Shown here piece after piece: positions 1-64,000 of a DNA stretch of 64,000 bases. Where the stretch lies: positions 9,626 to 73,625 of the forward strand of contig CADCHW010000001.1 of NCBI GenBank assembly GCA_902801245.1. Direction: 5' to 3'. Below the pieces are notes generated by a model, which worked only from the letters and a program-made list of their open reading frames with translations, was not told the origin of the DNA and ran no database searches. The position numbers were made by a program, and so were the translations under genes. The stretch is from an uncultured Ruminococcus sp. Lineage in GTDB: Bacteria > Bacillota > Clostridia > Oscillospirales > Acutalibacteraceae. Each line of letters opens with the position of its first letter. Positions within the stretch are counted from its first letter, which is position 1.

Positions 1-346
1 GAAAGCCTGTAGGCATTATGCCAAGGCAACGGGGCGGAGAATTTCGTTTGAGTATGCGATGATAAGCGGAGTGAACGATTCAGATGAATGTGCGAGGGAG
101 CTTGCGAAAAGACTTAAAGGAATTTTGTGTCATGTGAATTTAATTCCCGTAAACTCTGTTGAGGGAACGGGATATATAAAGAGCAAAATCGAAAGGCAGA
201 AAGCCTTTATAAATATTCTCGGCAAGGCAGGAATAACGGCGACTGTAAGACGAACTCTCGGTTCGGATATCAACGCTTCCTGCGGTCAGCTGAGGAGAAA
301 TACGATTTCTTCAACAAAAACGAATCATAAGGCAAAGGAGGAGTAA
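1..346 (+). CDS. rlmN: RlmN-like radical-SAM rRNA/tRNA adenine-C2 methyltransferase, C-terminal fragment (5' end outside window)
   Basis: Frame open from window edge; [16 protein letters not shown]...NLIPVN...SCGQLRR resembles the RlmN/Cfr C-terminus; followed by prpC-prkC-rsgA as in Bacillus and Clostridia. Confidence 0.8.
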
Positions 347-348
347 AA

Positions 349-1080
349 TTGCAGATATTTTTTAAGACCGACGTTGGTCTGGTCAGAAGCTGTAACCAGG
401 ATTCCTGTCGTTACGGTAAAATATCGGATACCTGTGCATGGTCGGTGGTTTGCGACGGAATGGGTGGAGCAAACGGCGGCAGCGTGGCAAGTGCGGAAGC
501 GGTAGAAGAGATCAGCAGAATACTTTGTGAGGGATTTAGTTTTGATTTAACCGACAATCAGCTCAGAGAGCTTTTGGTTTCGGCGGTTCTGTCCGCAAAC
601 AGCAAGGTTTTCGCTATGTCTTGTGAACATGAAAATCTGAGAGGAATGGGAACAACCGTCGAACTTGCACTTATCAAGGATAATAAGCTTCACGTGGTTC
701 ATGCAGGTGACAGCAGAGTTTACCTTGTAAACGGCGGAAAAATTTCACAGGTTACGGTGGATCATTCTTTAGTGCAGCAGCTTGTTGACAGAGGTCAAAT
801 AACGCCCGAGGAGGCAAGAGTGCACCCAAGCAAGAACTTTATAACAAGAGCTTTGGGTGTTGAGGAGAAGCTTGATGTTGATTTTATTACAAGACCGTTT
901 GTATCGGGTGATATTTTGATTATGTGTACAGACGGACTGAGTAATTATTTTAATATAGACGAACTGCTTGAGGTTATCAATTCCACACCTCGCACAGAGC
1001 TTGCGGAACAGTTTGTGGAGCTTGCCAAAGAGCGTGGCGGAAGTGATAATATTACCGTGACGGTTTTGGTTAATGAGTAG
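349..1080 (+). CDS. prpC: PP2C-family Ser/Thr protein phosphatase
   Basis: TTG start about 8 nt after AGGAGG; PPM motifs DGMGG, TDGLSN, GGSDNITV; directly upstream of the PASTA kinase. Confidence 0.9.
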   Translation: MQIFFKTDVGLVRSCNQDSCRYGKISDTCAWSVVCDGMGGANGGSVASAEAVEEISRILCEGFSFDLTDNQLRELLVSAVLSANSKVFAMSCEHENLRGMGTTVELALIKDNKLHVVHAGDSRVYLVNGGKISQVTVDHSLVQQLVDRGQITPEEARVHPSKNFITRALGVEEKLDVDFITRPFVSGDILIMCTDGLSNYFNIDELLEVINSTPRTELAEQFVELAKERGGSDNITVTVLVNE

Positions 1081-1120
1081 TTAATGAGTATGAAAAGAAA
1101 AGGGAAAAGGAGAGAAAGTT

Positions 1121-3337
1121 ATGGCGGAGGATAAGTATGTAGGCAAAAGACTTGACGGTCGTTACGAAATCGGCGAAGTAATCGGCGAGGGCGGTATGGC
1201 TGTAGTTTACAGTGCCTGGGATATAGAAGATCAGATACCCGTTGCCATAAAAATTCTTAGAGATGAGTATTTGGGCAATGACGAATTCATAAGACGTTTT
1301 AAAGATGAATCAAAAGCAATTGCTGTTCTGTCGCACCAGAACATTGTAAAGGTTTACGACGTTAGCTTCGGCGACAGAATACAGTATATCGTAATGGAGT
1401 ACATTGACGGAATTACTCTCAAGGATTACATTGAGAAAAAAGGTCCGATAAATTGGAAAGAAACAATCCATTTTGTTCTGCAAATTTTAAAAGCACTCCA
1501 GCATGCACATGATAAGGGTATCATTCACCGTGATGTTAAACCTCAGAATATTATGCTTCTGGAGGACGGAACAATTAAAGTCACAGACTTTGGTATTGCT
1601 CGTTTTTCAAAGAACACAACAAAGTCAATGACTATGACTAATAAAGCTATCGGTTCGGTTCATTACATCTCACCCGAACAGGCAAGAGGAGAATCCACTG
1701 ATGCAAAATCCGATTTGTATTCTCTCGGGGTTATGATGTATGAGATGCTAACGGGCAAGCTTCCGTTTGATGCGGATAATGCGGTATCTGTTGCTATTAT
1801 GCAGCTTCAGTCCGACCCGGAGCCGCCCAGAAAGCTTAATCCGAAAATTCCTGTAGGTCTTGAAGAAATTATCATCAAGACTATGCAGAAAGAGCCTAAG
1901 AAGAGATATCGCTCGGCTGCCGAGATGTATAATGACTTGGTTAAGTTCAAGAAGAACCCGTCAATTAAGTTTAATTTCAACTATGACAATATTGACGCTG
2001 AGACTGTAAAGCCAAAGGTTAATACCGTAAAAAAGATTGAATCGGAAGCTCCCTATAAGGAAGAGGACGAATGGGACGATGACCCCGAGGAACAGAGATC
2101 CAGTCCTATCGTTCAGATTATCGGCGGTTCGGTTATAGCGTTTGTTGCGGTGTGTCTGGTGTTCTTGGTGCTTGCCGTGTTCAAAGGATTCAGCAGCAAC
2201 TCAACTACCGATGTTCTTGTTCCTAATCTTATAGGTCTTGACTTTAACACGGTCAATAAAGATAAGGTGACTTATAACTTTAAGTGGGACGTTACAAACG
2301 TTTACGATGTGGATAAGCCTATTGATATTATTCTGAGCCAGAATCCGCAGCCGAGTGAAAAGAAAATCAAAGAAGGTTCAACTATTCAGATTACAGTAAA
2401 TTCCGAGGAAACAACTTTGAATCTTCCGAGCGTTGACGGCAGAACCAAGGACGATGCAGTTCAGAAGATTAAGTCTGTAAACCTTGTTCCCGAAGTGCTT
2501 ATGGTTCTTGACAATCAAACAGCCGAGGGTTACGTTAAGCAGACATATCCGACAGCAGGAAGTAAGGTTACAATCGGTTCTTCGGTTAAAATTTACGTAA
2601 GCAAGAAAGCAGGCGAGGCAAGAGTTGAAGTGCCGAATCTTGTAGGACTTACCCTTTCGGAAGCACAGGCTAAACTTAAAGAGGTTAATCTTAATTACGA
2701 CGGTTATTCGTATATGCCGAGTACGGTCGCAAAGGATAAGATTGTTGCACAGAATCCGCTTCGTGGTGCTAAGGTAAATAAGGAAACCAACGTCAAAATA
2801 ATTCTTTCCGAAGGACCTCCGAGAAGCGTTTCTCTTACTCAAACAGTCGATTTGCCGGAAGATGTTGCGTCCTCGGTTAAATTTGAGGTTATTATTAACG
2901 GAGAAGTTGATGATACGTATACAAAGTCGATTGTTCCGAAGTATTCAAAGAACTTCACAGTTACAATTTCAAGAATGAGTACAGAGGGTTCGGTCAGAGT
3001 GGTTATCGCTCTTAACGACCAGACGTATCGTGTATATAATTTTGATTTCGCAAACAATGCAGTTGAAACTCTCGAAACGTATCCGTTCATTGCTCCCGAT
3101 TCGGATACCGATTCGGAGGTACAGTCGCAGGAAGAGAATGAAGAAGAAGAGGAAACAAGCTCACTGGAAGAAGAGGAAAATGATTCTTCATTTGAGCCTG
3201 AAGATAATGATAATGATTCTTCTTCGGAAATCACATCAAGCGAAGATTTAATAATTTCGAGCGAGCCTTCGTATGAGCCTGAAGACCCCGGAGATGAGCC
3301 CAGCTATTTCCCGAGTTACGATGACGAGGATTATTAA
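1121..3337 (+). CDS. prkC: PASTA-domain Ser/Thr protein kinase with acidic C-terminal tail
   Basis: Hanks motifs GEGGMAVVY, HRDVKPQN, DFGIA, SPEQ; one TM segment; three PASTA-like repeats (VPNLIGL, LPSVDG, VPNLVGL); D/E/S-rich tail. Confidence 0.92.
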   Translation: MAEDKYVGKRLDGRYEIGEVIGEGGMAVVYSAWDIEDQIPVAIKILRDEYLGNDEFIRRFKDESKAIAVLSHQNIVKVYDVSFGDRIQYIVMEYIDGITLKDYIEKKGPINWKETIHFVLQILKALQHAHDKGIIHRDVKPQNIMLLEDGTIKVTDFGIARFSKNTTKSMTMTNKAIGSVHYISPEQARGESTDAKSDLYSLGVMMYEMLTGKLPFDADNAVSVAIMQLQSDPEPPRKLNPKIPVGLEEIIIKTMQKEPKKRYRSAAEMYNDLVKFKKNPSIKFNFNYDNIDAETVKPKVNTVKKIESEAPYKEEDEWDDDPEEQRSSPIVQIIGGSVIAFVAVCLVFLVLAVFKGFSSNSTTDVLVPNLIGLDFNTVNKDKVTYNFKWDVTNVYDVDKPIDIILSQNPQPSEKKIKEGSTIQITVNSEETTLNLPSVDGRTKDDAVQKIKSVNLVPEVLMVLDNQTAEGYVKQTYPTAGSKVTIGSSVKIYVSKKAGEARVEVPNLVGLTLSEAQAKLKEVNLNYDGYSYMPSTVAKDKIVAQNPLRGAKVNKETNVKIILSEGPPRSVSLTQTVDLPEDVASSVKFEVIINGEVDDTYTKSIVPKYSKNFTVTISRMSTEGSVRVVIALNDQTYRVYNFDFANNAVETLETYPFIAPDSDTDSEVQSQEENEEEEETSSLEEEENDSSFEPEDNDNDSSSEITSSEDLIISSEPSYEPEDPGDEPSYFPSYDDEDY

Positions 3338-3339
3338 TA

Positions 3340-4224
3340 ATGGGCGGGGGTAAAACCCTTGACGGCATTATATTAAAATCTATCGGCGGTTTCTATTATG
3401 TAGAAGCCGCCGAAAACGTATATGAATGCAAGGCAAGGGGTAATTTCAGAAATAAAGGCTTTAAGCCCGTAGTCGGTGACAAGGTGAGAATTACCGTACC
3501 CGAAAGCGGTTACTGTGCGATTGAGGAGATTTACGAGCGTAAGAACAGTATAGTTCGCCCTCCGCTTGCGAATATAGATACACTTATTATTGTTGCTTCA
3601 ACTTGTGACCCTGCTCCGAATATGCTTGTTATCGATAAAATGACGGCTGCCGCTGTCATTAAAGATATTACACCTGTTATAGTATTTTCAAAATCCGATT
3701 TGAAGTCACCGCAAGAGTTTAAGAAAATCTATGATTTATCGGGAATTAAAACGGTTGAATTCTCAATTACCGATAACAGAGGACTTGAAGATGTCCGCAG
3801 TATCTTGTCCGGTAAAGTTACAGCTTTGACAGGTAATTCCGGTGTGGGGAAGTCCTCACTGTTAAATGCACTGTTTCCGGATTTGCAGCTTGATACGGGC
3901 GACATCAGCAAGAAGCTTGGTCGTGGCAGACATACAACCCGTTCTGTGGAGCTTTATAAATTCGGTGACGGTTACGTTGCCGATACTCCGGGATTTTCAA
4001 CTGTGGATTTGCAAAGATATGAGATTATCGAAAAGGAAAATTTGAAATTTGCGTTTCCGGAGTTTGAAGAATACCTCGGGCAGTGTCAATTCAATTCGTG
4101 CAATCATCTCTGTGAAAAAGGGTGTGCGGTGGTTGAAGCTGTCAAAGACGGTAAAATCAGTAAATCACGTCACGAAAGCTTTGTTGCTATGTATAACGAG
4201 GTAAAGGATTTGAAAAAATGGTAA
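3340..4224 (+). CDS. rsgA: Ribosome small-subunit-dependent GTPase A
   Basis: GNSGVGKSSLLN P-loop, DTPG, C-terminal Cys cluster CQFNSCNHLCEKGC; conserved position after prkC. Confidence 0.9.
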   Translation: MGGGKTLDGIILKSIGGFYYVEAAENVYECKARGNFRNKGFKPVVGDKVRITVPESGYCAIEEIYERKNSIVRPPLANIDTLIIVASTCDPAPNMLVIDKMTAAAVIKDITPVIVFSKSDLKSPQEFKKIYDLSGIKTVEFSITDNRGLEDVRSILSGKVTALTGNSGVGKSSLLNALFPDLQLDTGDISKKLGRGRHTTRSVELYKFGDGYVADTPGFSTVDLQRYEIIEKENLKFAFPEFEEYLGQCQFNSCNHLCEKGCAVVEAVKDGKISKSRHESFVAMYNEVKDLKKW

Positions 4225-4859
4225 ATTCAACTTCACGCTGTGTAATAATCTCCGCATCTCCCGAGCTTGACAGCGATTTTCTTAAAACTAAAATAACCTC
4301 AGATGATTATATTATCTGTGCGGACGGCGGTGCGGATAAGCTTATTCCGATTGGTATTGTTCCCGATTTGATTATAGGTGATTTTGATTCATCGGATAAT
4401 TACAAGTACTTCAAAGACAGTGAGGTAGTTACTTTGCAGGTTCAAAAAGACGATACCGACACTATGCACTGTGCCGCCGAAGCAGTTAAGCGTGGCTTTA
4501 AGGATATTGTTTTTTTCGGGGCGACAGGCGGCAGACTTGACCATACTTTGGCTAATTTATCGGTGCTTTTGTACCTTCAAAACAACGGTGCAAGAGGGAA
4601 AATTGTCGATAAATTCAATGAGATTTCTCTTTTGACTAATGGTGAAAACATTCTGAAAGATGTTCGTAAAAAGACAATTTCGGTTATGCCATTCGCTTGT
4701 TTTTCGGCAGTGCTTTCCTATGAGGGTATGTTTTATCCTATGGAAAACCAGACAGTCAATGCCGATTTTCCGTACACTATAAGCAATTCTGCGATAGATG
4801 ATGATGTCAAAATTTTTCTCCACAGCGGCACGGCACTTTTAATTATTGTAAATGATTAA
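4218..4859 (+). CDS. thiN: Thiamine diphosphokinase
   Basis: GDFDS and ATGGRLDH motifs; overlaps rsgA stop; same position as Bacillus yloS/thiN. Confidence 0.85.
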   Translation: MVNSTSRCVIISASPELDSDFLKTKITSDDYIICADGGADKLIPIGIVPDLIIGDFDSSDNYKYFKDSEVVTLQVQKDDTDTMHCAAEAVKRGFKDIVFFGATGGRLDHTLANLSVLLYLQNNGARGKIVDKFNEISLLTNGENILKDVRKKTISVMPFACFSAVLSYEGMFYPMENQTVNADFPYTISNSAIDDDVKIFLHSGTALLIIVND

Positions 4860-4923
4860 TCACACTTTTTCAAGTTTTGTATATTATGTAATAAAGCGAA
4901 ATTTGAAAAGGGGTTGAGGTAAA

Positions 4924-5073
4924 ATGTGCTGCAATAACTGCAAGTCGAAATGTGTGTTTGCCTTTGGACTGGGACTTATAGTCGGGTCGTTTTTTGAAAG
5001 CGGATTTACGGCTATTCTGGTAGGTGTTGCGATAGTAATTTTATCGTTCGCCCTGAAACGAAATTGCTGCTGA
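4924..5073 (+). CDS. Small (49 aa) hydrophobic protein with Cys-rich termini (MCCNNCKSKC...KRNCC)
   Basis: ATG preceded by GGGGTTGAGG at good spacing; below the ORF-track length cut-off; central hydrophobic stretch; no recognised family. Confidence 0.45.
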   Translation: MCCNNCKSKCVFAFGLGLIVGSFFESGFTAILVGVAIVILSFALKRNCC

Positions 5074-5104
5074 TTATTCAATATAATATGGGAGGAAAGA
5101 TTTT

Positions 5105-5197
5105 ATGAAATTCATTGTAATCGATAACCCGAAGTTTGTTGGATTTATTCTCAGGAGAATGTTTAAGATTAAGAAGATAAAAGAGGAAGTAACCTAA
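5105..5197 (+). CDS. spoVM: Stage V sporulation protein M (30 aa amphipathic peptide)
   Basis: GGGAGGAAAG RBS; MKFIVIDNPKFVGFILRRMF matches the B. subtilis SpoVM pattern MKFxxIxxPKFxGxIxRxM; located after thiN as in Bacillus; followed by a terminator. Confidence 0.7.
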   Translation: MKFIVIDNPKFVGFILRRMFKIKKIKEEVT

Positions 5198-5216
5198 TAG
5201 AATATAAAATTTACAT

Positions 5217-5240
5217 AAGGGGGGCGAAAGCCCTCCTTTT
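5217..5240 (+). terminator. Rho-independent terminator after spoVM
   Basis: AAGGGGGGC-GAAA-GCCCTCCTT hairpin followed by a T-run. Confidence 0.75.
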
Positions 5241-5267
5241 ATTATACTAGGGTTTGAAAAGATTTAT

Positions 5268-5518
5268 CATTTTAAAGTTTGGTCAAGCTTTTCAAAGCTT
5301 GCGGGGTGCAGGGGCAGAGCCCCGCTCGCTGACGAAACCAACTTGCAAAGAAAAGTAAACTACCCTCAGCGAAACTAAACAAACTATGCTTAGAAAATAA
5401 AAATAAAAACAAAAACATATATAAAAACGTATCTATCTGTACAAACCAACAAAGGCAACAGCGTAGCGAATTGCCGGTCGAAGAAAGAAATTGGACGATT
5501 TTAAATTCAACCGTACAG
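5268..5518 (+). repeat. Family A intergenic repeat, copy A1 (lacks the left terminal inverted repeat)
   Basis: Shares the ~115-nt core and the GGCAACAGCGTAGCGAATTGCCGG block with copies at 40027, 49742, 58250(-) and 60124; right end CAACCGTACAG. Confidence 0.85.
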
Positions 5519-5925
5519 GTAGAATAATTTACATAAGGGGACAAAAGCCCTCCTTGTATTGATTAATGATTTTAACGGTAAGTATTTTCAGATAAGAGAG
5601 AAAAACATTAAAATGATTAATTGTTAGTATATAATTTCTTCGGTGGGTTCGGTGGGTTTCTGGGTTTTTTATATTAATTGTTAAGAAAAAAATAAAAATT
5701 AAAAATATATAAGACTTATTGAAAAAGGGTGCGAACCCACCGAACCTACCGAGGGTAAGCCACTCTCAATATACAATGATTTTATAAAATTGTATATTTC
5801 AATATTTTTGTAAGATATTATAAATTTAAATGCAAATATTTTAAATTGTAATGATATATTGATTAGAAGAGTGAAAGGTGAATAAAGAGTTTAACTTAGG
5901 TTAGTGTAAATAGGGCATTGTACGC

Positions 5926-5954
5926 TTGAAATTTGGGGAGGTATGTGGTATAAT
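5926..5954 (+). promoter_or_regulatory. Sigma-A type promoter upstream of dnaE
   Basis: TTGAAA, 17 nt spacer, TATAAT, with TG two nt upstream of the -10. Confidence 0.6.
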
Positions 5955-5989
5955 TATAAAAAGTTGATACAAAAAGAAGTTGATAAAAT

Positions 5990-8900
5990 ATGTCATTTGT
6001 TCATTTACATCTTCACAGTGAATATTCTCTCCTTGACGGTGCCTGCCGTGTGAAAGACCTAGTTAAATCCGTTAAGGAAAAAGGTCAGACCGCTGTCGCT
6101 GTAACCGACCACGGCAATATGTTCGCTGCCGTTGATTTCTTTATTGAAGCAAAGAATGCAGGCATAAAGCCGATTATAGGCTGTGAAGTCTATGTCGCAA
6201 ACAGAACCCTGCACGATAAAACAGCCGAGCTTGATTCCCGTCCGTATCATATGATTTTGCTTTGCGAGAATATGACAGGCTACAGAAATTTAATAAAAAT
6301 GGTTTCAATCGCTTGGACAGAGGGTTTTTACCGTAAACCGAGAATTGACGATACTCTCCTTGAAAAGTATCACGAGGGTCTGATTTGCCTTTCGGCTTGC
6401 CTTGCAGGTGAGATTCCGAGGGCAATTGTCGCCGATGATATTAACGGTGCTTACGAGAAAGCAAAGTATTATAAAAATCTTTTCGGTGACGGTAATTTTT
6501 ATCTGGAGCTTCAAAATCATTTTATCAAGGAACAGACAATTGTAAATAATACTCTTATTAAAATGTCTGAGGATTTAAATATTCCGCTTGTCGCAACGAA
6601 TGATTGTCATTACATAGATAAAAAAGATTCCGAAACACATAATATTCTTATGTGTATACAAACCAACCATACGATAAACGACAACGACAGAATGGAGTTC
6701 CCCACAGATGAATTTTTCATAAAAACAGAAGTTGAAATGCGAGCGTTGTTTCCGAAAGCTCCGCAGGCTATTGAGAATACTCAGCTTATCGCCGATAGGT
6801 GCAATGTCGAGTTTGAGTTCGGAAATACAAAGCTTCCTCATTTTGACGTGCCGAACGGCGAAGACCATTTTGAATATTTTAAACGTCAGTGCTATGAGGG
6901 TTTGTATAAACATTACGGCAAGAATCCCGATGAATCCTTGATTGAACGTCTGGAGTATGAGCTTGACGTTGTTCGTACAATGGGGTATGTCGATTACTAT
7001 TTGATAGTGAATGATTTTATCCAATATGCAAAATCTCAGGGTATTCCTGTAGGTCCGGGACGTGGCTCGGGTGCAGGAAGTCTGGCGGCATATTGTATCG
7101 GTATCACGGGTATTGACCCTATAAAATATGATTTGATTTTTGAACGTTTTCTGAATCCCGAAAGAGTGAGTATGCCCGACTTTGACGTTGACTTCTGTAA
7201 AGACAGACGGCAGGAGGTTATAGATTACGTCATAAGAAAGTACGGCTCAGACCACGTTGCACAGATTATCGCTTTCGGTACAATGGCGGCTAGAGGTGCG
7301 ATACGTGATGTCGGAAGAGTTCTCGATATCCCGTACGGTACAGTCGATACTATAGCAAAGCTTGTACCGTTTGATATTGGAATGACTATCGATAAGGCAC
7401 TCTCAATTTCAAGCGAACTCAAAAGGCTTTACGATACAGACCCTCAGACAAAACGGCTAATAGATATGGCTAAAAATATTGAGGGTATGCCACGTCATGC
7501 GACCACTCATGCGGCAGGTGTCGTTATCACAAGAGATCCTGTTGATACATACGTTCCGCTTGCCAAAAATGACGAAGCAGTTGTCACACAGTACACAATG
7601 ACAAGGCTGGAGCAGCTGGGACTTCTGAAAATGGATTTTCTCGGACTTCGCAATCTCACCGTGCTGAACGATGCAAAAAATATGATTTTGCGTACACACC
7701 CAAATTTTAGTGATGATGACATTAACTACAGCGACAAGAACGTTTTTGAGATGATATCCCAAGGCTACACACAGGGTGTGTTTCAGTTTGAATCGGCAGG
7801 TATGACTAATGTTATTATGCAGCTGAAACCCGAAACGGTGGAAGATTTAATAGCCGTAATTTCATTGTACCGCCCGGGACCAATGGACTCAATTCCGACT
7901 TATATCGAAAACAGACATCACCCGGATAACGTAAAATATAAGCACCCGTTGCTTAAAAATATTTTGAATGTTACCTATGGCTGTATAGTATATCAAGAAC
8001 AGGTTATGCAGATTTTCAGAACGCTTGCAGGCTATTCTCTCGGTCGTGCGGATATCGTTCGCCGTGCAATGTCGAAAAAAAAGAAAGACGTTATGGAAAA
8101 GGAACGCAAGATTTTCATTTACGGTTATGTCAACGAAAACGGAAAAGTAGAGGTTGACGGCTGTGTTCGCAGAGGTGTTGACGAAAAGACCGCCGCCGAA
8201 ATTTTCGGTGAAATGGAAAGTTTTGCGTCATATGCGTTTAATAAATCTCATGCGGCTGCATATGCCACAGTTTCTTATATGACTGCTTGGTATAAATATC
8301 ATTTTCCTAAAGAATATATGGCGGCATTGCTCACAAGTCTTATAGAAAATTCGGGCAGACTTCCGCTTTATATCGAAGAGTGTTCACGGCTGAAAATAAA
8401 GGTTCTTCCGCCTCACGTGAATACAAGTAATTCCGGATTCACGGTATACGAAAATGATATTATTTTCGGTATGCAGGCAATTAAAAATCTCGGTTCGGCT
8501 GTTATCAATGAGATTGTCAAAGAGCGTGAAAAAGGCAAGTTTAAAAGTTTCTATGACTTTTGCAGCAGACTTTACGGCAAGGGTTTGAATGTCCGTGGTG
8601 TGGAAAGTCTTGTCAAGGCAGGAGCACTCGATAATCTCGGACTAAACAGGCGGCAAATGCTTTCGGGTGTTCGTCAGATTATGGACGGTATCGAAACTGA
8701 AAAACGTCAAAATCTTGAGGGGCAGATGTCTTTCTTTGAGGGTGACGGTGAAGAGGACGCAGGTGCTTTTGAAATTCCGAAAATGTCCGAGTTCCCGGTT
8801 CGTGACCTGCTTTCTATGGAAAAAGAAATGACGGGAATGTATCTTTCGGGACATCCTCTTATTGAAAATCAGGCATACATTAATTCCGTAAAGTGTGATA

Positions 8901-9478
8901 AAATTTCCGACATAAAGGATAACAGTAATTTCTATGACGGAAAAAAAGTCCGTGTTATTGCTCTTATAGAAGCGGTAAAAACAAAAACCACAAAAAACAA
9001 TTCCGTTATGGCTTTTGTGAATATCGAGGATTTGACGGGCGGTCTGGAAATGCTTGTCTTTCCTCAGACACTTGCGGAGTACGGCAATATGATATTTGAG
9101 GGTAATGCCGTTGAAATATATGCGAACGTAAATGCTAAGGAAGACGAAGAGCCGAAGCTGCTTTGCGACAAACTGAGAATTGCCCCGAAAGAACCTCAGC
9201 CGAACGCACCACGTCAACAGGCGGAAAGTATTCCGCAGCCGCAAAAGCGAAAATCTCCGCAAAGGCTTTATTTGAAATTGCCGTCGAAAAATTCATGGGA
9301 GTGCGAATACAGCAAAAAGCTTCTTGCTGTTTTTGACGGTACAAGCCCTGTTTCGCTTTATTATCAAGATGTTAAGGAATACGAACATTTACCTCATAAT
9401 AATAATGTACATTTGAATGATGTTATGATAAATGAGTTAAAAAGGGTTCTTGGCGACAGTTCAGTTGTTGTAAAATAA
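5990..9478 (+). CDS. dnaE: DNA polymerase III alpha subunit (DnaE type)
   Basis: 1162 aa; N-terminal PHP domain FVHLHLHSEYSLLDG; polymerase core and OB-fold region typical of DnaE. Confidence 0.95.
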   Translation: MSFVHLHLHSEYSLLDGACRVKDLVKSVKEKGQTAVAVTDHGNMFAAVDFFIEAKNAGIKPIIGCEVYVANRTLHDKTAELDSRPYHMILLCENMTGYRNLIKMVSIAWTEGFYRKPRIDDTLLEKYHEGLICLSACLAGEIPRAIVADDINGAYEKAKYYKNLFGDGNFYLELQNHFIKEQTIVNNTLIKMSEDLNIPLVATNDCHYIDKKDSETHNILMCIQTNHTINDNDRMEFPTDEFFIKTEVEMRALFPKAPQAIENTQLIADRCNVEFEFGNTKLPHFDVPNGEDHFEYFKRQCYEGLYKHYGKNPDESLIERLEYELDVVRTMGYVDYYLIVNDFIQYAKSQGIPVGPGRGSGAGSLAAYCIGITGIDPIKYDLIFERFLNPERVSMPDFDVDFCKDRRQEVIDYVIRKYGSDHVAQIIAFGTMAARGAIRDVGRVLDIPYGTVDTIAKLVPFDIGMTIDKALSISSELKRLYDTDPQTKRLIDMAKNIEGMPRHATTHAAGVVITRDPVDTYVPLAKNDEAVVTQYTMTRLEQLGLLKMDFLGLRNLTVLNDAKNMILRTHPNFSDDDINYSDKNVFEMISQGYTQGVFQFESAGMTNVIMQLKPETVEDLIAVISLYRPGPMDSIPTYIENRHHPDNVKYKHPLLKNILNVTYGCIVYQEQVMQIFRTLAGYSLGRADIVRRAMSKKKKDVMEKERKIFIYGYVNENGKVEVDGCVRRGVDEKTAAEIFGEMESFASYAFNKSHAAAYATVSYMTAWYKYHFPKEYMAALLTSLIENSGRLPLYIEECSRLKIKVLPPHVNTSNSGFTVYENDIIFGMQAIKNLGSAVINEIVKEREKGKFKSFYDFCSRLYGKGLNVRGVESLVKAGALDNLGLNRRQMLSGVRQIMDGIETEKRQNLEGQMSFFEGDGEEDAGAFEIPKMSEFPVRDLLSMEKEMTGMYLSGHPLIENQAYINSVKCDKISDIKDNSNFYDGKKVRVIALIEAVKTKTTKNNSVMAFVNIEDLTGGLEMLVFPQTLAEYGNMIFEGNAVEIYANVNAKEDEEPKLLCDKLRIAPKEPQPNAPRQQAESIPQPQKRKSPQRLYLKLPSKNSWECEYSKKLLAVFDGTSPVSLYYQDVKEYEHLPHNNNVHLNDVMINELKRVLGDSSVVVK

Positions 9479-9579
9479 AAAATTTAATTTTTTCGCAGAT
9501 TTTTTCCTGAAATTCACTTGTTATTTTTTGAAATATGTATTATAATAGATACGATTGGAATATAAAAGGAGGACTATTT

Positions 9580-10548
9580 ATGTCACAAAAAGCTATTGCA
9601 GTATTGACAAGCGGCGGTGACGCACCGGGCATGAATGCTGCTGTAAGAGCTGTTGTAAGATCGGGTATTTCCAAGGGAATGAAGGTTTACGGAGTAAGTC
9701 GTGGTTATAACGGACTTCTTACCGGTGACGTTACCGAACTTAACCTTCGCAGTGTTTCGGATATTATCCACCGTGGCGGTACGGTTTTATATACAGCAAG
9801 AAGTGAGGAGTATAACACTCCCGCAGGTGTAAAAAAAGCTGCTGATTTTTGCAGAGAACTCGGTGTTTCGGGTGTTGTTGTAATCGGCGGCGACGGCTCG
9901 TTCAGAGGTGCAAGAGATCTCACAGGCGAGGGCATTCCCTGCGTAGGCATTCCCGGCACTATCGATAACGATATCGCTTGCAGCGAGTACACCGTTGGTT
10001 TCGATACCGCAATGAATACGGCTATGGAAATGGTTGACAAAATCCGTGATACGGCTCAGTCGCACGACCGCTGTTCCGTAGTCGAGGTTATGGGCAGACG
10101 CTGCGGAGATATTGCTTTGCAGACAGGTATTGCCGTTGGTGCGGCTTCAATTCTCGTTCCGGAGGTTGAGTTCGATATCGAAAGAGATGTCATCGCACGT
10201 ATCCTTGCTAATCAGAGTACAGGCAAGAAGCACTTCATCATTGTTGTTGCAGAGGGTGTAGGCAAGGTTGAAGAGCTTGCTACATATATTCAGAACAGAA
10301 CAGGCATTGAATCGAGAGCTACAATTCTCGGTCATGTTCAGAGAGGCGGTTCGCCCACACTCCGTGACAGAGTTGTTGCAAGTGAAATGGGTTACAGAGC
10401 TGTTGCTCTTCTTGAGAACGATATCGGTAACAGAGTGGTTGCAATGAAAAACGGTGTTATCGTTGACTATGATATCACGGAAGCTCTTGATATGCCGAGA
10501 GTGTTCAATAAGGAACTTTACGATATTGCTCACACTATTTCTATTTGA
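9580..10548 (+). CDS. pfkA: ATP-dependent 6-phosphofructokinase
   Basis: Start chosen at MSQKAIAVLTSGGDAPGMNA after AAAGGAGG; PFK motifs GGDGS, PGTIDND, MGR; dnaE-pfkA synteny. Confidence 0.93.
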   Translation: MSQKAIAVLTSGGDAPGMNAAVRAVVRSGISKGMKVYGVSRGYNGLLTGDVTELNLRSVSDIIHRGGTVLYTARSEEYNTPAGVKKAADFCRELGVSGVVVIGGDGSFRGARDLTGEGIPCVGIPGTIDNDIACSEYTVGFDTAMNTAMEMVDKIRDTAQSHDRCSVVEVMGRRCGDIALQTGIAVGAASILVPEVEFDIERDVIARILANQSTGKKHFIIVVAEGVGKVEELATYIQNRTGIESRATILGHVQRGGSPTLRDRVVASEMGYRAVALLENDIGNRVVAMKNGVIVDYDITEALDMPRVFNKELYDIAHTISI

Positions 10549-10719
10549 TATATATTAAAAGTTAAGTTGTATTTTTCAAGCTGATAATTTCAGCATAGTT
10601 TTGTTATGGGGTATATACAGTTTTATATGTTTGTGCGGTTTCTTTAAGAGATTTTTTCTATGAAAAAGTCATGAATTTATATTTTGAAAAAATTGTAAAC
10701 TTTTTTTAAAATATAAGTA

Positions 10720-10748
10720 TTGATTTTTTCTGGAACGTGTTGTATAAT
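10720..10748 (+). promoter_or_regulatory. Sigma-A type promoter for the surface-protein gene
   Basis: TTGATT, 17 nt spacer, TATAAT with an upstream TG. Confidence 0.55.
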
Positions 10749-10807
10749 AAGATTACTGACATTAGTCTATTTTATTATGGCGTATTTATTAACAGGAGGA
10801 AATAACT

Positions 10808-11881
10808 ATGAATAAGAAGTTTATCAGTTTAATTATGGCTGCTCTTCTTGCTGTTTCCGCAGCTGCAGTTAGTGCAAGTGCAGTAGAAACAGACGAAAAG
10901 ACAGCAGGTGCAGAGGTATCGGCAGAAACTGCTGCCGATGAAGATAAGAAGACTTTCTTCTTCGATTCCGGCAACTGGAATTCGCAATCAATCAACTTCT
11001 ACATTTGGGATACTACAAAAGGCGATTATGCTACAGGCAACAACGGTTGGGTTTCCGACAATACATGGGGTTCTAAAAAGAAGCTCGGTGGTACAGCTGT
11101 TGAGGGTAAGCCCGGTGTGTTCGAGTCTTATGAGGTTGACTTTAGCGGAAGAGAGAATGACGCTATCTATGTAATTTTCCATGACCCGGATTCAAATGCT
11201 CAGACTTTTGATGCTCTTATCAATACTTCCGTTTACGGTCATACTGCATCAAGAAACGGTGTTACTTACGAGAACCCCGAAGACAGCAAGAAGACAGCAG
11301 AGGGTGTTAATTTCGATGGCGGCGACGGTCTTGGTATAGCTAAGGTTATCACATCAACCGGTAAGATTCAGGGTGATATCATTCATCCGAGCCTTGATCC
11401 TGCTCAGATTGTTGCTGATTATGTTTTCAAGTATCAGGACAATTCCGAGGCAAACGTGAGCAAGGAATCTGTTCAGAACGCTATTGCAGAGTTCGGCACA
11501 ACTGCTGATGCTGTTTGGGAAAAGTACCAAACTAAGAGCGGTGAGGCTGATTATGCTGACAAAGAGGCTAAGGGTAAGGAATTTATCGCTCCCACCAGCG
11601 GCTCATCAAATGACACATCATCAACATCTTCCGATAATTCTTCTTCAACAACATCTTCCACTTCTTCAAGCGGCAGCAGCACTTCAACTACTAAGACATC
11701 TACAACAGGTACTACCACAACAGGTACATCAGGCACATCAACTGCTACAACAGGCGGTTCTACAACAGGCTCTGCAGACACTGCTTCCACAGGTGACACA
11801 AGAGGCGTAGTTGCTTTTGCAGGTGTTCTCGTTGCAGCAGCAGGCACAATCGTTGCTACTCGCAAGAAGATTGAGGACTGA
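10808..11881 (+). CDS. Secreted cell-surface protein: signal peptide, globular N-domain, Ser/Thr-rich linker, C-terminal hydrophobic anchor with basic tail
   Basis: N-terminal signal MNKKFISLIMAALLAVSAAAVSASA; about 70 aa S/T low-complexity; ends STGDTRGVVAFAGVLVAAAGTIVATRKKIED. Confidence 0.75.
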   Translation: MNKKFISLIMAALLAVSAAAVSASAVETDEKTAGAEVSAETAADEDKKTFFFDSGNWNSQSINFYIWDTTKGDYATGNNGWVSDNTWGSKKKLGGTAVEGKPGVFESYEVDFSGRENDAIYVIFHDPDSNAQTFDALINTSVYGHTASRNGVTYENPEDSKKTAEGVNFDGGDGLGIAKVITSTGKIQGDIIHPSLDPAQIVADYVFKYQDNSEANVSKESVQNAIAEFGTTADAVWEKYQTKSGEADYADKEAKGKEFIAPTSGSSNDTSSTSSDNSSSTTSSTSSSGSSTSTTKTSTTGTTTTGTSGTSTATTGGSTTGSADTASTGDTRGVVAFAGVLVAAAGTIVATRKKIED

Positions 11882-11921
11882 TTTTTAATTTAACTTTAAC
11901 ATCTCTTAAAGAACATAATTC

Positions 11922-11953
11922 AGACCCTTGGTTTAATAGCCGAGGGTCTTTTT
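11922..11953 (+). terminator. Rho-independent terminator
   Basis: AGACCCTTGG...CCGAGGGTCT hairpin followed by TTTT. Confidence 0.75.
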
Positions 11954-12003
11954 ACAGCTTGTAAATAAAATTTAAAAAAATCAGAAATTTTTTAAAAAAA
12001 CTA

Positions 12004-12032
12004 TTGAAATTTATTTTAATTTGGTGTATAAT
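12004..12032 (+). promoter_or_regulatory. Sigma-A type promoter with a ~200-nt leader before 12252
   Basis: TTGAAA, 17 nt spacer, TATAAT with an upstream TG. Confidence 0.5.
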
Positions 12033-12251
12033 ATGATTGTTATAAATTGAGTTGGAAAAATTATGGGAATGTTATTAAGATGGGTAATAACAGATCATTT
12101 ATTGTAAATTTTCCTGTTGGTGAGCAGGTTAATTAAGATTTCTTCTTATTAAATTTTTTCATAGAAAACCTCACTTTTAATCGACTCTTGACAAATTGTC
12201 GGGAGTCGATTCCCTTATATAAATTTTAAAATATATTCAAGGAGATTTATA

Positions 12252-13469
12252 ATGAAAAATAAAAAGCTTTTATCGTTAGTGTTATCTATTGTAATGCTTA
12301 TTCCGACACTATGCTTGCCTTTAAACGCAAGTGCGGCAGAAATCGACTATGTATATTCGGAATCGTATAATTCGGAAGATATAAAATTAATCGAGCCGTC
12401 GGGTGCGGTGTCTAATGTTTCGGTTGATTCCAATGCCGTAACCACTTTGAGGAATGCTCTTCGCAGCCACGAAACACAATCTGTTGTGAAAATTCCTTTT
12501 CCGTCTGTTCCCGTAACAACGGTTTCTGTTAATGTAAAACTGGATAAACCCTCGGATAGTGAGTATTGCAGGGAATATATGCGTACACTTTTTTATAAAG
12601 CGGTCGAGCATACGGGGAATCCCATTGAGGGAGATTATATTCTCCGTCAGATGTCCGAATATGAATGCAGTGTGGAATCTCAGGCAAACGGGAAAAGTAA
12701 GCTCACATACAAGGTGACTTTCTTTACCAACAAAGAAAAAGAAGATGAACTTAATAAAACAGTAGATACAATTCTTAAATCTCTTAATCTTAATGGAAAA
12801 TCCGACTACCAGAAAATTAAAGCAATTTACGATTATCTTTGTACGAATGTTACATATCATAATCTTGATTTCCTTGTTGCAATGTCAACAAATGCCTATA
12901 TTTATTTTCCGACTGCCCATTCCGCATACGGTGCTTTGCAAAATAACAGTGCCGTTTGTCAGGGTTATGCGGTTGCATTTTACAGACTTGCACTTTCGGC
13001 AGGCATTGACAGCCGTGTTATTTTCGGTACAGCTTCGGGCGGAGGACATGCTTGGAACATAGTTAAGCTTGACGGTAAATATTATCTTCTTGATTCAACT
13101 TGGGACGCAGGTCAATCCGAGTACAAATATTTCTTGAAGAGTGAAAAGGATTTTCCCGACCACATCCCCGACGATGAACATAAAACAGCTTCATGGAAGA
13201 GTTCCTATCCCATTTCAGCTACATCTTATACAGCTTCTGCAAAAGCTCCCGTTTATGATACAATAGGTGATGTTGACGGTGACGGCTCTATAACGGCTGC
13301 GGATAGTCTTAGTGTACTTAGAATTTCCGTTAAGCTTGAAACAACAAGCCATACAAAATTAGCCGACGTTGACGGAAACGGTTCAATAGACAGTGCCGAT
13401 GCACTTGATATTTTGAGATATTCCGTTCATTTATCCGCTAATTCCAACATTGGAAAGAAAATTAAATAA
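12252..13469 (+). CDS. Secreted transglutaminase-like cysteine protease-fold protein with C-terminal dockerin
   Basis: Signal peptide; CQGYAVAF...GGHAWN...DSTWD Cys-His-Asp core; two dockerin repeats DVDGDGSITAADSLSVLR and DVDGNGSIDSADALDILR. Confidence 0.8.
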   Translation: MKNKKLLSLVLSIVMLIPTLCLPLNASAAEIDYVYSESYNSEDIKLIEPSGAVSNVSVDSNAVTTLRNALRSHETQSVVKIPFPSVPVTTVSVNVKLDKPSDSEYCREYMRTLFYKAVEHTGNPIEGDYILRQMSEYECSVESQANGKSKLTYKVTFFTNKEKEDELNKTVDTILKSLNLNGKSDYQKIKAIYDYLCTNVTYHNLDFLVAMSTNAYIYFPTAHSAYGALQNNSAVCQGYAVAFYRLALSAGIDSRVIFGTASGGGHAWNIVKLDGKYYLLDSTWDAGQSEYKYFLKSEKDFPDHIPDDEHKTASWKSSYPISATSYTASAKAPVYDTIGDVDGDGSITAADSLSVLRISVKLETTSHTKLADVDGNGSIDSADALDILRYSVHLSANSNIGKKIK

Positions 13470-13483
13470 CGCTATAAATCATC

Positions 13484-13528
13484 AGTCTGCCGTATACAGT
13501 GAAAATATTGTATACGGCAGACTTTTTA
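13484..13528. terminator. Bidirectional terminator between convergent genes
   Basis: 14-bp perfect stem AGTCTGCCGTATAC/GTATACGGCAGACT followed by TTTTT. Confidence 0.75.
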
Positions 13529-13529
13529 T

Positions 13530-15362
13530 TTACACTATTTCAACATTATATTTCTTAAACCAATAGTCAATCTCCGCAATATATGCCAAAATCTGAGGAG
13601 CTCTCATAAGCTGACCGTACCACGGCGATGAAATATTATCGGGATTACGGATTATTTCGAGAATACCGTCCTTGTTCAAAAATTCGTTTAAAGGTGAAGA
13701 TTTATCTTCGAGTACTCTTATTGCACCCTCGGAGGTAAGCTTCATATATAAGGGATTGTGAGTTTTCGGATAGGGACTTTTCTTTCTCCAAGTGATTGTT
13801 TCGGGGAGCAAATCGGAAAATGCTTCACGAACAATGCCTTTTTCACGACCGTTCAAAGCCTTTAAATCCCACGGCATATTGTAAGCGTAACTCACAATTC
13901 TGTAGTCGCAGAACGGAACTCTGACCTCCAAACCGTTGTACATTGAACAGCGGTCTTTTCTGTCAAGGAGCGTCTGCATAAACCAATTAAAATTGAGCAT
14001 AAACATTTCACGCATTCGCTTTTGGTGAGGAGTATCGGAGGGGAGAGTGTCTGTTTGACTTACGGTTTCGCTGTAACGTGTGTGAACATATTCCTCGCCG
14101 TGCGGCAGAAATCCGTCTTTAAGAATGCTTCGCCTGATAGCCTGCGAACGTGACCACGGAAAACATTCTTCAAATAAAATATCCTTATTGTGATACCACG
14201 GATAACCGCCGAATAATTCGTCCGCACACTCACCCGAAAGAGCAACGGTAAAATCTTTCTTAACCTCACGGCAGAAAAGCAGCAGGGAAGAGTCAACATC
14301 AACCATACCGGGCAAATCACGGGCATTTACGGAATCAAACAAGGCGTTGTACAAATCGGTATTTTCCAAAATTACTTGATGATGATTAGAACCTATGTGA
14401 TTGACCATAATGTCGATAAAATCTTCGTCCGAGTTCGGCTGAAAAAGACTTTTTTGAAAGTACTTTTTATTATCAACATAGTTTACCGAATATGTGTCAA
14501 GAACTTTATTTTTAGCTTTAAAATAATTTGCGGCGACATTTGAAATAATACTGCTGTCAAGACCGCCCGAAAGAAACGTGCAAAGGGGAACGTCACTGAC
14601 AAGCTGACGTTCAATTGCATCTGTGAGGAGATAGCGAACGTGTTGGATAGTTTGTTTGCGGTCATGAGTATGCTCGGCAGCGGTTATCTTAAAGTAACGT
14701 TTCTTGTCAAGCTTGCTGTCTTTATAAACCGCACATTCGCCGGGGAGAAGCTCTCCGACACCTTTGAAAATTCCGCCTCCGTTAGTCCGCCCCGGACCTA
14801 TAAAGAAAATTTCCATAAGCCCCTCTTCGTCAATCTGCGGCTTAACAAGAGGATTCGCAAGCAGTGCCTTAATCTCAGAGCCGAAGAGAATACCGCCGTC
14901 ATATTTATAATAGAAAAACGGTTTAACCCCAATAGGATCTCTTGCCATAAACAGGGAGTTATCACGGCTGTCGTAAACCGTAAACGCAAAAATACCGTTC
15001 AGCTTTTCAACGCACTTTTCGCCCCATTGAATGTATGACTTTAAAAGTACCTCCGTGTCGGAATGACCGTTGAAGCTGTGACCGTGTGACAGTAAATCCC
15101 TGCGTAAATCCTCGGTGTTGTACAGCTCGCCGTTGTATACAAGAGTAATATTCTTGTCACCGAGTGTGGCACTCATCGGCTGCTTTCCCGTTTCGGGGTC
15201 GATTACAGTAAGCCGCCTGTGAAGCATACACACATTATTTTCAAGATATATGCCGTGTTCATCGGGACCACGGCGGCAGAGAGTTTCACTCATTCTTTTG
15301 ATTGTGTCGATATTTCCGTCAATGTTTTCTCTGTCGGAAAACCAACCTGCAATTCCGCACAT
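13530..15362 (-). CDS. asnB: Asparagine synthase (glutamine-hydrolysing)
   Basis: N-terminal MCGIAG Ntn-amidotransferase start; SGGLDSS PP-loop; 610 aa. Confidence 0.88.
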   Translation of the reverse strand: MCGIAGWFSDRENIDGNIDTIKRMSETLCRRGPDEHGIYLENNVCMLHRRLTVIDPETGKQPMSATLGDKNITLVYNGELYNTEDLRRDLLSHGHSFNGHSDTEVLLKSYIQWGEKCVEKLNGIFAFTVYDSRDNSLFMARDPIGVKPFFYYKYDGGILFGSEIKALLANPLVKPQIDEEGLMEIFFIGPGRTNGGGIFKGVGELLPGECAVYKDSKLDKKRYFKITAAEHTHDRKQTIQHVRYLLTDAIERQLVSDVPLCTFLSGGLDSSIISNVAANYFKAKNKVLDTYSVNYVDNKKYFQKSLFQPNSDEDFIDIMVNHIGSNHHQVILENTDLYNALFDSVNARDLPGMVDVDSSLLLFCREVKKDFTVALSGECADELFGGYPWYHNKDILFEECFPWSRSQAIRRSILKDGFLPHGEEYVHTRYSETVSQTDTLPSDTPHQKRMREMFMLNFNWFMQTLLDRKDRCSMYNGLEVRVPFCDYRIVSYAYNMPWDLKALNGREKGIVREAFSDLLPETITWRKKSPYPKTHNPLYMKLTSEGAIRVLEDKSSPLNEFLNKDGILEIIRNPDNISSPWYGQLMRAPQILAYIAEIDYWFKKYNVEIV

Positions 15363-15374
15363 AGAATTACCTCC

Positions 15375-16517
15375 TTATTCTTGAATACATTTATCATGGT
15401 TAAGCAAACCTCTAATATATGTATTCATAAATATCAAAAATAGAATACTCGAAATAAAAAGAGCCAAACTTCCATAAAAACTGCTTGAAGAAAAATATGA
15501 TTCACTCTCAACAAAATTAGAAAATACTTCATTGTCGATAACAACAAACAGGGTTGCGGCAAAAGTCAAAGCTGCGGAAAGAGTTCCGTTGAAAATTCTC
15601 GCAAGCACAAAGGAAGTTTTGTTTACCTTGAAATTTTCAACAGCGGCAAAAATCTGGAAATGTACGCAAATTCCGCTCCAGCCGACCGCAAGCGATGTGA
15701 AATAAATCGGCAAATGTGCGTCTGAAATACAGTTACAGCCGTCTGTTACCTCCAAAACCGATTTAATTATAATTCCGATTAGAGAATCTCCGTCAATCTT
15801 AAGTGCTGTGAGAAAAATTGAACTAAACGATGAAAACAATACTACCAACGCACATAAATTAACTGTAGCCGCACAAGCATTTTTAGCCGAGATAATAAAC
15901 GCAGGGGCAAATTCAATCTTGTTTTGAGCATTGCGGACAGACTTTTGAAGAGGTTCTTTTTTTCGGGCGAATAAACCCAGTACTATTCCAATAATTAAGC
16001 TTGATAAAATCTGAGCTGTGAGTAAAATTATTCCTATTAACTCGCTGTCGTAAAGCTCCGCCCCGACAACACTTATCAAAAATGCAGGTCCCGAGTTCAC
16101 GCAAAAGCAAAGCATTCTTTGAGCTTGTTTCTCGGTGATTTTCCCTTGCTTGTAAAGTGCAGACGTTCCGACTGCACCAACGGGAAATCCTCCGATTAAG
16201 CTTAACAGAACTGTCACACCGGCTTCGCTTGGAAGATAAAGTACCTTTTCGGTAAACGGTGCAAGCACACGTCCGACCTTGCTTGATATTCCGTATTCTA
16301 CCTCAAAATTGGATAGAAACATAAACGGAAACAGCGAGGGAATAAGCACCCCGAAAGAGTACATTAAGCCGCTTCTTGCTCCGTCAACCGATACTTTCGG
16401 CATAGCCAGAACACCGATACATACTGCCGCAAAGAGTAACGTTACCGTTAAAAATAATAGCATATCCGTTTTTTTACTGTAATAAATTTTTCTTGTCACG
16501 TCCCGATTTCCTTTCAT
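15375..16517 (-). CDS. Polytopic membrane protein, YlbJ-like sporulation integral membrane / nucleoside-recognition (Gate) domain protein
   Basis: About 10 hydrophobic segments; size and composition as for YlbJ; immediately upstream of asnB on the same strand. Confidence 0.5.
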   Translation of the reverse strand: MKGNRDVTRKIYYSKKTDMLLFLTVTLLFAAVCIGVLAMPKVSVDGARSGLMYSFGVLIPSLFPFMFLSNFEVEYGISSKVGRVLAPFTEKVLYLPSEAGVTVLLSLIGGFPVGAVGTSALYKQGKITEKQAQRMLCFCVNSGPAFLISVVGAELYDSELIGIILLTAQILSSLIIGIVLGLFARKKEPLQKSVRNAQNKIEFAPAFIISAKNACAATVNLCALVVLFSSFSSIFLTALKIDGDSLIGIIIKSVLEVTDGCNCISDAHLPIYFTSLAVGWSGICVHFQIFAAVENFKVNKTSFVLARIFNGTLSAALTFAATLFVVIDNEVFSNFVESESYFSSSSFYGSLALFISSILFLIFMNTYIRGLLNHDKCIQE

Positions 16518-16623
16518 ATTGAAAATTCTTGTTTTTAAAATTTATATTCAGATGTAACGTCAGATATGCAAAAAAATTACTCCGACCCAGCAGAAAGGTG
16601 CTGAATCGGAGTATTGTTATTTA

Positions 16624-17130
16624 TTATTTATCGGTAACGGTAATATTAATTTTGAAACGTTTTTTCACTAACAAATCGGCAATCGGCAGAATAACCATAT
16701 AAGCAGTAAAAACAAAATATGTAACATCAAGGTCTGCCCAAACCGGAGAAATGTCAACAAACAATCCTATTTTAAAAAGTGTAATAATCATACTTATTAC
16801 AAAAAGAAGAAACACGTTGAATAAAAAAACTATAGAAAATCCTATTTTCCAGCCTATATGACTGTCTTTTAAATTTAGCCAGTCCTTTTTCAAAAATAGT
16901 TTCCAAGCAAAATAGTACCCAACAATAAACATAATTACCCCTATGAAGAAAAACGGATAATTTATTTTGTAAAGCTGTGTCGGGGCAATACCGCCGCCGT
17001 AGCCTGATTTGCCTGTGTTACCTATAAATAAATATTGTATGAACAAACTTAATGAAAGCCACAAGTCTGCTGCAAGCCAGTGCAGAATTGTAGTTCCAAT
17101 AGTTTTCCAATTATTTTTTGTTTCCGTCAT
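16624..17130 (-). CDS. Hypothetical integral membrane protein
   Basis: 168-aa ORF with 4-5 hydrophobic segments; no recognised motif. Confidence 0.5.
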   Translation of the reverse strand: MTETKNNWKTIGTTILHWLAADLWLSLSLFIQYLFIGNTGKSGYGGGIAPTQLYKINYPFFFIGVIMFIVGYYFAWKLFLKKDWLNLKDSHIGWKIGFSIVFLFNVFLLFVISMIITLFKIGLFVDISPVWADLDVTYFVFTAYMVILPIADLLVKKRFKINITVTDK

Positions 17131-17155
17131 ATTTTATACCCTCCACATTAATTTT

Positions 17156-17199
17156 AAAAATGCTTGATATAATTCTAAATAAACTATATCAAGCATTTT
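17156..17199 (-). terminator. Terminator after the G3E GTPase pair
   Basis: 15-bp perfect stem AAAATGCTTGATATA/TATATCAAGCATTTT with flanking T-run on the minus strand. Confidence 0.7.
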
Positions 17200-17208
17200 C
17201 GTATATAA

Positions 17209-18147
17209 TTAGAATGTTACAACAGGCTGTTCGGGCTGCGTTGCGGGGGTTACGGAAATAACCTTTAATACAGGTCCTTTACGCTTGTAAATCTTGTTAT
17301 ACTCAATTGAAATATCTGCCGTGACATTAACCCAGCTGCCCTGAGCAAGCTTCAAATCCTTGTCGGACTTGCAGATAACTCCGCCGTAAGTGATATCCTC
17401 AACGCAGCAAGTCATAATATGTCTGCCGACAGCAAATGTTTTCTTGTCGAAGTCCTTGTTTCTCGCAACAAGACCCTTGAACTTAATTGTCTTTCCGTCG
17501 TACTTGTCCATTTCCTCGGTGCAATCTCTGTACCAAAGAGCATAGTCATCGTCCTGAATTTCAATCACATCTGCGTCAACGTCAAAGGGGAGAGGGTCTA
17601 CAATATCATCATAAACCACTTTACCGTTTGTGTATTCGTAGGCAATCTCGGTGCGTCTGCTCAAAGCACGAACCGCCGTGTGAAAGGGCATTTGGTCTGC
17701 ACCGATAGGAACTCTGTTGAAAACTACCATATCCGTATCCTGAATCTTGTCAACAACAAGACTTCTGATATTTGCATTGTAGCTTTCAAATGTGGCTGCA
17801 TCAAAAAATGTCATCTGCTGATAAATAATCCATTCCTCGGGTATTACATCGTACAAATCCTGCAACTGCCACATACCGTTGTATTCAACGAGAACTCTCG
17901 TTGCCTTAGCCTTTTCGGCGGCTTGGGCAAGTCTTTCCTCGGTCAAATCCTCTTTCTCTTCAATTACTTCAAAATAAACATCTTTGCTCGGAATTTTGGA
18001 AGGCTCATATTCCTCAACACCCTCTTCGCATACAAGTACAAGAGTTCTCTCTTTTTTGTGAAATCTCTTGTCTTCAAGTGTTTCCTGCATAAACTTGGTT
18101 TTACCGCTTTCCAAAAAACCGGCGAATAAATAAACCGGAATCTCCAT
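17209..18147 (-). CDS. G3E/CobW-like P-loop protein lacking CxCC, with a distinct C-terminal TCC-motif domain
   Basis: GFLESGKTKF P-loop; no CxCC in the G-domain; C-terminal HIMTCCVEDITYGG; 27 nt downstream of the COG0523 gene. Confidence 0.65.
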   Translation of the reverse strand: MEIPVYLFAGFLESGKTKFMQETLEDKRFHKKERTLVLVCEEGVEEYEPSKIPSKDVYFEVIEEKEDLTEERLAQAAEKAKATRVLVEYNGMWQLQDLYDVIPEEWIIYQQMTFFDAATFESYNANIRSLVVDKIQDTDMVVFNRVPIGADQMPFHTAVRALSRRTEIAYEYTNGKVVYDDIVDPLPFDVDADVIEIQDDDYALWYRDCTEEMDKYDGKTIKFKGLVARNKDFDKKTFAVGRHIMTCCVEDITYGGVICKSDKDLKLAQGSWVNVTADISIEYNKIYKRKGPVLKVISVTPATQPEQPVVTF

Positions 18148-18174
18148 ATTCTCCTCCGTTATATTGTTGTTAAA

Positions 18175-19251
18175 TTATGCTCCGAAAAGTTCGGCAATTG
18201 CACTTTCTGAAATCTTAGAACCGATTACGCAAAGTCTGCCGATAGTTCCTGCTGTGCCTGTTCTTACATCGGGTTCGCCCGGAACATAGTCAAAGTGAAT
18301 CCATGCACCGTCTGTACCCTCAACAATACCCTTTGCACGAAGAATAATGCCGAACTTCTCCTCGTTTGCAAGCTCGTTCAAGGCTGCCGTAATATCCTCG
18401 GCTGTGAACTTCTTTGTAGTTTCAACACCCCAGCTTGTGAATACTTCGTCGGCATGGTGGTGATGATGATGTCCGTGTTCATGGTCGTGGTCGTGATGAT
18501 GTTCATGCTCATGGTCGTGATGATGTTCATGCTCATGGTCGTGGTCGTGGTCGTGGTCATGGTGATGTTCATGCTCATGGTCGTGGTCATGATGATGTCC
18601 GCAAACAGGGCAAACGTCCTCTTCTTCTTGTAGTTTTTTAAGTGCCTCTTCGAGAGTATTTTTATTTTCGATAGCAAGAACAATCTGTTCACCGCTGAGG
18701 TTATCCCAGTCGGTAGTGATAAGCTCTGCCTTTGCGTTATGCTCTCTGAGAAGCTTTACGCATGCAGCAAGTTTTTCGTCCGAAATATTTTTGGTATGGC
18801 TGAGAACAATCGCACTTGCGTGTTCAACCTGATTGTTGAAAAATTCGCCGAAATTCTTGATGTACATTTTGCACTTATTAGCGTCAACTACCGTTGTAAA
18901 GCTGTTGAGAACAATATCATCTGAATGAATATTTTCAACTGCGGCAATAACGTCACTGAGCTTGCCGACACCCGACGGCTCGATAATGATTCTGTCCGGT
19001 GAGTACTGAGCAAGAACCTTTTTGAGAGCCTCGCCGAAATCGCCGACCAAACTACAGCAAATACAGCCGGAGTTCATTTCCGTGATTTCAATGCCTGCGT
19101 CCTGCAAGAAACCGCCGTCAATGCCAATCTCGCCAAATTCGTTCTCTATAAGCACAAGCTTCTCGCCGCTGTAAGCTTCGGCAATAAGCTTCTTGATTAG
19201 CGTTGTCTTACCTGCTCCGAGAAAACCGGAGAAAATATCTACTTTTGTCAT
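18175..19251 (-). CDS. COG0523-family (CobW/ZigA/YciC-like) metallochaperone GTPase with a long His-rich insert
   Basis: GFLGAGKTTL P-loop; GCICCS CxCC motif; roughly 45-residue H/D/E run (HHHDHDHEHEHHHDHDH...HHHHHH). Confidence 0.85.
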   Translation of the reverse strand: MTKVDIFSGFLGAGKTTLIKKLIAEAYSGEKLVLIENEFGEIGIDGGFLQDAGIEITEMNSGCICCSLVGDFGEALKKVLAQYSPDRIIIEPSGVGKLSDVIAAVENIHSDDIVLNSFTTVVDANKCKMYIKNFGEFFNNQVEHASAIVLSHTKNISDEKLAACVKLLREHNAKAELITTDWDNLSGEQIVLAIENKNTLEEALKKLQEEEDVCPVCGHHHDHDHEHEHHHDHDHDHDHEHEHHHDHEHEHHHDHDHEHGHHHHHHADEVFTSWGVETTKKFTAEDITAALNELANEEKFGIILRAKGIVEGTDGAWIHFDYVPGEPDVRTGTAGTIGRLCVIGSKISESAIAELFGA

Positions 19252-19505
19252 AATATTACTTCCTTATTTTAAATTTTCGGATACCGTTTTCAACGTTCCA
19301 TTTTATAGTTTAACACTAAAATGAAATATATGCAAGTAATTATAATGAAAATAATGTTAAAAAAATTTAAAGAAATGTGTTTGCTCGGGTTCGGAAATTC
19401 GATTACTTCAAAAAATTTCTTATTGTATTAAAAATGCTTGTATTATATCGAAAAATGTGTTATAATCAAGATGAATCAAATCGCTGCGTTATCAAAGGAG
19501 TATAT

Positions 19506-19928
19506 ATGACTGTTTTTAAATCAACCGACTTGAAACAAACAGAAGAGCTTGGACGTAAAATCGCCGACTCTCTTCACGGTACAGAGGTTATTGCTTATTT
19601 CGGCGGTCTTGGTATGGGTAAAACCACCTTGACAAGAGCCATTGCCGAAGCACTCGGCACGGAGGATAATGTTTCAAGTCCTACATTTGCCATTGTCAAT
19701 GAGTATCATTCAAAATACAATATTTATCATTTTGATATGTACAGAGTTTCAAGTTGGGAGGATTTGTATTCGACAGGCTTTTTTGACTACCTCGATACAG
19801 GTGTTTTAATTGTCGAATGGAGTGAAAACATTGAAAACGCACTTCCCGAAAATACGGTCAGAATCACAATCACAAAAGGCGACAGCGACAGTGAAAGAAT
19901 TTTTGAAATAGAGGGTCTTGACATATGA
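19506..19928 (+). CDS. tsaE: tRNA t6A37 biosynthesis ATPase TsaE
   Basis: Start at MTVFKS; GGLGMGKTTLTR P-loop; SPTF and HFDMYR motifs. Confidence 0.88.
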   Translation: MTVFKSTDLKQTEELGRKIADSLHGTEVIAYFGGLGMGKTTLTRAIAEALGTEDNVSSPTFAIVNEYHSKYNIYHFDMYRVSSWEDLYSTGFFDYLDTGVLIVEWSENIENALPENTVRITITKGDSDSERIFEIEGLDI

Positions 19929-20635
19929 AGATTTTTGCAGTGGATACTTCTGCAAAGTCTGCCTCGGTCGCACTCGTTGAGGACGGTGTGATTAAAGGCG
20001 AGCACTTTATAAATACAATGCTTACCCACAGTGAAACGCTTATGCCTATGGCGGATTCGCTTTTTAAAAGCGTGAGGACAGAGCCGAAAGACATTGACTG
20101 CTTTGCGGTGAATTGCGGGCCGGGGTCGTTCACAGGTTTGAGAATAGGAATTGCCGCCGTAAAAGGTATGGCTTATGCACTTGACAAGCCGTGTGCGGCG
20201 GTTTCAACGCTTGAATCCATGGCTTATAACCTCAGCCGTGAAAATACCGTTGTATGTGCGGTAATGGACGCAAGATGTAATCAGGTTTACAATGCGTTGT
20301 TTGATGTATCGGACAGTGAACCTGTTCGTCTTTGTGAGGATAGGGCATTGCAGATTAACGAGCTTATTTCCGATTTGAGAAACATTAATAAGAAAATTGT
20401 TCTGGTCGGTGACGGTGCTAAACTTTGTTTTGATAAAATGTGGGGTGAGCTTGAAAATATCGAGCTTGCAAGCGAAAACATCAGATTTCAGAGAGCTTCG
20501 TCAACAGCGATTGCAGCGGAAAAACTTTTTGAAAAAGGCGAAATTCTTACATCATCTCAGCTTATGCCGAAATATTTAAGACTTCCGCAGGCTCAAAGAG
20601 AATTGATAGCCAAAAATAAATTAAATAATAAATGA
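19925..20635 (+). CDS. tsaB: tRNA t6A37 biosynthesis protein TsaB
   Basis: ATGA overlap with tsaE; MKIFAVDTS...GPGSFTGLRIG typical of YeaZ/TsaB. Confidence 0.88.
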   Translation: MKIFAVDTSAKSASVALVEDGVIKGEHFINTMLTHSETLMPMADSLFKSVRTEPKDIDCFAVNCGPGSFTGLRIGIAAVKGMAYALDKPCAAVSTLESMAYNLSRENTVVCAVMDARCNQVYNALFDVSDSEPVRLCEDRALQINELISDLRNINKKIVLVGDGAKLCFDKMWGELENIELASENIRFQRASSTAIAAEKLFEKGEILTSSQLMPKYLRLPQAQRELIAKNKLNNK

Positions 20636-20659
20636 TTTGTATGCGAAAGGGGTATAATT

Positions 20660-21106
20660 ATGATAGCTTTAGGTGCAGACCATGGCGGATTTTATTTGAA
20701 AGAGGCAATAAAAAAATATCTTGAAGAAAAGAATATTGAGTATATTGACCACGGCTGTTATTCGGAGGAGTCGGTTGACTATGCGATTTATGCGAAAAAG
20801 GTTGCCGATGACGTTGCAAGCGGCAAGTGCGAAAAGGGTATTCTCTGCTGCGGTACAGGTATAGGAATCTCAATTGCCGCAAACAAGGTTAAGGGCATTA
20901 GGGCAGCGGTTGTTACAAATGAGTTCTGTGCAGAAATGACACGCCGCCACAATGATGCGAATATTCTTGCAATGGGCGGAAGAGTTATCGATGCTCCGAC
21001 AGCCGTTAAGCTTACGGATATTTTCCTTAACACCGAGTTTGAGGGCGACAGGCATATCAGACGTATTGCCCAGATTGCAAAAATCGAAAACGGTGAGGAA
21101 CTGTAA
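20660..21106 (+). CDS. rpiB: Ribose-5-phosphate isomerase B
   Basis: MIALGADHGG...CGTGIGISIAANK motifs; 148 aa. Confidence 0.9.
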   Translation: MIALGADHGGFYLKEAIKKYLEEKNIEYIDHGCYSEESVDYAIYAKKVADDVASGKCEKGILCCGTGIGISIAANKVKGIRAAVVTNEFCAEMTRRHNDANILAMGGRVIDAPTAVKLTDIFLNTEFEGDRHIRRIAQIAKIENGEEL

Positions 21107-21189
21107 TTATCACGGAGAAATATTTTGTAAAATAAAATTTATAATTTTGCCCTCTGTAGGAAATAATATCTTTACGGAGGGCTTTATTT

Positions 21190-22155
21190 ATGAAAAAATA
21201 TATTATCTTAACTCTATTGTCATTGTCAATAATACTTACTGCATTCGCATCGGGTTACACTAAAATTAACAGTATAGACTATGTTTCGGCTGTTAAAGTA
21301 GAAAATACTACGGCGAGAGAAATATTAAACTACAACGGAACGGTTGAGTATAAAAATTCGTCTGTTTGTACATCAAACGGTACAGGTATGGTTCAGTCCG
21401 TACTTGTGAATAACGGTGATTTTGTTGAAAAGGGCGACCCGATTCTTACTGTCTATCAGACAGATGCCGAGATTTCAAAATCAGATATTATGTCATCTTT
21501 AACATCTGGAAACTATGATAACATTACATCTATGTTTGACGGAGATTTTTCCGTCAATGTTTACGAGGCTAAGACTTCCGGAATAATCAGCAGTCTTGAT
21601 TTGGAGGAGGGCGGAGTTTACCAAAAAGGGCAGACATTGTTTAAAATTTCTCCTGAAAAATCATTTCAAATTCAAATTAATGCTGTTGAAAAGGATATTC
21701 CTAAAATAAAAATCGGTCAGAATGTAAAAATAGATTGCAAAGCTGTATCGGATATTCTTTACGGAACAATTAAAAGCATAGGTAATTCAGCTAATCAAAC
21801 AACTACTGCCACAGGCAAAGAAACTACCGTAAAAATAATAATCGATATAGACAATCAGAATGAAGAGATTAAATCGGGTTATACTGCGACTTGTTCAATA
21901 ACTGTTTCCGAAAAAGAAAACACTCTTCTTGTGCCGTATTCAAGTGTCGGAGCAGAGGAGAACGGCAAAAGCTTCGTCTATATTTTAAATGACAGGAAAA
22001 TTGAAAAACGTTATGTCACTTACGGTGCGGAATATAACAACGGTTTGGAAATTAAGAAAGGCTTGAAATCCGGAGATATTATTGTACAAGATGCTTCAAG
22101 CGTGGAAAATCCCGAAAGTACTGTTGTAAACGAGGTGAGGATTAATGCACAGTAA
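21190..22155 (+). CDS. Efflux transporter periplasmic adaptor (HlyD/MacA-like)
   Basis: N-terminal anchor; lipoyl-like GDFVEKGDPILTV; beta-barrel region; overlaps the downstream FtsX-type permease. Confidence 0.75.
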   Translation: MKKYIILTLLSLSIILTAFASGYTKINSIDYVSAVKVENTTAREILNYNGTVEYKNSSVCTSNGTGMVQSVLVNNGDFVEKGDPILTVYQTDAEISKSDIMSSLTSGNYDNITSMFDGDFSVNVYEAKTSGIISSLDLEEGGVYQKGQTLFKISPEKSFQIQINAVEKDIPKIKIGQNVKIDCKAVSDILYGTIKSIGNSANQTTTATGKETTVKIIIDIDNQNEEIKSGYTATCSITVSEKENTLLVPYSSVGAEENGKSFVYILNDRKIEKRYVTYGAEYNNGLEIKKGLKSGDIIVQDASSVENPESTVVNEVRINAQ

Positions 22156-23320
22156 AATTAAGTATACAGTGAAATGTTTACTTGAAAATAAACTTCGCTT
22201 TTTACTCACAATTTTAAGTATAGCTGTCGGAGTAACGTCTGTTTTGATTATTAATGCTGTAAGTGATTTTGGTGTTACGGCTGTATCTTCGGAGCTTGAC
22301 AGTCTTGGAATGAACGGTCTTATCGTTACAAAAGAGTCGGATAATTTAAATTTGACAGATAATGAAGTTGAAAAAATCAACAGTGTTGACGGTATTTCAC
22401 AGGTTGCCCCCGTTACTATTAAAACTTCAAAGGTATATTATAAAAATACAGATAATATTTCAACAATGATATGGGGCATTGACGAACGTGCGGAAGATGT
22501 GGTATCATTTGAATTGCTGTATGGTCGATTTATCGATAAGGGAGATATCAAATCCAACAGCAAGGTATGTATGCTTGACCAATCGTTGGCGGAGGAGCTG
22601 TACGGCAGGGAAAATATTGTCGGAAGTACTGTGGATTTGCTGTGTAATTCAACAGTTGAAAGCTTTAAAGTGATAGGGGTTGTCAAAACGGGAAAAGGCA
22701 TAATGCAGTCGCTTATGGGCAGTTATTTTCCGTCATTTTTATATGTGCCTTATACTGCTTTTGACAACAGTCCGAATTATAATCAATTTTTTTTGAAAAT
22801 AGACGGCACAAAATCTTCCGACGAAATTACCGACATTGTTGAAAAACAGCTTAACAATGAAATTAAAAGTAACACTGCTAATTATAAAGTAACGGATTTG
22901 GCAAGTCAAAAAGGTGTGCTTGAAAATATGCTCAATATCGTGACATTGATTTTAACTGTAATTGGTGCGATTTCGCTGTTGGTTTCGGGTATAAGTATAA
23001 TGAATATTATGTTGATTTCGGTAAATGAAAGAGTGAAAGAAATAGGCATTAAAAAATCAATTGGTGCAACCTCTAGGGACATTTTGCTTGATTTTTTGAA
23101 TGAATCAATTATAATTGCTGTGGTAGGAACTGCTATAGGAATTCTGATTTCGGTTATAATTGTGAAGACAGCTTCGGTTGTGCTGGGTTATAAAATATTT
23201 GTAAAAGGGAAAGCAATTTTATATTCGGTGATTATTTCCGTAACATTGGGTGTACTTTTCGGAATTTTTCCTGCATATAAAGCATCAAAATTTAAGCCTG
23301 TCGAAGCGTTGAGGAGATGA
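22145..23320 (+). CDS. ABC transporter permease, MacB/FtsX type
   Basis: TM1, large extracytoplasmic domain, then three C-terminal TMs; ERVKEIGIKKSIGAT FtsX signature. Confidence 0.85.
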   Translation: MHSKIKYTVKCLLENKLRFLLTILSIAVGVTSVLIINAVSDFGVTAVSSELDSLGMNGLIVTKESDNLNLTDNEVEKINSVDGISQVAPVTIKTSKVYYKNTDNISTMIWGIDERAEDVVSFELLYGRFIDKGDIKSNSKVCMLDQSLAEELYGRENIVGSTVDLLCNSTVESFKVIGVVKTGKGIMQSLMGSYFPSFLYVPYTAFDNSPNYNQFFLKIDGTKSSDEITDIVEKQLNNEIKSNTANYKVTDLASQKGVLENMLNIVTLILTVIGAISLLVSGISIMNIMLISVNERVKEIGIKKSIGATSRDILLDFLNESIIIAVVGTAIGILISVIIVKTASVVLGYKIFVKGKAILYSVIISVTLGVLFGIFPAYKASKFKPVEALRR

Positions 23321-24042
23321 TAACTATAATGAAAAGGGCGGTCATATCGGGCAAATATCCCAAATTTATTACGGCATTGAAACAGCTTGACTATGAAATA
23401 ATTAAGGTTGAACCGTATAAAGATAATTTTGATAATTCCGAAGCATCGCATGCAGATATGCAGATTTTAAATCTTGATAACAAAGCAATAATTTTGCTGA
23501 GAAACAACAATTGCTTTAATAAAAAAATTATCGATTTCTGTCAAGATACATCAACAGAAATTATCTTCACAGATACCGATATTTACAAATTTATCTATCC
23601 CGAATGCGTGAAATTAAATATTGCACTTGTAGGTCATTATGCAATCGGAAATTTTAAATATACAGATAACGCAGTTATAAGTATTTTGGAAAAATATCAT
23701 TACGAACGTATTAATGTTAAACAGGGATATGCAAAATGTTCAACATCTATAGTAAGTGACGGTGCAATTATTACTTCCGATACTTCAATTTTCCGTGCCG
23801 TGCAAGGAAAGATTGATTGTCTGAAAATATCCGAGGGGTATATTTCTCTTTGTGAAAAGTACGGCGGATTTATCGGCGGAGCAAGCTTTCTTCTGGATAA
23901 GTCAACGCTTGCGTTTACGGGTGACATTACGGCTCACCCCGACTACATAAATATAAAAAGCTTCTGCCGTAATCACGGAGTTGATGTTCTGAGTTTAAGT
24001 AAATCTCCGCTCTGTGATGTCGGGGGAGCAGTAATCATATAA
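23317..24042 (+). CDS. Hypothetical protein, translationally coupled to the permease
   Basis: 241-aa ORF; ATGA overlap with the upstream stop (alternative start 23329); no motif I can name. Confidence 0.55.
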   Translation: MITIMKRAVISGKYPKFITALKQLDYEIIKVEPYKDNFDNSEASHADMQILNLDNKAIILLRNNNCFNKKIIDFCQDTSTEIIFTDTDIYKFIYPECVKLNIALVGHYAIGNFKYTDNAVISILEKYHYERINVKQGYAKCSTSIVSDGAIITSDTSIFRAVQGKIDCLKISEGYISLCEKYGGFIGGASFLLDKSTLAFTGDITAHPDYINIKSFCRNHGVDVLSLSKSPLCDVGGAVII

Positions 24043-24044
24043 AG

Positions 24045-24083
24045 GGTCTGTATCAAAGTCATAAGCTTGATACAGACCTTTTA
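24045..24083 (+). terminator. Rho-independent terminator
   Basis: GGTCTGTATCAA...TTGATACAGACC stem followed by TTTTATTT. Confidence 0.75.
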
Positions 24084-24084
24084 T

Positions 24085-24546
24085 TTATAAGACTTTTAAT
24101 TCGTATTCTTTACATAACAATTCAATATTAATGTTGCTGCCAATAATATATAATAAATTGTATTCATTATCAATATTATTTTTAAAATTACGATTATAAT
24201 AGTTGAATGCACTTTGTAATTCATCTGTGGTTAATTTCTTTACATAAATATCTAAAATGAAATGAGGAAATTCTTAATCAAAATAACCGTCATTGTCAAT
24301 TTTTAAGATTAATATATTTTTGTAAATCAATTTGGAATGTTTAATATTATTCTTTGAGAAATGAAATTGAATTGAAGATAAATTAGTGAATGAAATTTCA
24401 GTCAAATCAACATTCTGAAGAATATTATCCATATATTTAAAATGATACTTTTTGGAAATATAAAACAAATTTATAGTTTAAATCAACTTTCTCAAAAAAT
24501 AAATTTAGTGTTTGTTTCCCCCGAGAATTGCCCAATCCGGTTGACA
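24085..24546 (-). pseudogene. Decayed gene of unknown function (one frameshift and one in-frame stop)
   Basis: Three consecutive open segments on the minus strand (34, 64 and 63 codons); segments 2 and 3 are in the same frame separated only by TAA; very AT-rich. Confidence 0.3.
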
Positions 24547-24829
24547 TTTTTAAAAATTTGTTTTATTATAAATATAGGTTACAAATATATTTATACAATA
24601 AAACAAATTTTAAATCAAGGGCTTTAACAAAAAATTCAAAATTTAATATGGAAAAATAGCATATACAGCGGTTGAAATGACTGAATTGATGAACATTTCA
24701 CCGTCAACTTTCAGATACTATAAATTGAGGGACGGATGAGATTTTCAAGAATATGATGTATAAGGATATACCCAAGGAGTTCAGAAATATAAGTGAAAAA
24801 TTTTTGCATTTGTAGGAGGATTATAAAGT

Positions 24830-25312
24830 ATGATAATTCACCCGATACCACCCGTATATAACAGCGAATCAAAAATATTAATTTTAGGAAGCTTCCCGTC
24901 CGTAAAATCCCGTGAGGTCGGTTTTTTCTACGGTCATAAACAGAACAGATTTTGGAAAGTTATGGCGGAAATCTTCTCGGATAGCATACCCGAAACTATT
25001 GATGAAAAGAAAACCTTTTTGCTTGAAAATAATATTGCACTTTGGGACGTTATCGCAAGTTGTGATATTGAGGGTTCGTCCGACAGCAGTATAAAGAATG
25101 TGCAAGTAAACGATTTGAATATTATTTTAAATAATTCAAAAGTTTGCAAGATTTTCACCAACGGCAAAAAGGCATATGATTTGTATGAAAAATACCTGCA
25201 TTCAAAAACAAAAATTAAAGCTGTTTCTCTGCCGTCAACAAGTCCTGCAAATGCTGCGTGGAGCTTTGAAAAATTGGTGGCGGAATGGAGAAAAAATATA
25301 GCGGAAAACTAA
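24830..25312 (+). CDS. DNA-deoxyinosine (hypoxanthine) glycosylase, UDG superfamily
   Basis: ILILGSFPSVKS, HKQNRFW and LPSTSPAN motifs; 160 aa. Confidence 0.75.
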   Translation: MIIHPIPPVYNSESKILILGSFPSVKSREVGFFYGHKQNRFWKVMAEIFSDSIPETIDEKKTFLLENNIALWDVIASCDIEGSSDSSIKNVQVNDLNIILNNSKVCKIFTNGKKAYDLYEKYLHSKTKIKAVSLPSTSPANAAWSFEKLVAEWRKNIAEN

Positions 25313-25454
25313 TAAATTCAATACAAAATTCAGCGTATTTTATTCCTATTTTTGTTTTTTTAATCTTTACAAATGGCTTAAAAAGTGATATAATAATGAA
25401 GAAAATGTTATTTTAATTTTTTGCAATCTAAATATTTAAGGGTGAGTGAAAGAA

Positions 25455-25745
25455 ATGACAATGGACTTTTCTACCTTGAAAAGTAAAAATGGGGAAAGAT
25501 ATGATGATTTTGTAAAAAAAGCAAAAGAGAAGAAAAAATTTGAATTTACTCTTGACGGTAATTTTTACAAGTCGGACGAATATGAAATTGATAATGCTAA
25601 ATTTTGGAGAATGTTTAGAAATAACGAAGACCTTATTCCTTATAAGATTTTTATTTCCTTCGATGACCATATGGAAGATAAAATTTTTGGAGAACATACT
25701 TTTCCTGAAAGATTTGAGGATATAACGATTGTTAGTTATGATTAA
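25455..25745 (+). CDS. Hypothetical protein
   Basis: ATG about 8 nt after AAGGGTGAG; followed by a terminator; no recognised family. Confidence 0.5.
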   Translation: MTMDFSTLKSKNGERYDDFVKKAKEKKKFEFTLDGNFYKSDEYEIDNAKFWRMFRNNEDLIPYKIFISFDDHMEDKIFGEHTFPERFEDITIVSYD

Positions 25746-25752
25746 TAAAAAT

Positions 25753-25799
25753 ACAACCTGTACAGAATCTAATCGGCTGTACAGGTTGTGTTTATTTTT
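25753..25799. terminator. Bidirectional terminator
   Basis: 13-bp stem ACAACCTGTACAG/CTGTACAGGTTGT followed by a T-run. Confidence 0.7.
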
Positions 25800-26169
25800 G
25801 GAGAAGCTCCAGAATTTCACGGTCGGCAGGGCAGAAGTTATAGTTGGGAATATCACTTTTTTTTATCCATTTTAACTCGGTGTGTTCGAGAAGTCTTGGT
25901 TTGCCTAAAATAATTTCGGCATTAAATAATGTTAAATGAATGTCAATATCGGGGTAATTGTGAAAAACTTCGCAGAAAATATTGTTGACTTTAACGGTTA
26001 TATCAAGCTCTTCACGACATTCACGAATCAAAGCAGCCTCCTTGCTCTCGCCGTTTTCGACCTTTCCTCCTACAAATTCCCACATAAGACCTCTCGCTTT
26101 TTCGAGCGGTCGCTTGCAGATTAGGAATTTATCACCGCTCCAAATCAGTGCCGCAACTACTTCAACCAT
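25792..26169 (-). CDS. NUDIX hydrolase (MutT-like 8-oxo-dGTP diphosphatase)
   Basis: Nudix box GGKVENGESKEAALIRECREELD; start at MVEVV; overlaps the cca stop. Confidence 0.85.
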   Translation of the reverse strand: MVEVVAALIWSGDKFLICKRPLEKARGLMWEFVGGKVENGESKEAALIRECREELDITVKVNNIFCEVFHNYPDIDIHLTLFNAEIILGKPRLLEHTELKWIKKSDIPNYNFCPADREILELLQK

Positions 26170-27496
26170 TGTCCACAAAATTCTCCTTTGTGAATTTAAT
26201 TAACTCCTCTTTCTTGTTCGGAAGTTTCCCGCCGATAACTTCATCCAAAAGATTTTTTAGAATAACACCGATTTCCCTGCCGGGTTTAAATCCCATTTCA
26301 ATTAAGTCGCTGCCGTTTATTGTAAGGTCTTTCAACGAAAAACATGCGTTTTGGGCGATAATTTCACGGGCGGTTTTTTCCAGCCTGTCAAGGTATTCAA
26401 GCCTGTCACGGCATATCGGACTTTGGGCAAGAGTATCTGCACGTTTCATTTTTAGCAGCATAAAGAAAATTTCGGAAGTGTGTTTGTTCATACAGCGTTT
26501 GACAGCCGCTTCGGTTTCCTCAATTTGTACGTCATGTATCTTTACAAGTTTAGTTACTGTGTTTTTAGTATTATTATCAAATTTCAAACGTGAGAGAATA
26601 TTTTCCGTCATCTTTGCTCCGACCTCCGAATGACCGTAAAAATGTCCCTCACCGTTTTTCATAAAGAAACATTTAGGTTTACCAATGTCGTGAAATAGTG
26701 CTGTAAGTCGGAGTATCGGCGTAGGTTCAATGTTTTCAACAGCAACCGCTGTATGTTCGAGAATATCATAAATATGATGTATGTTCCGTTGGTCAAAGCC
26801 TTTCATGGGAAGAAGCTCGGGAATAACAACACCCAGAACGTCAATGTATTCAAGTAATACTTTTCGGACATTTTCACCGCAAAGAAGTTTCACAAGTTCG
26901 TTTGCTATGCGTTCGCTGCTGATGTTTTTAAGAAGCTCCTTATTTTGGAAAATCGCACGTTTCGTGTTATCCTCAATCTTAAAACCAAGTACAGAGGAAA
27001 ACCTAATGGCACGCATAATACGCAATGCATCTTCGTTGAAACGCTGATTTGAATCACCTACACAGCGAATTATTTTATTTTTGATATCCTCGCTGCCGCC
27101 GTAAAAATCGCATATTCCACGTTCATCGTTGTAGGCAAGAGCGTTCATTGTAAAATCACGTCTTGCCGTGTCCTCTTCAAGACTTTTTGTAAAGGTGACG
27201 TTTGTGGGGTGACGGTTGTCGGAGTAGTCCGAATCAATTCTGAAAGTTGTGATTTCAAGTGGCATTTTGTTGATTAACACAGTTACAGTGCCGTGTTTGA
27301 TACCCGTTTCAATAACACGATAATTGCTGAAAATTTTCTCAACCTCTTCGGGTTCGGCGGACGTGGTTATGTCGTAATCCTTTGGCTTGTCGCCAAGCAG
27401 ACTGTCACGAACACAGCCGCCAACAATGTACGCTTCAAAGCCGTTTTGGGTAAGCTTTGAGATAGCAGTTTTCACCTCTTCGGGCATATATATCAT
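26162..27496 (-). CDS. cca: CCA-adding tRNA nucleotidyltransferase with HD domain
   Basis: GGCVRDSLLG...DYDITT pol-beta NTase head; HHIYDILEHT / HDIGK HD domain. Confidence 0.9.
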   Translation of the reverse strand: MIYMPEEVKTAISKLTQNGFEAYIVGGCVRDSLLGDKPKDYDITTSAEPEEVEKIFSNYRVIETGIKHGTVTVLINKMPLEITTFRIDSDYSDNRHPTNVTFTKSLEEDTARRDFTMNALAYNDERGICDFYGGSEDIKNKIIRCVGDSNQRFNEDALRIMRAIRFSSVLGFKIEDNTKRAIFQNKELLKNISSERIANELVKLLCGENVRKVLLEYIDVLGVVIPELLPMKGFDQRNIHHIYDILEHTAVAVENIEPTPILRLTALFHDIGKPKCFFMKNGEGHFYGHSEVGAKMTENILSRLKFDNNTKNTVTKLVKIHDVQIEETEAAVKRCMNKHTSEIFFMLLKMKRADTLAQSPICRDRLEYLDRLEKTAREIIAQNACFSLKDLTINGSDLIEMGFKPGREIGVILKNLLDEVIGGKLPNKKEELIKFTKENFVDNG

Positions 27497-27581
27497 AAAT
27501 TGTTACCTCACTTTCAAAATTTAATTCGTATGAATAATAAACTTATATCGGACATATTCATTAATAAAGGAGAGATGATTA

Positions 27582-27842
27582 ATGAATATACCTTTACTTA
27601 TTGGAATAATAACTGCCGTTATTGTAATTTATTCGATTATAAACGCAATAAGCAAATCAAAGCACCCGATAAAAAAGAGCATTACAGGCGTAATGACAGG
27701 CTTCGTCGCTTTGATAGTTGTAAATCTTTTAACACCGTTGACAAGCGTTTCCGTACCAATCAGTATTATGTCGGTGCTGGTTGCGGCAATCGGAGGACTT
27801 CCGGGAGTTACTTTGATTTTAGCGTTTAATGCGTTTCTTTGA
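27582..27842 (+). CDS. bofA: Pro-sigma-K processing inhibitor BofA-like membrane protein
   Basis: 86 aa, two TMs, C-terminal AAIGGLPGVTLILAF typical of BofA. Confidence 0.65.
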   Translation: MNIPLLIGIITAVIVIYSIINAISKSKHPIKKSITGVMTGFVALIVVNLLTPLTSVSVPISIMSVLVAAIGGLPGVTLILAFNAFL

Positions 27843-28445
27843 ATTTTGAATATCTTCGAGAGTTTTCTCGGCGAAATCCGAATTGTGAGTTATTGTTGCA
27901 ATCATCATTTTGTAAATCATTTCCGCATTAGATTGAAAATTTTTCTTTACAAGACGTGCCTGCTTAGAATCGGGAACGTAAAGTTGAAATGCAAAAAGGT
28001 CGTTTTCTTCACCTTTAATATGACAGTCAACCATATAGCCGTTCTTGATTTTTACAATTTCAGCAACATTTTCCGTTTCGTTGCGTTCCTGCATCAGCAG
28101 TTCCGTCACAGTTGCCATGGCACGTTCCCTCACTGTAATCGGCAGTTCGTCGCTAAGATTCATAGCAATGAGCTTGCCGCTTTTTGTTACGGTATATAAG
28201 TCTTTTTCGACATCTGATTGAATAATATTTTGTTTGTTCTGCAAATCATTAAAAGCGTCAAGTATTTCAAAATAATTGGCTGCACCGTTTTTTTGCATAG
28301 CTGTAATAACCAAATCTTTTTTGACAGGCTTATTCACACAATTAATGATGTAACAAATAAGCAGTCTGACGTTACTTCTGTTCCTTAATCCGCCCGGAAT
28401 AATTCCGGCATCGATAGCATCAAATTCCATATCCATTTTAAACAC
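27819..28445 (-). CDS. Hypothetical protein (DUF4364-like by recollection)
   Basis: 208-aa ORF; N-terminal region resembles a winged-helix/PadR-like fold; weak assignment. Confidence 0.45.
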   Translation of the reverse strand: MFKMDMEFDAIDAGIIPGGLRNRSNVRLLICYIINCVNKPVKKDLVITAMQKNGAANYFEILDAFNDLQNKQNIIQSDVEKDLYTVTKSGKLIAMNLSDELPITVRERAMATVTELLMQERNETENVAEIVKIKNGYMVDCHIKGEENDLFAFQLYVPDSKQARLVKKNFQSNAEMIYKMMIATITHNSDFAEKTLEDIQNSKKRIKR

Positions 28446-28686
28446 CGTCCCTAATAATTTTCATACTATGATTATAACACATTTTTATACTGTTTGTACA
28501 TACTTTTTAAAGATTTATTATACAATATTTATTATTGACGAATCCGAAAAAATGTGTTAAAATAAAGTCAAAGCAATTTTGTCGATTTATCGAAAAATTT
28601 CGGTAGGAAATTTAAGCAATTTTTCACAAAATAAAATCTGTCGAAATTATTCTTGAATTGACAATATTCAAGCTTTAAAGGGAGGT

Positions 28687-29124
28687 ATGAGTATGGATTA
28701 TATGCCATATGTATGGATTGCCGTTATGGTTATTATGGCAATCTTCGAGGGTGTAACAACTCAGCTTGTTTCCGTATGGTTCGTGTGCGGTGCGTTGGCT
28801 GCCGCAGTAGTCAGCTTCTTTGTGCCGGTTTTTGCGGTGCAGTTCGGAGTGTTCGTGGGTGTGTCGCTGCTTTTGCTTTTGGTGACGAAACCGCTTGTCA
28901 AAAAGGCGAGAGAGGTCAAACCCGAACCGACAAACGCTGACAGAAACATAGGTAAAATCGCAGTCGTTACACAGGAAATCAACAACACCGCCGGCACGGG
29001 TCAAGTGAAGCTCGGCGGAAATACGTGGACAGCCCGAACGGTAAACGATGAAGTTATTCCTGAGGGTGCGGAGGTTACGGTCAAAGAAATAAGCGGTGTA
29101 AAGCTTATGGTTGCTTTGGCTTAA
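28687..29124 (+). CDS. NfeD-family membrane protein
   Basis: Hydrophobic N-half plus C-terminal OB-like GQVKLGGNTWTAR; precedes the SPFH gene as usual (alternative start 28693). Confidence 0.8.
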   Translation: MSMDYMPYVWIAVMVIMAIFEGVTTQLVSVWFVCGALAAAVVSFFVPVFAVQFGVFVGVSLLLLLVTKPLVKKAREVKPEPTNADRNIGKIAVVTQEINNTAGTGQVKLGGNTWTARTVNDEVIPEGAEVTVKEISGVKLMVALA

Positions 29125-29154
29125 AATGATTTGTTTGGAAGGAGATATTTTATT

Positions 29155-30051
29155 ATGCCCGGATTTTTGATTTTTTTAGGAATTATAGTATTTATTGTTT
29201 TGATTATTGTTATTTCAAATGTTAAGGTTGTGCCTCAGGCTAATGCTTATGTCATTGAAAAGCTTGGTGCATACAGTGCGACATGGTCAACGGGACTTCA
29301 CGTTAAAGTACCGTTTATTGACAGAATTGCCAGAAAAGTTTCTTTGAAAGAGCAGGTTGTGGATTTCCCTCCTCAGCAGGTTATTACAAAGGATAATGTA
29401 ACTATGCAGATTGATACGGTTGTGTATTTCCAGATTACCGACCCGAAATTGTATACCTACGGTGTAGAGCGTCCTATTTCGGCTATCGAGAACCTTACTG
29501 CGACTACGCTCCGTAATATTGTAGGTGAGCTTGAACTTGACCACACTCTTACATCTCGTGACCTTATCAACAACAAAATCAAGATTATTCTTGACGAAGC
29601 TACTGACGCTTGGGGCATTAAGGTAAACCGTGTTGAGCTTAAGAACATTCTTCCGCCAAGAGAAATTCAAGATGCCATGGAGAAGCAGATGAAAGCCGAG
29701 CGTGAACGCCGTGCGAGAATTCTCGATGCAGAGGGCGAAAAGCAGGGGCAAATCCTTGTTGCACAGGGTCATAAGGAAGCCGCTATTCTTCAAGCCGATG
29801 CTATCAAGGAGTCTAAGGTCAGGGAAGCACAAGGTGAAGCCGAAGCTATCCTTACGGTTCAGAAAGCGTATGCCGACGCTCTCAGAATGCTTAACGAAGC
29901 AGCTCCGACTGATAGGGTTATCCAGCTTAAGAGCCTTGAAACCTTTGAAAAGGTTGCCGACGGTAAATCTACAAAGATTATTATCCCCTCGGAGATACAG
30001 AATTTGGCAGGTTTGGTAACGTCTATTAAAGAAGTTGCCGATACAAAATAA
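29155..30051 (+). CDS. SPFH/band-7 (stomatin/QmcA-like) membrane protein
   Basis: Start at MPGFLIF after GGAAGGAG; N-terminal TM; SPFH core and coiled-coil A/E/Q-rich C-terminus. Confidence 0.88.
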   Translation: MPGFLIFLGIIVFIVLIIVISNVKVVPQANAYVIEKLGAYSATWSTGLHVKVPFIDRIARKVSLKEQVVDFPPQQVITKDNVTMQIDTVVYFQITDPKLYTYGVERPISAIENLTATTLRNIVGELELDHTLTSRDLINNKIKIILDEATDAWGIKVNRVELKNILPPREIQDAMEKQMKAERERRARILDAEGEKQGQILVAQGHKEAAILQADAIKESKVREAQGEAEAILTVQKAYADALRMLNEAAPTDRVIQLKSLETFEKVADGKSTKIIIPSEIQNLAGLVTSIKEVADTK

Positions 30052-30259
30052 TCTTAAAATCTATTCTTTTACAGTCCTCGTACTATTCGTATGGGGACTG
30101 TTGTTACAAAATTTGTTATTTTTGCAGAAAATAGGTCTTGAAATAATTTGTTATTTGATGTAATAATTTTTCAACAAAATATTGACTAATCAGATAAATT
30201 TTGATAAAATATTTATTGGTATTAAAATTACAGTAAATAACAAGTTAAGGATTAGGATT

Positions 30260-31516
30260 ATGAAAAAACTTTTATCTGCAATACTTTCGTTTTCAATTTT
30301 ATCAACGGCTGTTCTCAGCGGCTGTATGGAGCAATTCATAGTTAAAGACACAAACTCGCCGGATGATGAATCGGTTGTTTCGGAGGATACTCTCGAAGAG
30401 GGTGAAGTTGAATTTCATCACGAAGAGAATCCCGAAATTACCGAGGTCGATGATAATGTTCCCTCAACCTCAAATCTTACGCAGAGCGAAATCGATATGA
30501 TAGTTAAAAATGCCGATGACGTTCTGGCTCAGTACCCCGATTTTTCGGGAACGGTTCTTTTGTCCTCGGGCAATAAGATTATTTATGAAAAGTCCTACGG
30601 CAAGACGGGCAAGGGGTCGGATAAAAACAAAAATGATACATATTATCAAATCGGTTCTGTAACGAAACAGTTCACAGGCACAGCAATTTTACTTCTCGAA
30701 CGGGACGGCTTGCTCACCACTTCCGAAACGATTGACAAGTTTTTCCCCGAGTATAAAAAATATGATTGGGTTAAATCCGTCACGGTTGAACATTTGCTTC
30801 AAATGACGGAGGGTATGACGGATTATATGGAGCTTATCGAGGGCAATCAGGAGCTTCTTGACGGCTACCTTAAAGCGGCTAAAAAGTCCGAGGAGGAGGC
30901 TCAGAAGTTCATTGTCAAAACAATTTTCGACGCAGGTATTTCCGTTACTCCCGGCACAACCTACAGATATTCCAATTCCGCATATTATCTTCTCGGTATG
31001 ATTATCGAACAACTCAGCGGAATGTCGTACAGAGATTATCTTCAGGAAAATTTATTTGATATGGCAGGTATGAAAGATACATATTTTGTCGGCGATGGTA
31101 TGGATTATCAAATCGGTTATTCGTTTGCACAGGAGAAATATGTTTGCGAAAAGAACGATAAATACTTAGCTGCCGAGGGTGATTATCCTTATTTGTTTTC
31201 GGCAGGCTCGGTTGTTTCGACTGCGGAAGATGTCAACAAGTGGCTTGATGTTGTTGTTTCGGACGAGCTTTTCACGGCTTCCGACCGCAAGAAAATCGAA
31301 AAGTCCCTTATGCTTTACAACTACGGCTGGAATACATCGGATAATATGTGGCATCACAGCGGCAGAACCTATCTTTATTCTTCTCAGGTTTATGCCGATT
31401 ACCATACCGATACAAAAATGGTTATTCTTACAAATATTGCTTTTTACGATACACTTAATCAGATTTCATTAAGCGTTTATATGCCGCTGATGTCTGCGGC
31501 GAAAACTAAAAAGTAA
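30260..31516 (+). CDS. Lipoprotein serine hydrolase of the beta-lactamase/PBP4* family
   Basis: Lipobox LSGC; SxxK motif GSVTKQF; YSNSAY (YxN). Confidence 0.8.
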   Translation: MKKLLSAILSFSILSTAVLSGCMEQFIVKDTNSPDDESVVSEDTLEEGEVEFHHEENPEITEVDDNVPSTSNLTQSEIDMIVKNADDVLAQYPDFSGTVLLSSGNKIIYEKSYGKTGKGSDKNKNDTYYQIGSVTKQFTGTAILLLERDGLLTTSETIDKFFPEYKKYDWVKSVTVEHLLQMTEGMTDYMELIEGNQELLDGYLKAAKKSEEEAQKFIVKTIFDAGISVTPGTTYRYSNSAYYLLGMIIEQLSGMSYRDYLQENLFDMAGMKDTYFVGDGMDYQIGYSFAQEKYVCEKNDKYLAAEGDYPYLFSAGSVVSTAEDVNKWLDVVVSDELFTASDRKKIEKSLMLYNYGWNTSDNMWHHSGRTYLYSSQVYADYHTDTKMVILTNIAFYDTLNQISLSVYMPLMSAAKTKK

Positions 31517-31534
31517 TGATAAATAAAATTATTT

Positions 31535-31568
31535 CCGCAAAAGTAAAAACGCTTTTGCGGTTTTTTTT
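31535..31568 (+). terminator. Rho-independent terminator
   Basis: CCGCAAAAG...CTTTTGCGG stem followed by T8. Confidence 0.8.
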
Positions 31569-31620
31569 AACACGTGAAGATAGTTCTTCTGTAACGTAAC
31601 TTCACGAACCCGACCGATAG
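31569..31620. repeat. Family B palindromic repeat, isolated left arm (B1a)
   Basis: AACACGTGAAGATAGTTCTT...CTTCACGAACCCGACCGATAG, near-identical to 31787-31840. Confidence 0.8.
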
Positions 31621-31786
31621 AATGTTTAATGAGGTAGTTTTAGATTACTCTATTATAATTTGATTGTAAAAGTAATTTTAAATACAAAAAGTATTGCTAA
31701 CAAATAAAAATTTGTTGTCGAGCGGCGATGTGCAATATGTGAAGCAGCTTTTTTTCTTTTAGCTTTATGAATCCCACCGTTTTTTT

Positions 31787-31925
31787 AACACGTGAAGATA
31801 GTTCTTTTGTAATATAACTTCATGAGCCCGACCGATACTTTATTGTTACAGCGATTTTCGGTCGGGTGCGTGAAGTTATTTCTTAAAAAGACTATCTTCA
31901 CGTGTTTCCAGCGGACGTTGTCCGC
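31787..31925 (+). repeat. Family B palindromic repeat, full copy (B1b) with terminal hairpin
   Basis: CACGTGAAGATAG...CCCGACCGA / TCGGTCGGG...CTATCTTCACGTG long imperfect palindrome, then TTTCCA and hairpin GCGGACGTTGTCCGC. Confidence 0.85.
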
Positions 31926-31938
31926 CGTTACCCGCCGC

Positions 31939-31967
31939 TTGACAATTTTTTAAAATAGTGGTACAAT
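31939..31967 (+). promoter_or_regulatory. Sigma-A promoter of zur-znuCB
   Basis: TTGACA, 17 nt spacer, TACAAT. Confidence 0.65.
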
Positions 31968-31976
31968 ATATAAAAA

Positions 31977-31991
31977 TGAAAACCGTTTTCA
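31977..31991 (+). promoter_or_regulatory. Candidate Zur/Fur-family operator (7-1-7 perfect palindrome)
   Basis: TGAAAAC-C-GTTTTCA, 9 nt downstream of the -10 and in front of the Fur-family gene. Confidence 0.5.
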
Positions 31992-32013
31992 AATTAAATC
32001 GGCGGAGGTAAGT

Positions 32014-32433
32014 ATGCAGGAGTATAAAACCAAACAAAAAGAAATTTTGCTTGAATGTTTGACCGAAAATAAAAATGTTCACCTTACAGCAAACGAAATT
32101 TCACAAAAGCTTAGGGATAAGGGGCATTCATTGGGAATGTCAACCGTTTATCGTCAGCTTGATAAGCTCGTCGCAAACGGTCTTGTACGGAAGTATATTA
32201 TTGACGAAAATTCTCCGGCTTGCTATCAGTATGTAGATACATCGGGCGAGTGCTGCGAGCATTTTCATTTGAAATGTAATGTCTGCGGCAAATTGATTCA
32301 CACCGATTGCAGCCTTATGAAAAAAATTGCGGAGCATATGAAAGAAAGCCACGGCTTCACCGTTGACAGCACAAAAACCCTGCTTTACGGAATCTGCCGT
32401 GACTGCTCCCAAAATATCAACAGTTCTGATTAA
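32014..32433 (+). CDS. zur: Fur-family metalloregulator, probably Zur
   Basis: Winged-helix N-domain; HFH and CxxC...CxxC metal sites; heads a zinc-type ABC operon. Confidence 0.8.
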   Translation: MQEYKTKQKEILLECLTENKNVHLTANEISQKLRDKGHSLGMSTVYRQLDKLVANGLVRKYIIDENSPACYQYVDTSGECCEHFHLKCNVCGKLIHTDCSLMKKIAEHMKESHGFTVDSTKTLLYGICRDCSQNINSSD

Positions 32434-32445
32434 ACGGAGGACAAT

Positions 32446-33147
32446 ATGGCAATTTTAAAATGCAATGACGTTACTATGAGCTATGAGGGTGTGAATGTTT
32501 TTGAACATCTGAGCTTCTCTTTAAATAAAGGCGATTACCTGTGTATTCTCGGTGAAAACGGCTCTGGTAAATCTACCTTGATGAAAGGTTTGCTCGGTCT
32601 TCTCAAGCCTACAGGCGGAAAAATCGAGTACTCCGACGGACTTGTTCAAAAGGAGATAGGCTACCTGCCCCAGCAGTCCGCCGTACAGCGTGATTTCCCT
32701 GCCTCGGTGTATGAAGTCGTCTTGTCGGGAACGCTCAACAGCAGAGGTCTTAAGCCGTTCTACGGACATAAGGAAAAAGAGCTTGCAAATAAAAATCTGG
32801 AAAGACTTTCAATTACTCACCTGAAAAAGAAATGTTACCGTGAGCTTTCGGGCGGTCAACAGCAGAGGGTTCTTCTTGCAAGGGCTTTGTGTGCCACGAA
32901 GTCGCTCCTTTTGCTTGACGAGCCTGTGACAGGTCTTGACCCCCTTGTGTCGGCGGAGTTTTACGAACTGATAAGAGATATTAATAAAAATGATAATATT
33001 ACCGTTATTATGGTATCTCACGATGTAAAAGAGTCTGTCGAAAATGCTTCACATATTCTTCATCTCGAAAATAAAACCTGCTATTTCGGTACGGTGAACG
33101 ATTACCTTTCAAGCAGTATTTCAAATCAGTTTATCGGAAGTTATTAA
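32446..33147 (+). CDS. znuC: Metal (zinc-type) ABC transporter ATP-binding protein
   Basis: Walker A GENGSGKST, signature LSGGQQQR, Walker B LLLDEP. Confidence 0.85.
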   Translation: MAILKCNDVTMSYEGVNVFEHLSFSLNKGDYLCILGENGSGKSTLMKGLLGLLKPTGGKIEYSDGLVQKEIGYLPQQSAVQRDFPASVYEVVLSGTLNSRGLKPFYGHKEKELANKNLERLSITHLKKKCYRELSGGQQQRVLLARALCATKSLLLLDEPVTGLDPLVSAEFYELIRDINKNDNITVIMVSHDVKESVENASHILHLENKTCYFGTVNDYLSSSISNQFIGSY

Positions 33148-33161
33148 TAGTCGGAGGTATT

Positions 33162-33986
33162 ATGGAATATTCAATAAGTGAAATTTTATCGTTTACATTT
33201 ATGCAAAGGGCATTGATAGTCGGAGTTCCCGTGGCACTTTGTGCGGCTTTGCTGGGTGTCAGTTTGATTTTAAAACGATACTCAATGATAGGCGACGGAC
33301 TTTCCCACGTCGGTTTCGGTGCGTTGGCACTTGCTGCGGCAATGAACCTTGCCCCTTTGAGGGTCGCAATTCCCGTAGTTATCGTGGCGGCGTTTCTTCT
33401 TCTGCGAATCAGCGAGAACAGCAAAATCAACGGTGACGGTGCTATTGCGATTGTTTCAAGCAGTGCATTGGCAATCGGCATTGTCGTGACAAGTGCTTCG
33501 GGCGGATTGAATACCGATTTGTACAGTTATCTTTTCGGAAGTATACTTGCATTGTCACACGATGATGTTGTGTTGAGCTTGGTACTTTGTGCGGTTGTGC
33601 TGTTTTTGTACATATTTTTTTACAATAAGATTTTCTCCGTTACGTTTGATGAAAATTTCTCACTTGCAACAGGCACTAACGCAAAAGTTTACAATACCAT
33701 AATTTCTCTTTTAACGGCTCTCACTGTTGTTCTGGGTATGCAGATTATGGGAACTCTGCTGATTTCGAGCCTTATTATTTTCCCCGGACTTACCGCAATG
33801 AGGGTGTTTAAAAGCTATAAAGCGGTGGTTATCTCCTCGGCGGTTCAGTCCGTTATATGCGTTGCGGTGGGATTGTTTGTGAGCTTCTATGCGGAAACTG
33901 CCACGGGTGCGACCGTTGTGTGCATAAACCTTGCATTCTTTATAGTTTTCGGTATTATCGGATTTTTCAGAACAATAAAGAAATAA
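33162..33986 (+). CDS. znuB: Metal (zinc-type) ABC transporter permease
   Basis: 274 aa, about 8 TMs, ABC-3 family composition; follows znuC. Confidence 0.8.
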   Translation: MEYSISEILSFTFMQRALIVGVPVALCAALLGVSLILKRYSMIGDGLSHVGFGALALAAAMNLAPLRVAIPVVIVAAFLLLRISENSKINGDGAIAIVSSSALAIGIVVTSASGGLNTDLYSYLFGSILALSHDDVVLSLVLCAVVLFLYIFFYNKIFSVTFDENFSLATGTNAKVYNTIISLLTALTVVLGMQIMGTLLISSLIIFPGLTAMRVFKSYKAVVISSAVQSVICVAVGLFVSFYAETATGATVVCINLAFFIVFGIIGFFRTIKK

Positions 33987-34127
33987 CAAAAATTCCTCCT
34001 GTTGATTACATTTACAGACGTAAATCAACACGAGGAAATTTTATTTTGATATCCGATTTTAAAAAATTTTATCAAAATAGGTTGACAAAAAAATCTTTAC
34101 GATTTATACTAATTTAGGTTCATAAAA

Positions 34128-34373
34128 TCAGTGTGCATTTGCAAGGAAAGGCTTAATGTCGTTAAGAAGATTCTTGTCGTCGTCGGGGAGATTAGCCGTA
34201 AAAACAGCCTCGTTTTCGCTGTCAACAATGCTGAGAACACCAACTATTGAATGTGCGTCAATTTCATAGTTGTCGATTCTGATACGCATCGAAACGCCGT
34301 CATACTTGTTTGTAACGTTTACAAAGCTTTTTGCGTCTTCAAGAGAAGATATGTTAATTGCTTGTGTGAACAT
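34128..34373 (-). CDS. HPr-fold protein lacking the His15 phosphorylation site
   Basis: 81 aa; DAHSIVGVLSI aligns with the HPr KSIMGVMSLG region; the GIHARPA region is replaced by LEDAKSF. Confidence 0.45.
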   Translation of the reverse strand: MFTQAINISSLEDAKSFVNVTNKYDGVSMRIRIDNYEIDAHSIVGVLSIVDSENEAVFTANLPDDDKNLLNDIKPFLANAH

Positions 34374-34602
34374 AGTTTGACCTCCAAAATGAAAAATGCT
34401 GTGAGTTGTTTTAACTACCTTTATATCTTATCACTTTTTTGAAAAATGTCAACGGATTTTTCGCCAAAAAATTACTGAATTTTTTGTTTGCTATTCATAA
34501 GAAAAATGTAGAATTTTTATATAAAATCTGAATGGTTACATAAATTAACTGTTTTGTGTAACAAAATTTGTAATAAATATATTAATAACGGGAGTGGTTT
34601 AA

Positions 34603-35892
34603 ATGAATTTTTCTGTTTATAATTTCGGCTGCAAGGTTAATCAGTATGAATCTCAAGTTATGACGGAGCTTATGATAAGCCGTGGATATGAATATACGGA
34701 GAATAAAGAAAACGCAGATATTATGATTATAAATTCCTGCACAGTTACAGCTGTTTCCGATAATAAAGTAATGAAGCTTATAAGACATTTAAGACGTAAT
34801 AAAGAGGATAGTATTATTGTCCTTACGGGCTGTATGCCGCAGGCATATCCGAACCTTAAAGAAGAGTTTGAGCAGGTGGATATTGTTCTCGGAAACTCTA
34901 TGAGAAGCGAGCTTCCCGACGAGATTGAAAAATATCTTATTAACCGTGAACAAATAATCAATATACATAAATATACTAAAAACAGCGATTTTGAGCTTGT
35001 ATCCGTTTCAAACTTTGAGGAAAGAACCAGAGCATTCATTAAAATTGAGGACGGCTGCAATCGCTACTGTTCATATTGTATAATACCTTACGCAAGAGGT
35101 CCGGTGCGTTCAAAGCCTATTGATGTTTTAAAGAGAGAACTACAGCATATGGCAAATCACGGCTATAAGGAGATTGTTTTGGTGGGGATAAACCTTTCGG
35201 CTTACGGTCAAGAGTTGGGCTTACACCTTTGCGATGCGGTAGAGTGTGCGTGTTCGATTGACGGTGTGGAGCGTGTTCGGCTGGGTTCGCTCGAACCCGA
35301 GAGAATGGACAGAGAATCTATTGAAAGACTGTCGAAGCTTGAAAAGTTCTGTCCGCAGTTTCACCTTTCTTTGCAAAGCGGCTGTGACGCTACACTAAAG
35401 CGTATGAACCGACATTACACCACGGAAGAGTACAGAAAGATTGTCGCCGATTTGAGAGCCGCCTTTGACAATTGCTCGATTACGACTGATGTTATGGTCG
35501 GTTTTGCGGGCGAAACAGAAGAGGAGTTCGGGCAGTCGGTTGAATTTGTGAAAGAAATTGCATTTGCGAAAGCACATGTGTTTCCATATTCGCAAAGAGA
35601 GGGTACTATAGCCGCAAAAGCTCCGAATCAGCTTGATAACTCCGTGAAGTCCAAGAGAAGCAAGATTATGATTGAAGCAGCAACTTCAACAAGAAAAGCG
35701 TTTCTTGAAAGTCAAACGGGACGTTCCGAGGCGGTGCTTTTTGAACAGACCGACAAGAACGGCTTGTGGGAGGGGTACACCAAAAACTACACTCCGGTGA
35801 AAATTAAGTCGGATAAACCTTTAAACGGTATGATACTAAATGTAAAATTATGTGCTGTAAAGGGCGATTTCTGTATCGGAGAGGTTGAATAA
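34603..35892 (+). CDS. mtaB: Radical-SAM tRNA methylthiotransferase, MtaB-like
   Basis: N-terminal MTTase Cys triad region; CNRYCSYC radical-SAM motif; C-terminal TRAM; 429 aa. Confidence 0.8.
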   Translation: MNFSVYNFGCKVNQYESQVMTELMISRGYEYTENKENADIMIINSCTVTAVSDNKVMKLIRHLRRNKEDSIIVLTGCMPQAYPNLKEEFEQVDIVLGNSMRSELPDEIEKYLINREQIINIHKYTKNSDFELVSVSNFEERTRAFIKIEDGCNRYCSYCIIPYARGPVRSKPIDVLKRELQHMANHGYKEIVLVGINLSAYGQELGLHLCDAVECACSIDGVERVRLGSLEPERMDRESIERLSKLEKFCPQFHLSLQSGCDATLKRMNRHYTTEEYRKIVADLRAAFDNCSITTDVMVGFAGETEEEFGQSVEFVKEIAFAKAHVFPYSQREGTIAAKAPNQLDNSVKSKRSKIMIEAATSTRKAFLESQTGRSEAVLFEQTDKNGLWEGYTKNYTPVKIKSDKPLNGMILNVKLCAVKGDFCIGEVE

Positions 35893-36098
35893 ATCGATTT
35901 TTTAAAGAAATTCTTAAAGTATATTAATATGTTATTCATAAAGATAGTATAAAATAAGACTTGCTTGATGAAAGTATATTTTGAGTTTTTAAAATTCGGA
36001 ATAATTATTGTGTCCCTTGTTTTTGGATATCCGATAATATTTTATGTCGGATATAATAAAGTACGTGATACGTACATTTAAGAAAGGATTTTATATTA

Positions 36099-37220
36099 AT
36101 GGATAATTTTAAGAAGGCAGTCGCAGTTTTGTTGGCTGCGTCAAGCGTTGCAACCTATGCAATTACAGCAAGTGCGAGTGACTTTGAAAAAGGTGACGTT
36201 AATAGAGATGGTTCAGTCAATGCCTATGATGCTTTGCTTGCTTTGCGTTATTCCGTAAGAATAGGTGAACTTGACAACGAACAGCTGGAGCTTGCCGATT
36301 TCGACCAAGACGGCATAGTAACCGCCAATGATTCACTCGGAATCTTAAGACACAGCATCGGTCTTGACAAAGAATATGACGAAACATTGGAAACTCCAAG
36401 CGAAATTGATGTTTCCGATATAGAGCTGACAGACCTCGTTACCGAGCCTGCCGCTATCGAATATCCCGAAACCGCAGAAGAAATCACAACAAGAACTCAG
36501 GTTGCGGAAATGAAAGGCTGGGCTCCGCAGGACGTTATTAATAAGGTAGGACCTTTGTTCACCGCAGACCAGAAGAAAACAGGCATTCTTGCTTCCGTGT
36601 CTTTGGCACAGTTTATTGTTGAATCGGGTTACGGTCAGTCAAGACTTTCACTCGAAGCTAACAACTGCTTTGGTATTAAGGGCTATCCGGGTCAAAGTAC
36701 ATGGTACGGTTCTGCTTGGGACGGTGTTTCAGTTTACAATATCAACACAAATGAGCAGACAGCAGACGGCAGTACATATGTTGTTTATGACAGTTTCAGA
36801 ATGTATGATTGTATGGAGGACAGTATCGAAGACCATTCGGCTTATCTGCGTACATCTATGAACGGCAGCAAGCTCCGCTATGAGGGCATTATCGGCTGCA
36901 CAGACTACAGAACGGCAGCTCAGATTATCAAGAACGGCGGATATGCAACAGCTGTTAATTACGTTGACGTTATCTGCTCCGTTATCGAAAGATGGGATTT
37001 GACACAGTACGACCTTCAAGAGGACGGCACAGCTCCTGCACCTGTACAAACTGTTACATCAACTTCATCAAACGAAAAAATATTGTACAGAGTTCGTACA
37101 AGCTGGGATAACTGGCAGTCACAGATTGGTGCATATTATGTTTTGGATAATGCCAAGGCAGCTGTAGACCAAAACCCCGGTTACCATGCTTATGACGAAG
37201 ACGGTAACGTTGTCTACTAA
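36099..37220 (+). CDS. Secreted dockerin-containing GH73-type N-acetylglucosaminidase (peptidoglycan hydrolase)
   Basis: Signal peptide; dockerin repeats GDVNRDGSVNAYDALLALR and DFDQDGIVTANDSLGILR; glucosaminidase core SLAQFIVESGYGQS...NNCFGIKG. Confidence 0.8.
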   Translation: MDNFKKAVAVLLAASSVATYAITASASDFEKGDVNRDGSVNAYDALLALRYSVRIGELDNEQLELADFDQDGIVTANDSLGILRHSIGLDKEYDETLETPSEIDVSDIELTDLVTEPAAIEYPETAEEITTRTQVAEMKGWAPQDVINKVGPLFTADQKKTGILASVSLAQFIVESGYGQSRLSLEANNCFGIKGYPGQSTWYGSAWDGVSVYNINTNEQTADGSTYVVYDSFRMYDCMEDSIEDHSAYLRTSMNGSKLRYEGIIGCTDYRTAAQIIKNGGYATAVNYVDVICSVIERWDLTQYDLQEDGTAPAPVQTVTSTSSNEKILYRVRTSWDNWQSQIGAYYVLDNAKAAVDQNPGYHAYDEDGNVVY

Positions 37221-37256
37221 GATATAGATACCTTCTACATATTTATAAATAAAATC

Positions 37257-37290
37257 AAACCGCAGAGAGTATAAATCTTTGCGGTTTTTT
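37257..37290 (+). terminator. Rho-independent terminator
   Basis: AAACCGCAGAG...CTTTGCGGTTT stem followed by TTTTT. Confidence 0.75.
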
Positions 37291-37349
37291 CATTTTACAA
37301 TATATCATAAAACACCCAATAAACACACTCTCTTGAATTTTGGAGTTTT

Positions 37350-37394
37350 ATGGCAAAAAGAAAAACGGCAAAAACATAAAGCTTAAGCCGTTTT
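37350..37394 (-). terminator. Terminator after tRNA-Thr
   Basis: On the minus strand, AAAACGGC...GCCGTTTT followed by TCTTTTT. Confidence 0.6.
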
Positions 37395-37397
37395 CAT

Positions 37398-37473
<76 letters not shown>

Positions 37474-37487
37474 AATCAACAATGAAT

Positions 37488-37516
37488 ATTATACTATAAA
37501 TTTTTGGCTTTGTCAA
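37488..37516 (-). promoter_or_regulatory. Consensus sigma-A promoter of tRNA-Thr
   Basis: Minus strand TTGACA, 17 nt spacer, TATAAT, about 15 nt upstream of the tRNA 5' end. Confidence 0.7.
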
Positions 37517-37532
37517 GCGTATTTTTAAAATT

Positions 37533-38009
37533 TTACAGAATAATTTCACCGTCTAAAATCTTTGCAATGAAATCCTCAAATGTTTCCGCAACGGTATAAC
37601 ACTCTTCAAACTCGGGTTCATATCCCTGAACAACCTCGCCGCTGTCGGTGTCTATCGCATAATAGCTGTAGTCGCCCTCGATATCAAGAAAAATAGGGAA
37701 GTGCGTGTTCCAAAATTCCGTGATTTCTTCCTGCCATTCGGTATCGTCTTCGGCAGCTTGCAGACTCATCATTTCAAAATCATTCCACCCCCAAGACCCC
37801 TCGTCGTATTCGGCAGAGTAATCATTTATCGTCAGAAACCATTTGTTTTGTTCACTGTTTGTGCAATTTTTAACATTGCTAATGAAATTAAGCCATTTTT
37901 TTGAAACAGTGTATCTTTCAATAATACTTTCGGGCAAATTGAAATTTTCATCTGTTAATTCTAATTTCCAATCGTTTTTCCTAATCCAATCAATAAATTT
38001 CTTGTCCAT
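37533..38009 (-). CDS. SMI1/KNR4 (SUKH-type) immunity-like protein
   Basis: Start at MDKKFIDW after GGAGGTAAATG; LPESIIERY...WFLTINDY...YYAIDTDSGEVV pattern typical of SMI1/KNR4. Confidence 0.7.
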   Translation of the reverse strand: MDKKFIDWIRKNDWKLELTDENFNLPESIIERYTVSKKWLNFISNVKNCTNSEQNKWFLTINDYSAEYDEGSWGWNDFEMMSLQAAEDDTEWQEEITEFWNTHFPIFLDIEGDYSYYAIDTDSGEVVQGYEPEFEECYTVAETFEDFIAKILDGEIIL

Positions 38010-38025
38010 TGCATTTACCTCCGTG

Positions 38026-38745
38026 TCAATAATAAGTCGGAAATCTGATATTCGCTTCATCGCACAGCTTATAAAAATCTTCTCCGCTGTCTGTATACTT
38101 GTAAAAACAATCATACAACTTTACAAAATAATCAAGAGCCTCTTTAAGATACAAACAAACATACCTTTCAGATATAATCTTCTCGGCAGTTTTAACGGTT
38201 TCCTCATATGATTCTTTTGTAATAATGCACCCCTCGGGGAAATGATGAGCTCCCCATTCCAACCATTTTATTTGTTCGTAAAAGTACAAATCAACGGTTT
38301 TTTGGTCGCAGTCATTGTGATTGTATGCTTTTTCAAGTATTTTATATGTGTTATATTCTCCTTTGGGGTCAAAGGGATTTTGATGTGTATTGTAAATTTG
38401 GAATATCCAACGCATATGCGGCATCTTTTCAAGTTCGCACTGCCGCTTCAAATACTCCCAAACAATACGGTTAAGTTCATGCGGCAGGTGACAGGAAAAG
38501 CGGTAACTGTTCATAATGCCGCCGTTACGCAAAAATCTTTCGTGTTTACCCTCGTCAAGCATTTCACAGCAAAGTCGGTATAAGATTTCGTCACGCTCCG
38601 ATTCGGGAACGTTTTTCTCAAAATCATTCACAAAATTTTTGATGTAGTTATTTGCTTGCTTTTTCAAACCCTTATCGTAATACTCGAAATATTTATCAAT
38701 TCCGATAATAAATTTTTCATATCCGTGATTTTCTGTAAGTGCCAT
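38026..38745 (-). CDS. Hypothetical protein (Trp/Tyr/Cys-rich, cytoplasmic)
   Basis: 239-aa ORF, 17 nt upstream of the SMI1/KNR4 gene on the same strand; no recognised family. Confidence 0.55.
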   Translation of the reverse strand: MALTENHGYEKFIIGIDKYFEYYDKGLKKQANNYIKNFVNDFEKNVPESERDEILYRLCCEMLDEGKHERFLRNGGIMNSYRFSCHLPHELNRIVWEYLKRQCELEKMPHMRWIFQIYNTHQNPFDPKGEYNTYKILEKAYNHNDCDQKTVDLYFYEQIKWLEWGAHHFPEGCIITKESYEETVKTAEKIISERYVCLYLKEALDYFVKLYDCFYKYTDSGEDFYKLCDEANIRFPTYY

Positions 38746-39084
38746 ATAAAATATCCTCGTAATATATCATAAATTCCGAACCAAATAATATTATAATGCT
38801 GTCATTTGGATAGCAAAAATCAGTCCATTTCTCGCAAAATAACTTTATATATATCGGTAATATCATTTTGGGATAAAAACATAAAAAGCACCTCCGAATT
38901 TTGACTGTAAAATAAATATAGCATAATGTCAAATCAAAGTCAACAGTTTTGTATATATTCATTATACTTTGTAACAAAAAAGATTAAAACATTATAAAAA
39001 ATGAATTTGACAATTTTAAAGTAATGTGATATATTTATTATGTTAGTTATTAATTACGTACAGCGGAAACAGGAGTGAATTCGT

Positions 39085-39996
39085 ATGAGCCTATCGGGAG
39101 ATATTGCTATCAAAATAATGAGGTTAATTCACCCGGGAAAGGGTTCGTTTAAGAATATCGAAAAGTGCCGCAGAAAATCAGCAAGAGAAAACGCAAAAGC
39201 TAAATTTTCAATGCCAAAAAACAGAAAAGCAAAATATGAACTTGTTGACAATACGGAATATCCCTGTTTGATTATTCGCTCAAAGAAAAATAAATCCTCC
39301 GATAAAAATAAAGCCATAATGTATATTTACGGCGGTGTTACCAATTGCTGGAAAATACAAATTGATTTTGCAATAGATTATGCCGACAGAACGGGACTTG
39401 ATGTCTGGTATCCGATTTATCCGTCGGTGTCGGAGGTGAATATCACAAAGTCAATAGATGTCCTGTATAACGTATATGTAAAAATGACAGAGAGGTATAA
39501 TCACGAAAAAATAGCAATTGTCGGATTGTCTTTCGGGGGTTCATTTGCACTTGAAATTATAAATTGGAATAACAGAAGTGAAAATCCCGTAGGTATGCCC
39601 GGTCTTATAATTGCACATTCTCCGGGAGGTATACCCGATACGGAAGAAGATTGGGCGGAACTTCAAAAGTATGAGAAGAAAGACCCGTTTTTCGCCTTGT
39701 GCGACGTTCGTGTTATTCCCGAACTGACTGCCCACGGAGAAGAAGTTCCGAATCATTCTGTTACACCCATTCACGAGAATTTTAAAAATGCACCTCCTAC
39801 CTATATGTACTACGGGGAAGAGGTTCTCGCCGGAAATGCCGCAGCATATCGCAAAGCGTTTGAGCGTGACGGTTCGAGGGATAAGCTTCATATTGATATA
39901 AGGGAAAATATGATGCACGTTTATTCATGTATGCCGGTATTTCCCGAAAGTAAGAAGTCTTATTTTGAAAGTGTCGATTTGATAAATAATATGTAA
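39085..39996 (+). CDS. Alpha/beta hydrolase (esterase/lipase-like)
   Basis: YGG oxyanion-hole region IMYIYGG; nucleophile elbow GLSFGG; C-terminal His region. Confidence 0.7.
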   Translation: MSLSGDIAIKIMRLIHPGKGSFKNIEKCRRKSARENAKAKFSMPKNRKAKYELVDNTEYPCLIIRSKKNKSSDKNKAIMYIYGGVTNCWKIQIDFAIDYADRTGLDVWYPIYPSVSEVNITKSIDVLYNVYVKMTERYNHEKIAIVGLSFGGSFALEIINWNNRSENPVGMPGLIIAHSPGGIPDTEEDWAELQKYEKKDPFFALCDVRVIPELTAHGEEVPNHSVTPIHENFKNAPPTYMYYGEEVLAGNAAAYRKAFERDGSRDKLHIDIRENMMHVYSCMPVFPESKKSYFESVDLINNM

Positions 39997-40026
39997 AATA
40001 GTGAAATGTTGACTTTGAAATTTTTT

Positions 40027-40365
40027 TAGTTGTACGGTTGCGAAGCTTGTTAAAGTTTGGTCAAGCTTTTTAAAGCTTGCGGGCGACGGAACACCCCAAG
40101 AAGTCAAGCCGTTAGGCGTAGACTGATTGGTAGGTGTTCCTAGCGGTCTTGCACCATGCAGGGGCAGAGCCCTTGTCGCTGACGAATCCAACTTTCAAAG
40201 AAAAATAAACTACCCTCAGCGAAACTAAACAAACTATAATTAAAAAACAAAAATAAAAGCCTATATAAAATGTATCTTTCGATTAAAACCAAAACAGGCA
40301 ACAGCGTAGCGAATTGCCGGTCTAAGAAAGATATTGGACGATTTTAAATTCAACCGTACAGCTAC
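40027..40365 (+). repeat. Family A repeat, copy A2: complete, with terminal inverted repeats and a 9-bp flanking direct repeat
   Basis: Left end TAGTTGTACGGTTG, right end CAACCGTACAGCTAC; AAATTTTTT at 40018-40026 and 40366-40374; carries an extra ~73-nt hairpin at 40084-40156. Confidence 0.85.
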
Positions 40366-40392
40366 AAATTTTTTACTTAAAGGAAGAGGATT

Positions 40393-40659
40393 ATGAAGCT
40401 AAAGAAAGAGTATACTGTATACCACAGCGAAAATAAAAGCATTCTTATCCCTGTAGAAGATACAGAATTTTCGGGTATTGTAAAAGGAAATAAAACGTTT
40501 GGAATTATTTTAGATTGCCTGCAAAAAGGTACAACGGAGAAAAATATTGTAAAGTATTTAAAAGAAAAATACAGAAATGCCGATATTATAGCCGAGAATG
40601 ATGTAAAAAAGGTTCTTGCAGAATTAAGAAAAATAGGAGCTATAGATGAGTATGAATAA
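40393..40659 (+). CDS. PqqD-family (RiPP recognition element-like) small protein
   Basis: 88 aa; GNKTFGIILDCLQKGTTEKNIVKYLKEKY...DVKKVLAELRKIGAI matches the PqqD/RRE pattern; AGGAAGAGG RBS. Confidence 0.7.
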   Translation: MKLKKEYTVYHSENKSILIPVEDTEFSGIVKGNKTFGIILDCLQKGTTEKNIVKYLKEKYRNADIIAENDVKKVLAELRKIGAIDEYE

Positions 40660-41773
40660 AAGTAAATATTTGAAATCTGTAAATGATATGATTTATCTTA
40701 TCTATTGTGTTATTAATAATCATATACCCGATACGGATAAAATCAACAATATCAATCCCGAGAATCTTTATCTGATATCAAAGAATCATATGCTAACAGC
40801 GATAACGGCTGTCGCACTGGAATCGGCAGGGTTAAAATTTGAGAATTTTACACAAGCGAAAGGTAAAGCTTGCAGAAAAAATGCCACTCTCGATATAGAA
40901 AGAGCGGCTTTATTTAAATATTTTGACAGTGAAAATATATGGTATGTTCCACTTAAGGGTGCGGTTCTGAAAGATTATTATCCTGAGTTTGGTATGCGTG
41001 AAATGTCGGATAACGATATATTGTTCGATTCGTCATACAGAGAACAGGCTAAGAAATATTTTGAAACCAACGGCTACGAAACTAAAAAATACGGCAGCAG
41101 TAATCACGATATATATTTGAAAAAACCTGTGAGTAATTTTGAAATGCACGTTGAATTGTTTGAGGAAAGCTACGCCGAAAAATATCCCGAAATTAGGGAA
41201 TATTACAAGAACGTTCAAAAACGTTTGATAAAAAATGATACGGGCAGCGGCTGTCATTTCAGCAATGAGGATTTTTACATATACATAATTACACATGCAT
41301 ACAAGCACTATTCAATCGGCGGGACAGGCTTGCGTTCACTGCTTGACATATATGTTTTTATGAAGAAATTCGGAGATACTCTTAAAACTGAGTACATAGA
41401 AACCGAGCTTCAAAAAATGAAAATTGCCGAGTATGAACGCAGCAGCCGACGTTTGGCAATGAACCTTTTCGGAAAGAACAAGCTTGCCGATGAAGACAGG
41501 GAAATGTTTGAATACATAGTCTTTTCGGGGGCTTACGGCACTAAGGAACATATTGTAAAAAACAGAATGGATAGGTTTAACGGCAGCAAGCTAAGGTACG
41601 TTTTTTACAAAATTTTTCCGCCTGTAAGTAAATTGAAAAAGAGATATCCCGTTTTCTTTAAGCACAAAATATTACTTCCGTTTTTGCCTTTTTACAGATT
41701 GTTCAGAGCTTTCACAGTAAAAAGAGAAAGAGCAAAAACAGAAATAAAATTGTTATTAAAATATAAAAGTTAA
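40646..41773 (+). CDS. Uncharacterised nucleotidyltransferase-family protein (NTP_transf_5-like)
   Basis: 14-nt overlap with the PqqD-like gene; LKGAVLKDYYPE...REMSDNDILF...HDIYLKKP...FEMHVELF pattern as in PF14907-type proteins. Confidence 0.65.
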   Translation: MSMNKSKYLKSVNDMIYLIYCVINNHIPDTDKINNINPENLYLISKNHMLTAITAVALESAGLKFENFTQAKGKACRKNATLDIERAALFKYFDSENIWYVPLKGAVLKDYYPEFGMREMSDNDILFDSSYREQAKKYFETNGYETKKYGSSNHDIYLKKPVSNFEMHVELFEESYAEKYPEIREYYKNVQKRLIKNDTGSGCHFSNEDFYIYIITHAYKHYSIGGTGLRSLLDIYVFMKKFGDTLKTEYIETELQKMKIAEYERSSRRLAMNLFGKNKLADEDREMFEYIVFSGAYGTKEHIVKNRMDRFNGSKLRYVFYKIFPPVSKLKKRYPVFFKHKILLPFLPFYRLFRAFTVKRERAKTEIKLLLKYKS

Positions 41774-41783
41774 TAAAATAATA

Positions 41784-42359
41784 TCATTCATAAGTATGCT
41801 CGCAAATCTCGTTAATCTTATCCCTGAGCTTAAAATAATCCTCCATAGCGGCAGGTTTATTGTTTGGATTTCTTAAAAGTGCGGCAGGGTGGAGGGTTGC
41901 CATAAGAAGAGTGCCGTTGCGTTCAAAGAAAATACCGTGTTCCTTAGTTATCTTGATGTCGGGCTTAATAACTTTCATAGCCGATATTCTTCCAAGACAT
42001 ACTATAATTTTCGGTTTTATAAGCTTAACCTGATTTCTGAGCCAGAAAATACATTGCTCCTGCTCCTCGGGTTTCGGGTCACGGTTTTTCGGCGGACGGC
42101 ATTTAACCATATTTCCTATGTAAATATTTTTCTTGCGGTCAAGGTCAACCACAGCAAGCATCTTGTCAAGAAGCTGACCTCCACGACCAACAAAAGGTTC
42201 GCCCCTTAAGTCCTCCTGTTCACCGGGTCCCTCGCCGATAAACATAACCTCCGCATTCGGATTGCCCACACCAAACACAAGGTTCGTTCTCGTTTCGCAA
42301 AGACCGCATTTTTTGCAGTCATAGCAGGCAGCTTTCAAATCTTCCCAGTTGTCATACAT
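41784..42359 (-). CDS. Uracil-DNA glycosylase, family 4
   Basis: CxxCxLC cluster; [23 protein letters not shown]; HPAALLR. Confidence 0.88.
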
Positions 42360-42642
42360 TGTAATCACGTTCCTTTAGGAACTATGCAGAAATAATTAAT
42401 ACATTTTTATCATTGAAACACTGTAGAAAACATTGTTTTTTATCGTAAAATGACTGAATAATTTCCGCACAATTCCTTAATTGTTTTGTATATCTCATTT
42501 TATCACAAAACGCAGTTCATTACAATATTGTACACAATTTTTATTAAAAATTCTTGCATTTATTTCCAAACGGGTGTAAAATAATAAGTGGAATATTGTC
42601 CCTATGGACAATAAATTTAATAAAAATGGAATGGTGATTAAA

Positions 42643-43212
42643 ATGAAGGTTATCGTTGAAACCTCAGCACGTCATATTCACGTGACACCCGAGGTTTTTG
42701 CAGTGTTGTACGGTGAGGACGCTACCCTCACAAAGAAGAAAGACTTATCACAGCCGGGTCAGTTTGCCTGTGCGGAGAAAGTTACTGTTGTAGGTCCGAA
42801 AGGCGAGCTTGCTCTTTCGATTTTAGGTCCTTTCAGAAAGGATACTCAGGTTGAGCTTTCTCTTACGGACGCAAGAAAGGTCGGTTTAGTTCCTCCTATC
42901 AGAGAGAGCGGAGATATCGCAGGAACACCCGGATGTAAGCTTATAGGTCCTAAGGGCGAATGTCAGATAGAGAACGGCGTTATCGTTGCCAAAAGACATA
43001 TTCACCTCACACCCGAAAAGGCTGAGGAGTTCGGCTTGCAGGATAAGCAGATTGTTTCCGTTGAGGTTGACCCCGGTACAGGCAGAAAACTCACTTTCGG
43101 TGACGTTGTTATCCGTGTAAGAGCAGATTTCGCACCGGCTATGCACATCGATACGGACGAAGCCAACGCAGCGGCTATCAGCGGCGTAGTTGACGGCACA
43201 ATTATTGCATAA
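42643..43212 (+). CDS. pduL: Phosphate propanoyltransferase PduL
   Basis: Duplicated SARHIHVTPE / AKRHIHLTPE motifs typical of PduL. Confidence 0.85.
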   Translation: MKVIVETSARHIHVTPEVFAVLYGEDATLTKKKDLSQPGQFACAEKVTVVGPKGELALSILGPFRKDTQVELSLTDARKVGLVPPIRESGDIAGTPGCKLIGPKGECQIENGVIVAKRHIHLTPEKAEEFGLQDKQIVSVEVDPGTGRKLTFGDVVIRVRADFAPAMHIDTDEANAAAISGVVDGTIIA

Positions 43213-43213
43213 T

Positions 43214-43960
43214 ATGAAGCTGAGAAATATATGTCTGTCCGTTTTCGGAGTTGTGTTTATATCGCTTGTGTTTCTGATGAACGGACTGTGTACGGTCATT
43301 GAAGCAGACGCAAGCGACGAGGTTTTGAAGCTTGACGGAATAGACCCTACCGATATGTCGGTGTATCATTCAATGGGGGAGTACTATCCGCCCGACAATG
43401 TTGATACTCTTAACGTAAATTGGGTAGGCGGACGTGTTGAAATCATAGGCTACAACGAAAAAGAATACTTTGTTGAAGAAGCCGCAACACGTCAGCTTAT
43501 GGAGGACGAAAGACTTTCCTATACATTTGAGGGAAATACCTTTTCGATTTTCTATGTTGCAAGCGAAGAAACACTGATTGACGACGCTTACAAAAAAGTT
43601 GAAATCCGTGTTCCGCAGCAGTTGGCAGATAAGCTGAAATCGGTCAATGTAAACACAAACGGTGAAGTTGTTTTTAGGAATTTCACAGCCGAAAGCATTA
43701 CGGTGAATAATATTGACAGCAGCGTTTCTCTTGAAAGTGTTTATTCTAAGAATACTAAAATTGAAACAGAGGGCGGAAATGTCAATATGAAAGTTGACGG
43801 CGGAGTAGGTTACTCTGTTGACTTCAAGTCGAGAAAAGGTAAACTCAATTCCTATATCGACAACGGCAAGAATCGTTATATTTGCGGTGACGGAACATAT
43901 CCGTACACTGTTAAAACAAAAAGCGGTAATTTTAATATTGATGTTCTTCCTCAGTATTAA
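43214..43960 (+). CDS. DUF4097-like beta-strand-repeat protein with N-terminal anchor
   Basis: N-terminal TM; repetitive beta-strand C-half (VNVNTNGEVVF...VSLESV...GGNVNMKV); ATG start chosen over the upstream TTG at 43190. Confidence 0.55.
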   Translation: MKLRNICLSVFGVVFISLVFLMNGLCTVIEADASDEVLKLDGIDPTDMSVYHSMGEYYPPDNVDTLNVNWVGGRVEIIGYNEKEYFVEEAATRQLMEDERLSYTFEGNTFSIFYVASEETLIDDAYKKVEIRVPQQLADKLKSVNVNTNGEVVFRNFTAESITVNNIDSSVSLESVYSKNTKIETEGGNVNMKVDGGVGYSVDFKSRKGKLNSYIDNGKNRYICGDGTYPYTVKTKSGNFNIDVLPQY

Positions 43961-43978
43961 TATCAAATATTCAAAAAA

Positions 43979-44017
43979 ACAGCAGATAAGGAATAAACCT
44001 TGTCTGCTGTAATTTTG
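43979..44017 (+). terminator. Rho-independent terminator
   Basis: ACAGCAGATAAGG...CCTTGTCTGCTGT followed by AATTTTGTT. Confidence 0.65.
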
Positions 44018-44023
44018 TTGATG

Positions 44024-44112
44024 TGATTGTTATTGTCTTTAATAAATTCAATAACAATAAACTTTGGGCGGGGTATACAAAGCTGAAATAAAAAATGCTT
44101 CACGTGTTTCCC
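44024..44112 (+). repeat. Family B repeat, right-arm fragment (B5) overlapping the 3' end of the Uma2 gene
   Basis: TGATTGTTATTGT...AACTTTGGGCGGGGTA...GCTTCACGTGTTTCC parallels the loop and right arm of B2. Confidence 0.6.
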
Positions 44113-44654
44113 GTTACAGTTAGGTGACAAATTGTAATTTCAAGTTGTCCGTTGTATATTCCGACAGGTATTGAATCATTGAAAGTATACGGAGTACAAA
44201 TATAATTGTCTGCCAAGCGGTAAACTATAACCGTTTCACGCTGAGGATTTACTATCCAATATTCTCTGACACCGTATTTGTTGTACAAATTTAGCTTGTA
44301 AACATAATCGTGTGAAAAGTTGCTTGAAGTTATTTCAACAATCCAGTCGGGAGCACCTGTGCAGCCTTTTTCGGTTAGCTTGTCGGGGTCGCATATAACG
44401 GAAATATCGGGTTGAACAACCGTATCGTCCGAAAGCTCAACGTCAAAAGGAGCAACATAGACCTCGCATTTACCTTTGTTTTTTTCAATAAAATTCTGAA
44501 TGCTGTAGGAAATTCTGGTTACAAGCTTTTGATGAATCCTCAGCGGAGCAGGCGACATATCATAAATAATTCCCTCGATAAGTTCAACCCTGCTGCCCTC
44601 GGGGAGTGAGTAATAATAATCCTTTGTGTAGAATTCCAATTTTTCTGCCAACAT
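44100..44654 (-). CDS. Uma2-family (DUF820) PD-(D/E)xK endonuclease-like protein
   Basis: VELIEGIIYDMSPAP...VVQPDISV...APDWIVEITS...YGVREYWIV pattern typical of Uma2. Confidence 0.8.
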   Translation of the reverse strand: MLAEKLEFYTKDYYYSLPEGSRVELIEGIIYDMSPAPLRIHQKLVTRISYSIQNFIEKNKGKCEVYVAPFDVELSDDTVVQPDISVICDPDKLTEKGCTGAPDWIVEITSSNFSHDYVYKLNLYNKYGVREYWIVNPQRETVIVYRLADNYICTPYTFNDSIPVGIYNGQLEITICHLTVTGNT

Positions 44655-44737
44655 ATTATAACCTCGCTTTGTGCTTTATTCCGAATAGTTAGTTTTATGT
44701 TAATTATATTATACATAAAAATTCACACAAAAGCAAG

Positions 44738-44917
44738 AAGAAGACAGTCTTTTTAAGAAATAGCTTCATCTACCCGACCGAAAGTATTTGGTATGATTGT
44801 TATTGTACTTCATAAAGTTGGTCAAAAATTGCCGCATTAAAATCAACTTTCGGTCGGGTAATAAAAGTTACGGATAAATCAAACTGTCTACACGTGTTTT
44901 CTGTCGGCATTGCCGAC
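44738..44917 (+). repeat. Family B palindromic repeat, full copy (B2)
   Basis: GAAGACAGTC...CCCGACCGAAAGT / ACTTTCGGTCGGG...ACTGTCTACACGTG, then hairpin GTCGGCATTGCCGAC. Confidence 0.8.
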
Positions 44918-44922
44918 CCGAC

Positions 44923-45858
44923 TTAATTTTCGGGGACAATTTTAACAACCGCCGTGCTGCTGTAAACAAGCGGATTGCTGTGAGAAAAGAAAATCGTACC
45001 GGTACACGGAGCAATAATTTTCTCCGTAATCTCACCCGTGTAAGGGTCAATTATTCTTGCAAGCAAATCGCCTGCCTCGGCTTGCTGACCCGATTGCAGA
45101 ACAGGTCGGTAAATACCCGAATGGGTGTTGCGGACATTTACCATATCCGTATTCCAAAGCAGCTTTGAGTGATAGCCTGCATTTGTGCTGACACTCTCGT
45201 CAATAACTCCGATACACTTCAAAAAGTGCAGAACACTCTTTATACCTTGCTTTGCACTTGCTTCATCGATATCGGCAGTAGTTGTTGTGTAAACGCTGTA
45301 AGCTTTTGTTTCCCAAAGCTGCCAGTTGTAGTTCAAAGTGGTAGTGTCATAAGGACGAACCTTTCTCCGCACAACATAGGGCATACCGAAAAGCTTCGCC
45401 TGTTCCACGTCCTCTTCGCCTGTTGACATCATTCTGATATGCGGAATAAATCTTCCCGGCATATAAAAGCTGGTGAACTGAATACCGTACTTGTAACTCT
45501 TGATATTCTCAAACAAACCTGCCGCAATTCTCTGAGTAGTTTCGCCCACATCATAGCCGGGGAACATTCTGTTAATGTCGGTGTTGTCGATAGGCCAGAA
45601 CCGCTTCTCAGTGTTTATGCTTCTCGGGTTGGCACAGGGGATAACGGTTATTTTCTTATCCTTGACAATAGCACCCTTTTGTTCCAGAATATTCAACTCT
45701 TTAACAAGCTGACTGCAAACGTAAGTCTGCTGTATCTCGTTTCCTCTCAGGCTTCCCAGAATGCAGACGGATTCTTCACCCGAACCGAACTCGAAAGCTC
45801 GTGCCCTCATATCATCTCTGTAAAGTGTTTTTAACTCGTAAATAATTTTTTCTCTCAT
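44923..45858 (-). CDS. AstE/AspA (succinylglutamate desuccinylase/aspartoacylase) family paralog with substituted metal ligands
   Basis: Same-length paralog of the upstream gene; GSLRGNEIQ in place of GTHGDELEG and IQFTS in place of IDIHAS. Confidence 0.7.
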   Translation of the reverse strand: MREKIIYELKTLYRDDMRARAFEFGSGEESVCILGSLRGNEIQQTYVCSQLVKELNILEQKGAIVKDKKITVIPCANPRSINTEKRFWPIDNTDINRMFPGYDVGETTQRIAAGLFENIKSYKYGIQFTSFYMPGRFIPHIRMMSTGEEDVEQAKLFGMPYVVRRKVRPYDTTTLNYNWQLWETKAYSVYTTTTADIDEASAKQGIKSVLHFLKCIGVIDESVSTNAGYHSKLLWNTDMVNVRNTHSGIYRPVLQSGQQAEAGDLLARIIDPYTGEITEKIIAPCTGTIFFSHSNPLVYSSTAVVKIVPEN

Positions 45859-46811
45859 ATTTTCAATTCTCTTCCCGGTAAAATTCTTCCGATTAACGAA
45901 CCCTCGTCAACAATGGGATATTCTCTGATTGTGAAGAGAATACCGTCACAGTCGGCAGTCACAGTCGTTAAGACCTTTCCCGACAGCGGGTCGATAATAT
46001 CGCCGATATGCTGACCCTCGGTGACGTTCGTCCAGTGCTTTGTGTGAGCAACGAACAAACCCGACTTCTCGGCATTCAAAAATGAAATGGGGTCTTCATC
46101 ATAAACCACAAGCGGCTTGCGGACGTTCGGAACTTCACCGCTCCACATTCCCAGCGATGACATAAGATTGAAAATTCCGTCCGTAAGCTGTTCGCAGTAG
46201 GATTTTGTTATCCTCATTCCAACACCCATTTCAACAACCAGAGTAGGCACTCCCACAGCGTTCATAGAGTGTGCCAGAGTAGATTCGAGTACAGTCGCCG
46301 ACGGGTGAACCCATATCAAATCAATATTTATTTTCTCGGCAATCGGAACAAGCTTTTTACCGAAAATAGTGTTGATTCTGACCTGAGGTATTTCCGTAAG
46401 AAAAATATTGCTTGCATGAATATCTATGCAAACGTCCGAACCCTCCAAATCCGTGACAATACCGTTTGCGATATGCTCAAGCATATAACCCTCGCTGTCA
46501 CCGGGGAACATTCTGTTCATATCCAAATCGAATGCGGGAATACCTCTTGTAATGGAATCAATGCCTATGGGATTGATAGCCGGATAGATGTCTATAATTC
46601 CGTTTAGGCATTCGGGGTGTTCATTAATTCTTTTCTGAACAAGATAGCATACATACTGACCCTCAAGCTCGTCACCGTGAGTTCCTGTTACAATGCTTAT
46701 TCTTTTTAAGTTATCGGTGTTCTCGGGGGCAATACGATTTTTCTTGATTCTTAAACTTTCATCACAGGGCAAATCAGCCTGCGTTACTGTTTGTATCATG
46801 TACTTCCTCAA
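45855..46811 (-). CDS. AstE/AspA-family zinc deacylase (M14-like)
   Basis: GTHGDELEG (HxxE) and DIHAS metal-site motifs; ATGA overlap with the downstream paralog. Confidence 0.8.
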   Translation of the reverse strand: MRKYMIQTVTQADLPCDESLRIKKNRIAPENTDNLKRISIVTGTHGDELEGQYVCYLVQKRINEHPECLNGIIDIYPAINPIGIDSITRGIPAFDLDMNRMFPGDSEGYMLEHIANGIVTDLEGSDVCIDIHASNIFLTEIPQVRINTIFGKKLVPIAEKINIDLIWVHPSATVLESTLAHSMNAVGVPTLVVEMGVGMRITKSYCEQLTDGIFNLMSSLGMWSGEVPNVRKPLVVYDEDPISFLNAEKSGLFVAHTKHWTNVTEGQHIGDIIDPLSGKVLTTVTADCDGILFTIREYPIVDEGSLIGRILPGRELKI

Positions 46812-47580
46812 CTTTCACATATATTTTCTGCGACTGAGTACCGCTGCCACGGAATATTCCTCTGTTGACGCTGCAATCGGCACTGTCACGTCCTGTGGAA
46901 ATAACGATGTGATTTTCGCTGACCTCCACATCATTAGTAGGGTCTAAGCCGTACCATTTGCCGTCCGAGTAAATCTCCGTCCAAGCGTGAGTTTCACCCT
47001 CACCCATAAGCAGACCCGTCACATATCGGCAGGGAATACCCAGACTTCGGCAAATCGAAAGCATTGACTGTGAGTAATCCTGACACACTCCTTTACCGAG
47101 TGCAAAGGATTCCTCCGCACTTGTAGCAATGCTTGTCGCTTTGGGAACGTATTCAAAGTGCTTGTAAACCTCGTGCATAATATAGCGTGATTTTTCAAGG
47201 TTGTCACCCTCGGGCAGACTGAGCTTCTTTCGGAACTCAGTCAATGATTCTCCCGATTTTGTGAGAGGTGTCTGCACTTTGAACAGTCCAAGCATAGACG
47301 GATTCACGTCCTCATCGTAAAATCCGCCGTTCATCTCGCACACACCCTCCACGGTTACACTGAACAGGGTGTGTTCTTCTGAAATACTGCCGTATCGGGT
47401 AAGGTTTCCGAAACCGTCCGTGCCGTCGGACAGCTTAACATTCGGGGTAATCTCGAAGTTAAGTTCGCTCACTGTCTGACGGCTTCCCGACTTCGGCAGG
47501 CATTTCAGCTTAAAATTGTGATTAGAAATAGGGCTTGTAAACTCGATTGTCATATTGTAGTGAAACTTTAGTTTCTTCAA
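46774..47580 (-). CDS. Transglutaminase-like cysteine protease-fold protein
   Basis: GKGVCQDYS...THAWTE...DPTND Cys-His-Asp triad; N-terminal Bact_transglu_N-like region. Confidence 0.85.
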   Translation of the reverse strand: MKKLKFHYNMTIEFTSPISNHNFKLKCLPKSGSRQTVSELNFEITPNVKLSDGTDGFGNLTRYGSISEEHTLFSVTVEGVCEMNGGFYDEDVNPSMLGLFKVQTPLTKSGESLTEFRKKLSLPEGDNLEKSRYIMHEVYKHFEYVPKATSIATSAEESFALGKGVCQDYSQSMLSICRSLGIPCRYVTGLLMGEGETHAWTEIYSDGKWYGLDPTNDVEVSENHIVISTGRDSADCSVNRGIFRGSGTQSQKIYVKVEEVHDTNSNAG

Positions 47581-47581
47581 A

Positions 47582-48250
47582 TTATATCTCCACCAAACTT
47601 TCTATATTTTCTACAATATTATAATAGTCTACTTTTTCACTTTCTGCAAGCATTTTTATTTCTTCCAGCTTAAATTTATTGTAAGGAAGTCCGCTGACGG
47701 GCAAACGGTAGTATAATTTTGAGATTTCCTTACTAAGCTGTGCTCTCGGAACTTTGAGTCTTGCGTACAAATCAATACGTTCAAGACGTTTTCCTACCTT
47801 GATTGCATCTCGTGTACGCTTGCTGTCGATTGAATCGTCCATATATCCCCAGAAAGCGAGAATGTGGTCGATAAGCTTCTGAATCTCCAGCATAGGAGAA
47901 TGACTTTTTTCCGCTTTCTGAATGTCATACATGGAAAGCTGAATGTAGCTCAGACCGTCCGAGCCTATTTCGTCACGCAGAATAATGGCATTGTCATAAG
48001 CTCTTGTCATATTGCTGATAATACTGTCGGGGTTGTCATTGTCAAACGCATAGCTTTTGATGAAGTTGTCCTTTGAACCGTAGATATCGGGAATATTCAT
48101 ATCAATGCAGAATTTCTGATAACTTTCCGCAATCTCGTCAATCATTGTGTCATAATGATTTGCATAAAGCTTTACAGTGGTGTACACTCTCTCGGTGTAT
48201 CTTCCAAGCCAGAAAAGGCTGTCGTTTTGTTCTATCGTGATAATACCCAT
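47582..48250 (-). CDS. Alpha-E domain protein
   Basis: N-terminal LFWLGRYTER motif characteristic of alpha-E domains; adjacent to the circularly permuted ATP-grasp gene. Confidence 0.8.
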   Translation of the reverse strand: MGIITIEQNDSLFWLGRYTERVYTTVKLYANHYDTMIDEIAESYQKFCIDMNIPDIYGSKDNFIKSYAFDNDNPDSIISNMTRAYDNAIILRDEIGSDGLSYIQLSMYDIQKAEKSHSPMLEIQKLIDHILAFWGYMDDSIDSKRTRDAIKVGKRLERIDLYARLKVPRAQLSKEISKLYYRLPVSGLPYNKFKLEEIKMLAESEKVDYYNIVENIESLVEI

Positions 48251-49572
48251 GTGTCTTTAAATCCTCCGCCCTGTGATGAATTAACTATGAATGAATCGGG
48301 GTTTCTTGAATATCTTGTCAAGCCCGAACGCCAAACAAGCGGTTCGTCCGCCATAAGAACAAATGCTCTCAAATCGGCTTTTCTCGGAACGATATTGCCG
48401 TCATCGAGAATTTCCAAATCCTTGAAATCGATAACTTCCTGACCGATAAATCTTCTCGGTTCGCTCTTAAGGAGATTAATGAAATCTTCCTTTTCGGTAC
48501 TCGAAAGCTTGCTTCCGAAAACAACACCGTAACCGCCTGCTTCCGCAACATCTTTCAGTACGAGATTGTCGAAATTGTCGAGAACATATTTCATATCCTC
48601 TTCGTAGAAAGGAAGATATGTTGGAGCATTGTTAAGTATAGGCTCTTCACCAAGATAATACTTAATCATTTTCGGTACAAAATAATAGATACCCTTGTCG
48701 TCTGCCACACCGTTTCCGGGAGCATTGATAATAGCAACGTTGCCCTTTTTGAACACATCGAAAATATGAGGAATACCGATAAGCGATTCGGAATTGAAAT
48801 TTATCGGGTCGAGATACTCGTCACTGATACGTCTGTAAACAGCACCCACACGCTCTTTCTTGCCGCTTGCGTCGAGATAGTAAAGCTTGTCGTCCTCAAC
48901 TGTCAACGCATTGTTTGTGACAAGGTGAGCACCTGTTCTTTCTGCAAGATAGGAATGCTCAAAGTAAGCGGCATTGTATCTGCCGGGTGTGAGGATAACC
49001 GTGTGACCGCCGACATTGACGTTATCCATTGTACGTCTGAGTAGGTCGGCATAGTTTCTGTTGTCCTCGATAGCAGTGTTTGCGAAAACATCGGGAGCGG
49101 AGCGGCGGCACAAATCTCTTGCTATCATAGGGTAGGAAGCACCCGAGGGAACTCTGAGATTATCCTCCAGTATGTACCAGCCTCCGTCCTTGGACTGAAC
49201 AAGGTCAATTCCCGAAATGTGGCTGTAAATGTCGTTTACAGGGAAAGCTCCCTCCATTTGCGGCATATAGCCGCTGCTTGCAAAGATGAAATCTTCCGGT
49301 ACAATACCGTCCTTAACGATACTTTTCTTGCTGTAGATATCCTTTAAAAATAAGTTCAAAGCGACAACTCTCTGCTTTAAACCTTTTTCCAGTACCGCAA
49401 ATTCGTCTGCTTTGATAATTCTGGGAATTGAGTCAAACGGAAAAAGCTGTTCTTTAAAGGTGTTATTCTTGTATATTCCAAACTTAACTCCGTATCTTGC
49501 GAGAAGCTCATTGACGGAGTCGGTATATTCAAGAAGCTTATACATGTCTTCCATAAAATCACAACCTAACAA
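48232..49572 (-). CDS. Circularly permuted type-2 ATP-grasp protein
   Basis: 446 aa, composition and order as in CP_ATPgrasp_2 proteins; first gene of the operon; likely true start is the ATG at 49554 (MEDMYKLL). Confidence 0.8.
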   Translation of the reverse strand: MLGCDFMEDMYKLLEYTDSVNELLARYGVKFGIYKNNTFKEQLFPFDSIPRIIKADEFAVLEKGLKQRVVALNLFLKDIYSKKSIVKDGIVPEDFIFASSGYMPQMEGAFPVNDIYSHISGIDLVQSKDGGWYILEDNLRVPSGASYPMIARDLCRRSAPDVFANTAIEDNRNYADLLRRTMDNVNVGGHTVILTPGRYNAAYFEHSYLAERTGAHLVTNNALTVEDDKLYYLDASGKKERVGAVYRRISDEYLDPINFNSESLIGIPHIFDVFKKGNVAIINAPGNGVADDKGIYYFVPKMIKYYLGEEPILNNAPTYLPFYEEDMKYVLDNFDNLVLKDVAEAGGYGVVFGSKLSSTEKEDFINLLKSEPRRFIGQEVIDFKDLEILDDGNIVPRKADLRAFVLMADEPLVWRSGLTRYSRNPDSFIVNSSQGGGFKDTWVLSR

Positions 49573-49631
49573 AAAAACTAAAAAGGCAAAGACATCAATC
49601 GAATTTTAATCGATTTGACATCTTTGCCTTT
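49571..49631 (-). terminator. Intrinsic terminator (or stand-alone small RNA) in the leader of the ATP-grasp operon
   Basis: On the minus strand a ~21-bp stem (AAAGGCAAAGAUGUCAAAUCGA / UCGAUUGAUGUCUUUGCCUUU, two G:U pairs, one bulge) followed by TTTTTAGTTTTTTT, ending just before the start codon. Confidence 0.7.
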
Positions 49632-49641
49632 TACTTATTTA

Positions 49642-49670
49642 ATTATATTACTAATTTTTTTCTTTGTCAA
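49642..49670 (-). promoter_or_regulatory. Consensus sigma-A promoter directly upstream of the leader hairpin
   Basis: Minus strand TTGACA, 17 nt spacer, TATAAT; predicted TSS only a few nt before the hairpin. Confidence 0.7.
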
Positions 49671-49741
49671 TAAAAATTCCGACGAAAATAATGTTAATTT
49701 TGACAAACTTCTTGATAATTTTTGCTATATCTTTCGGCGGA

Positions 49742-49988
49742 GCGAAGCTTGTTAAAGTTTGGTCAAGCTTTTCAAAGCTTGCGGGGTGCAGGGGCAGAGC
49801 CCCGCTCGCTGACGGAAAAAATTTGCAAAGAAAAGCAAACTACCCTCAGCGAAACTGAACAAACTATCAACAGCAAAATAAAAAAACAATCATAAAAACA
49901 ATATGTTCCGACATAAATAAAAGCAGGCAAGAGCGTATCGAATTGCCGATTTTAGAAAGATAACTTACGATTTGATTTCGACTGTACA
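49742..49988 (+). repeat. Family A repeat, copy A3
   Basis: GCGAAGCTTGTTAAAGTTTGGTCAAGC... core plus the CAGGCAAGAGCGTATCGAATTGCCG block; ends ...TCGACTGTACA. Confidence 0.85.
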
Positions 49989-49992
49989 TTTT

Positions 49993-50904
49993 TTAGTCTA
50001 TATTGCCAACCGTAAGTCTTTTCAAAATATCAATATACACCGAAGTAAGATATGACGGGTGTATTCCCGACGGCAGAATATACCCGATTTCCATATAATC
50101 ATCAACATCAAGCGTTCTTGCTATTATATTTGACCCATTCAGCTCCTCATTAATAACACCGCTGCAAATTGTGTAGCCGTTCAATCCAACCAGTAAATTA
50201 AAAAGCGTTGCACGGTCGCAAACTACAATTTCCTTGTCACAATCAGTCACACTGAGAATTTCCTCCGAAAAGTAGAAAGAATTGTGACTTCCCTGTTCAT
50301 AAGAAAGACGTGGATAAGGCTTTAAATCTTCAAGAGTTAAAATATCCTTTTCCGCAAGCGGACTGTTTTTCCCTATAAAAACGTGCGGCTCTGCAATAAA
50401 TAAAGTATGAAACACAAGTCCGTTATCTTTAATGACTTTTTTTATCACGGTTTCGTTAAATCGGTTGAGATACAGCACACCTATTTCACTTCTCAGATGT
50501 GCAACATCATTAATGATTTCATACGTCTGTGTTTCACGCATATGAAATTCGTATTTATCCCCGATATGCTCTTTGAGCAGCTCGACAAACGCTTCCACAA
50601 CAAATGAATAATGCTGTGACGAAACACAAAATCTTTGCTTTCCCGGAGCTTTACCGTTGTATCTTTCCTCAATCAGATTGGTTTGTTCTATAACCTGCCG
50701 TGCATATCCCAAAAATTCATCACCCTCGGCGGTGAGCTTAATGCCTTTGTTGGAGCGTGTAAAGATGTTTATGCGATATTCCTTTTCAAGCTCGTGAATT
50801 GCCGAGGTTAGGCTCGGCTGTGCGATATAAAGCGATTTTGCGGCTTCCGTGACAGAACCCGTTTCAGCGACCTTTATTACATATTGAAGCTGTTTCAGTG
50901 TCAT
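49993..50904 (-). CDS. LysR-family transcriptional regulator (divergent from metE)
   Basis: N-terminal HTH MTLKQLQYVIKVAETGSVTEAAKSLYIAQPSLTSAI; LysR substrate-binding C-domain. Confidence 0.88.
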   Translation of the reverse strand: MTLKQLQYVIKVAETGSVTEAAKSLYIAQPSLTSAIHELEKEYRINIFTRSNKGIKLTAEGDEFLGYARQVIEQTNLIEERYNGKAPGKQRFCVSSQHYSFVVEAFVELLKEHIGDKYEFHMRETQTYEIINDVAHLRSEIGVLYLNRFNETVIKKVIKDNGLVFHTLFIAEPHVFIGKNSPLAEKDILTLEDLKPYPRLSYEQGSHNSFYFSEEILSVTDCDKEIVVCDRATLFNLLVGLNGYTICSGVINEELNGSNIIARTLDVDDYMEIGYILPSGIHPSYLTSVYIDILKRLTVGNID

Positions 50905-50952
50905 TATCGTTACTCCTTAAAAATAGATTTCAAAATGATTATAGCACATATC

Positions 50953-50967
50953 ATAGGAAAAATCTAT
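50953..50967. promoter_or_regulatory. Candidate LysR T-N11-A box in the lysR/metE divergent region
   Basis: ATAGGAAAAATCTAT (ATAG-N7-CTAT) between the divergent genes. Confidence 0.35.
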
Positions 50968-51075
50968 GGTACACATAAATTTTTTATATTTTACATACTA
51001 AAAAGATAGGTTTATAATGTATTTCAGAAAGTTCTTTCAGGAGAACAAATAAAAAATAAAAAGGAGAAAACAGAG

Positions 51076-53349
51076 ATGAAAACATCGGTTATAGGTTTCC
51101 CGAGAGTGGGAGAGCTTCGTGAATTGAAGTTCGCAACGGAGAAGTATTGGCGAGGAGATATTTCCGAAAAGGAACTCCGTGATACAGCAAAGGATATCAG
51201 AAAGAAGAACTGGAGCATTCAGCAGGAGAAAGGCATTGACTTTATTTCGTCCAATGACTTTTCTTTCTATGACAATCTTCTCGACACTGCGTATGCGTTC
51301 AACATAGTTCCGAAAAGATACAAGGAACTCGGACTTTCCGATATCGATACATACTTTGCAATGGCAAGAGGTTATCAGGGTGAAAAGGGTGACGTTAAAG
51401 CCCTTGCTATGAAGAAGTGGTTTAACACAAACTACCATTATATGGTACCCGAATTTGACGACGGCACGGAAGTTAAGCTTGCAGGCACAAAGGCTTTGGA
51501 CGAATACAGTGAAGCGAAAGCTTTAGGCATTCAAACAAAAACCGTAATTGCAGGACCTTTTACTCTGCTTAAGCTTACAAGATTTACGGGCAGTACAAAA
51601 GCCGAGGATATCGCAGACCGTCTTGCGGAAAGCTATATCGAGCTTATTTTGAAGCTTTCGGAAGCGGGTGAAGAGTGGGTACAGCTTGACGAGCCTTATC
51701 TTGTCCGTGACTTAACGGAAGAAGATATCGCTTTGTTTGAAAAGCTTTACAAGAAAATTTTATCGGAGAAAAACGTGAAAATCCTCTTACAGACTTATTT
51801 CGGAGATGTGAGAGATATTTACAAAAAGCTTGTATCGCTTGATTTCGATGCAGTCGGACTGGACTTTATCGAGGGCATAAAGACAGCCGAACTCATTAAG
51901 GAGTACGGTTTCCCGAAAGATAAAATCCTTTTTGCAGGACTTCTTAACGGAAAGAACATTTGGAGAAACAACTATAAGAAAACACTTGAAACAATCTTCG
52001 ACCTAAAAGCACTCGGCATTAACACTGTTCTCTCGACATCGTGTTCACTTCTCCATGTGCCGTTTACACTCAGAAACGAGAGCAAACTTCCGCAGAAATA
52101 CACGGAGCATTTCGCATTTGCGGAGGAAAAGCTTTCGGAGCTTTTGGAATTGTCGTCGCTTGCCAATGCAGAGAATTTTGCGGAGATAGCAGGCGATTCA
52201 GAGTACACAGCAAACGAGAAATTGTTTAAGAACAGACCCGACGTTGTTATAGAGAAAGTACAGAATCGTGTAAGCAGTATCAAGGAAAGCGATTACACAA
52301 GACTTCCCGTTTTCGAGGAGAGAGAAAAAATTCAGAAAGAGGTTTTCAATCTCCCATTGTTCCCGACAACCACTATAGGTTCGTTCCCTCAGACGCAGGA
52401 CGTTAAACAAAACAGAAGTGCGTTCCGTAAGGGTGAAATCACTTTGGAACAGTACAAGGATTTTAACAAAAAGAAAATCCTGTCGTGTGTTCGTGAGCAG
52501 GAGGAAATCGGTCTTGACGTAATCGTACACGGAGAGTACGAACGAAACGATATGGTAGAGTACTTCGGCGAGCATTTGGAGGGTTATCTCTTCACGGAAA
52601 AAGCGTGGGTGCAGTCATACGGCACACGCTGTGTAAAGCCGCCGATTATCTGGGGCGACGTAAGCAGACGTGAAGCAATAACGTTAGAGTGGTCGGCATA
52701 TGCAAAAAGCTGTACCGATAAGCCTGTTAAGGGTATGCTCACGGGACCTGTTACAATTCTCAATTGGTCTTTCCCGAGAGAGGATATCTCCGTTAAAGAA
52801 AGTACACTTCAAATCGCACTTGCTATCCGTGACGAGGTGCTTGACCTTGAAGCCAACGGCATTAATATCATTCAGATTGACGAAGCGGCTCTCAGAGAAA
52901 AACTTCCGCTCAGAAAGTCCGATTGGTATTCGCAGTACCTTGATTGGGCAATTCCTGCATTCAGACTTGTGCACAGCGGTGTGAAACCCGAAACTCAGAT
53001 TCATACGCATATGTGTTACAGTGAGTTTACGGATATTATTCCGGCTATCGACAATATGGACGCAGATGTAATTACATTTGAAGCGTCACGTTCCGACCTG
53101 CTTATCCTCGATTCCTTAAAGGCGAATAACTTCAAAACGGAAGTAGGCCCCGGAGTTTACGATATACATTCCCCAAGAGTTCCGTCGGAAGAGGAGATTG
53201 TTTCCGCACTTGAAAAGATGCTCGGAAAAATCGATAAAGAGAAGCTTTGGGTAAACCCCGACTGCGGACTTAAAACAAGAGGGGAAACGGAAACTAAAGC
53301 GTCACTTGTAAATCTTGTTGCAGCGGCTAAGAAGCTGAGAAATAAATAA
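51076..53349 (+). CDS. metE: Cobalamin-independent methionine synthase
   Basis: 757 aa; [18 protein letters not shown] start; C-terminal zinc-site HMCYSEF and CGLKTR motifs. Confidence 0.95.
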
Positions 53350-53378
53350 AGTTGAAAAGAATACATATAAATCCTACA

Positions 53379-53528
53379 CCGGCAGGAAATACGTGAAGAC
53401 AGTCCTCTTTATATTTACTTTATGCACCCGACCGAAAATCAATTTTAACAACGAGGTATCGGTCGGGTACGTGAAGTGAAAATTTTAAACAAAAGCTGCT
53501 TTACATGTTTCCTGCGGACGTTGTCCGC
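53379..53528 (+). repeat. Family B palindromic repeat, full copy (B3)
   Basis: CCGGCAGGAAATACGTGAAGACAGTC...CACCCGACCGAAAA / TATCGGTCGGGTACGTGAAG...CATGTTTCCTGCGG, then hairpin GCGGACGTTGTCCGC. Confidence 0.8.
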
Positions 53529-53703
53529 CGAATAATTTCTAATTTTTTTCCTGTATACAGGGGTTGAAATATAAATAAAATGTGATAAAATAGTATTAGC
53601 CGATTTTTGATAGGCATTTTATTTTTTAGTCTATAACCTATTAAACATATATTTTTTATATAAATTGGATATATATGATGTTGTGCGAAAGGAGTGTTGC
53701 AGA

Positions 53704-54702
53704 ATGTATAATGTATGTCTATTTTTGGAAAGCAGCACTTTATTGGCAAAGCTTACATCTTTGCATATATGGGGAGAAGAAACACAATTTGAAATTCAGG
53801 CTGTTTGCAGTGACTTCAATTCTCTTTTAAAGCAGGTCAAAAACAAAAGTTTTGATTTGCTTATAGCCGAAAACAGTTTGGTTGAATTTGATGATTACTT
53901 AAAATTTCTCGATATAAAAAACAATAAACAATGCCGTCATATAGTACTTTGCAGCGAAAACGGCGATTTTCAATCCGCAAGAAAAGGAATTCTTATAGGA
54001 GCAGAGGATTATTTCATACTTCCGTTTGACGAAATTCTGATACTTTCATTGTTTGATAAAATAAAGAATAAGCACATCAACAGTGACGAGAGGATAAAAA
54101 GCTCGATAGATAAATTCGCCGATAAGCTGTCGGTTCTGTTTATAAATCGGTCTAATGATATATACAGTTACCTTGAATATATTAACGGCTATAAAGTAGC
54201 CGCCGAAACAATCGATAAAGCACTGGGCATTATTTTTCAAAAAAATGATTGGCTGGATTTGTACTTTAACGAGTTTGATTTTAAATCCTCAAACGTTTCG
54301 GAGTTTTCGGAGCAGAAAAGCAGATTTATAGGACTTTACGAATCATATATCAATTTGTACCCTCACCACAACGAAACTCTTGATGATGTTATAAAATATA
54401 TTCTTTATAATCCCGAAAGCGATTTAAGACAAAAAGCTCTTTCCGAGGAGCTGCATATAAATAAATCTTATCTCAGTACAATTTTTATTGCTCAGACAAA
54501 TATAAGATTTGTTGATTATATTTCAAATATAAAGCTTCTGCGAGCGGCTTGGCTGTTAAAGAATACCGAAATGAAGGTCGGTGAGATAGCACAGAAAATA
54601 GACTATAAAGATGTTGCCTATTTTTCAAAGCAGTTCAAAAAGAGCTTCAGCTGTTCTCCGTCGGAGTACAGATTGCCGGACAATTATCATTTTGAAATTT
54701 AA
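53704..54702 (+). CDS. AraC-family regulator with a degenerate (pseudo-)receiver domain
   Basis: Start at MYNV after AAAGGAG; C-terminal AraC HTH (GEIAQKIDYKDVAYFSKQFKK); N-terminal CheY-like fold with key residues replaced. Confidence 0.75.
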   Translation: MYNVCLFLESSTLLAKLTSLHIWGEETQFEIQAVCSDFNSLLKQVKNKSFDLLIAENSLVEFDDYLKFLDIKNNKQCRHIVLCSENGDFQSARKGILIGAEDYFILPFDEILILSLFDKIKNKHINSDERIKSSIDKFADKLSVLFINRSNDIYSYLEYINGYKVAAETIDKALGIIFQKNDWLDLYFNEFDFKSSNVSEFSEQKSRFIGLYESYINLYPHHNETLDDVIKYILYNPESDLRQKALSEELHINKSYLSTIFIAQTNIRFVDYISNIKLLRAAWLLKNTEMKVGEIAQKIDYKDVAYFSKQFKKSFSCSPSEYRLPDNYHFEI

Positions 54703-54752
54703 TAAAGACTGTAAAGGCTGTTACACGGTAAAATGTGTAACAGCCGAATTTT

Positions 54753-55337
54753 TTATGACATACACAGCTTTATGCTTGAAGTAATAATATTTCCCACAAT
54801 CTGGGAAATCTCTTCGGGTGTTTCCTCCAAGCCGTCGTCAAGCCACTTCTGAATTATCCCTACACAACCGTTGCGAATGAACGAAACATAAAGCTGCAAA
54901 CGCTTTTCGTCCGTAGGTTCATCGGGTGTGGAAATTTCCCATAAATAACAGCACCTGTCCTCAACAAGCTGCTTGATTTTATTGAAAAATCTCATATCAC
55001 AGTTTGCACTGAAAAATATACGGCACATCTGCTGATTCTCCGCAAGGAATGTAAAAATTGCCTTTAAATACGGGTAAGCAGCTGCGTCGTCTTTAGGTGT
55101 GGCCGCATTCAGAACATTGTTGAATTTCATAAAAAAATCGTCCTCAATTTGGTAAAGCAAATCGAACACATCGGAGTAGTGAAAATAAAATGTACCCCTG
55201 TTTATGTCAACAAGATTTGTAAGTTCTTTAACTGTAATGTTATTAATCGGCTTTTCCTGCATTAACGTCAAAAGTCCGTCTTGAAGTTTTTTCTTAGTAT
55301 TTCTTACGCTTCGATTTTCATTGCCGCTTTTGTTCAT
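54753..55337 (-). CDS. TetR/AcrR-family transcriptional regulator
   Basis: Start at MNKSGNEN after AAGGAGG; HTH ITVKELTNLVDINRGTFYFHY. Confidence 0.85.
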   Translation of the reverse strand: MNKSGNENRSVRNTKKKLQDGLLTLMQEKPINNITVKELTNLVDINRGTFYFHYSDVFDLLYQIEDDFFMKFNNVLNAATPKDDAAAYPYLKAIFTFLAENQQMCRIFFSANCDMRFFNKIKQLVEDRCCYLWEISTPDEPTDEKRLQLYVSFIRNGCVGIIQKWLDDGLEETPEEISQIVGNIITSSIKLCMS

Positions 55338-55474
55338 AAAAAATTCCTCCTTTTTTCTCAACACTAAACCGCATAAGCGTTGAATATTAAACGTTATGTA
55401 TAAAATTGTTGGTTGACTATTGCACTTGCAGTTAATATAATAGATTATAGTCTAAAATTCAACATCTGTCAAGT

Positions 55475-55545
55475 GACGGACAACGCCCGCTGGAAACATG
55501 TGAAGATAATCCTTTTAAATTTTATTTTTATGAACCCGACCAAAG
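55475..55545 (-). repeat. Family B repeat, partial copy (B4), inverted orientation
   Basis: Reverse complement reads ...GGTCGGGTTCAT...GGATTATCTTCACATGTTTCCAGCGGGCGTTGTCCGTC. Confidence 0.7.
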
Positions 55546-56041
55546 CCGATGATATTTTTCCCGACAGCGGCTCGGACGGCAGAGCAGCATTATTTTCCTT
55601 ATCATGGTGTGTGACTGTAGGGCACACACCACCACTTGTTATATTGTTTAGTTGTATCGGGTTTATTGTCGATAGTTTTATCGGTCTTGTTAAAGGTTCT
55701 TTTTACTGTTCTGTTGTAGGTTTTGTTAGCGATTTTTCAGACAACTTTGATTAGATATAGAAATATTTTAATATACTATTATATATTTAACAATTAAAAA
55801 ATTTTGTTAATATAACAAAATTCCGATTATCACAATTACGCATTAATCATCAGCCAACGTCCAAAAGAAAAGCCGACTTTCACATATCAAAAACCAAACA
55901 ATTACGCATTACAAATTATGAATTATATAAATATTGTGTGGTTTGTAACAGATTATTCATATTTATGCGATATAATAGAAAACGTATTTTATCCGAAGAG
56001 ATATCGGAAAGATAACATTTATAAAGGAGTTCGTTTGATAT

Positions 56042-56881
56042 ATGAAAAACACAGTTGCAACCCTGATGATGCAGAAGCAAGCGGGTGAGAAAATAACGAT
56101 GCTTACTGCTTATGATTACACTACGGCAAAGATAGAGGACGAGTGCGGAGTTAATTCAATACTTGTCGGCGATTCTCTGGGAATGGTTATGCTCGGCTAC
56201 GAAAATACTCTCCCCGTTACGGTTGATGATATCATTCATCATACTGCTGCCGTTGCAAGAGGAGCAAAAAATGCTTTTATAGTTGCCGATATGCCGTTTC
56301 TTTCTTATCAGACAGGTGTTTACGATGCCGTAGTCAATGCAGGTCGGCTTGTAAAAGAGGGCGGTGCTCATGCCGTAAAGCTTGAGGGCGGCGCGGAGGT
56401 TTGCGAACAAATCCGTGCAATTGTCAATGCGTCTGTTCCGGTAGTGGCACATCTCGGACTTACACCGCAGTCGGTGAATGTGTTCGGAGGCTTTAAGGTT
56501 CAGGGAAAGAGTTACGATAAGGCGAAGAAGCTTATCGAGGATTCCCTCAAAATTCAGGAAGCAGGTGCTTGTGCTGTAGTTCTGGAGGGCATTCCTGCGA
56601 AGCTTGCGGAGATTATCACAAAGAAGCTTGTAATTCCGACTATCGGCATAGGTGCAGGAAACGGCTGTGACGGTCAAGTACTTGTGTATCAGGACATGCT
56701 CGGTATGACAACAGGGCATACTCCCAAGTTTGCGAAACGTTTTGCTGAAGCAGGCAATTTGATTAGACAAGGTATTTCGGACTACATTTCCGAAACGAAA
56801 AACGGTGCGTTCCCTGCGGAGGAGCACACCTATAAAATAGATGACGAAGTTATTGAAAAGCTTTTAAGCGAGGAGGTTTAA
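56042..56881 (+). CDS. panB: 3-methyl-2-oxobutanoate hydroxymethyltransferase
   Basis: LTAYDY, GDSLGMV, KLEGG motifs. Confidence 0.93.
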
Positions 56882-56884
56882 GCC

Positions 56885-57751
56885 ATGAGAATAGTAAAAA
56901 CAATCGATGAAGTACGCAGTCAAGTGAAAGCGTGGAAAGCAGAGGGTTTGACGGTTGGTCTTGTGCCGACTATGGGATATTTGCACGAGGGTCACGCAAG
57001 CTTGATTGCAGCCTCTCACAGGGATAACGACAGAACTGTTGTTTCCGACTTTGTAAATCCCATGCAGTTCGGACCCGCAGAGGATTTGGAAAGCTATCCC
57101 CGTGACATAGACCACGATTCGGCGATAGTCGAGGAAAACGGCGGAGATTTGATATTCAATCCCGAACCCGATGAAATGTATCACAAAGGTTTTTCTTCGT
57201 TTGTTGATATGACCGTACTCACAGAGGAGCTTTGCGGTTTAAGCCGTCCGGTGCATTTCAGAGGTGTCTGCACTGTTGTTGCGAAGCTTTTCAATATTGT
57301 ACAGCCTAACCGTGCCTATTTCGGCAAAAAAGACGCACAGCAGCTTGCGGTTATACGTCATATGGTTGACGACCTTAATATGGATATTGAAATTGTCGGC
57401 TGTCCGATAGTGCGTGAAGAGGACGGTCTTGCGAAAAGCTCACGAAATACATATCTCAATTCCGAGGAACGCAGGGCGGCTCTTGTGCTTTCAAAGGCAA
57501 TTTTCCATGGCATTGATATGGTAAGGAACGGCGAAAAGGACTGTTCCGCCGTTATTTCTGAAATGAGCGGTATTATCAATGCAGAACCGCTTGCACGAAT
57601 TGATTATGTGAAAATTGTAGACTGCTCTACAATGCAGATTATCACCACACTTGACCGTCCGGCATTGTGTGCGATTGCGGTGTATATTGGAAATACACGT
57701 TTAATTGACAACTTCTTTACCCAAGACGTACAGCATGGAGGAGTATTATAA
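56885..57751 (+). CDS. panC: Pantoate--beta-alanine ligase
   Basis: [14 protein letters not shown]-like motif; FGKKDAQQ. Confidence 0.93.
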
Positions 57752-58143
57752 TGTATATTTCTATGCTGAAAAGTAAGATTCATCGTGCGGTAATTACACA
57801 GGCAGAGCTGAATTATGTTGGCAGCATTACTATTGACGAAGAGCTTATGGAAGCCGCAAATATTTATGAATATGAGCATGTTCATATTGTAAACGTCAAC
57901 AGCGGAAGCCGAATTGAAACATACGTTATTGCAGGCGAAAGGGGCAGCGGAATTATATGTCTTAACGGAGCGGCGGCACGTTCGGGGCAGAAAGGCGACA
58001 CTATTATAATTATGTCGTATGCCTCCGTGACACTCGAAGAAGCCGAAAAGAATCCGCCGAAGGTTGTTTTGGTTGACGAGAACAACAAGCCTGTCAAAAT
58101 CGCAAGCTACGAAAAACACGGCAAACTGTTTGATAATTTATAA
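57751..58143 (+). CDS. panD: Aspartate 1-decarboxylase
   Basis: [25 protein letters not shown] with the Gly-Ser self-cleavage site. Confidence 0.93.
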
Positions 58144-58191
58144 TTATAATAGTCGGAAGTTTTATTGTATAGCCGACAGAATAATTAAAAA

Positions 58192-58237
58192 AACACTAAG
58201 CGGATTTTTTTAATCTCTGCTTAGTGTTTTGCTTTTT
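58192..58237 (+). terminator. Rho-independent terminator after panD
   Basis: AACACTAAGC...GCTTAGTGTT stem followed by TTGCTTTTT. Confidence 0.7.
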
Positions 58238-58249
58238 ATTCCAAAGAGT

Positions 58250-58734
58250 TAAGATTTAGTTCTTTTCTTTCTTAGACCGGCAATTCGCTTTGCTCTTGCC
58301 TGTTTTGGTTGATATCGGAAGATGTTTTTTGATGTGTGTTTTTTATTTTGTTGTTTTGTTGAATAGAGTTCGTTTAGTTTCGCTGAGGGTAGTTTATTTT
58401 CTACGCTGATTTGCTGCGTCAGCGAGCATGGGCTCTGCCCCTGCATGGTGCAAGACCACTATAGCAAACCAAACAAATATCCGAACAAGTTCGGTGTCCC
58501 ACTGAGCACATGGCTGCGTTGTCGTCCTTGACATACGACAGTATGCCTGCGTCCTCCGCCTTGCCCTGCACTCAGCGGAATCACCTTCTTTTGTCCGTCT
58601 TTCTTTTGTCCGTCTATCTATTTGGATTGCTATAGGACACACCTACCAATCAGTCTACGCCTAACGGCTTGACTGATTGGGGTGTTCCGTCGCCCGCAAG
58701 CCTTTGTAAAGGCTTGAGAGAAACTTTAAAATGG
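58250..58734 (-). repeat. Family A repeat, copy A4 (longest; two nested GC-rich expansions), 7 nt downstream of the rlmD stop on the same strand
   Basis: Reverse complement carries the A core, the ~55-nt hairpin also seen in A2, and a further ~165-nt segment bounded by CTATAG (58459-58464 and 58630-58635). Confidence 0.85.
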
Positions 58735-58741
58735 TATAACT

Positions 58742-60109
58742 TTACATTGTCATTGACACAACCGTTTCAACATGCTGAGTTCTCGGAAACATATCAACGG
58801 GAGTAACCTCACCGACTTTAAATCCTCTTTCCTCAAACACCGCCAAATCCCGTGCAAGAGTTTCGGGGTCGCAGGAAACATAAACAACCCTTTTCGGTGA
58901 CATCTTGCATATCGATTCTATAACTACACTGTCACAGCCTTTTCTCGGAGGGTCAACAACCACAACATCGGGTGAGGTCTTGTTTTTGGAAAGCTCCTCC
59001 GCCGCCTTTGCCGCATCGGAACATATAAATTCCGCATTAGTAATGCCGTTGATATGAGCGTTCTCCTTAGCGTTTTCAATCGCTTGTGGAATAATCTCAA
59101 TACCCAAAACTTTCCTTGCCTTTTTCGCCATGGAAAGCCCTATAGTACCCGTTCCGCAGTATAGGTCAATCAAAAACTCCTCGCCGTTAAGCTGTGCATA
59201 CTCGGCAGCAATAGAGTACAGACGTTCCGTCTGATTTCTGTTTATCTGATAGAACGACAGGGGAGAGATGTTGAATTTCAGTCCGCATAGCTCGTCCGTG
59301 ATAAAGTCGCTTCCGTAAATCGTAACGCATTTTTTGCCCAACACAACATTTGTTTTTTCCTTGTTAATATTCAAAATCACGCTGTGAACATTGTCGGAAT
59401 AATACGTGAGCATTTTAACAAGTTCCTTACTGTGCGGCAGATTGTTTCCGTTTATCACGGGACAGACCATAATTTGACCGCTCTTTTTGGCGTGCCTTAA
59501 ATATAAGTGCCTAAGTAAGCCACGGTGAGAAATCTCATCATAAGTATCGATTTTATATGTGTCAATCCATTTTTTGAAAATCCCGACAATATCGTCAAAC
59601 TCTTTCGGGTGCAGACTGCATTCACCATTGCCGACAATTCTGTGACTGTGATTTCCGTAAAATCCCATTACGACTTTGTTATCCTTATCTCTGCCAATCG
59701 GAATTTGCGATTTGTTTCTGTATCCGTTCGGCTCTTCGCAGCCGATTATGTCATTCATATGAAAACCGTCAATTTTACCTATTCTTGTCAGTGCATCAAA
59801 AACTCTTTGCTGTTTGATTTTCAGTTCCTCTTCGTAGGAAATGTGCCTGAATACACAGCCGCCGCATTTTGAATAGCATTCGCAGTCGGGGACAATCCTG
59901 CTTTCCGAGGAAACAATGATACTTTCGATTTTCGCAAAAGCATAATTTTTCTTGACCTTTAAAATCCGTGCGGAAATTTTATCCCCGATTGCCGTCATAG
60001 GTACAAATATCGCCATACCGTCATATTTTCCGATTCCGCTTCCCTGACCTGTCATTTCCGTAATTTCAAGCTCGATAATGTCATTCTTTTTAATCTGCAA
60101 TTTAATCAC
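58742..60109 (-). CDS. rlmD: 23S rRNA (uracil-C5)-methyltransferase RlmD/RumA type
   Basis: N-terminal TRAM; Cys cluster CxxxxxxCGGC; SAM motif DLYCGTGTIG; C-terminal DMFPRTQHVE. Confidence 0.88.
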   Translation of the reverse strand: MIKLQIKKNDIIELEITEMTGQGSGIGKYDGMAIFVPMTAIGDKISARILKVKKNYAFAKIESIIVSSESRIVPDCECYSKCGGCVFRHISYEEELKIKQQRVFDALTRIGKIDGFHMNDIIGCEEPNGYRNKSQIPIGRDKDNKVVMGFYGNHSHRIVGNGECSLHPKEFDDIVGIFKKWIDTYKIDTYDEISHRGLLRHLYLRHAKKSGQIMVCPVINGNNLPHSKELVKMLTYYSDNVHSVILNINKEKTNVVLGKKCVTIYGSDFITDELCGLKFNISPLSFYQINRNQTERLYSIAAEYAQLNGEEFLIDLYCGTGTIGLSMAKKARKVLGIEIIPQAIENAKENAHINGITNAEFICSDAAKAAEELSKNKTSPDVVVVDPPRKGCDSVVIESICKMSPKRVVYVSCDPETLARDLAVFEERGFKVGEVTPVDMFPRTQHVETVVSMTM

Positions 60110-60123
60110 CCTTTAAAAAAATA

Positions 60124-60363
60124 TAGTTGTTAGACTGCGAAGCCTGTTAAAGTTTGGTCAAGCTTTTTAAAGCTTGCGGGGTGCAGGGGCAGAGCCCCGC
60201 TCGCTGACGAAACCAACTGTCAAAGAAAAATAAACTATCCTCAGCGAAATTAAAAAACTATTAACAGCAAGCAATAAAAACAAATCCTATCCGCATAAAT
60301 AAAATCAGGCAACAGCGAAGCGAATTGCCGGTCGTGAGAAAGATAACCCACAATTACGCATTA
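60124..60363 (+). repeat. Family A repeat, copy A5 (divergent right end)
   Basis: TAGTTGTTAGACTGCGAAGCCTGTTAAAGTTTGGTCAAGC... core plus the CAGGCAACAGCGAAGCGAATTGCCGG block; ends in CACAATTACGCATTA. Confidence 0.85.
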
Positions 60364-60525
60364 TATATATGATATCATTTTTTAATGCTCAATTCAACAA
60401 AAATTTTTTTGTTAAACCACAGCTTTATATGTTAATATTTCTGTTGCTATTTTGAAGAAATTGATATATAATGTTATGTAGACAATTAATAAAAAGTTTA
60501 GTAGAAAAGTGAGAGGTGCTTTTAA

Positions 60526-61932
60526 TTGTACGTTGATAAATTTTGCGATAAAACTTACGACAACATTCTCGATACTATAAAGAGAGTTCATTTTGTGGGA
60601 ATAGGCGGCTCGGGTATGTGTCCGCTTGCGGAAATTCTTATTTCCGAGGGTTACGAGGTAAGCGGCTCGGATACAAGCGACGGCGATACCCTCAGACGTG
60701 TCAAGAGCTACGGTATTCCTGTTTTTATGGGTCACGATAAATCGAACGTAAACGGTGCGGAGCTTGTTGTTTATACGGCTGCCGTCAAGCAGGATAACCC
60801 GGAGCTTGTTTCCGCAAGAGAACAGGGTATTCCGACAATCGAAAGGTCGGTTATGCTAGGCATTGTTTCAAGACGTTATCAAAATTCCGTTGCCGTTTCG
60901 GGTACTCACGGAAAAACCACAACTACGGCTATGATTTCCCAAGTGCTTATTGGCAGCAAATTTGAACCTACGGCAATTATCGGCGGTACTCTTCCGCTTA
61001 TCGGCGGCAACAGCTATGTTGGAACTTCCGATATTATCGTTTGCGAGGCTTGCGAGTATGTCGATTCGTTCCTGCAAATCACACCTGCCGTGTCGGTTAT
61101 TCTGAATGTAGACGCAGACCATCTCGACTATTTTGAAAATCTCGACAACATTAAGAAGTCGTTCGGCAAATTCGTGAACCAGACCTCAAATGCTGTCATA
61201 GTGAACGGCGACGACCAAAATGCTCTTGACAGCGTGAAAGATTCTCCTGTTAAGGTTGTAACGTTTGGCTTCGGCGAGAACAACGAGTATCGTGCGGTTA
61301 TGACATCTCCTCAAAGTACCGTTTACGATTCCTTTGATTTCTTCCATAACGGTGAAAAGCTTTGTAATATCACTCTTTCCGTACCCGGCAAGCATAACGT
61401 TTACAATGCCCTTGCGGCGGCTTCTGCGGCTCATTATCTCGGTGTGAAGCCTGAGAATATAGCGGAAAATCTTCATAAGTTCACGGGTGTTCACAGACGT
61501 TTCGAGATTCTCGGCAAGCATAACGGAATTACCGTTGCGGACGATTTCGCTCACCACCCGACCGAAATTAAGGCAACACTTTCCGCCGCTATGCAAATGG
61601 GTTTCCGCAAGGTGTGGAATGTTTTCCAACCGCATACATATTCGAGAACTGCCGTGCTTCTCGACGATTTTGCAGACGCATTGTCTATCGTTGACGAAGC
61701 AGTTATCCTTGAAATTCTTCCCGTTAGAGAAACCAACACCTACAACATCTACAACACCGACCTCGGCAATAAAGTTGACGGCTCGAAGTGTATAGACACC
61801 TTTGAAGACGCTGCAAAGTACGTTTGCGAAAACGCACAGTCAGGCGACCTTATTCTTACAATGGGCGGCGGTAACGTTTATATGTGTGCGAACCTTATCA
61901 ATGATATGCTTGCGGAGAAAGAAAAATTCTGA
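60526..61932 (+). CDS. murC: UDP-N-acetylmuramate--L-alanine ligase
   Basis: TTG start about 9 nt after GAGAGG; HFVGIGGSGM, GTHGKTTTT P-loop, Mur ligase C-domain. Confidence 0.92.
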   Translation: MYVDKFCDKTYDNILDTIKRVHFVGIGGSGMCPLAEILISEGYEVSGSDTSDGDTLRRVKSYGIPVFMGHDKSNVNGAELVVYTAAVKQDNPELVSAREQGIPTIERSVMLGIVSRRYQNSVAVSGTHGKTTTTAMISQVLIGSKFEPTAIIGGTLPLIGGNSYVGTSDIIVCEACEYVDSFLQITPAVSVILNVDADHLDYFENLDNIKKSFGKFVNQTSNAVIVNGDDQNALDSVKDSPVKVVTFGFGENNEYRAVMTSPQSTVYDSFDFFHNGEKLCNITLSVPGKHNVYNALAAASAAHYLGVKPENIAENLHKFTGVHRRFEILGKHNGITVADDFAHHPTEIKATLSAAMQMGFRKVWNVFQPHTYSRTAVLLDDFADALSIVDEAVILEILPVRETNTYNIYNTDLGNKVDGSKCIDTFEDAAKYVCENAQSGDLILTMGGGNVYMCANLINDMLAEKEKF

Positions 61933-61944
61933 TAATATTTGGTG

Positions 61945-62370
61945 ATGCAATATATGATACGTGATTATAAGAATTTGATTGAAGAAATATTAAGGATGAA
62001 ATCAAATATTCACAAAAGCGGAAAATTTGATTTTGACTATTATTCTTTTTATAAGGCATTTCTTCTTGATACTTCTTCTACCGAGGGGAATCTTGACGCA
62101 TTAAAGCATATTGAATACAATGCTTGTTATGAAGATACTCAAACTCTTTACGGTGAACCGATAACAAAGACAATCTACGGACTAAAAATAAAAGACAAAA
62201 ATGTTCTTTTATCCGAGTTGTTTTTTAAGTCGGTTGAATGCTGTGACGAAATAATTGATGTTCTTTTAAAATCAAATCCCGAGCTTACAAAAGATGAAAT
62301 TGAAGCTTTTCTTAGATTTATAACGGTTATTCTTTTGGATTTGGAATGTGAGGATATTCCCGATGATTGA
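61945..62370 (+). CDS. Hypothetical protein
   Basis: About 141-aa ORF after murC (alternative starts 61939 and 61954); acidic C-terminus; no recognised family. Confidence 0.5.
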   Translation: MQYMIRDYKNLIEEILRMKSNIHKSGKFDFDYYSFYKAFLLDTSSTEGNLDALKHIEYNACYEDTQTLYGEPITKTIYGLKIKDKNVLLSELFFKSVECCDEIIDVLLKSNPELTKDEIEAFLRFITVILLDLECEDIPDD

Positions 62371-62393
62371 TTTTACAAAAAAGGTAATTTGTT

Positions 62394-62645
62394 ATGACCG
62401 ACAATGAAATTAAGCTTATAGAAGAGAGATGCAATAAGGCAACTCCCGGACCTTGGGTGTCGTATATTGAGGGCAGAGATCACGAGAGCGGCTGCGATTT
62501 TATAATGACTTCCGGCGAGGATATCGAGCTTACCGGAGCTACTCACGACGATCAGGATTTTATCGCACATGCCCGACAGGATATTCCTGCCCTTATAAAT
62601 GAGATTTACATCTTAAAATCGGAAATATGCAAACTGAAAAAATAA
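62394..62645 (+). CDS. Hypothetical small protein (phage Ea22/ead-like pattern)
   Basis: 83 aa; ATPGPW...DQDFIAHARQDIPALINEI pattern often seen in small phage-derived proteins; weak recollection. Confidence 0.5.
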   Translation: MTDNEIKLIEERCNKATPGPWVSYIEGRDHESGCDFIMTSGEDIELTGATHDDQDFIAHARQDIPALINEIYILKSEICKLKK

Positions 62646-62839
62646 TCGGAAATCGATAAAATTTACCGTGCTGTTACATTAAAAGAAGTAGATTTTTTCT
62701 ACTTCTTTAGCCGTTTTTATGTTTATATCGGAAAATTTAAAAAAATCGGATTTTAAATATTGTTTTATCCGTTAAAGTGTGATATTATAGTAATTGTTTG
62801 TGACAATTTTAATTTTTTAAAAATACGGAGTAATATAAT

Positions 62840-63379
62840 ATGAGTGAAAATTCTACAGTCGCAGTCGGTGACTCTCAAAAGAAAAGCTTTATCGGCAAAT
62901 GGTTCAATTCGCTGTTTGTTGCGGAAACGAACAATACTTTTATACAGTTTTTCAGAAGTGTGTTTGTGGGCGGTGTCGCTACGGTTGCCGATATCGGAGT
63001 TCTGATATTGTTCAGAGAGCTTTTTCATATGTCGGAATCAATCGCAACCGTTTTCGGTTTCATTGCCGGTTTGACGGTGAATTATGTGATATCAACTTTT
63101 TGGGTTTTCTCAAAGGCTAAGGTTAAGAACAGAGTTTTTGACTTTATTGCTTTTGCGGTAATAGGAATAATAGGTCTTGGTTTAACTCAGCTGATCATTG
63201 CTCCGTTTGCAATGGAGGGAATTTTCGGCGAGGGGTTCTTTGTGAAGAAACAAATTTTCGGTTCGATTATTCCCACGGATAAATACTATATAATAGGAAA
63301 GCTTGTATCTACCGTATTGGTATATATATGGAATTTCTGTGCAAGGAAATTCATTCTTTACCGCAACTGCGAGGAGTAA
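62840..63379 (+). CDS. GtrA-family membrane protein
   Basis: 179 aa, 4 TMs, FFRSVFVGGVATVADIGVL and ARKFILYR GtrA-like motifs. Confidence 0.8.
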   Translation: MSENSTVAVGDSQKKSFIGKWFNSLFVAETNNTFIQFFRSVFVGGVATVADIGVLILFRELFHMSESIATVFGFIAGLTVNYVISTFWVFSKAKVKNRVFDFIAFAVIGIIGLGLTQLIIAPFAMEGIFGEGFFVKKQIFGSIIPTDKYYIIGKLVSTVLVYIWNFCARKFILYRNCEE

Positions 63380-63417
63380 TTTTTTATTGACATATTTAAT
63401 ATTTCGGAGGAATAGAA

Positions 63418-64000
63418 ATGAAGAAAGTTGTAATTATCGGTGCCGGTCCCGCCGGACTTACCGCTGCTTACGAATTGCTCAAGGACGGCGGCAATAAGGA
63501 ATATAAGGTTGAAATTCTCGAAGAGTCGCACGTAATCGGCGGTATCTCTCAAACTGTACGATACAACGGCAACAGAATGGATATCGGCGGTCACCGATTC
63601 TTCTCTAAAGACGACAGCGTTATGAATTGGTGGAAGTCTATGATGCCGATTCAGGGTGTGAACAGCTTTGACGATGAAAAGCTCGGTCGTGAAAAACCGC
63701 TTGAAAATGGCGGTCCAAATCCGAACAAAGAAGACAGAGTAATGCTCATCAGACGACGTATTTCACGAATTTACTTTAACAAGCATTTCTTCGACTATCC
63801 TATTTCGATGAAATGGTCAACCATAAAAAATATGGGTTTTGTTACAACAATGCAGGCAGGCTTCAGCTATCTGAAAGCAGCAATGTTTAAGAAGCCGGAA
63901 ACAAGCTTGGGTAATTTCTATATCAACCGTTTCGGTAAAAAGCTTTACAGTATGTTCTTTGAGGGTTATACAGAAAAATTGTGGGGTCGTCACCCGAGCG
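63418..64000 (+). CDS. FAD/NAD(P)-binding oxidoreductase (amine-oxidase / UDP-galactopyranose-mutase-like), 3' end outside window
   Basis: GGAGGAATAGAA RBS; [20 protein letters not shown] Rossmann GxGxxG; frame open to the window end. Confidence 0.75.

Follow-up and report, generated by a model that had tools for sequence, protein, structure and literature searches.

The 64-kb window, by which we mean the whole stretch of DNA analyzed here, is chromosomal, has a G+C content of 39.5% and is identical in sequence to an ENA metagenome contig (ERZ27280685:k141_268521). Its genes are of the housekeeping kind, dockerins occurring in some of them, and the nearest named relatives are uncultured Ruminococcus and Acutalibacteraceae. 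A profile built from three copies of a repeat, termed Family A, was searched against the whole window with nhmmer and recovered exactly five copies with E-values from 4e-85 to 4e-35 and nothing weaker, the number given in a preliminary description of this DNA; independent repeat finding across the window returned the same repeat families. The matches span 5250-5517, 40032-40083 plus 40148-40360, 49730-49989 and 60126-60365 on the + strand and 58263-58474 on the - strand, the last of which was stretched by eye to about 58738. As had also been claimed, all five copies are intergenic and sit between unrelated housekeeping genes, the surrounding gene pairs being TPK/dnaE, abhydrolase/PqqD, ATP-grasp/LysR, panD/rlmD and rlmD/murC. 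The copies lie 4-40 nt from gene ends, often between co-directional genes, and their orientation relative to the neighboring genes is mixed.

The copy at 40027-40365 (+), on which the preliminary description focused, is a long form with ends of the kind termed type-2 and is the sole copy in the window with both ends intact. The 9-mer AAATTTTTT, read directly from the sequence, flanks it exactly on the left (40018-40026, +) and on the right (40366-40374, +) as a target-site duplication. The left terminal inverted repeat (TIR), TAGTTGTACGGTTG (40027-40040, +), pairs with CAACCGTACAGCTA (40351-40364) through 13 Watson-Crick pairs out of 14 and one T.G pair, and the right TIR reads CAACCGTACAGCTAC (40351-40365, +). 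Both the inverted-repeat ends and the exact flanking pair reported for this copy are therefore present. As RNA, 40027-40365 is predicted to fold at -103.7 kcal/mol (z = -6.6) with its ends paired. A scan for promoter-like and terminator-like sites detected none inside this copy.

All features between the ends are given on the + strand. The conserved core (40054-40235) is bounded by a closing helix, AGTTTG/CAAACT (40054-40059 with 40230-40235), which encloses three hairpins. The first, hp1 (CAAGCTTTTTAAAGCTTG, 40062-40079), has compensatory variants among copies; hp2 (CAGGGG-CAGAG-CCCTTG, 40159-40175) combines a conserved loop with a covarying stem; and hp3 (TCGCTGA ... TCAGCGA, 40176-40222), the same in all copies, carries an A-rich loop of ~33 nt with an invariant AGAAAA. 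An optional 73-nt hairpin module at hp2 (40084-40156) is missing from short-form copies. The core is followed by a variable A-rich spacer (40238-40296) and by a second conserved block, hp4 (GGCAA-CAGCGTAGCGAA-TTGCC, 40297-40318), after which comes AGAAAGA. In the alignment of the five window copies, the core, the A-rich spacer and the CAGGCAA..GCGAATTGCC block are all present, in line with the three-part layout originally proposed. The near-identical core of ~115 nt is likewise conserved, but in the copy at 40027-40365 it is split by the 73-nt module rather than uninterrupted. Similarly, a length of ~340 nt is right for this copy and wrong for the basic unit, which is about 240-280 nt.

Beyond the window, 17 further copies were collected from 15 loci in other assemblies (designated by L numbers), and the anatomy of the family was derived from the five window copies and from all 22 copies together. 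From left to right, an element consists of a left end, of which there are two unrelated types, the core, the A-rich spacer, which varies between copies in both sequence and length, hp4 with AGAAAGA, and a matching right end. Across the family, hp1 reads CAAGCTTTTnAAAGCTTG, hp4 reads GGCAA-CAGCGnAGCGAA-TTGCC, and the G/C stem of hp2 carries a conserved CAGAG loop. The core of ~185 nt is multi-hairpin and is predicted to form a four-way junction in the RNAalifold consensus; the consensus core alone folds in the same way. Among 14 short-form copies, 97.7% of cells are standard pairs (RNAalifold, pair counts). The hp1 stem occurs as AAGCT/AGCTT, as AAGCC/GGCTT (c58734, L004 and L020), as AAACTT/AAGTTT and as AAACTTTT/AAAAGTTT (L018), and the hp2 stem as CAGGGG/CCCTTG, CAAGGG/CCCTTG (L013), CCAAAGG/CCTTTGG (L020) and GCAGGGG/CCCCTGC (L014). 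Double-sided changes affect 3 of 37 pairs (5 cells) in the 14 short-form copies, all of them in hp1 and hp2; this cell count was reached in 0 of 500 shuffles and the pair count in 9 of 500, a control that related sequences can pass without structure. Since hp3, hp4 and the closing helix are invariant, they give no covariation either way. In the terminal helix of L002, a double change, TACCA/TGGTA, keeps complementarity. The hairpins of Family A are thus conserved with a few compensatory changes. The element is also modular: the optional 73-nt module occurs at the same point of hp2 in the copy at 40027-40365, c58734, L017 and L018, with a partial copy in L003, and one of its stems has Watson-Crick pairs in some copies and a tandem G.A pair in others. 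In addition, the motif CAGCG(A/T)A recurs 3-4 times in each element.

The other four window copies have chimeric, degenerate or truncated ends, so that the combination of TIRs and flanking repeats put forward in the preliminary description applies to 40027-40365 and does not extend to them. The copy at 5243-5522 (+) is a chimeric short form that joins a type-1 left end (TATACT..AAGATTTATCA) to a type-2 right end (CAACCGTACAGGTAG). It is fixed, being present in all same-species contigs, and a terminator-like hairpin stands on either side of it as an imperfect direct repeat of 35 nt. The copy at 49730-49988 (+), also a short form, has degenerate type-2 ends and is antisense to both neighboring genes. 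The copy at 60124 to ~60355 (+) is a short form with a type-2 left end and a truncated right arm; both the right arm and the right duplicate are lost, and the right boundary is uncertain by ~10 nt.

The copy at 58237-58738 (-), named c58734 above, has type-1 ends, with the left TIR shortened by about 20 nt, and carries both the optional hp2 module and a nested element. It begins 4 nt past the rlmD stop codon, and a short-form copy at the same post-rlmD position in a relative (L020, 7386-7659) shares its subfamily-specific hp1. Between these two copies, which share a position but come from different species, identity is 83-97% in the conserved blocks, compared with 70% in the spacer and 65% at third codon positions of rlmD; this excess could reflect selection on the cargo, homogenization among copies or independent recent insertions. 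The nested element is a 171-nt TIR element with TAGCAAnCCAAAnA ends (58462-58632, -), located within the optional module and bounded by TA at 58633-58634 and 58460-58461. Its site reads CC-TA-[element]-TA-GTGG, compared with CCTAGYGG in uninterrupted modules, which represents a TA duplication. The clean duplication indicates that more than one kind of small TIR element has been active in this lineage.

Two unrelated kinds of ends surround the same cargo of ~215 nt, consisting of hp1-hp3 with the closing helix, the A-rich spacer and hp4. Type-2 ends, defined by TAGYTGTACGGTTG with A/T-run duplications and by the left end TAGYTGTACGGTTGCGAAGCTTG, are those of the copy at 40027-40365, and the same ends were found in L016, L029 and L042. 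Type-1 ends, TATACTCRAA..AAGATTTAGCA, are always bounded by TATA and have a TIR of ~30 nt in L003, L015, L017, L018 and L020. They enclose Family A cargo in these five loci and in c58734, and unrelated cargos lie between such ends at L017:597, L016:555 and L020:10136. In the chimeric copies L007 and L020:10136, hp1 and hp2 are kept and the remainder is replaced. The interior core is better conserved than the ends, which are interchangeable. The usual pattern in MITEs (miniature inverted-repeat transposable elements) is that the ends are more conserved than the interior, and Family A reverses it.

Searches for a coding, RNA or mobile-element identity were consistent with the original statement that the sequence is unrecognized, non-coding and unaccompanied by a transposase. 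Frames across the element are short, share no conserved start and are missing from some copies: on the reverse strand, a frame stays open across the core of three copies but is broken in the 60124 copy, and the reverse-strand ORF had only two relatives, both spurious, among 5.8 billion proteins. With Rfam, the whole window yielded nothing but a tRNA at gathering thresholds, and three copies searched at E<=10 gave best scores of 9-19 bits against cut-offs of 37-95; no family was matched at either setting. ARAGORN reported no tRNA-like gene in the element, and a tRNA-like cloverleaf was rejected because its dimensions are wrong. A hammerhead core was dismissed by eye as well, its CUGACGA/GAAAC motifs being present with wrongly placed helices, as were an ssoA CS-6 sequence (TAGCGT) in the hp4 loop, which is not kept across copies, and a type I toxin on the T-rich strand, whose start and frame are not conserved. 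No main ORF of the window contains a transposase, integrase or recombinase domain, and no RAYT-like gene, TnpA or TnpB was found in the window. Plasmid, phage and viral-contig collections contained no match to Family A, and a literature search returned no description of the element. No autonomous partner with matching ends was found in the window or in the fetched loci. The sole transposase remnant seen, of IS1380-type (PF13701), lies ~300 nt from a type-1-like end in L016; it is unlinked to that end, which pairs with a nearby right end to form a separate element of 245 nt.

Detection of Family A was confined to a small number of rumen Ruminococcus-like genomes and contigs. An exact-pattern scan of 185,579 species-representative genomes gave a single positive, the rumen MAG RUG10904, and a scan of JGI metagenome contigs located the family in 6, a seventh match (L012) being a chance pattern match in unrelated GC-rich DNA. 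One genome in 185,579 together with 6 JGI contigs points to a narrow distribution. RUG10904, the one related genome scanned, contains 7 exact-pattern loci and 9 copies or fragments by profile and thus does not support a very high copy number. The copies in L029 and L042 were reached through two protein matches to a 90-aa reverse-strand ORF over the 5243-5522 copy; with these 2 matches only, the spurious-ORF protein query was dropped as a census route.

Evidence for insertion was provided by the murC-rlmD divergent spacer, which contains the 60124 copy in the window and lacks it in four relatives (L019, L020, L030 and L031), whose RlmD proteins are 87-88% identical and whose flanks at the empty site are about 89% identical to the window. 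In L033, a 97%-identical strain of the same species, the site is filled. Read in the orientation of the element, the empty site is TTCATAAAAAATTTATCTCAATTATATAATACC and includes one AAATTTTTT as its reverse complement, suggesting that this sequence is a preferred target that is duplicated over 8-9 bp. The empty-site comparison, which the preliminary description had named as a way of checking the flank duplication, was thus carried out for the 60124 copy and found a single AAATTTTTT at the site in the relatives. The 9-mer occurs 13 times on both strands of the 64-kb window, and from this frequency the chance of finding it within 10 nt of a given point is ~0.4%; given this rarity, the two occurrences exactly abutting the ends of the copy at 40027-40365 are not due to chance. 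Three further complete type-2 copies lie at unrelated sites: that in L016 has AAATTTTT on both sides (8/8), and the flanks of L029 (AATAATTT / AAAAATTT) and L042 (AAAAAAAT / AAAAATAT) match imperfectly at 6-7 of 8 positions and differ in sequence. Such identical or similar A-run/T-run repeats at independent sites argue that the flanking repeat is not a coincidental A/T run. The left flanks of incomplete copies are likewise A/T runs. The duplication is 8 or 9 bp long, with one unmatched base between repeat and TIR at one end. The simplest reading of these sequences is that an A/T-run target is preferred, that it would be duplicated over 8-9 bp and that the element may enter in either orientation.

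Empty sites were looked for at the other copies as well. For the copy at 40027-40365, ten same-species contigs, drawn from several samples, are all filled or end inside the repeat and gave no empty site, and the identity of its NTP_transf_5 neighbor falls from 99% to 62% with no relatives between. For the 5243-5522 copy, contigs of 99-100% identity are filled or break inside the repeat, again giving no empty site. None was found for type-1 copies, as the DNA downstream of rlmD is non-homologous among relatives, and a type-1 end duplication, of TA or TATA, is putative. Breaks of same-species assemblies within Family A copies are expected of a dispersed repeat.

Family A is multi-copy, bears TIRs, has a duplicated flank and a target motif, and differs in presence between species. 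These features, and in particular the TIRs, the duplicated preferred target, the lineage-specific presence and absence, the mixed orientation and the progressive decay, lead us to interpret Family A as a lineage-restricted non-autonomous DNA transposon of rumen Ruminococcus-like Clostridia, MITE-like and mobilized in trans, with a probability of roughly 0.7. The copies, at 230-500 nt and without coding capacity, fall within the range of about 50-800 bp that characterizes MITEs. TIRs occur, with damaged or mixed ends in 4 of the 5 window copies, and target-site duplications accompany type-2 ends (9/9 at 40018-40374, 8/8 in L016, and 6-7/8 in L029 and L042). Copies are dispersed and polymorphic in their insertion, with 5 in the window, 17 elsewhere and four relatives with an empty site. 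The MITE-like reading offered in the preliminary description is therefore upheld by TIRs, a duplicated target, non-coding multi-copy sequence and empty sites in four relatives. In the mechanism we propose, the TIRs would be bound by a transposase whose gene lies elsewhere in the genome, and this enzyme would insert the element, in one orientation or the other, into intergenic A-run/T-run DNA, preferably AAATTTTTT. The target would be cut in a staggered manner, repair would leave the direct duplication of 8-9 bp, and old copies would then decay through end truncation and the nested insertion of other small elements. The mobilization in trans by a transposase we infer, and the conserved hairpins would serve the element rather than the host, for example as protein-binding or single-strand structures in transposition. 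Several observations count against a MITE: no partner with matching ends was found, the core exceeds the interchangeable ends in conservation, neither the copy at 40027-40365 nor any type-1 copy gave an empty site, and the duplications at L029 and L042 are inexact. The better preservation of the conserved blocks than of rlmD third codon positions is a further hint, of selection or homogenization in addition to plain decay.

The conservation pattern also admits an explanation centered on the cargo, in which the ~215 nt form a functional structured RNA on the + strand, whether as an ncRNA gene present in multiple copies or as a module acting in cis on the stability or processing of mRNA. Its four-way-junction core and hp4, closed by the terminal helix of each copy, would hitch-hike on MITE ends and be maintained by selection. 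Near-invariant core blocks beside a variable spacer and variable ends are compatible with this explanation, as are the pairing of hp1 and hp2 that survives double-sided changes, the strongly negative fold z-score of the copy at 40027-40365, and conserved blocks that outlast synonymous sites at the shared rlmD locus. Terminal helices that differ in sequence yet stay complementary, including that of L002, fit as well, and an optional module that is itself a conserved hairpin and sits at a hairpin recalls the expansion segments of large RNAs. However, the covariation comes from 3 pairs and 5 cells under a shuffle control that relatives can pass without any structure, and the remaining helices are invariant. 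A strand test also favored the + (A-rich) strand, with G.U-type and A.C-type cells at 18:2, but this asymmetry was dropped as evidence because it comes from 2-3 positions, depends on how the register was chosen, includes some misaligned rows and is not significant; one of the positions is register-dependent and one shows all four bases. Moreover, Rfam contains no match, the copy at 40027-40365 is devoid of internal promoter-like or terminator-like sites, orientation relative to neighboring genes is mixed, and the chimeras L007 and L020:10136 break the proposed junction. We therefore regard a functional structured RNA as rather unlikely. Equally doubtful is the broader proposal that the cargo, as RNA or single-strand DNA, is the selected unit, better kept than synonymous sites; two or more unrelated MITE chassis would have captured it, and it would constitute a mobile ncRNA family, acting perhaps as the guide, decoy or scaffold of a protein whose gene lies elsewhere.

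Recruitment by the host offers a different account of the mosaic structure, whereby Family A would be an intergenic repeat of the REP/BIME, BOX or ERIC type, spread mainly by recombination or gene conversion and serving as an mRNA stabilizer, an insulator or a protein-binding site. It would accommodate the modular, mosaic make-up and its optional internal parts, which have counterparts in BOX (A-Bn-C) and in the internal inserts of ERIC, the location 4-40 nt from gene ends and often between co-directional genes, the fixation of copies within the species and the recurrence of CAGCG(A/T)A in each element. Yet the clean presence and absence at a conserved spacer, combined with the target motif and flank duplication, is a signature of transposition, and TIRs of 14-30 nt also speak against recruitment, which makes this account improbable. 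The same flanking motif at independent sites would equally fit the att core of a site-specific recombinase with AAATTTTTT as its crossover core, and the truncation of several copies would suit decayed IS, prophage or integrative remnants or miniature integrative elements. Against an origin of this kind, phages, plasmids and viral contigs gave no match, no recombinase lies nearby, and the empty site has no arms like the element ends around the motif. In addition, the element inserts in both orientations relative to an asymmetric motif, and L029 and L042 show imperfect duplications of differing sequence. We consider such an origin very improbable.

Interpreted as MITE-like, Family A has several implications for the study of this lineage. 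It causes assembly breaks in MAGs of rumen Ruminococcus and may be useful as a strain or species marker. It is also a source of structured RNA close to gene ends, for example 4 nt past rlmD and 28 nt upstream of the PqqD-like gene, where it may alter the expression of its neighbors. If the cargo is functional, a structured RNA gene moving between transposon chassis would be an unusual route of ncRNA multiplication. The defined target AAATTTTTT and the series of intact, truncated and nested copies also provide a tidy system for following the birth and decay of a MITE in an uncultured lineage.

Among known systems, the Correia elements of Neisseria (CREE/NEMIS) resemble Family A in being small (100-500 bp) and non-coding, in having TIRs, in duplicating a short target, in occurring as many intergenic copies and in lacking a transposase of their own; they are strongly structured if transcribed and are often located inside operons, which can be likened to Family A. 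The two differ in that their sequences are unrelated, the host of Family A is a rumen bacterium of the class that includes Clostridium, its type-2 duplication is an A/T run of 8-9 bp rather than TA, and its interior is more conserved than its ends, which are of two unrelated kinds. The pneumococcal BOX element (boxA-boxB(n)-boxC, with RUP and SPRITE) is likewise an intergenic repeat of Firmicutes, a modular mosaic with optional modules, whose paired ends form a long stem-loop and whose mobilizing enzyme is not known. It shares no sequence similarity with Family A, which has a target duplication and a defined motif, whereas BOX is not known to have a clear target duplication. ERIC/IRU of enterobacteria are imperfect palindromes of ~127 bp with inserts of ~70 bp at fixed sites, comparable to the 73-nt module; they are unrelated to Family A in taxon and sequence, and the latter is larger, with several hairpins. 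In the Bacillus cereus group, bcr1 is a MITE-like repeat of Firmicutes, ~155 bp long, that duplicates the A/T-rich TTTAT and has a predicted RNA fold; it differs from Family A in sequence, size and target.

MITEs derived from IS630/Tc1-mariner (such as RUP and Nezha) combine TIRs with a TA duplication, like the nested element at 58462-58632. The type-1 ends of Family A, always bounded by TA/TATA (a putative TA duplication), would be compatible with them, whereas the type-2 ends do not fit, and no IS630-type transposase was seen. Elements of the IS200/IS605 group, such as PATEs and orphan omega-RNAs, have subterminal hairpins without TIRs and insert 3' of a tetra- or pentanucleotide without target duplication. 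A derivation from them was rejected, as Family A has TIRs and a flank duplication and the window encodes neither TnpA nor TnpB. REP/BIME elements are clustered palindromic units of 20-40 nt, associated with a RAYT (Y1) transposase and without target duplication, and membership was rejected for a unit of 240-500 nt with TIRs and a duplication in a window free of RAYT-like genes. Compared with these systems, Family A is an ordinary kind of MITE-like element with a previously undescribed sequence, in which the hairpin-rich interior, and not the ends, is most conserved.

Parts of Family A, the MITE-like non-coding repeat with five copies in the window, also occur in other combinations at loci from other assemblies. 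At L020, a chimeric element (10136-10385) joins a type-1 left end (the TATA-bounded, TATACTCRAA-type terminus) to the first two Family A hairpins, hp1 and hp2, and at L007 a second chimera (~1431-1508, minus strand) carries the same two hairpins behind a type-2 left end, the kind associated with A/T-run flank duplications. Beyond hp2, both continue into hairpin-rich sequence unrelated to Family A, and the right terminus of the L020 chimera is still the type-1 right end. At L014 (Ga0138317_1078418), a single Family A copy lies between G+C-rich flanks, unlike the 39% G+C of the window, which suggests, from base composition, that the family is also carried by another host or element with a higher G+C content. 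At L016, a C-terminal IS1380-type transposase remnant (856-1260, minus strand; PF13701, E 1.6e-22) with stop codons upstream lies beside a separate ~245-nt element (555 to ~800) bounded by type-1-like ends; the two are neighbours, but no link between them could be demonstrated at this locus.

A second interspersed repeat family, named Family B, was encountered in the window, where a repeat search placed its pieces at 31562-31619, 31780-31837, 31857-31927, 44740-44919, 53417-53530 and 55477-55574. Its motifs, CCCGACCGA, CTTCACGTGTT and the hairpin CTGCGGACGTTGTCCGCCG, occur in both direct and inverted arrangements. Family B is also found at L006 and L007, adjoining the Family A copies there, and at L006 a Family B-like piece interrupts hp4 of the Family A copy.

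On either side of the Family A copy at 5243-5522 lies one unit of an imperfect ~35-nt direct repeat (5208-5244 and 5527-5563), which includes a terminator-like hairpin (AATTTACATAAGGGGGGCGAAAGCCCTCCTT / AATTTACATAAGGGGACAAAAGCCCTCCTT), exceeds the length of an ordinary target duplication and is found in all same-species contigs. Downstream of this copy, within the long TPK-dnaE spacer and upstream of dnaE, lies an inverted repeat, CGGTGGGTTCGGTGGGTT ... GAACCCACCGAACCTACCG (~5641-5758), whose arms are separated by ~70 nt of A/T-rich DNA.

Among the genes of the window, a PqqD-like protein and NTP_transf_5 pair (40393-41773) immediately follows the flagged copy at 40027-40365; among the relatives of the NTP_transf_5 gene, identity falls from 99% to 62%, and none lies between those values. 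A conserved cluster encoding a circularly permuted ATP-grasp protein, Alpha-E, a transglutaminase and AstE/AspA occupies 44923-49572. The CobW-family gene (18175-19251, minus strand), encoding a CobW/HypB/UreG-type GTPase, contains a 12/18-nt periodic repeat (18448-18609) coding for a His/Asp/Glu-rich tract, as expected for a metal-chaperone linker.

The copy at 58237-58738 is itself interrupted by a nested 171-nt element (58462-58632, minus strand) with the terminal inverted repeats TAGCAAnCCAAAnA, inserted in the optional module, a 73-nt hairpin found at hp2. Inside this element is a motif, GCAGGnATACTGnCGTATnTCAAGG, that is found again next to the Family A copy at L002. Comparison with uninterrupted copies identifies the TA at 58460-58461 and 58633-58634 as the flanking duplication which, as read from sequence, is an IS630/Tc1-like signature.

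Follow-up and report, generated by a model that had tools for sequence, protein, structure and literature searches.

A set of three genes encoding a circularly permuted (CP) ATP-grasp amide ligase, an Alpha-E protein and a transglutaminase-like protein, followed by the gene for Anbu, was reportedly described as the 'Anbu operon' by Valas and Bourne in 2008 and by Iyer et al. in 2009. This operon is carried by Proteobacteria, Cyanobacteria and others. In GspSA (glutathionylspermidine synthetase/amidase) of E. coli, an ATP-grasp-type amide synthetase is joined to a Cys-His amidase of papain fold, which hydrolyses bonds of the type that the synthetase forms. Nitrogen-yielding pathways end with AstE (succinylglutamate desuccinylase), aspartoacylase or DoeB, which deacylate N-acyl amino acids to give the free amino acid; to our knowledge, all characterised enzymes of the AstE/AspA family, namely these three, cleave small N-acyl amino acids. 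RimK/RimB is a precedent for an ATP-grasp ligase and a hydrolase working against each other, and the RloABC system of Pseudomonas includes a transglutaminase-like protein (PMC11957051). The triad itself is known from comparative genomics (PMC5666114; PMC6376114), as the first-pass annotation of the present locus had pointed out. In Proteobacteria it is dependent on NtrC and sigma-54 and is induced by nitrogen limitation (PMC5491218; PMC8050072). Of the biochemistry of such systems, only the hydrolysis of ATP by the ligase from Yersinia has been reported (PMC6376114), and the literature searchable here holds no defined substrate or product for CP ATP-grasp/Alpha-E/transglutaminase systems, in agreement with that annotation.

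In the window, which is the whole 64,000-nucleotide stretch from an uncultured Ruminococcus sp. that was analysed, five co-directional and translationally coupled genes lie on the minus strand at 44923-49572. All five open reading frames are present at the coordinates first given, and the Pfam matches of all five proteins are above the gathering cut-offs, supporting the domain families proposed at first pass. The CP ATP-grasp ligase gene (48232-49554, minus strand, 440 aa) most likely starts at the ATG at 49554 and not at the TTG at 49572, to which the open reading frame extends. It overlaps by 19 nt with the gene for a short form of Alpha-E (47582-48250, minus strand, 222 aa), preceded by the Shine-Dalgarno (SD) sequence GGCGGAGGA. 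After a 1-nt gap follows the gene for a transglutaminase-like Cys-His-Asp protein with a Bact_transglu_N domain (46774-47580, minus strand, 268 aa), with a TTG start and the SD sequence GGTGGAG. The last two genes encode AstE1, an AstE/AspA-family (M14-like) putative zinc deacylase with a complete catalytic set (45855-46799, minus strand, 314 aa), and AstE2, a conserved but catalytically degenerate paralog (44923-45858, minus strand, 311 aa), and they share a 4-nt ATGA overlap. These three junctions were each read directly and bear out the coupling first reported. The remaining overlap, between the transglutaminase-like gene and AstE1, had been given as 38 nt, which presupposes a TTG start at 46811; it is probably 26 nt, with the ATG at 46799 that gene callers pick (314 aa) and that has the SD sequence GAGGAAG 5 nt upstream. 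The five genes are one real, tightly coupled operon and a single transcription unit, and the ligase/Alpha-E overlap is retained in relatives (median -15 nt between hits).

The same gene order, complete and colinear, recurs amid differing flanks in 67 of the 80 loci taken from species representatives, and is therefore not due to chance; of the other 13 loci, 10 are interrupted by a contig end and three have a single gene that is shortened. The operon is kept across many gut Clostridia. The two AstE-family genes were found at every informative locus of the 80 species-level genomes surveyed, so that within the clade the pair invariably accompanies the triad, which answers the question of co-occurrence raised by the first-pass annotation. 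In contrast, the pair was found in none of the four distant triads sampled outside the clade, where its position is held by Anbu, another metallopeptidase or nothing, and where the ligases are at most 45% identical to the one described here. The AstE pair is a clade-specific addition to the triad. This clade specificity, the transglutaminase-like protein as a likely third step, and the links to glutamate, 2-oxoglutarate and nitrogen described below go beyond the first-pass annotation.

The first three proteins are a type-2 CP ATP-grasp, an Alpha-E protein encoded directly downstream and, as gene three, a Bact_transglu_N/Cys-His-Asp protein. The ligase matches Pfam CP_ATPgrasp_2 (PF14403) over its full length at 2.7e-132 and CP_ATPgrasp_1 at 2.9e-126. 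Its identity over 80 species is 77-88%, and conservation reaches 95% or more at 61% of positions. The closest solved structure, PDB 3N6X (2.9e-110), was deposited as 'putative glutathionylspermidine synthase', a name that is a guess by the depositor and carries no functional evidence. Among the operon proteins, no match was found to the RimK or retropepsin families (Pfam, NCBIfam) or to Pfam GSP_synth or CHAP. The Alpha-E protein matches Pfam Alpha-E (PF04168) at 1e-21, covering only profile positions 7-164 of 294, and conserves WLGRYTER (the ER motif), RAYDNA and GKRxERxD; its AlphaFold2 model is all-helical (pLDDT 84.8), and no PDB neighbour of this model was found. The transglutaminase-like protein matches Transglut_core (PF01841, 4.4e-23) and Bact_transglu_N (PF08379, 1.3e-11) in Pfam, and PDB 3ISR at 4.8e-16. 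Its Cys-His-Asp residues are intact, the motifs GVCQD, SHAW and DPT being at least 95% conserved in 75 orthologs.

The first-pass annotation of the last two proteins as zinc deacylases holds for AstE1 only. AstE1 matches Pfam AstE_AspA_cat (PF24827) at 9.8e-22 and has kept both its H-E-H metal ligands and its catalytic Glu; the motifs HGDELEG, DIHASN and VVEMG, in which they lie, show at least 95% conservation over 74 orthologs. Its PDB matches are 2QJ8, 3CDX and DoeB (6TWL). Against the NCBIfam equivalogs it scores 46 bits for DoeB (cut-off 402.7), 20 for aspartoacylase (cut-off 180) and 17 for AstE (cut-off 306), and since it lies far under every cut-off it is orthologous to none of the three. 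Several homologs carry the NCBI name 'M14 family metallopeptidase'. The match of AstE2 to AstE_AspA_cat is partial (1.2e-11, profile positions 4-141 of 192). Its first zinc His is replaced by Arg (SLRGNE) and its second by Thr, and the catalytic Glu is lost, leaving the ligand Glu alone. The replaced sites form conserved motifs of their own (RGNE, QFTSF and S.YT), DINRMFPGY is retained, and conservation across 69 orthologs is 95% or higher at 33% of positions. The degeneracy is family-wide, extending through these orthologs to remote representatives of about 33% identity. Because three of the four catalytic-set residues are replaced throughout the family, AstE2 is more likely to be a non-catalytic partner, although it might have a non-canonical activity instead of being inactive.

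We tentatively propose, with somewhat less than even confidence, that the operon encodes a cytoplasmic machine for making and breaking amide bonds, running a nitrogen- and glutamate-linked cycle of ligation, remodelling and hydrolysis on a small acidic amino-acid conjugate. The ligase with its translationally coupled Alpha-E would join a carboxylate to an amine with ATP, through an acyl-phosphate intermediate, and the product would most likely be a small conjugate in which glutamate or aspartate is N-acylated or gamma-linked. In what is likely to be a third catalytic step, the transglutaminase-like enzyme would form a thioester intermediate and transfer or hydrolyse an amide. AstE1, the sole catalytically competent member of the pair and probably part of a hetero-oligomer with the degenerate AstE2, would then hydrolyse the N-acyl bond to give the free acidic amino acid. 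A ligate-and-remove cycle on an acidic conjugate, as had been suggested at first pass, can reasonably be inferred. A small-molecule substrate would be favoured by the presence of DoeB among the PDB matches of AstE1, by the action of the family on N-acyl amino acids and by the lack of space for a peptide gene: intergenic gaps are a few tens of nucleotides or overlaps, and neither in the window nor at the 67 complete loci does the operon leave space for a gene that would encode a tag peptide or a precursor peptide.

Since the fourth gene in other lineages encodes the proteasome-like Anbu or a metallopeptidase, peptide or protein substrates would fit too. The ligase might attach an amino acid or a short tag to a protein, at a carboxylate or a lysine, with the transglutaminase-like protein as an isopeptidase or cross-linker and AstE1/AstE2 trimming acidic residues in a carboxypeptidase-like manner, comparable to RimK/RimB on ribosomal protein S6 or to TTLL ligases versus cytosolic carboxypeptidases on tubulin. 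Protein or peptide tagging was the original comparative-genomics prediction for the triad, which is followed by Anbu in Proteobacteria (PMC5666114; PMC6376114; Klebsiella locus seen), but complexes and peptidase activity of the Anbu-operon proteins were sought and not found (PMC6376114). RimK/RimB is a proven pair of ligase and peptidase, and a ligase as highly conserved as this one would be in keeping with a protein target that is itself conserved; however, no tag or target gene was found in or next to the operon, and its recurrent neighbours are metabolic enzymes and transporters rather than ribosomal or proteolytic genes. AstE/AspA proteins fall in the M14 carboxypeptidase-like clan, as the NCBI names of the homologs also imply, while the nearest characterised enzymes to AstE1 act on small N-acyl amino acids and not on proteins. 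On balance, we regard tagging and untagging as unlikely.

A strong sigma-70-type promoter, TTGACA-17-TATAAT, is located at 49642-49670 on the minus strand, matching 12 of 12 consensus positions and being the top site of the scanned region. Between the promoter and the start codon, the segment 49570-49632 (minus strand) contains a stem-loop (49581-49632) followed by a T-tract, resembling a terminator or attenuator, with a folding energy of -30 kcal/mol and z = -5.9 (none of 200 shuffles was equally stable). It is the positional counterpart of a conserved leader hairpin in relatives, but without the conserved GGCGYT core and with only 11.6 bits under model R1. The hairpin of the relatives is 97% paired and covarying, with 114 double-change cells versus 30 in shuffles. 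Searches with the Rfam 15 covariance models gave nothing near a gathering score for the window leader, for the leaders of loci L004, L005 and L007, or for the canonical leader of L013. In relatives, the same hairpin is also present 5' of genes for citrate synthase and isocitrate dehydrogenase, a GlnQ-type amino-acid ABC transporter, NadE, a C26 amidase, PurF and AsnC, in a sample that is biased because these loci were sampled around the operon. An independent scan of metagenomes gave 17 hairpin matches, of which 10 precede non-operon genes, namely ABC transporters, a C26 gene with an IlvE-like gene after it, and an open reading frame resembling AstE2 with a ProC-like gene after it.

Genes for citrate synthase and isocitrate dehydrogenase are adjacent to and co-directional with the operon in 10 of the 80 loci (about 12%), lying next to, after or inside it in four arrangements, and two loci (L016 and L045) carry them within the operon; this link could reflect co-regulation rather than shared chemistry. 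A C26 amidase gene adjoins the operon in six loci. The neighbours in the window are LysR/MetE and Uma2, and no nitrogen-related gene is present in the flanks there. The neighbours and the shared control element in relatives suggest that the operon is tied to glutamate and nitrogen metabolism. The terminator-like hairpin would gate expression of the operon, and since in relatives it is common to genes that act in 2-oxoglutarate synthesis and amino-acid uptake and to those of glutamine-dependent amidotransferases, the module would serve glutamate/nitrogen homeostasis or nitrogen salvage, as part of a presumed clostridial nitrogen response.

Peptidoglycan stem peptides are common substrates of M14-like amidases and of cysteine peptidases with a papain fold. 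The operon's M14-like and papain-like enzymes could accordingly cleave gamma-D-glutamyl or similar bonds in cell-wall or other gamma-glutamyl peptides that are imported or turned over, with the ligase re-using fragments and with glutamate and nitrogen fed back into metabolism. Amino-acid- and peptide-type ABC transporters and the C26 gamma-glutamyl-type hydrolase, which recur nearby and have the leader motif in common, agree with such recycling, yet murein-recycling genes (ld-carboxypeptidase, Mpl, amidases) do not recur in the flanks, signal peptides and matches to cell-wall-binding domains are lacking in all five proteins (open reading frame translations, Pfam), and the role of the ATP-grasp and Alpha-E would be left unexplained. 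We therefore hold this possibility to be improbable.

The repeats on both sides of the operon, noted at first pass, are real. An interspersed repeat of about 220-250 nt (families D1, D3 and D4), present in four copies, has one of them at 49729-49952, in the interval from the LysR gene to the promoter of the operon. Downstream of the operon, the short interspersed repeat ACCCGACCGAAAGT, of which the window contains six copies versus 0.31 expected, forms an inverted pair at 44772/44859 (44772-44859, sequence read). The Uma2 nuclease-like gene immediately downstream in the window matches the candidate defence family PDC-S03, and graspetides are built by ATP-grasp ligases, both of which could point to an anti-phage defence, secondary-metabolite or graspetide-like RiPP locus. 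The Uma2 neighbour, however, is not conserved at other loci, and none of the five operon proteins was matched by PADLOC. The tightly packed locus is without a precursor-peptide open reading frame, exporter or immunity gene, and a ligase identity of about 80% over hundreds of species together with housekeeping flanks is atypical for either class. A locus of this kind is largely refuted here and is very improbable.

With respect to known systems, the operon resembles RimK/RimB and RloABC of Pseudomonas in that an ATP-grasp ligase and a product-reversing hydrolase would be combined in one operon. Here, however, the ligase is not of the RimK type, the hydrolase is M14-like instead of a retropepsin, and a ribosomal-protein target is not indicated; the transglutaminase-like protein is soluble with intact catalytic residues, whereas that of RloABC is membrane-bound and inactive. 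As in GspSA, an amide synthetase would be combined with a Cys-His amidase, a likeness also present in the name of 3N6X, but the proteins are separate and not fused, an Alpha-E protein and the AstE pair are added, and Pfam gave no match to GSP_synth or CHAP. Like AstE, aspartoacylase and DoeB, AstE1 has the family's catalytic domain with every residue of the H-E-H and Glu set, in contrast to AstE2 with no catalytic site, and genes of the AST and ectoine pathways are not nearby. The Anbu operon differs in carrying Anbu, as seen in its canonical form in Klebsiella, where the active and degenerate AstE/AspA-family pair is found here; in its longer Alpha-E (309-345 aa and 262 bits elsewhere, versus 222 aa and 78 bits here); and in its control by NtrC/sigma-54 rather than by the leader hairpin proposed here. 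It is nevertheless alike in that the first three genes are identical in kind and order, the ligase/Alpha-E junction is coupled, a hydrolase gene follows the triad, and nitrogen-linked regulation, shown in Proteobacteria, is suggested here by the shared leader motif.

Five co-directional open reading frames on the minus strand make up the operon, as the first-pass annotation had described, and the Pfam search that it proposed gave matches above the gathering cut-offs for all five proteins: the circularly permuted (CP) ATP-grasp ligase (48232-49572(-); CP_ATPgrasp_2, 2.7e-132; CP_ATPgrasp_1, 2.9e-126), Alpha-E (47582-48250(-); Alpha-E, 1e-21, covering only positions 7-164 of the 294 in the profile), the transglutaminase-like (TGase-like) protein (46774-47580(-); Transglut_core, 4.4e-23; Bact_transglu_N, 1.3e-11), AstE1 (45855-46811(-); AstE_AspA_cat, 9.8e-22) and AstE2 (44923-45858(-); AstE_AspA_cat, 1.2e-11, partial match). 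The translational coupling proposed for these genes held, on reading the junctions, for the 19-nt overlap between the ATP-grasp and alpha-E genes with an GGCGGAGGA Shine-Dalgarno (SD) sequence in front, for the 1-nt gap between the alpha-E and TGase-like genes, the latter starting at TTG with GGTGGAG ahead, and for the ATGA overlap between the two AstE genes. The overlap between the TGase-like and AstE1 genes, given as 38 nt, is likely shorter: AstE1 (314 aa) most likely starts at ATG 46799, with a GAGGAAG SD 5 nt upstream, and the overlap is therefore probably 26 nt. The ATP-grasp gene most likely starts at ATG 49554 and encodes 440 aa, shorter than the longest open reading frame. Both starts were also picked by gene callers on identical public contigs.

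A promoter with a 12/12 consensus match lies ahead of the operon (49670-49642(-)). Behind this promoter a very stable stem-loop with a T-tract was detected (dG -30 kcal/mol, z = -5.9), and the operon start codon is located about 25 nt beyond it. The five genes are organised as a single unit under a control region of their own. The Uma2-family nuclease-like gene downstream of the operon (44100-44654(-)) has a promoter-like sequence of its own; it adjoins the module in the window and is not conserved there in other genomes. This gene matched the PADLOC candidate defence family PDC-S03 (2.1e-47). For the operon itself, the five proteins gave no PADLOC match, and a RiPP or graspetide cluster was rejected because a precursor ORF is absent. 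The repeats reported to frame the operon on both sides are both real. Among the repeats of the window, four interspersed copies of one intergenic element, each about 220-250 nt long and perhaps MITE- or REP-like (5249-5524, 40027-40367, 49729-49952 and 60124-60334), show 65-91% identity to one another and contain a GC-rich palindromic core. The short repeat ACCCGACCGAAAGT occurs in 6 copies (31608, 31854, 44772, 44846, 53426 and 61556) versus 0.31 expected by chance, and is part of a larger repeat family (D5 at 31562, 31780 and 55488). At 18448-18609, GTG/ATG/GTC/TTC/CTC triplets are repeated in tandem with a period of 12-18 nt; the opposite strand would give a His/Asp/Glu-rich run, possibly a metal-binding protein segment.

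The operon is a genuine feature, abundant and, among gut Clostridia, ancient. Close relatives of the ligase and of the AstE1 subfamily number in the thousands in Clostridia of the gut and rumen, and three AstE1 homologs looked up in Suilimivivens-like Lachnospiraceae and Candidatus Faecousia carried the same five genes in differing neighbourhoods. A scan with one genome per species gave close ligase relatives in at least 513 genomes, those of gut and rumen anaerobes. The best 80 of these loci (ligase identity 77-88%) were scored with the five window proteins: 67 were complete and colinear, 10 ended at a contig edge and 3 had one shortened gene. In this neighbourhood survey, which the first-pass annotation had suggested, each of the 70 loci that were informative, out of the best 80, contained either all five genes or a set in visible decay, and the AstE pair (AstE1 and AstE2) was missing from none of them. 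MAGs of Lachnospiraceae, Saccharofermentans, Acutalibacteraceae, Butyrivibrio, Roseburia and Blautia make up most of the carriers among the best 80, which also include two isolates, Eubacterium plexicaudatum ASF492 and Roseburia sp. 1XD42-69. Constraint is sharply unequal across the five genes, with about 80% identity to the window for ATP-grasp (61% of positions at least 95% conserved), 62% for AstE1 (42%), 55% for AstE2 (33%), 54% for Alpha-E (29%) and 38% for the TGase-like protein (18%).

Several loci of the relatives depart from this pattern. By comparison with L005 and L006, L004 (5934-9918) is a strain-level variant without alpha-E and with a truncated TGase-like gene (126 aa), the ligase and both AstE genes being intact; L017, L055 and L069 have one shortened gene apiece. 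These variants look like occasional decay of the module. Ligases with 77-82% identity to the clostridial ones were also detected in bins labelled as other phyla, namely Treponema MAGs (L079 and L082) and bins labelled Prevotella (L030, L051 and L076), Alistipes (L034), Muribaculum (L039) and Gastranaerophilales (L057), and could represent horizontal transfer or binning error. L082 contains a second, partial copy with the leader motif ahead of an alpha-E gene at 13364-14171.

In the TGase-like protein, GVCQD holds the catalytic Cys, SHAW the His and DPT the Asp, and all three are retained throughout, with at least 95% conservation in 75 orthologs. The first-pass annotation counted two AstE/AspA-type deacylases; both proteins do match AstE_AspA_cat, but the catalytic set is complete in AstE1 only, with the metal ligands and catalytic Glu of the family (HGDELEG, DIHASN and VVEMG). 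In AstE2, RGNE replaces HGDE, QFTSF replaces DIHAS and the catalytic Glu is absent. AstE2 retains the DINRMFPGY carboxylate-binding region, and its own motifs are strongly conserved. Because the site is degenerate and these motifs are kept, AstE2 is taken to be a conserved paralog that is probably non-catalytic. An exhaustive search of 1.84 billion representatives gave only 96 AstE2 relatives at E <= 1e-30; the degenerate site is present in full-length relatives down to about 33% identity, and the canonical HGDE/DIHSSN appears again below about 31%. AstE1 and AstE2 are not orthologs of AstE, aspartoacylase or DoeB. The fixed order of the two overlapping or near-abutting genes suggests an AstE1-AstE2 hetero-oligomer. 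Alpha-E of the gut-clostridial clade is a short form, 222 aa versus 309-345 aa elsewhere, and its AlphaFold2 model (47582-48250(-)) is confident and all-helical (pLDDT 84.8, pTM 0.82). No solved relative was found by sequence or by fold (Foldseek against PDB, best E = 1.2, TM <=0.41). The conserved gene overlap argues for Alpha-E as a stoichiometric partner of the ligase.

In most relatives a terminator-like hairpin follows a TTGACA-type promoter and precedes the ribosome-binding site, with the consensus RRAC(A/G)AAGGCGYT, variable stem/loop, RRCGCCTTTT, and in some loci as a tandem duplicate. Instances of the element lie at L013:6899-6947, L010:2756-2852, L033:1712-1762 and L103:8346-8377(-). 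The 13-bp stem was 97.3% paired in 49 aligned instances, against 35-65% in slid controls, and double-change cells numbered 114 against 30 in shuffles; most compensatory changes fall in the upper stem, which was not part of the selection rule. This pattern is evidence that the structure is under selection. The window counterpart by position (49570-49632(-)) shares position and shape with the hairpin of relatives but not its core sequence, and scored only 11.6 bits with the covariance model.

The covariance model matched the operon leader in most loci. It also matched sites on which it had not been trained, just upstream of the citrate synthase/isocitrate dehydrogenase (CS-IDH) and GlnQ-type ABC transporter operons, and ahead of NadE, C26, AsnC and isochorismatase genes and, weakly, PurF. 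These non-operon sites are likewise preceded by promoters. When metagenomes were scanned independently for the exact core, 17 matches came up: 7 ahead of the operon, 2 ahead of a GlnQ-type ABC transporter, 2 ahead of a C26 gene with an IlvE-like gene after it, 2 ahead of the gene for a large binding protein accompanied by a LivH-type permease (Liv/Urt-like transporter) and 4, of a single sequence type, ahead of an ORF similar to the C-terminus of AstE2, after which comes a ProC-like gene. Such an ORF, behind the leader motif and ahead of a ProC-like gene, lies at L089:6354-6662 (and in L091, L098 and L105); it encodes 102 aa with 36% identity to the C-terminal part of AstE2 and may represent a remnant gene or a domain standing alone. 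No Rfam family was found for the hairpin. A generic terminator was rejected as its identity, since no terminator exceeded 15 bits in the 64-kb window and the non-operon matches stand behind promoters and ahead of a coherent gene set. An aptamer would not fit into so short a leader, and thus a trans-acting factor likely acts on it. We regard the hairpin as a candidate for a new attenuator that would mark a clostridial nitrogen/glutamate regulon. For L028, L033, L036, L040 and L042, the operon leader gave no motif match, and a co-directional GlnQ-type ABC operon lies 2-4.5 kb upstream, carrying the motif in L028, L033, L040 and, weakly, L042; the transcription unit may therefore be longer in these loci.

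The flanks of the module vary across loci, indicating that it is autonomous. Its most conspicuous association is with CS/IDH genes, which were located beside it in 10 of 80 loci, co-directional every time, in four arrangements: as an upstream operon, as an upstream gene abutting the module directly, 25-49 nt past AstE2 (L037, L052 and L068), and between the alpha-E and TGase-like genes (L016:5583-8210 and L045:8993-11584). In these anaerobes the route from citrate synthase to isocitrate dehydrogenase mainly provides 2-oxoglutarate for glutamate synthesis. Other genes recurrently adjacent to the module encode a C26 gamma-glutamyl-type amidase (6/80 loci), a family-3 binding protein alongside a GlnQ-type ABC ATPase (6/80), NadE (2/80) and PurF (2/80). 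A LysR-type protein as dedicated regulator was rejected, being paired with metE in the window and elsewhere a rare neighbour at differing positions.

The best-supported model, which we favour tentatively and at somewhat less than even chances, is a cycle that runs in the cytoplasm, acts on a small acidic amino-acid conjugate and is tied to glutamate/nitrogen status; its chemical steps are all inferred, next to an observed gene content, site conservation, neighbourhood and common leader. The ligase with Alpha-E would carry out an ATP-dependent amide ligation, the Cys-His-Asp enzyme would follow with an acyl-transfer or amidase reaction, and AstE1 with AstE2 would hydrolyse the N-acyl product. 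The clostridial variant is tractable, with Anbu, the proteasome-like fourth gene found elsewhere, replaced by a deacylase family of understood chemistry (N-acyl amino acid to amino acid), and it has physical and regulatory ties to 2-oxoglutarate, glutamate and glutamine genes; together these sharply reduce the list of candidate substrates. Taken further, gut Clostridia might make and then dismantle a novel acidic amino-acid conjugate (e.g. an N-acyl glutamate of the citrate/2-oxoglutarate branch) in response to nitrogen status, under a new protein- or RNA-dependent attenuator with a small regulon, AstE2 being a dedicated pseudo-enzyme subunit of the deacylase; this extended proposal is unlikely in its entirety. 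If true, the extended proposal would give the first chemistry for CP ATP-grasp/Alpha-E/transglutaminase systems, the Anbu operon included, and a new nitrogen-control RNA element. As a separate lead, the leader hairpin may be a new regulatory RNA in the nitrogen metabolism of Clostridia, where control is poorly understood. Concrete testable leads are AstE2 as a probable pseudo-enzyme, the embedding of CS/IDH and the common leader motif.

To our knowledge, the triad of CP ATP-grasp, alpha-E and TGase-like genes is among the most widespread bacterial gene clusters without a known reaction, studied since 2008-2009 mostly via Anbu. The triad was predicted in 2009 as a peptide-synthesis or tagging system, with Anbu after it in many bacteria (PMC5666114, PMC6376114). 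Protein tagging is a serious, if rather unlikely, rival to the conjugate cycle, and peptide recycling a minor and very unlikely one. Structural work on Anbu found neither peptidase activity nor stable complexes, and the sole activity was that of the ligase, which hydrolysed ATP (PMC5666114, PMC6376114). In Burkholderia and Pseudomonas putida, the triad cluster depends strongly on NtrC or responds to nitrogen limitation by induction (PMC5491218, PMC8050072). The Mtb homologs Rv2411c and Rv2567 served as mere negative controls for GABA-trehalose synthesis in a 2026 preprint and were still uncharacterised in April of that year. A literature search, whose scope did not extend to the 2009 triad paper (Iyer et al.) and its supplement, gave no paper joining ATP-grasp, succinylglutamate desuccinylase and transglutaminase and no description of the clostridial AstE-pair variant. 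Among four distant triads sampled, with ligases at most 45% identical, an AstE-like gene was present in none: Anbu is next to the triad in Klebsiella, where the clostridial operon has the AstE pair, a Peptidase_Mx gene and a giant TGase accompany it in Caballeronia, and the triad stands alone in Deinococcus and Paenibacillus. Given these differing contexts, the hydrolase that comes after the triad seems to be exchangeable, and the clostridial variant is defined by its AstE pair and short Alpha-E.

Follow-up and report, generated by a model that had tools for sequence, protein, structure and literature searches.

A terminator set directly behind a promoter, ahead of a Ruminococcus ATP-grasp operon, as a probable ANTAR (NitR)-type attenuator

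In the 64,000-nt stretch of uncultured Ruminococcus sp. DNA analysed here (the window), a consensus promoter on the minus strand is followed within a few nucleotides by a long hairpin with the features of an intrinsic terminator, and the two together stand immediately ahead of a five-gene operon headed by a circularly permuted ATP-grasp gene (Table 1), which raises the question of what such an arrangement does for the operon behind it. We conclude, with a probability of roughly three in four, that the leader is an attenuator of transcription that depends on a protein of the ANTAR (NitR) type, and that it places the operon in the nitrogen regulon. The circularly permuted ATP-grasp/Alpha-E/transglutaminase system is widespread, and to our knowledge its physiological role is not known so far. 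The operon contains the same conserved triad of ATP-grasp, Alpha-E and transglutaminase-like proteins (formerly DUF404/407 and DUF403; Iyer et al. 2009, as cited in PMC3597751) as triad systems elsewhere, but it has two AstE/AspA-type deacylase-like genes in place of the Anbu peptidase and lies behind a putative nitrogen-type attenuator. Upstream of the promoter-hairpin unit is a LysR gene that has no obvious terminator of its own.

Table 1. Features of the leader and of the operon that follows it, in window coordinates
Feature	Coordinates	Strand	Description or basis
Sigma-70-type promoter	49642..49670	(-)	TTGACA 49670-49665, 17-nt spacer, TATAAT 49647-49642
Intrinsic-terminator hairpin (predicted)	49581..49632	(-)	22 bp, one bulged A, 7-nt loop, two G:U; mini-hairpin inside 5' arm
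P2-like antiterminator mini-hairpin GGC-AAAGAU-GUC (putative)	49617..49628	(-)	Stem 49628-49626 with 49619-49617; hexaloop 49625-49620
U-tract UUUUUAGUUUUUUU	49571..49584	(-)	Sequence reading; U-rich tail also follows the hairpin in orthologous leaders
Weak Shine-Dalgarno-like AGG and ATG of the ATP-grasp gene	49552..49567	(-)	AGG 49567-49565, ATG 49554-49552; sequence reading
Five-gene operon	44923..49554	(-)	Pfam matches; ORFs overlapping or abutting
Circularly permuted ATP-grasp gene	48232-49554	(-)	Pfam match
Alpha-E gene	47582-48250	(-)	Pfam match
Transglutaminase-like gene	46774-47580	(-)	Pfam match
Two AstE/AspA-type deacylase-like genes	45855-46811, 44923-45858	(-)	Pfam matches

An earlier note on this DNA had read a perfect TTGACA-17-TATAAT promoter on the minus strand at 49670-49642, which is where we find it, and in a scan of 45000-54000 it is the sole 12/12 match among 22 promoter-like sites. 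Transcription is predicted to start at ~49636-49634 on the minus strand, ~7 nt past the -10 hexamer, and because this hexamer ends 9 nt ahead of the hairpin, the hairpin begins ~3-5 nt from the predicted 5' end. The hairpin itself, first described as ~21 bp at 49631-49582 with two G:U pairs, measures 22 bp at 49632-49581 and keeps both G:U pairs (U13.G and G14.U), with the first four U of the U-tract pairing with an A-tract at 49632-49629. It folds better as minus-strand RNA, as had been proposed, reaching -30 kcal/mol in a 101-nt context (z = -5.2, 0/200 shuffles as stable) vs -22.3 kcal/mol for the plus-strand RNA; the 71-nt leader by itself folds at -27.5 kcal/mol. The element consists of a G+C-containing stem-loop and then a U-tract on the transcribed strand, the pattern by which intrinsic terminators are recognised, and termination in vivo is a prediction from that pattern. 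A simple terminator scan misses it only because the scan takes 3-8-nt loops, at most 20 pairs and no bulges. The tail that was said to follow the hairpin and to end just ahead of TTG 49572 or ATG 49554 is the U-tract at 49584-49571, and of these two start codon candidates the ATG is the aligned start of the orthologues. We agree that a riboswitch aptamer would not fit into so short a leader. Two further readings were rejected. The unit is single-copy in the genome (49560-49700 compared genome-wide) and the repeat family, a copy of which makes up just the stretch upstream of the unit, ends at ~49742-49727, upstream of the -35 hexamer, which disposes of a repeat or mobile (MITE-like) element; a leader peptide is spelled out by the 5' arm of the window copy (ATG-TCA-AAT-CGA-TTA-AAA-TTC-GAT-TGA), but the family consensus has no ATG.

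The earlier note had proposed comparing orthologous operons, and there the unit is largely kept: in ~70/85 loci, drawn from Clostridia and two Treponema MAGs, the orthologous ATP-grasp gene has promoter, hairpin and U-tract ahead of it, and 54 of the 70 hairpin-bearing loci have a promoter matching at least 9/12 positions at -3 to 45 nt upstream of the hairpin. The succession from promoter through hairpin and U-tract to start codon is present in eight same-genus or same-order orthologous loci, in which the hairpin sequences differ. Judged from the sequences, this order ahead of the orthologues is not a product of chance. The promoter-terminator order is also kept where orthologous operons have unrelated upstream neighbours, on which ground we rejected the hairpin as the terminator of the upstream LysR gene.

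Small RNA genes are built in this way, with a consensus promoter and then a strong terminator, and two possibilities had been put forward for this locus: a ~60-nt stand-alone RNA, or an attenuator dependent on an antiterminator acting in trans. The second is favoured by the conserved order, by a covarying mini-hairpin and by similar units at nitrogen genes (both described below). A gene for a ~55-65-nt RNA acting in trans, with the operon relying on expression signals of its own, is very unlikely: the U-tract and the ATG are separated by 17 nt only, with no second promoter between them; hairpin sequences differ among orthologues outside the hexaloop region, leaving no conserved seed for action in trans; folding of the terminated RNA hides the conserved loop within the stem; and the unit always lies in sense orientation, directly ahead of a gene. 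An attenuator in its off state would shed the short terminated RNA as a by-product, and this is its most likely origin.

The terminator stem covaries strongly. In a 62-sequence alignment of orthologous leaders, 97.4% of cells are paired and 98 are double-change cells, a level that 0/500 shuffles reach. The 5' arm is conserved past the needs of pairing (A11, G16 and U18 never vary, and conservation is 90% or above at C9, G13 and C15), and the 3' partners of this conserved arm switch between A and G to give U.G or U-A pairs, which together indicate that the sense-strand RNA is read for its sequence. These observations also bear on whether the long palindrome, which overlaps the early transcribed region, could be a DNA operator, that is, an inverted repeat past the promoter that binds a dimeric repressor. 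We regard such an operator as extremely improbable, since the conserved half-sites lie at distances that differ by over 15 bp from locus to locus, the G:U pairs and the U.G/U-A switching denote a strand-specific structure, the upper stem covaries freely in the manner of RNA, and a U-tract always follows.

Inside the 5' arm of the terminator we identified a mini-hairpin, GGC-AAAGAU-GUC in the window, which aligns to a family consensus of RRC-AAAGGC-GYU with a stem of 3-4 bp and a hexaloop. Neither this structure nor the link to nitrogen genes had figured in the earlier note. In alignment A1, the four mini-stem pairs (columns 6-9 with 16-19) are each 92-100% paired, the stem has 32 double-change cells vs 15.8 ± 2.9 in shuffles, and it is 87% paired vs 34-54% when the partner columns are slid. 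Covariation extends to the terminator partner in a three-way fashion, with C at column 17 occurring only where columns 8 and 42 are both G (7/7). Over 62 sequences, the hexaloop begins with A (50) or G (12), always has A second (62/62) and nearly always G fourth (59/62); the window copy likewise carries A1 and G4. Counted against the ANTAR reading, the window mini-hairpin has just 3 bp, and its last loop base is U where the family has C.

The loop and 3' strand of the mini-hairpin (columns 10-19) fall wholly within the terminator 5' arm (columns 10-22), and the two structures therefore cannot coexist. When the mini-hairpin is forced in the window leader, the folding energy rises to -6.8 kcal/mol, from -27.5 kcal/mol, and the U-tract is not paired to any stem beside it. 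It is the first structure open to the nascent RNA, and alone it is weak (-0.1 to -2.3 kcal/mol). When an identical finder was applied to both sets, the mini-hairpin was present in 58/68 terminator-like hairpins upstream of ATP-grasp orthologues vs 3/605 genome-wide here (85% vs 0.5%). This enrichment over ordinary terminators, and the covariation of a mini-hairpin that competes with the terminator, would go unexplained if the hairpin were an unregulated structural element, either a leaky insulating terminator or a 5' stem-loop that stabilises the mRNA, with no conditional antitermination; so would the tandem units and the units ahead of glnA, type III glutamine synthetase (GSIII) and glutamate-synthase-like genes described below. 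We consider a purely structural role quite unlikely, although a hairpin 3-5 nt from the predicted 5' end is placed as 5' stabilisers are, which in Firmicutes sit at such 5'-terminal positions, and an insulator would suit the LysR gene upstream. A terminator almost at the transcript 5' end, regulated without an aptamer, is also known from the Bacillus subtilis pyrG attenuator, where CTP-sensitive reiterative transcription from a GGGC start yields a poly-G extension that pairs with the terminator. The leader here is unlike pyrG in that start regions are not conserved among loci, for which reason pyrG-like reiterative transcription was rejected, and in having a competing hexaloop hairpin instead.

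We compared the leader with the targets of three ANTAR systems, EutV (Enterococcus faecalis eutP, eutG, eutS and eutA), NasR (Klebsiella nasF) and AmiR (Pseudomonas amiE) (Ramesh et al. 2012, PMC3369931; Stewart and van Tilbeurgh 2012, PMC3369936). All of them, and the leader here, have a short-stemmed hexaloop hairpin in which A1 and G4 are significant, in keeping with the published rule for these two loop positions (PMC3369931, PMC3369936), and in all of them the 5'-proximal part of an intrinsic terminator contains the loop and 3' strand, so that a hairpin stabilised by protein would prevent termination. The eut 13-mer AGCAANGRRGCUY, which overlaps the terminator 5' arm in known ANTAR targets (PMC3369931, PMC3369936), resembles the family consensus, and both are tied to nitrogen genes. 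The clearest difference is in the number of hairpins. Known ANTAR targets require two hexaloop hairpins, P1 and, past a short linker, P2, and deletion of P1 lowered eutP induction (PMC3369931), whereas the leaders here have one, ~0-19 nt from the 5' end; the distance from the end of the -10 hexamer to the mini-hairpin is 13 nt in the window and 3-26 nt in most loci. A search for P1 upstream, near the tip of the window's long hairpin and within the terminator loop turned up none, and 67/74 units have no upstream hexaloop hairpin within 45 nt. In the other 7/74, the upstream hairpin is mostly part of a separate tandem unit with its own terminator, and the rest look fortuitous. The last loop position differs as well, being C in the family (U in the window) and R in the eut consensus. 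Rfam 15 returned no leader-overlapping match at E <= 10 (48500-51200), and its single gathering-score hit in 18 orthologous loci was a tRNA fragment.

Units of the same kind stand ahead of nitrogen genes. A strict pattern scan of this genome found one ahead of glnA and the gene for a 196-aa ANTAR protein (contig C6:4142-4195) and another ahead of the gene for a 697-aa GSIII (C87:3066-3099); a relaxed scan gave 162 hits, mostly spurious, and was dropped. Across five Lachnospiraceae genomes, the covariance-model hits that score 37 bits or more are promoter-proximal and precede GSIII, glutamate-synthase-like, Lrp/AsnC and amino-acid ABC transporter genes. The occurrence of a like switch ahead of glutamine synthetase genes ties the ATP-grasp operon to nitrogen supply. 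Run on this genome, the covariance model of Lachnospiraceae leaders (R1) misses the window's diverged copy, and its three hits (23-32 bits) were rejected as ordinary 3'-end terminators. ANTAR genes (PF03861 above cut-off) are present in 18/18 motif-bearing genomes, including the two Treponema MAGs, and in 0/14 controls, a co-occurrence that counts as weak evidence because such genes may simply be common in these lineages. The 196-aa ANTAR protein linked to glnA has a degenerate receiver, its Response_reg match of 20.4 bits lying below the 30.2-bit cut-off, and in this the likely regulator differs from EutV, which is phosphorylated.

The missing P1 breaks the dual-hairpin rule that defines ANTAR targets, and the same terminator/antiterminator switch might instead be read by another RNA-binding protein, by a small RNA pairing with the 5' arm, or through an NTP or condition effect on folding; the conserved, single-stranded-looking CAAAGGCGUU could take such another factor. 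A reader of this kind is unlikely in our view, given that the loop signature and 13-mer are closely like ANTAR sites, that one copy of the unit heads an operon encoding an ANTAR protein, and that ANTAR genes occur in every motif-bearing genome tested while published ANTAR regulons are for the most part nitrogen genes. The ANTAR reading finds its nearest precedent in NitR, whose function is known mostly from 1990s genetics and for whose RNA target we found no published definition in the literature. In Clostridium saccharobutylicum/acetobutylicum P262, the gene for this ANTAR-type antiterminator lies downstream of glnA (Fierro-Monti, Reid and Woods 1992, as cited in PMC4676874), which is exactly the order of glnA and ANTAR gene that follows the like leader on contig C6 here. 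Both in that organism and in C. thermocellum, which has the ANTAR/GS-GOGAT cluster Clo1313_2030-2036, the expected role is to antiterminate ammonium-assimilation genes in response to nitrogen.

By analogy to these systems, we propose that transcription would begin ~7 nt past the consensus -10 hexamer and that the first 20 nt of the RNA would form the tiny hairpin GGC-AAAGAU-GUC, with the A1/G4 hexaloop signature that ANTAR domains recognise. Unaided, this mini-hairpin would be far too weak, the 22-bp terminator (-27.5 kcal/mol) would form, and polymerase would halt at the U-tract, with 17 nt still to go to the ATG; by default the switch would thus be off, with release of a ~55-65-nt by-product RNA. 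An active regulator, presumably under nitrogen limitation, would clamp the mini-hairpin, the most likely candidate being the pseudo-receiver ANTAR protein that is co-transcribed with glnA behind a like leader. Clamping would take 12 nt from the base of the terminator 5' arm and leave only a weak, A/U-rich stem at the apex, distant from the U-tract, and polymerase would continue into the operon.

More broadly, these leaders may represent a distinct class of ANTAR attenuator in many gut and rumen Clostridia and in genomes, the Treponema MAGs among them, that took over the operon from these Clostridia, a proposal that we hold at about even odds. Such a class would use one 5'-end hexaloop hairpin and a non-phosphorylatable NitR-type reader to run an ammonium-assimilation regulon, with the ATP-grasp operon as a core nitrogen-limitation member. 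Were this so, the search for ANTAR targets would change, because dual-hairpin models and Rfam miss single-hairpin 5'-terminal sites, and it would have to be asked how an ANTAR dimer recognises a single loop. For annotation in Clostridia, a promoter directly before a terminator is not necessarily a mistake or the sign of a small RNA gene, as it can be a complete regulatory switch in ~70 nt. An attenuator common to glnA, GSIII and glutamate-synthase-like genes predicts that the ATP-grasp system is induced by nitrogen limitation; were the broader proposal true, it would be an amide-bond ligation/hydrolysis system serving nitrogen scavenging or storage. We found no report in the literature that puts an ATP-grasp/Alpha-E/transglutaminase operon in a NitR-type regulon; the sole earlier hint of nitrogen that we found comes from marine metagenomes, in which the triad domains correlate with urea-metabolism domains (PMC3597751).

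The minus strand upstream of the ATP-grasp operon carries a consensus promoter, which alone of 22 promoter-like sites in 45000-54000 matches at 12/12 positions, and a terminator hairpin begins 9 nt past its −10 hexamer. As minus-strand RNA this hairpin folds to −30 kcal/mol (101-nt context; z = −5.2; 0/200 shuffles as good), compared with −22.3 kcal/mol for plus-strand RNA of the same site, where the G:U pairs turn into A-C mismatches. The earlier note had described a perfect TTGACA-17-TATAAT promoter, a long hairpin with two G:U pairs that folds better as minus-strand RNA, and a tail followed by either an ATG or a TTG start codon, all of which were confirmed; the ATG is the start common to ATP-grasp orthologues. 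This promoter-hairpin unit occurs in one copy in its own genome. Downstream lie five tightly packed genes (circularly permuted ATP-grasp, Alpha-E, transglutaminase-like and two AstE/AspA-type deacylase-like), and the upstream neighbours of the promoter are a LysR-type gene and the divergent metE. A gap of at least 57 nt separates the −35 hexamer from an upstream copy of a ~210-250-bp repeat that is dispersed over the 2.6-Mb genome (at least 40 copies scored from 312 first-look candidates, 79-92% identity), so this copy lies outside the switch. Contigs of relatives break in or near the leader, probably due to such repeats; L019, for example, stops 61 nt upstream of the ATG.

Features of the leader in the window, its paired alignment columns, and sites on other contigs (C6 to C87) of the same genome
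Feature	Position	Strand	Details
Promoter	49670-49665 (TTGACA), 49647-49642 (TATAAT)	minus	17-nt spacer
Terminator hairpin	49632-49581	minus	22 bp, one bulged A, 7-nt loop, two G:U pairs
Mini-hairpin	49628-49617	minus	GGC-AAAGAU-GUC
Tail	49584-49571	minus	UUUUUAGUUUUUUU, directly 3′ of hairpin
Candidate start codons	49572 (TTG), 49554 (ATG)	minus	after tail
Repeat copy	49727-49988 (core 49752-49963)		between LysR gene and promoter
Mini-hairpin pair	columns 9-16		60/62 paired; C-G
Mini-hairpin pair	columns 8-17		61/62 paired; AU 40, GU 14, GC 7
Mini-hairpin pair	columns 7-18		62/62 paired; AU 48, GU 14
Mini-hairpin pair	columns 6-19		57/62 paired; GC 34, AU 15, GU 7, UG 1
Second leader	C6:4142-4195		GAGC-AAGGGU-GUUC; before 396-aa glutamine synthetase gene, then 196-aa ANTAR-domain protein
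Glutamine-synthetase-like/ANTAR locus	C6:2243-4195		Gln-synt_C match stops at profile position 317/344
Third leader	C87:3066-3099		CAGC-AACGGU-GCUG; before 697-aa type III glutamine synthetase gene
Hairpin	C42:23501-23533		GGGC-AAAGAU-GUCU, CUUUGCC 3′ arm; ~385 nt upstream of isocitrate dehydrogenase gene
Strong terminator	C34:7487-7520		CTC-AAAGCA-GGG...; ~30 nt past another 12/12 promoter
Second ANTAR gene	C8:35575-36156		193 aa; directly downstream of aroA-, aroC-, pheA-like genes, same strand

Conservation of the unit upstream of orthologous operons, the check proposed in the earlier note, was assessed in relatives and in 80 further genomes, of which most are Lachnospiraceae and Oscillospirales MAGs and two are Treponema MAGs. 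At all eight same-genus or same-order loci whose upstream sequence could be read, the ATP-grasp gene is preceded by a terminator-like hairpin and its U-tract, and a consensus-like promoter lies a few nt upstream of the hairpin at all seven whose contig extends far enough; hairpin sequence differs from locus to locus. A hairpin of −13 kcal/mol or lower with a U-rich tail was found no more than 160 nt from the start codon at 70 of 85 loci, 54 of which had a promoter (at least 9/12) with −3 to 45 nt between the end of its −10 hexamer and the hairpin, and at hairpin-less loci the ATP-grasp gene mostly lies directly behind another gene in a longer operon. In an alignment of 62 orthologous leaders, 97.4% of terminator stem cells are paired and 98 are changed on both sides (reached by 0/500 shuffles), far above slid-column controls (38-66% pairing); the hairpin is thus a sense-strand RNA structure under selection. 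A DNA operator is extremely improbable, given variable half-site spacing and strand-specific G:U pairs. ATP-grasp proteins from Lachnospiraceae, Oscillospirales and Treponema MAGs (the latter L093 and L095) share 77-84% identity, and the leader accompanies the gene, which points to operon and switch having moved together by horizontal transfer. Five loci (L046, L050, L055, L067, L090) are on contigs labelled Prevotella, Alistipes or Muribaculum, which may be binning errors.

The 5′ arm of the terminator is conserved far past pairing needs: A11, G16 and U18 (alignment columns) are invariant, C9, G13 and C15 are conserved to at least 90%, and the bases that pair with U17 and U18 on the 3′ side vary between G and A. 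Columns 6-9 (RRRC) immediately precede the terminator and base-pair with the GYUY of columns 16-19 within the arm; the resulting 4-bp mini-hairpin encloses a hexaloop with the consensus AAAGGC. Pairing is 87% overall versus 34-54% with slid partner columns, and 32 cells are double-changed versus 15.8 ± 2.9 in shuffles. C at column 17 occurs only alongside G at columns 8 and 42 (7/7), so that one base covaries with both alternative partners. As mini-hairpin and terminator both use columns 10-19 they are mutually exclusive, the classical antiterminator/terminator layout. Same-genus orthologues carry GGC-GAAGAC-GUC, GAGC-AAUGGC-GCUU, AAAGC-AACGGC-GUUUU and UGGC-AAGGGC-GCCG; the window mini-hairpin is among the family's weakest, its stem having 3 bp and its loop a final U.

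The mini-hairpin would be the earliest possible structure of the nascent RNA. Its energy is only −0.1 to −2.3 kcal/mol, compared with −27.5 kcal/mol for the terminator in the window leader, and when forced it gives −6.8 kcal/mol in total with no stem adjoining the U-tract. With so weak a mini-hairpin, folding energies predict termination as the default state, and read-through would need the mini-hairpin to be held by something. The earlier note's attenuator in need of a trans-acting antiterminator is thus supported and made more specific by a covarying competitor, beyond what its reader could see, and by the regulon described below. Its ~60-nt RNA would be expected as the terminated off-state product (~55-65 nt), but as a stand-alone small RNA it is very unlikely: a second promoter and a conserved seed are both absent, and the terminated RNA hides the conserved loop.

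We applied one simple terminator finder and one mini-hairpin test (hexaloop [AG]ANGNN, minimum stem length 3 bp, C-G closing pair, position at the 5′-arm base) to two hairpin sets; 58/68 terminator-like hairpins upstream of ATP-grasp orthologues passed (85%), as did 3/605 across the window's own genome (0.5%). Several leaders from Lachnospiraceae and Saccharofermentans (L027-L029, L031, L033, L035, L037, L040, L041, L059, L060) have two complete mini-hairpin and terminator units in tandem (three in L031), located ~50-190 nt ahead of the ATP-grasp start codon, the first often with a GGAC-AAAGGA-GUUC hairpin; such tandem switches would sharpen the response.

A strict pattern scan of the same genome gave eight matches, three of them promoter-proximal leaders: that in the window and those on C6 and C87. 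With a covariance model from Lachnospiraceae leaders, five Lachnospiraceae genomes gave ten matches of at least 37 bits: four ATP-grasp operon leaders, five preceding type III glutamine synthetase (two), glutamate-synthase-like (two) and Lrp/AsnC regulator (one) genes, and L115, a plain terminator at a gene 3′ end that lacks the C-G closing pair, as an ordinary terminator should. Since the unit also heads glutamine synthetase, type III glutamine synthetase and glutamate-synthase-like genes, it would mark a nitrogen-assimilation regulon of which the ATP-grasp operon appears to be a regular member. An unregulated insulator or 5′ stabiliser is quite unlikely, as it leaves the competing, covarying mini-hairpin and this shared regulon unexplained. 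In one genome, G044 (L112/L056), the ATP-grasp genes are distal in a long operon (leader, ABC ATPase, amino-acid-binding lipoprotein, permeases, 197-aa kinase-like, 422-aa membrane/HAD-like, ATP-grasp, Alpha-E) headed by the leader and a polar-amino-acid ABC transporter, which would connect the ATP-grasp system with the uptake of polar amino acids.

In published work, the element recognised by ANTAR proteins is a short hairpin whose hexaloop has critical A1 and G4; its P2 copy overlaps the 5′-proximal part of the terminator, the 13-mer AGCAANGRRGCUY is common to the eut sites, and predicted ANTAR regulons contain mostly nitrogen genes (PMC3369931, PMC3369936). Our consensus RRC-AAAGGC-GYU agrees with this element except at the last loop base, and 41/62 leaders match at least 10/13 positions of the 13-mer. 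ANTAR genes (proteins of ~180-215 aa) were present in 18/18 motif-bearing genomes tested, including two Treponema MAGs, and in 0/14 control genomes. One such gene in the window's own genome lies downstream of glnA behind the same leader type, which is the glnA-nitR arrangement reported from solventogenic clostridia (as cited in PMC4676874). From loop match, co-occurrence and glnA linkage we assign the switch, with a probability of roughly 75%, to an ANTAR (NitR-type) antiterminator, with regulator, signal, response direction and termination efficiency all inferred. That the same switch is served by another trans-acting reader is unlikely. An ANTAR-read switch would place an unexplained, widespread enzyme system in a physiological context that can be tested.

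Known ANTAR targets have two hairpins, P1 and P2, with P1 needed for eutP induction (PMC3369931), and a 2025 review lists dual hairpins only (PMC12591593). Here, by contrast, there is one hairpin, at the 5′ end of the transcript: 67/74 units have no other hexaloop hairpin within 45 nt upstream, and in the other seven it is mostly part of a separate, tandem unit that has a terminator too. At most loci only 3-26 nt (13 nt in the window) separate the end of the −10 hexamer from the mini-hairpin, leaving no room for P1. As P1 is absent and Rfam has no matching family for the leader in the window and orthologous loci, we do not class it as a canonical dual-hairpin target; we call it a single-hairpin, 5′-terminal variant that most likely acts like one, which would extend the ANTAR recognition rule.

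The hairpin on C42 shares motif and 3′ arm with the window leader but has a poor inner stem and U-tract, and could represent a decayed switch copy. Relatives have the unit immediately in front of an isocitrate dehydrogenase fragment (L025) or immediately behind the isocitrate dehydrogenase gene (L021, L022, L032). The C34 terminator, behind which come a further promoter and a birA-like gene, could be a ~65-nt small RNA gene or a different attenuator, and its mini-hairpin match looks fortuitous. The receiver domain of the glnA-linked ANTAR protein scores 20.4 bits against a Pfam cut-off of 30.2 and is degenerate, with VLIVSA... and ...IVIINAPLDDD where acidic residues are usual, which suggests a pseudo-receiver as in AmiR. 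The glutamine-synthetase-like protein encoded before it may be a shortened or sensor-type enzyme and not a standard GSI. The position of the second ANTAR gene, on C8, suggests a separate ANTAR circuit for aromatic amino acid biosynthesis.

Follow-up and report, generated by a model that had tools for sequence, protein, structure and literature searches.

RUP, the repeat unit of pneumococcus, is a MITE that depends on IS630-Spn1, inserts at TA, forms a hairpin and lies between genes, often inside other repeats or IS elements (PMC2229807, PMC3049150). BOX, RUP and SPRITE repeats are also found inserted in each other (PMC3049150). The RNA hairpin of the Correia element has been proposed as a target of RNase III (PMC2229807), and the ERIC/IRU repeats are co-transcribed palindromes with an orientation-dependent effect on mRNA stability (PMC2229807, PMC3049150). 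The locus described here lies at the 3' side of rlmD in a 64,000-nt stretch of DNA from an uncultured Ruminococcus sp. (the window), where a 485-nt segment is very probably a stack of three insertional layers (a family A repeat, a 74-nt segment and a 171-nt MITE) and not one RNA gene. The innermost layer resembles RUP in being short and non-coding, with terminal inverted repeats, insertion at TA and a hairpin fold. It measures 171 nt against RUP's 107 nt, and no sequence similarity between the two was seen. Unlike RUP, it has no cognate IS630-type element identified, and it combines a strong one-strand folding bias with an apex shared with differently ended families. The Correia/NEMIS elements of Neisseria also have a TA duplication and terminal inverted repeats of ~26-30 nt, and the Correia repeat, too, begins TATAG. 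Those elements are co-transcribed with neighbouring genes, as the MITE here would be if our reading of the locus holds. No sequence relation to them was seen, the host phylum is another one, and the IHF site and promoter function are features described for the Correia side. ERIC/IRU differ from the elements described here in sequence and in host.

The window carries five family A copies, A1 (5249-5524), A2 (40027-40367), A3 (49729-49970) and A5 (60124-60340) on the plus strand and A4 (58250-58741) alone on the minus strand, as shown by repeat search, alignment and an nhmmer profile. A4 is the longest of the five, as had been noted from the letters alone. It lies on the strand of rlmD (58742-60109, minus strand, from its ORF and translation; 23S rRNA (uracil-5)-methyltransferase, 455 aa), directly past the stop codon at 58742-58744, which its 5' end adjoins. 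The name RlmD is the one given to homologues by their sources; the Pfam domains TRAM and tRNA_U5-meth_tr were found on the identical protein of the same-species contig L002. The region from A4 to a bidirectional intrinsic terminator (58179-58241) lies between rlmD and panD (57751-58143, plus strand), and the terminator is common to panD on the plus strand and to rlmD plus A4 on the minus strand. Read along the minus strand, A4 opens with a family A 5' part (58693-58741) made of AGTTATACC, the 5' arm of P1, the P2 hairpin CAAGCCTTT-ACA-AAGGCTTG and then GCGGG. The 5' part of the 74-nt segment follows (58635-58692; CGAC and the hairpin GGAACACCCCAATCAGTC..GACTGATTGGTAGGTGTGTCC), then one TA (58633-58634), the 171-nt MITE (58462-58632), the second TA (58460-58461) and the 3' tail of the 74-nt segment (58446-58459; GTGGTCTTGCACCA). 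The family A 3' part (58250-58445) consists of the P3 hairpin GGGC-AGA-GCCC, the P4 helix TCGCTGA/TCAGCGA, the 3' arm of P1, an A-rich linker, the P5 hairpin GGCAA..TTGCC, and then AAGAAAGA and a terminal extension. The sequence-only reading had described two nested GC-rich expansions. Their GC-richness was borne out (MITE 49%, hairpin module 56%, window 39.5%), as were the CTATAG borders of the inner one (58459-58464 and 58630-58635). The nesting at hairpin tips was not: the segment with the ~55-nt hairpin sits in the junction 5' of P3 and not at the tip of a GCGGGG...CCCCGC hairpin, and the inner segment is inserted 3' of the ~55-nt hairpin and not at its tip.

Scanning genome contigs with the family A core pattern gave at least 24 loci, at least 21 of them from the rumen MAG 'uncultured Ruminococcus sp. 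RUG10904'. Family A thus defined is an intergenic repeat of 230-290 nt, interspersed in the genomes of rumen Ruminococcus-like Clostridia, with conserved hairpins P2 to P5. Its short copies share the P2 hairpin, the A-rich linker, the GGCAA..TTGCC hairpin and the invariant helix TCGCTGA/TCAGCGA. In place of the GCGGGG...CCCCGC hairpin described earlier, covariation supports the GGGC-AGA-GCCC hairpin with a variable stem base (GCAGGGGC/GCCCYGC, CAAGGGC/GCCCTTG, CCAAAGGC/GCCTTTGG). A possible closing helix, P1, is rich in G:U pairs (35 G:U cells vs 2 A:C cells). At their ends the copies differ, the terminal extension being of two types. Contig L069, whose RlmD is 88% identical, has an A4-subtype copy right after rlmD that extends further at its 5' end than A4 and carries neither the 74-nt segment nor the MITE, and contigs L068 and L070 have no family A copy after rlmD. 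Across the copies in L037-L060, L069 and the window, family A lies in the sense of the upstream gene in 24 of 34 cases and often starts 0-30 nt past the stop codon; this proximity points either to preferential targeting near stop codons or to selection in favour of 3' UTR sites. Searches of the whole window against Rfam at gathering thresholds, and of A4 and A1 at E up to 10, returned one tRNA and noise; BLAST of A4 and A1 against phages and plasmids gave no match, and scanning viral contigs with the family A core gave chance matches or none. In its presence or absence at orthologous sites, family A resembles a BOX- or ERIC-type interspersed repeat. BOX of Streptococcus (boxA-boxB-boxC), a modular, variable-length, extensively folded and co-transcribed interspersed repeat, would by analogy be the best counterpart of a family A with an optional 74-nt segment, with the differences that the family A module is single and not tandem as in BOX, that no sequence similarity exists and that family A ends are heterogeneous. 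Two other identities were considered and rejected: a TnpB/IscB-type guide-RNA scaffold, because the family A 3' ends, variable at first sight, sort into two or three conserved classes pairing with the 5' ends, and a retron-like a1/a2 arrangement, on account of the five copies and the lack of a reverse transcriptase gene in the vicinity. The two copies at rlmD, A4 (58250-58741, minus) and A5 (60124-60340, plus), bracket the gene in inverted orientation with both 5' ends toward it. A5, which lies upstream of rlmD and is flanked by TA, is missing from the rlmD-murC spacer of L069 and L070, which makes this bracketing a recent and probably chance arrangement.

The middle layer is an extra segment of ~74 nt that A4 and A2 share after GCTTGCGGG and that contains the ~55-nt hairpin GGAACACC...GGTGT(G)TCC. 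It is present in ~13 family A copies in about 260 kb of RUG10904-type DNA plus the window, and all 13 occurrences fall at position 76/79 of the family A HMM, with GCTTGCGGG before and (T)GCAGGGGC after them. A covariance model built from the segment matched 20 times in 288 kb, on both strands, always inside family A and never outside it; BLAST likewise found it only within family A and at one position, and viral scans gave only chance matches in coding DNA. No target duplication surrounds it, and partial-deletion forms occur in L056 and L043. The 55-nt module, which the earlier account had suggested seeking as an independent unit, thus has no copy of its own in this DNA. With no free-standing copy and no target duplication, the segment behaves as a subfamily-specific arm of family A. 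It could stem from one old insertion or be an optional arm, and it may even be ancestral to the short form and not inserted at all. The hairpin itself is preserved in 94% of cells and shows two compensatory pairs. Its tandem G·A/A·G internal loop is conserved too, except in A4, where Watson-Crick pairs have replaced it.

For the innermost layer, same-species metagenome contigs were retrieved by look-up of the exact PanD protein and aligned to the window. Contigs L004 and L005, with identical panD, equal the window minus exactly 173 nt. They read ...GCAAGACCAC-TA-GGACACACC... at this point, giving an empty site CCAC-TA-GGAC (CCACTAGGAC). The window, L001 and L002 have the filled allele CCAC-TA-[ TAGCAAACC...GGATTGCTA, 171 or 156 nt ]-TA-GGAC. 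Apart from the indel and one change in the length of a T run, the flanks show 0 mismatches in 457 aligned bases. The target is therefore CTAG with TA duplicated, and the insertion point, CC|TA|G, lies in the tail of the 74-nt segment. The element, whose terminal inverted repeats begin TAGCAAWCCAAAYARATA, has 30-nt arms (58459-58488 and 58606-58635) that are 80% complementary, and it contains only short ORFs. The window copy measures 171 nt, and those of L002 and of L067, a rumen metagenome scaffold, measure 156 nt. A 15-bp tandem duplication of the window copy (58586-58615, TTCTTTTGTCCGTCT twice) is a single unit in the same insertion in L001 and L002, which points to strain-level microvariation. 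L001 stops exactly at the MITE edge, as expected at a repeat. To look for further copies, the element was translated in six frames and the resulting pseudo-protein compared with a protein collection. The sole match was P0001, a chimeric N-terminal fragment of an hsdR product (type I restriction enzyme R subunit) on L067. There the site reads GTGAC-TA-[156-nt element, 88% identical]-TA-AGGGC, with CTAA as target, and deletion of the element and one TA restores a single hsdR ORF of 1,086 aa. Since this copy has its own TA duplication, the 171-nt element occurs free-standing, as the earlier account had allowed for in its nested-insertion alternative. The family was thus recovered at two independent genomic sites on different contigs, with no second copy in the 64-kb window. 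Judged from these alignments, the innermost segment is an inserted MITE whose entry appears to be very recent; in principle, the empty site could instead be the product of precise excision and not the ancestral state.

DDE transposases of the IS630/Tc1-mariner type insert at TA, frequently in a CTAR context. Here TA is duplicated at CTAR targets (CTAG in the window, CTAA in L067); together with what is known of this family from RUP and IS630-Spn1, this suggests that the MITE would be mobilised in trans by an enzyme of this type. A search of the fetched loci and of viral contigs yielded no autonomous IS with matching ends, and the fetched DNA yielded no transposase gene. Scanning viral contigs with the terminal repeat gave 29 single chance matches only, and scanning metagenomes with paired terminal repeats gave 6 unrelated palindromes only.

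Other MITEs have entered family A as well. MITE-B, with ends GGAACTGT.., a TWA duplication, forms of 71 to ~200 nt and dozens of copies, lies inside several family A copies of RUG10904, and MITE-C lies inside one. MITE-D, with ends GAGCCTGTTTAAAA and a TNA duplication, is in turn found inside MITE-B in RUG10904, inserted at TGA within the MITE-B core, and a chimeric element in L042 joins the left arm of MITE-B, at the core, to the right arm of MITE-D (chimeric and nested MITEs and core-starting loci: L042 5147-5330, L058 2746-3024 and L040 1-110). MITE nesting is common in this clade; pneumococcal repeats likewise insert into one another (PMC3049150). Many RUG10904 loci begin inside the MITE-B core, which probably reflects splitting at assembly gaps at hairpins and not biology. 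MITEs inserted into other repeats of a 3' UTR are already known, and the composite at rlmD is accordingly ordinary in kind and matters little. The stacked repeats seen here do serve as a warning against reading such stacks as a large structured RNA.

Helices that work on one strand only, through G:U pairs, had been described for the expansions of A4 and A2. This holds for the inner element and fails for the ~55-nt hairpin, which folds equally well on both strands in A2 as elsewhere (A4 -33.8/-33.4, A2 -30.8/-28.4, mean about -28/-27). As RNA, the window MITE folds on the minus strand into one long hairpin at -76.3 kcal/mol (z -9.2) with 8 G:U pairs, and on the plus strand at -46.9 kcal/mol (z -3.7). 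The favoured and unfavoured strands of the other copies give -77 vs -53 kcal/mol (L067) and -80 vs -49 kcal/mol (L002). The inner 12-14-bp helix (within 58499-58578, minus strand) includes the 12-bp pairing of 58499-58510 with 58567-58578, three of its pairs being G:U, exactly as first described; the small hairpins CCGAAC..GTTCGG and GCATAC..GTATGT are present too. This helix covaries in the L067 copy, several positions having changed between the two copies with pairing kept. The strand assignment of the MITE follows its well-folding strand, which carries at the centre a ~25-nt sequence, CGCAGGCAUACUGUCGUAUGUCAA (58528-58551; TTGACATACGACAGTATGCCTGCG on the plus strand). The same sequence recurs at the apex of MITE-B, MITE-D and families E and F, the last two on viral contigs. 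The motif, TTGAMATACGWCAGTATKCCTGCG, thus caps at least five MITE-like long-hairpin families, at least four of them besides the one in the window, with unrelated arms and target duplications of TA or TWA (window 58528-58551; L068 3737-3896; L045 3997-4151; L075 1604-1763; L074 11348-11521). Its 5-bp apical stem covaries between C..G and A..T. In all seven elements examined from the five families, the CGCAGG..UCAA strand folds better, by 16-40 kcal/mol and with 5-10 G:U pairs. The strand bias first noted in A4 is therefore reproduced in the L067 copy and in four other MITE families, which marks it as a real single-strand constraint, one attached to the mobile element, not to any RNA of family A. 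It is, moreover, intrinsic to these elements, as nested MITEs occur in either orientation relative to family A and the favoured strand shows no preference for the sense of the upstream gene (same sense in 9 cases, opposite in 16; for MITE-B 4 vs 2). This lack of co-orientation argues against read-through transcription as the selective context. One-strand G:U folding is thus a built-in property of a MITE superfamily with a ~25-nt apex motif. A literature search for the apex sequence gave no match, and the combination of a shared apex with one-strand folding across MITE families is, as far as we have checked, undescribed.

The cause of the bias could lie in selection at the RNA level, in a single-stranded DNA stage or in mutational bias. 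That families with unrelated arms and different duplications have the same apex and the same favoured strand suggests a constraint on a single-stranded form, probably RNA, and one-strand folding is most likely maintained at that level. Plasmid single-strand origins such as ssoA and the ssDNA promoter Frpo also have long one-strand hairpins with a short conserved apical motif and variable arms. By analogy with these and with the sites of HUH endonucleases, the hairpin and apex could be recognised as ssDNA during replication, transfer or transposition. The recurrence of one apex and one favoured strand in five families with unrelated arms would fit such a stage equally, and so would the members on viral contigs and the want of any orientation preference relative to neighbouring genes. 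We regard it as unlikely, however, since the strand asymmetry nearly disappears when DNA parameters are used (-30.3 vs -23.8), quite unlike the one-strand folding of ssoA and Frpo. Those sites, moreover, are not transposable and have neither terminal inverted repeats nor target duplications, whereas the TA/TWA duplications and terminal inverted repeats found here point to cut-and-paste DDE transposition of double-stranded DNA; in an incidental, not systematic, look no Rep or HUH gene was noticed nearby. On a neutral account, the master copies were near-perfect palindromes degraded by strand-biased transitions (C-to-T deamination), with the apex spread by recombination. The G content does lie well above the C content on the well-folding strand in 7 of 7 elements, and chimeras such as that in L042 exist. 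Yet the bias has the same direction relative to the apex in five families, the inner helix has stayed paired through several changes between the window and L067 copies, and the apical stem exchanges C..G for A..T; taken together, these make a neutral origin about as improbable as an ssDNA stage. Constraint on the RNA thus stays the preferred explanation. A wider version of it would place the 171-nt element in a superfamily of mobile long-hairpin RNA genes, in which the apex CGCAGG-MAUAC-UGWC-GUAUK-UCAAGG is a protein recognition site, the arms are free to vary under a one-strand pairing constraint (G:U, at the RNA level), and the whole travels as cargo enclosed by transposon ends of two or more kinds (TA and TWA) in rumen and gut Clostridia and their phages. 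We put this forward tentatively, as a possibility more doubtful than not. Were the apex a protein-binding or processing site, the elements would be a means of spreading one RNA module among rumen and gut microbes, in their genomes and in their phages.

As for the composite, one of the two explanations offered by the sequence-only reading was a single large modular structured RNA in the rlmD 3' UTR, with the 55-nt and 171-nt segments as functional expansion domains. Several observations are compatible with it: the complete A4 reaches -169 kcal/mol on folding (z -8.2), there is some covariation in the family A core at the P3 stem base and in P1 (the 35 G:U against 2 A:C cells given above), family A tends to lie in the sense of the upstream gene close to its stop, and the 55-nt hairpin is well conserved with compensatory pairs. 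In the minimum-free-energy structure, however, the layers fold as independent neighbouring hairpins, and the covariation is confined to individual hairpins, none of it joining one layer to another. Strains that are otherwise identical differ in whether they have the 171-nt segment, which is also seen within a coding gene, hsdR, while the L069 copy after rlmD does without either expansion and other nested MITEs sit in both orientations relative to family A. The family A core has no sense-strand advantage (-32 sense vs -35 antisense), and it matches nothing in Rfam. A single modular RNA is accordingly very unlikely. The other explanation, serial nested insertion of small elements, is well founded for the innermost segment, with its empty site, TA duplication and hsdR copy; the 55-nt layer fits neither firmly. 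A stack of layers thus remains by far the better description of A4.

On the minus strand, transcription leaving rlmD would meet its first intrinsic terminator at the bidirectional hairpin 58179-58241. As no intrinsic terminator intervenes between rlmD and 58241, A4 is likely to be co-transcribed with rlmD, as the earlier reading had also supposed, and rlmD transcripts would run through A4 to this terminator. The sole other candidate is a weak terminator-like hairpin in the MITE terminal repeat (58481-58494, minus strand; CCGAACTTGTTCGG followed by ATATTTGTTT), which could cause partial termination in the rlmD 3' region of strains with the insertion. Transcripts that pass through the MITE would gain a long hairpin (about -76 kcal/mol), and this, if Correia, ERIC and BOX elements are a guide, would be a plausible substrate for RNase III or a block to exonucleases. 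At rlmD, the strain polymorphism supplies two natural alleles, one with the hairpin and one lacking it, on which mRNA fate could be tested.

Two further repeats of the window deserve mention. A separate repeat family with inverted ends AACACGTGAAG / CTTCACGTGTT and a GCGGACGTTGTCCGC hairpin, also found in L069 and L041 and matching nothing in Rfam, occurs at 31562-31619, 31780-31837 and 55488-55545 and at 31896-31927, 44888-44919 and 53499-53530. At 18448-18609, 12-18-nt periodic repeats rich in GTG and ATG lie inside a minus-strand ORF (18175-19251), where they would encode a histidine-rich stretch on that strand.
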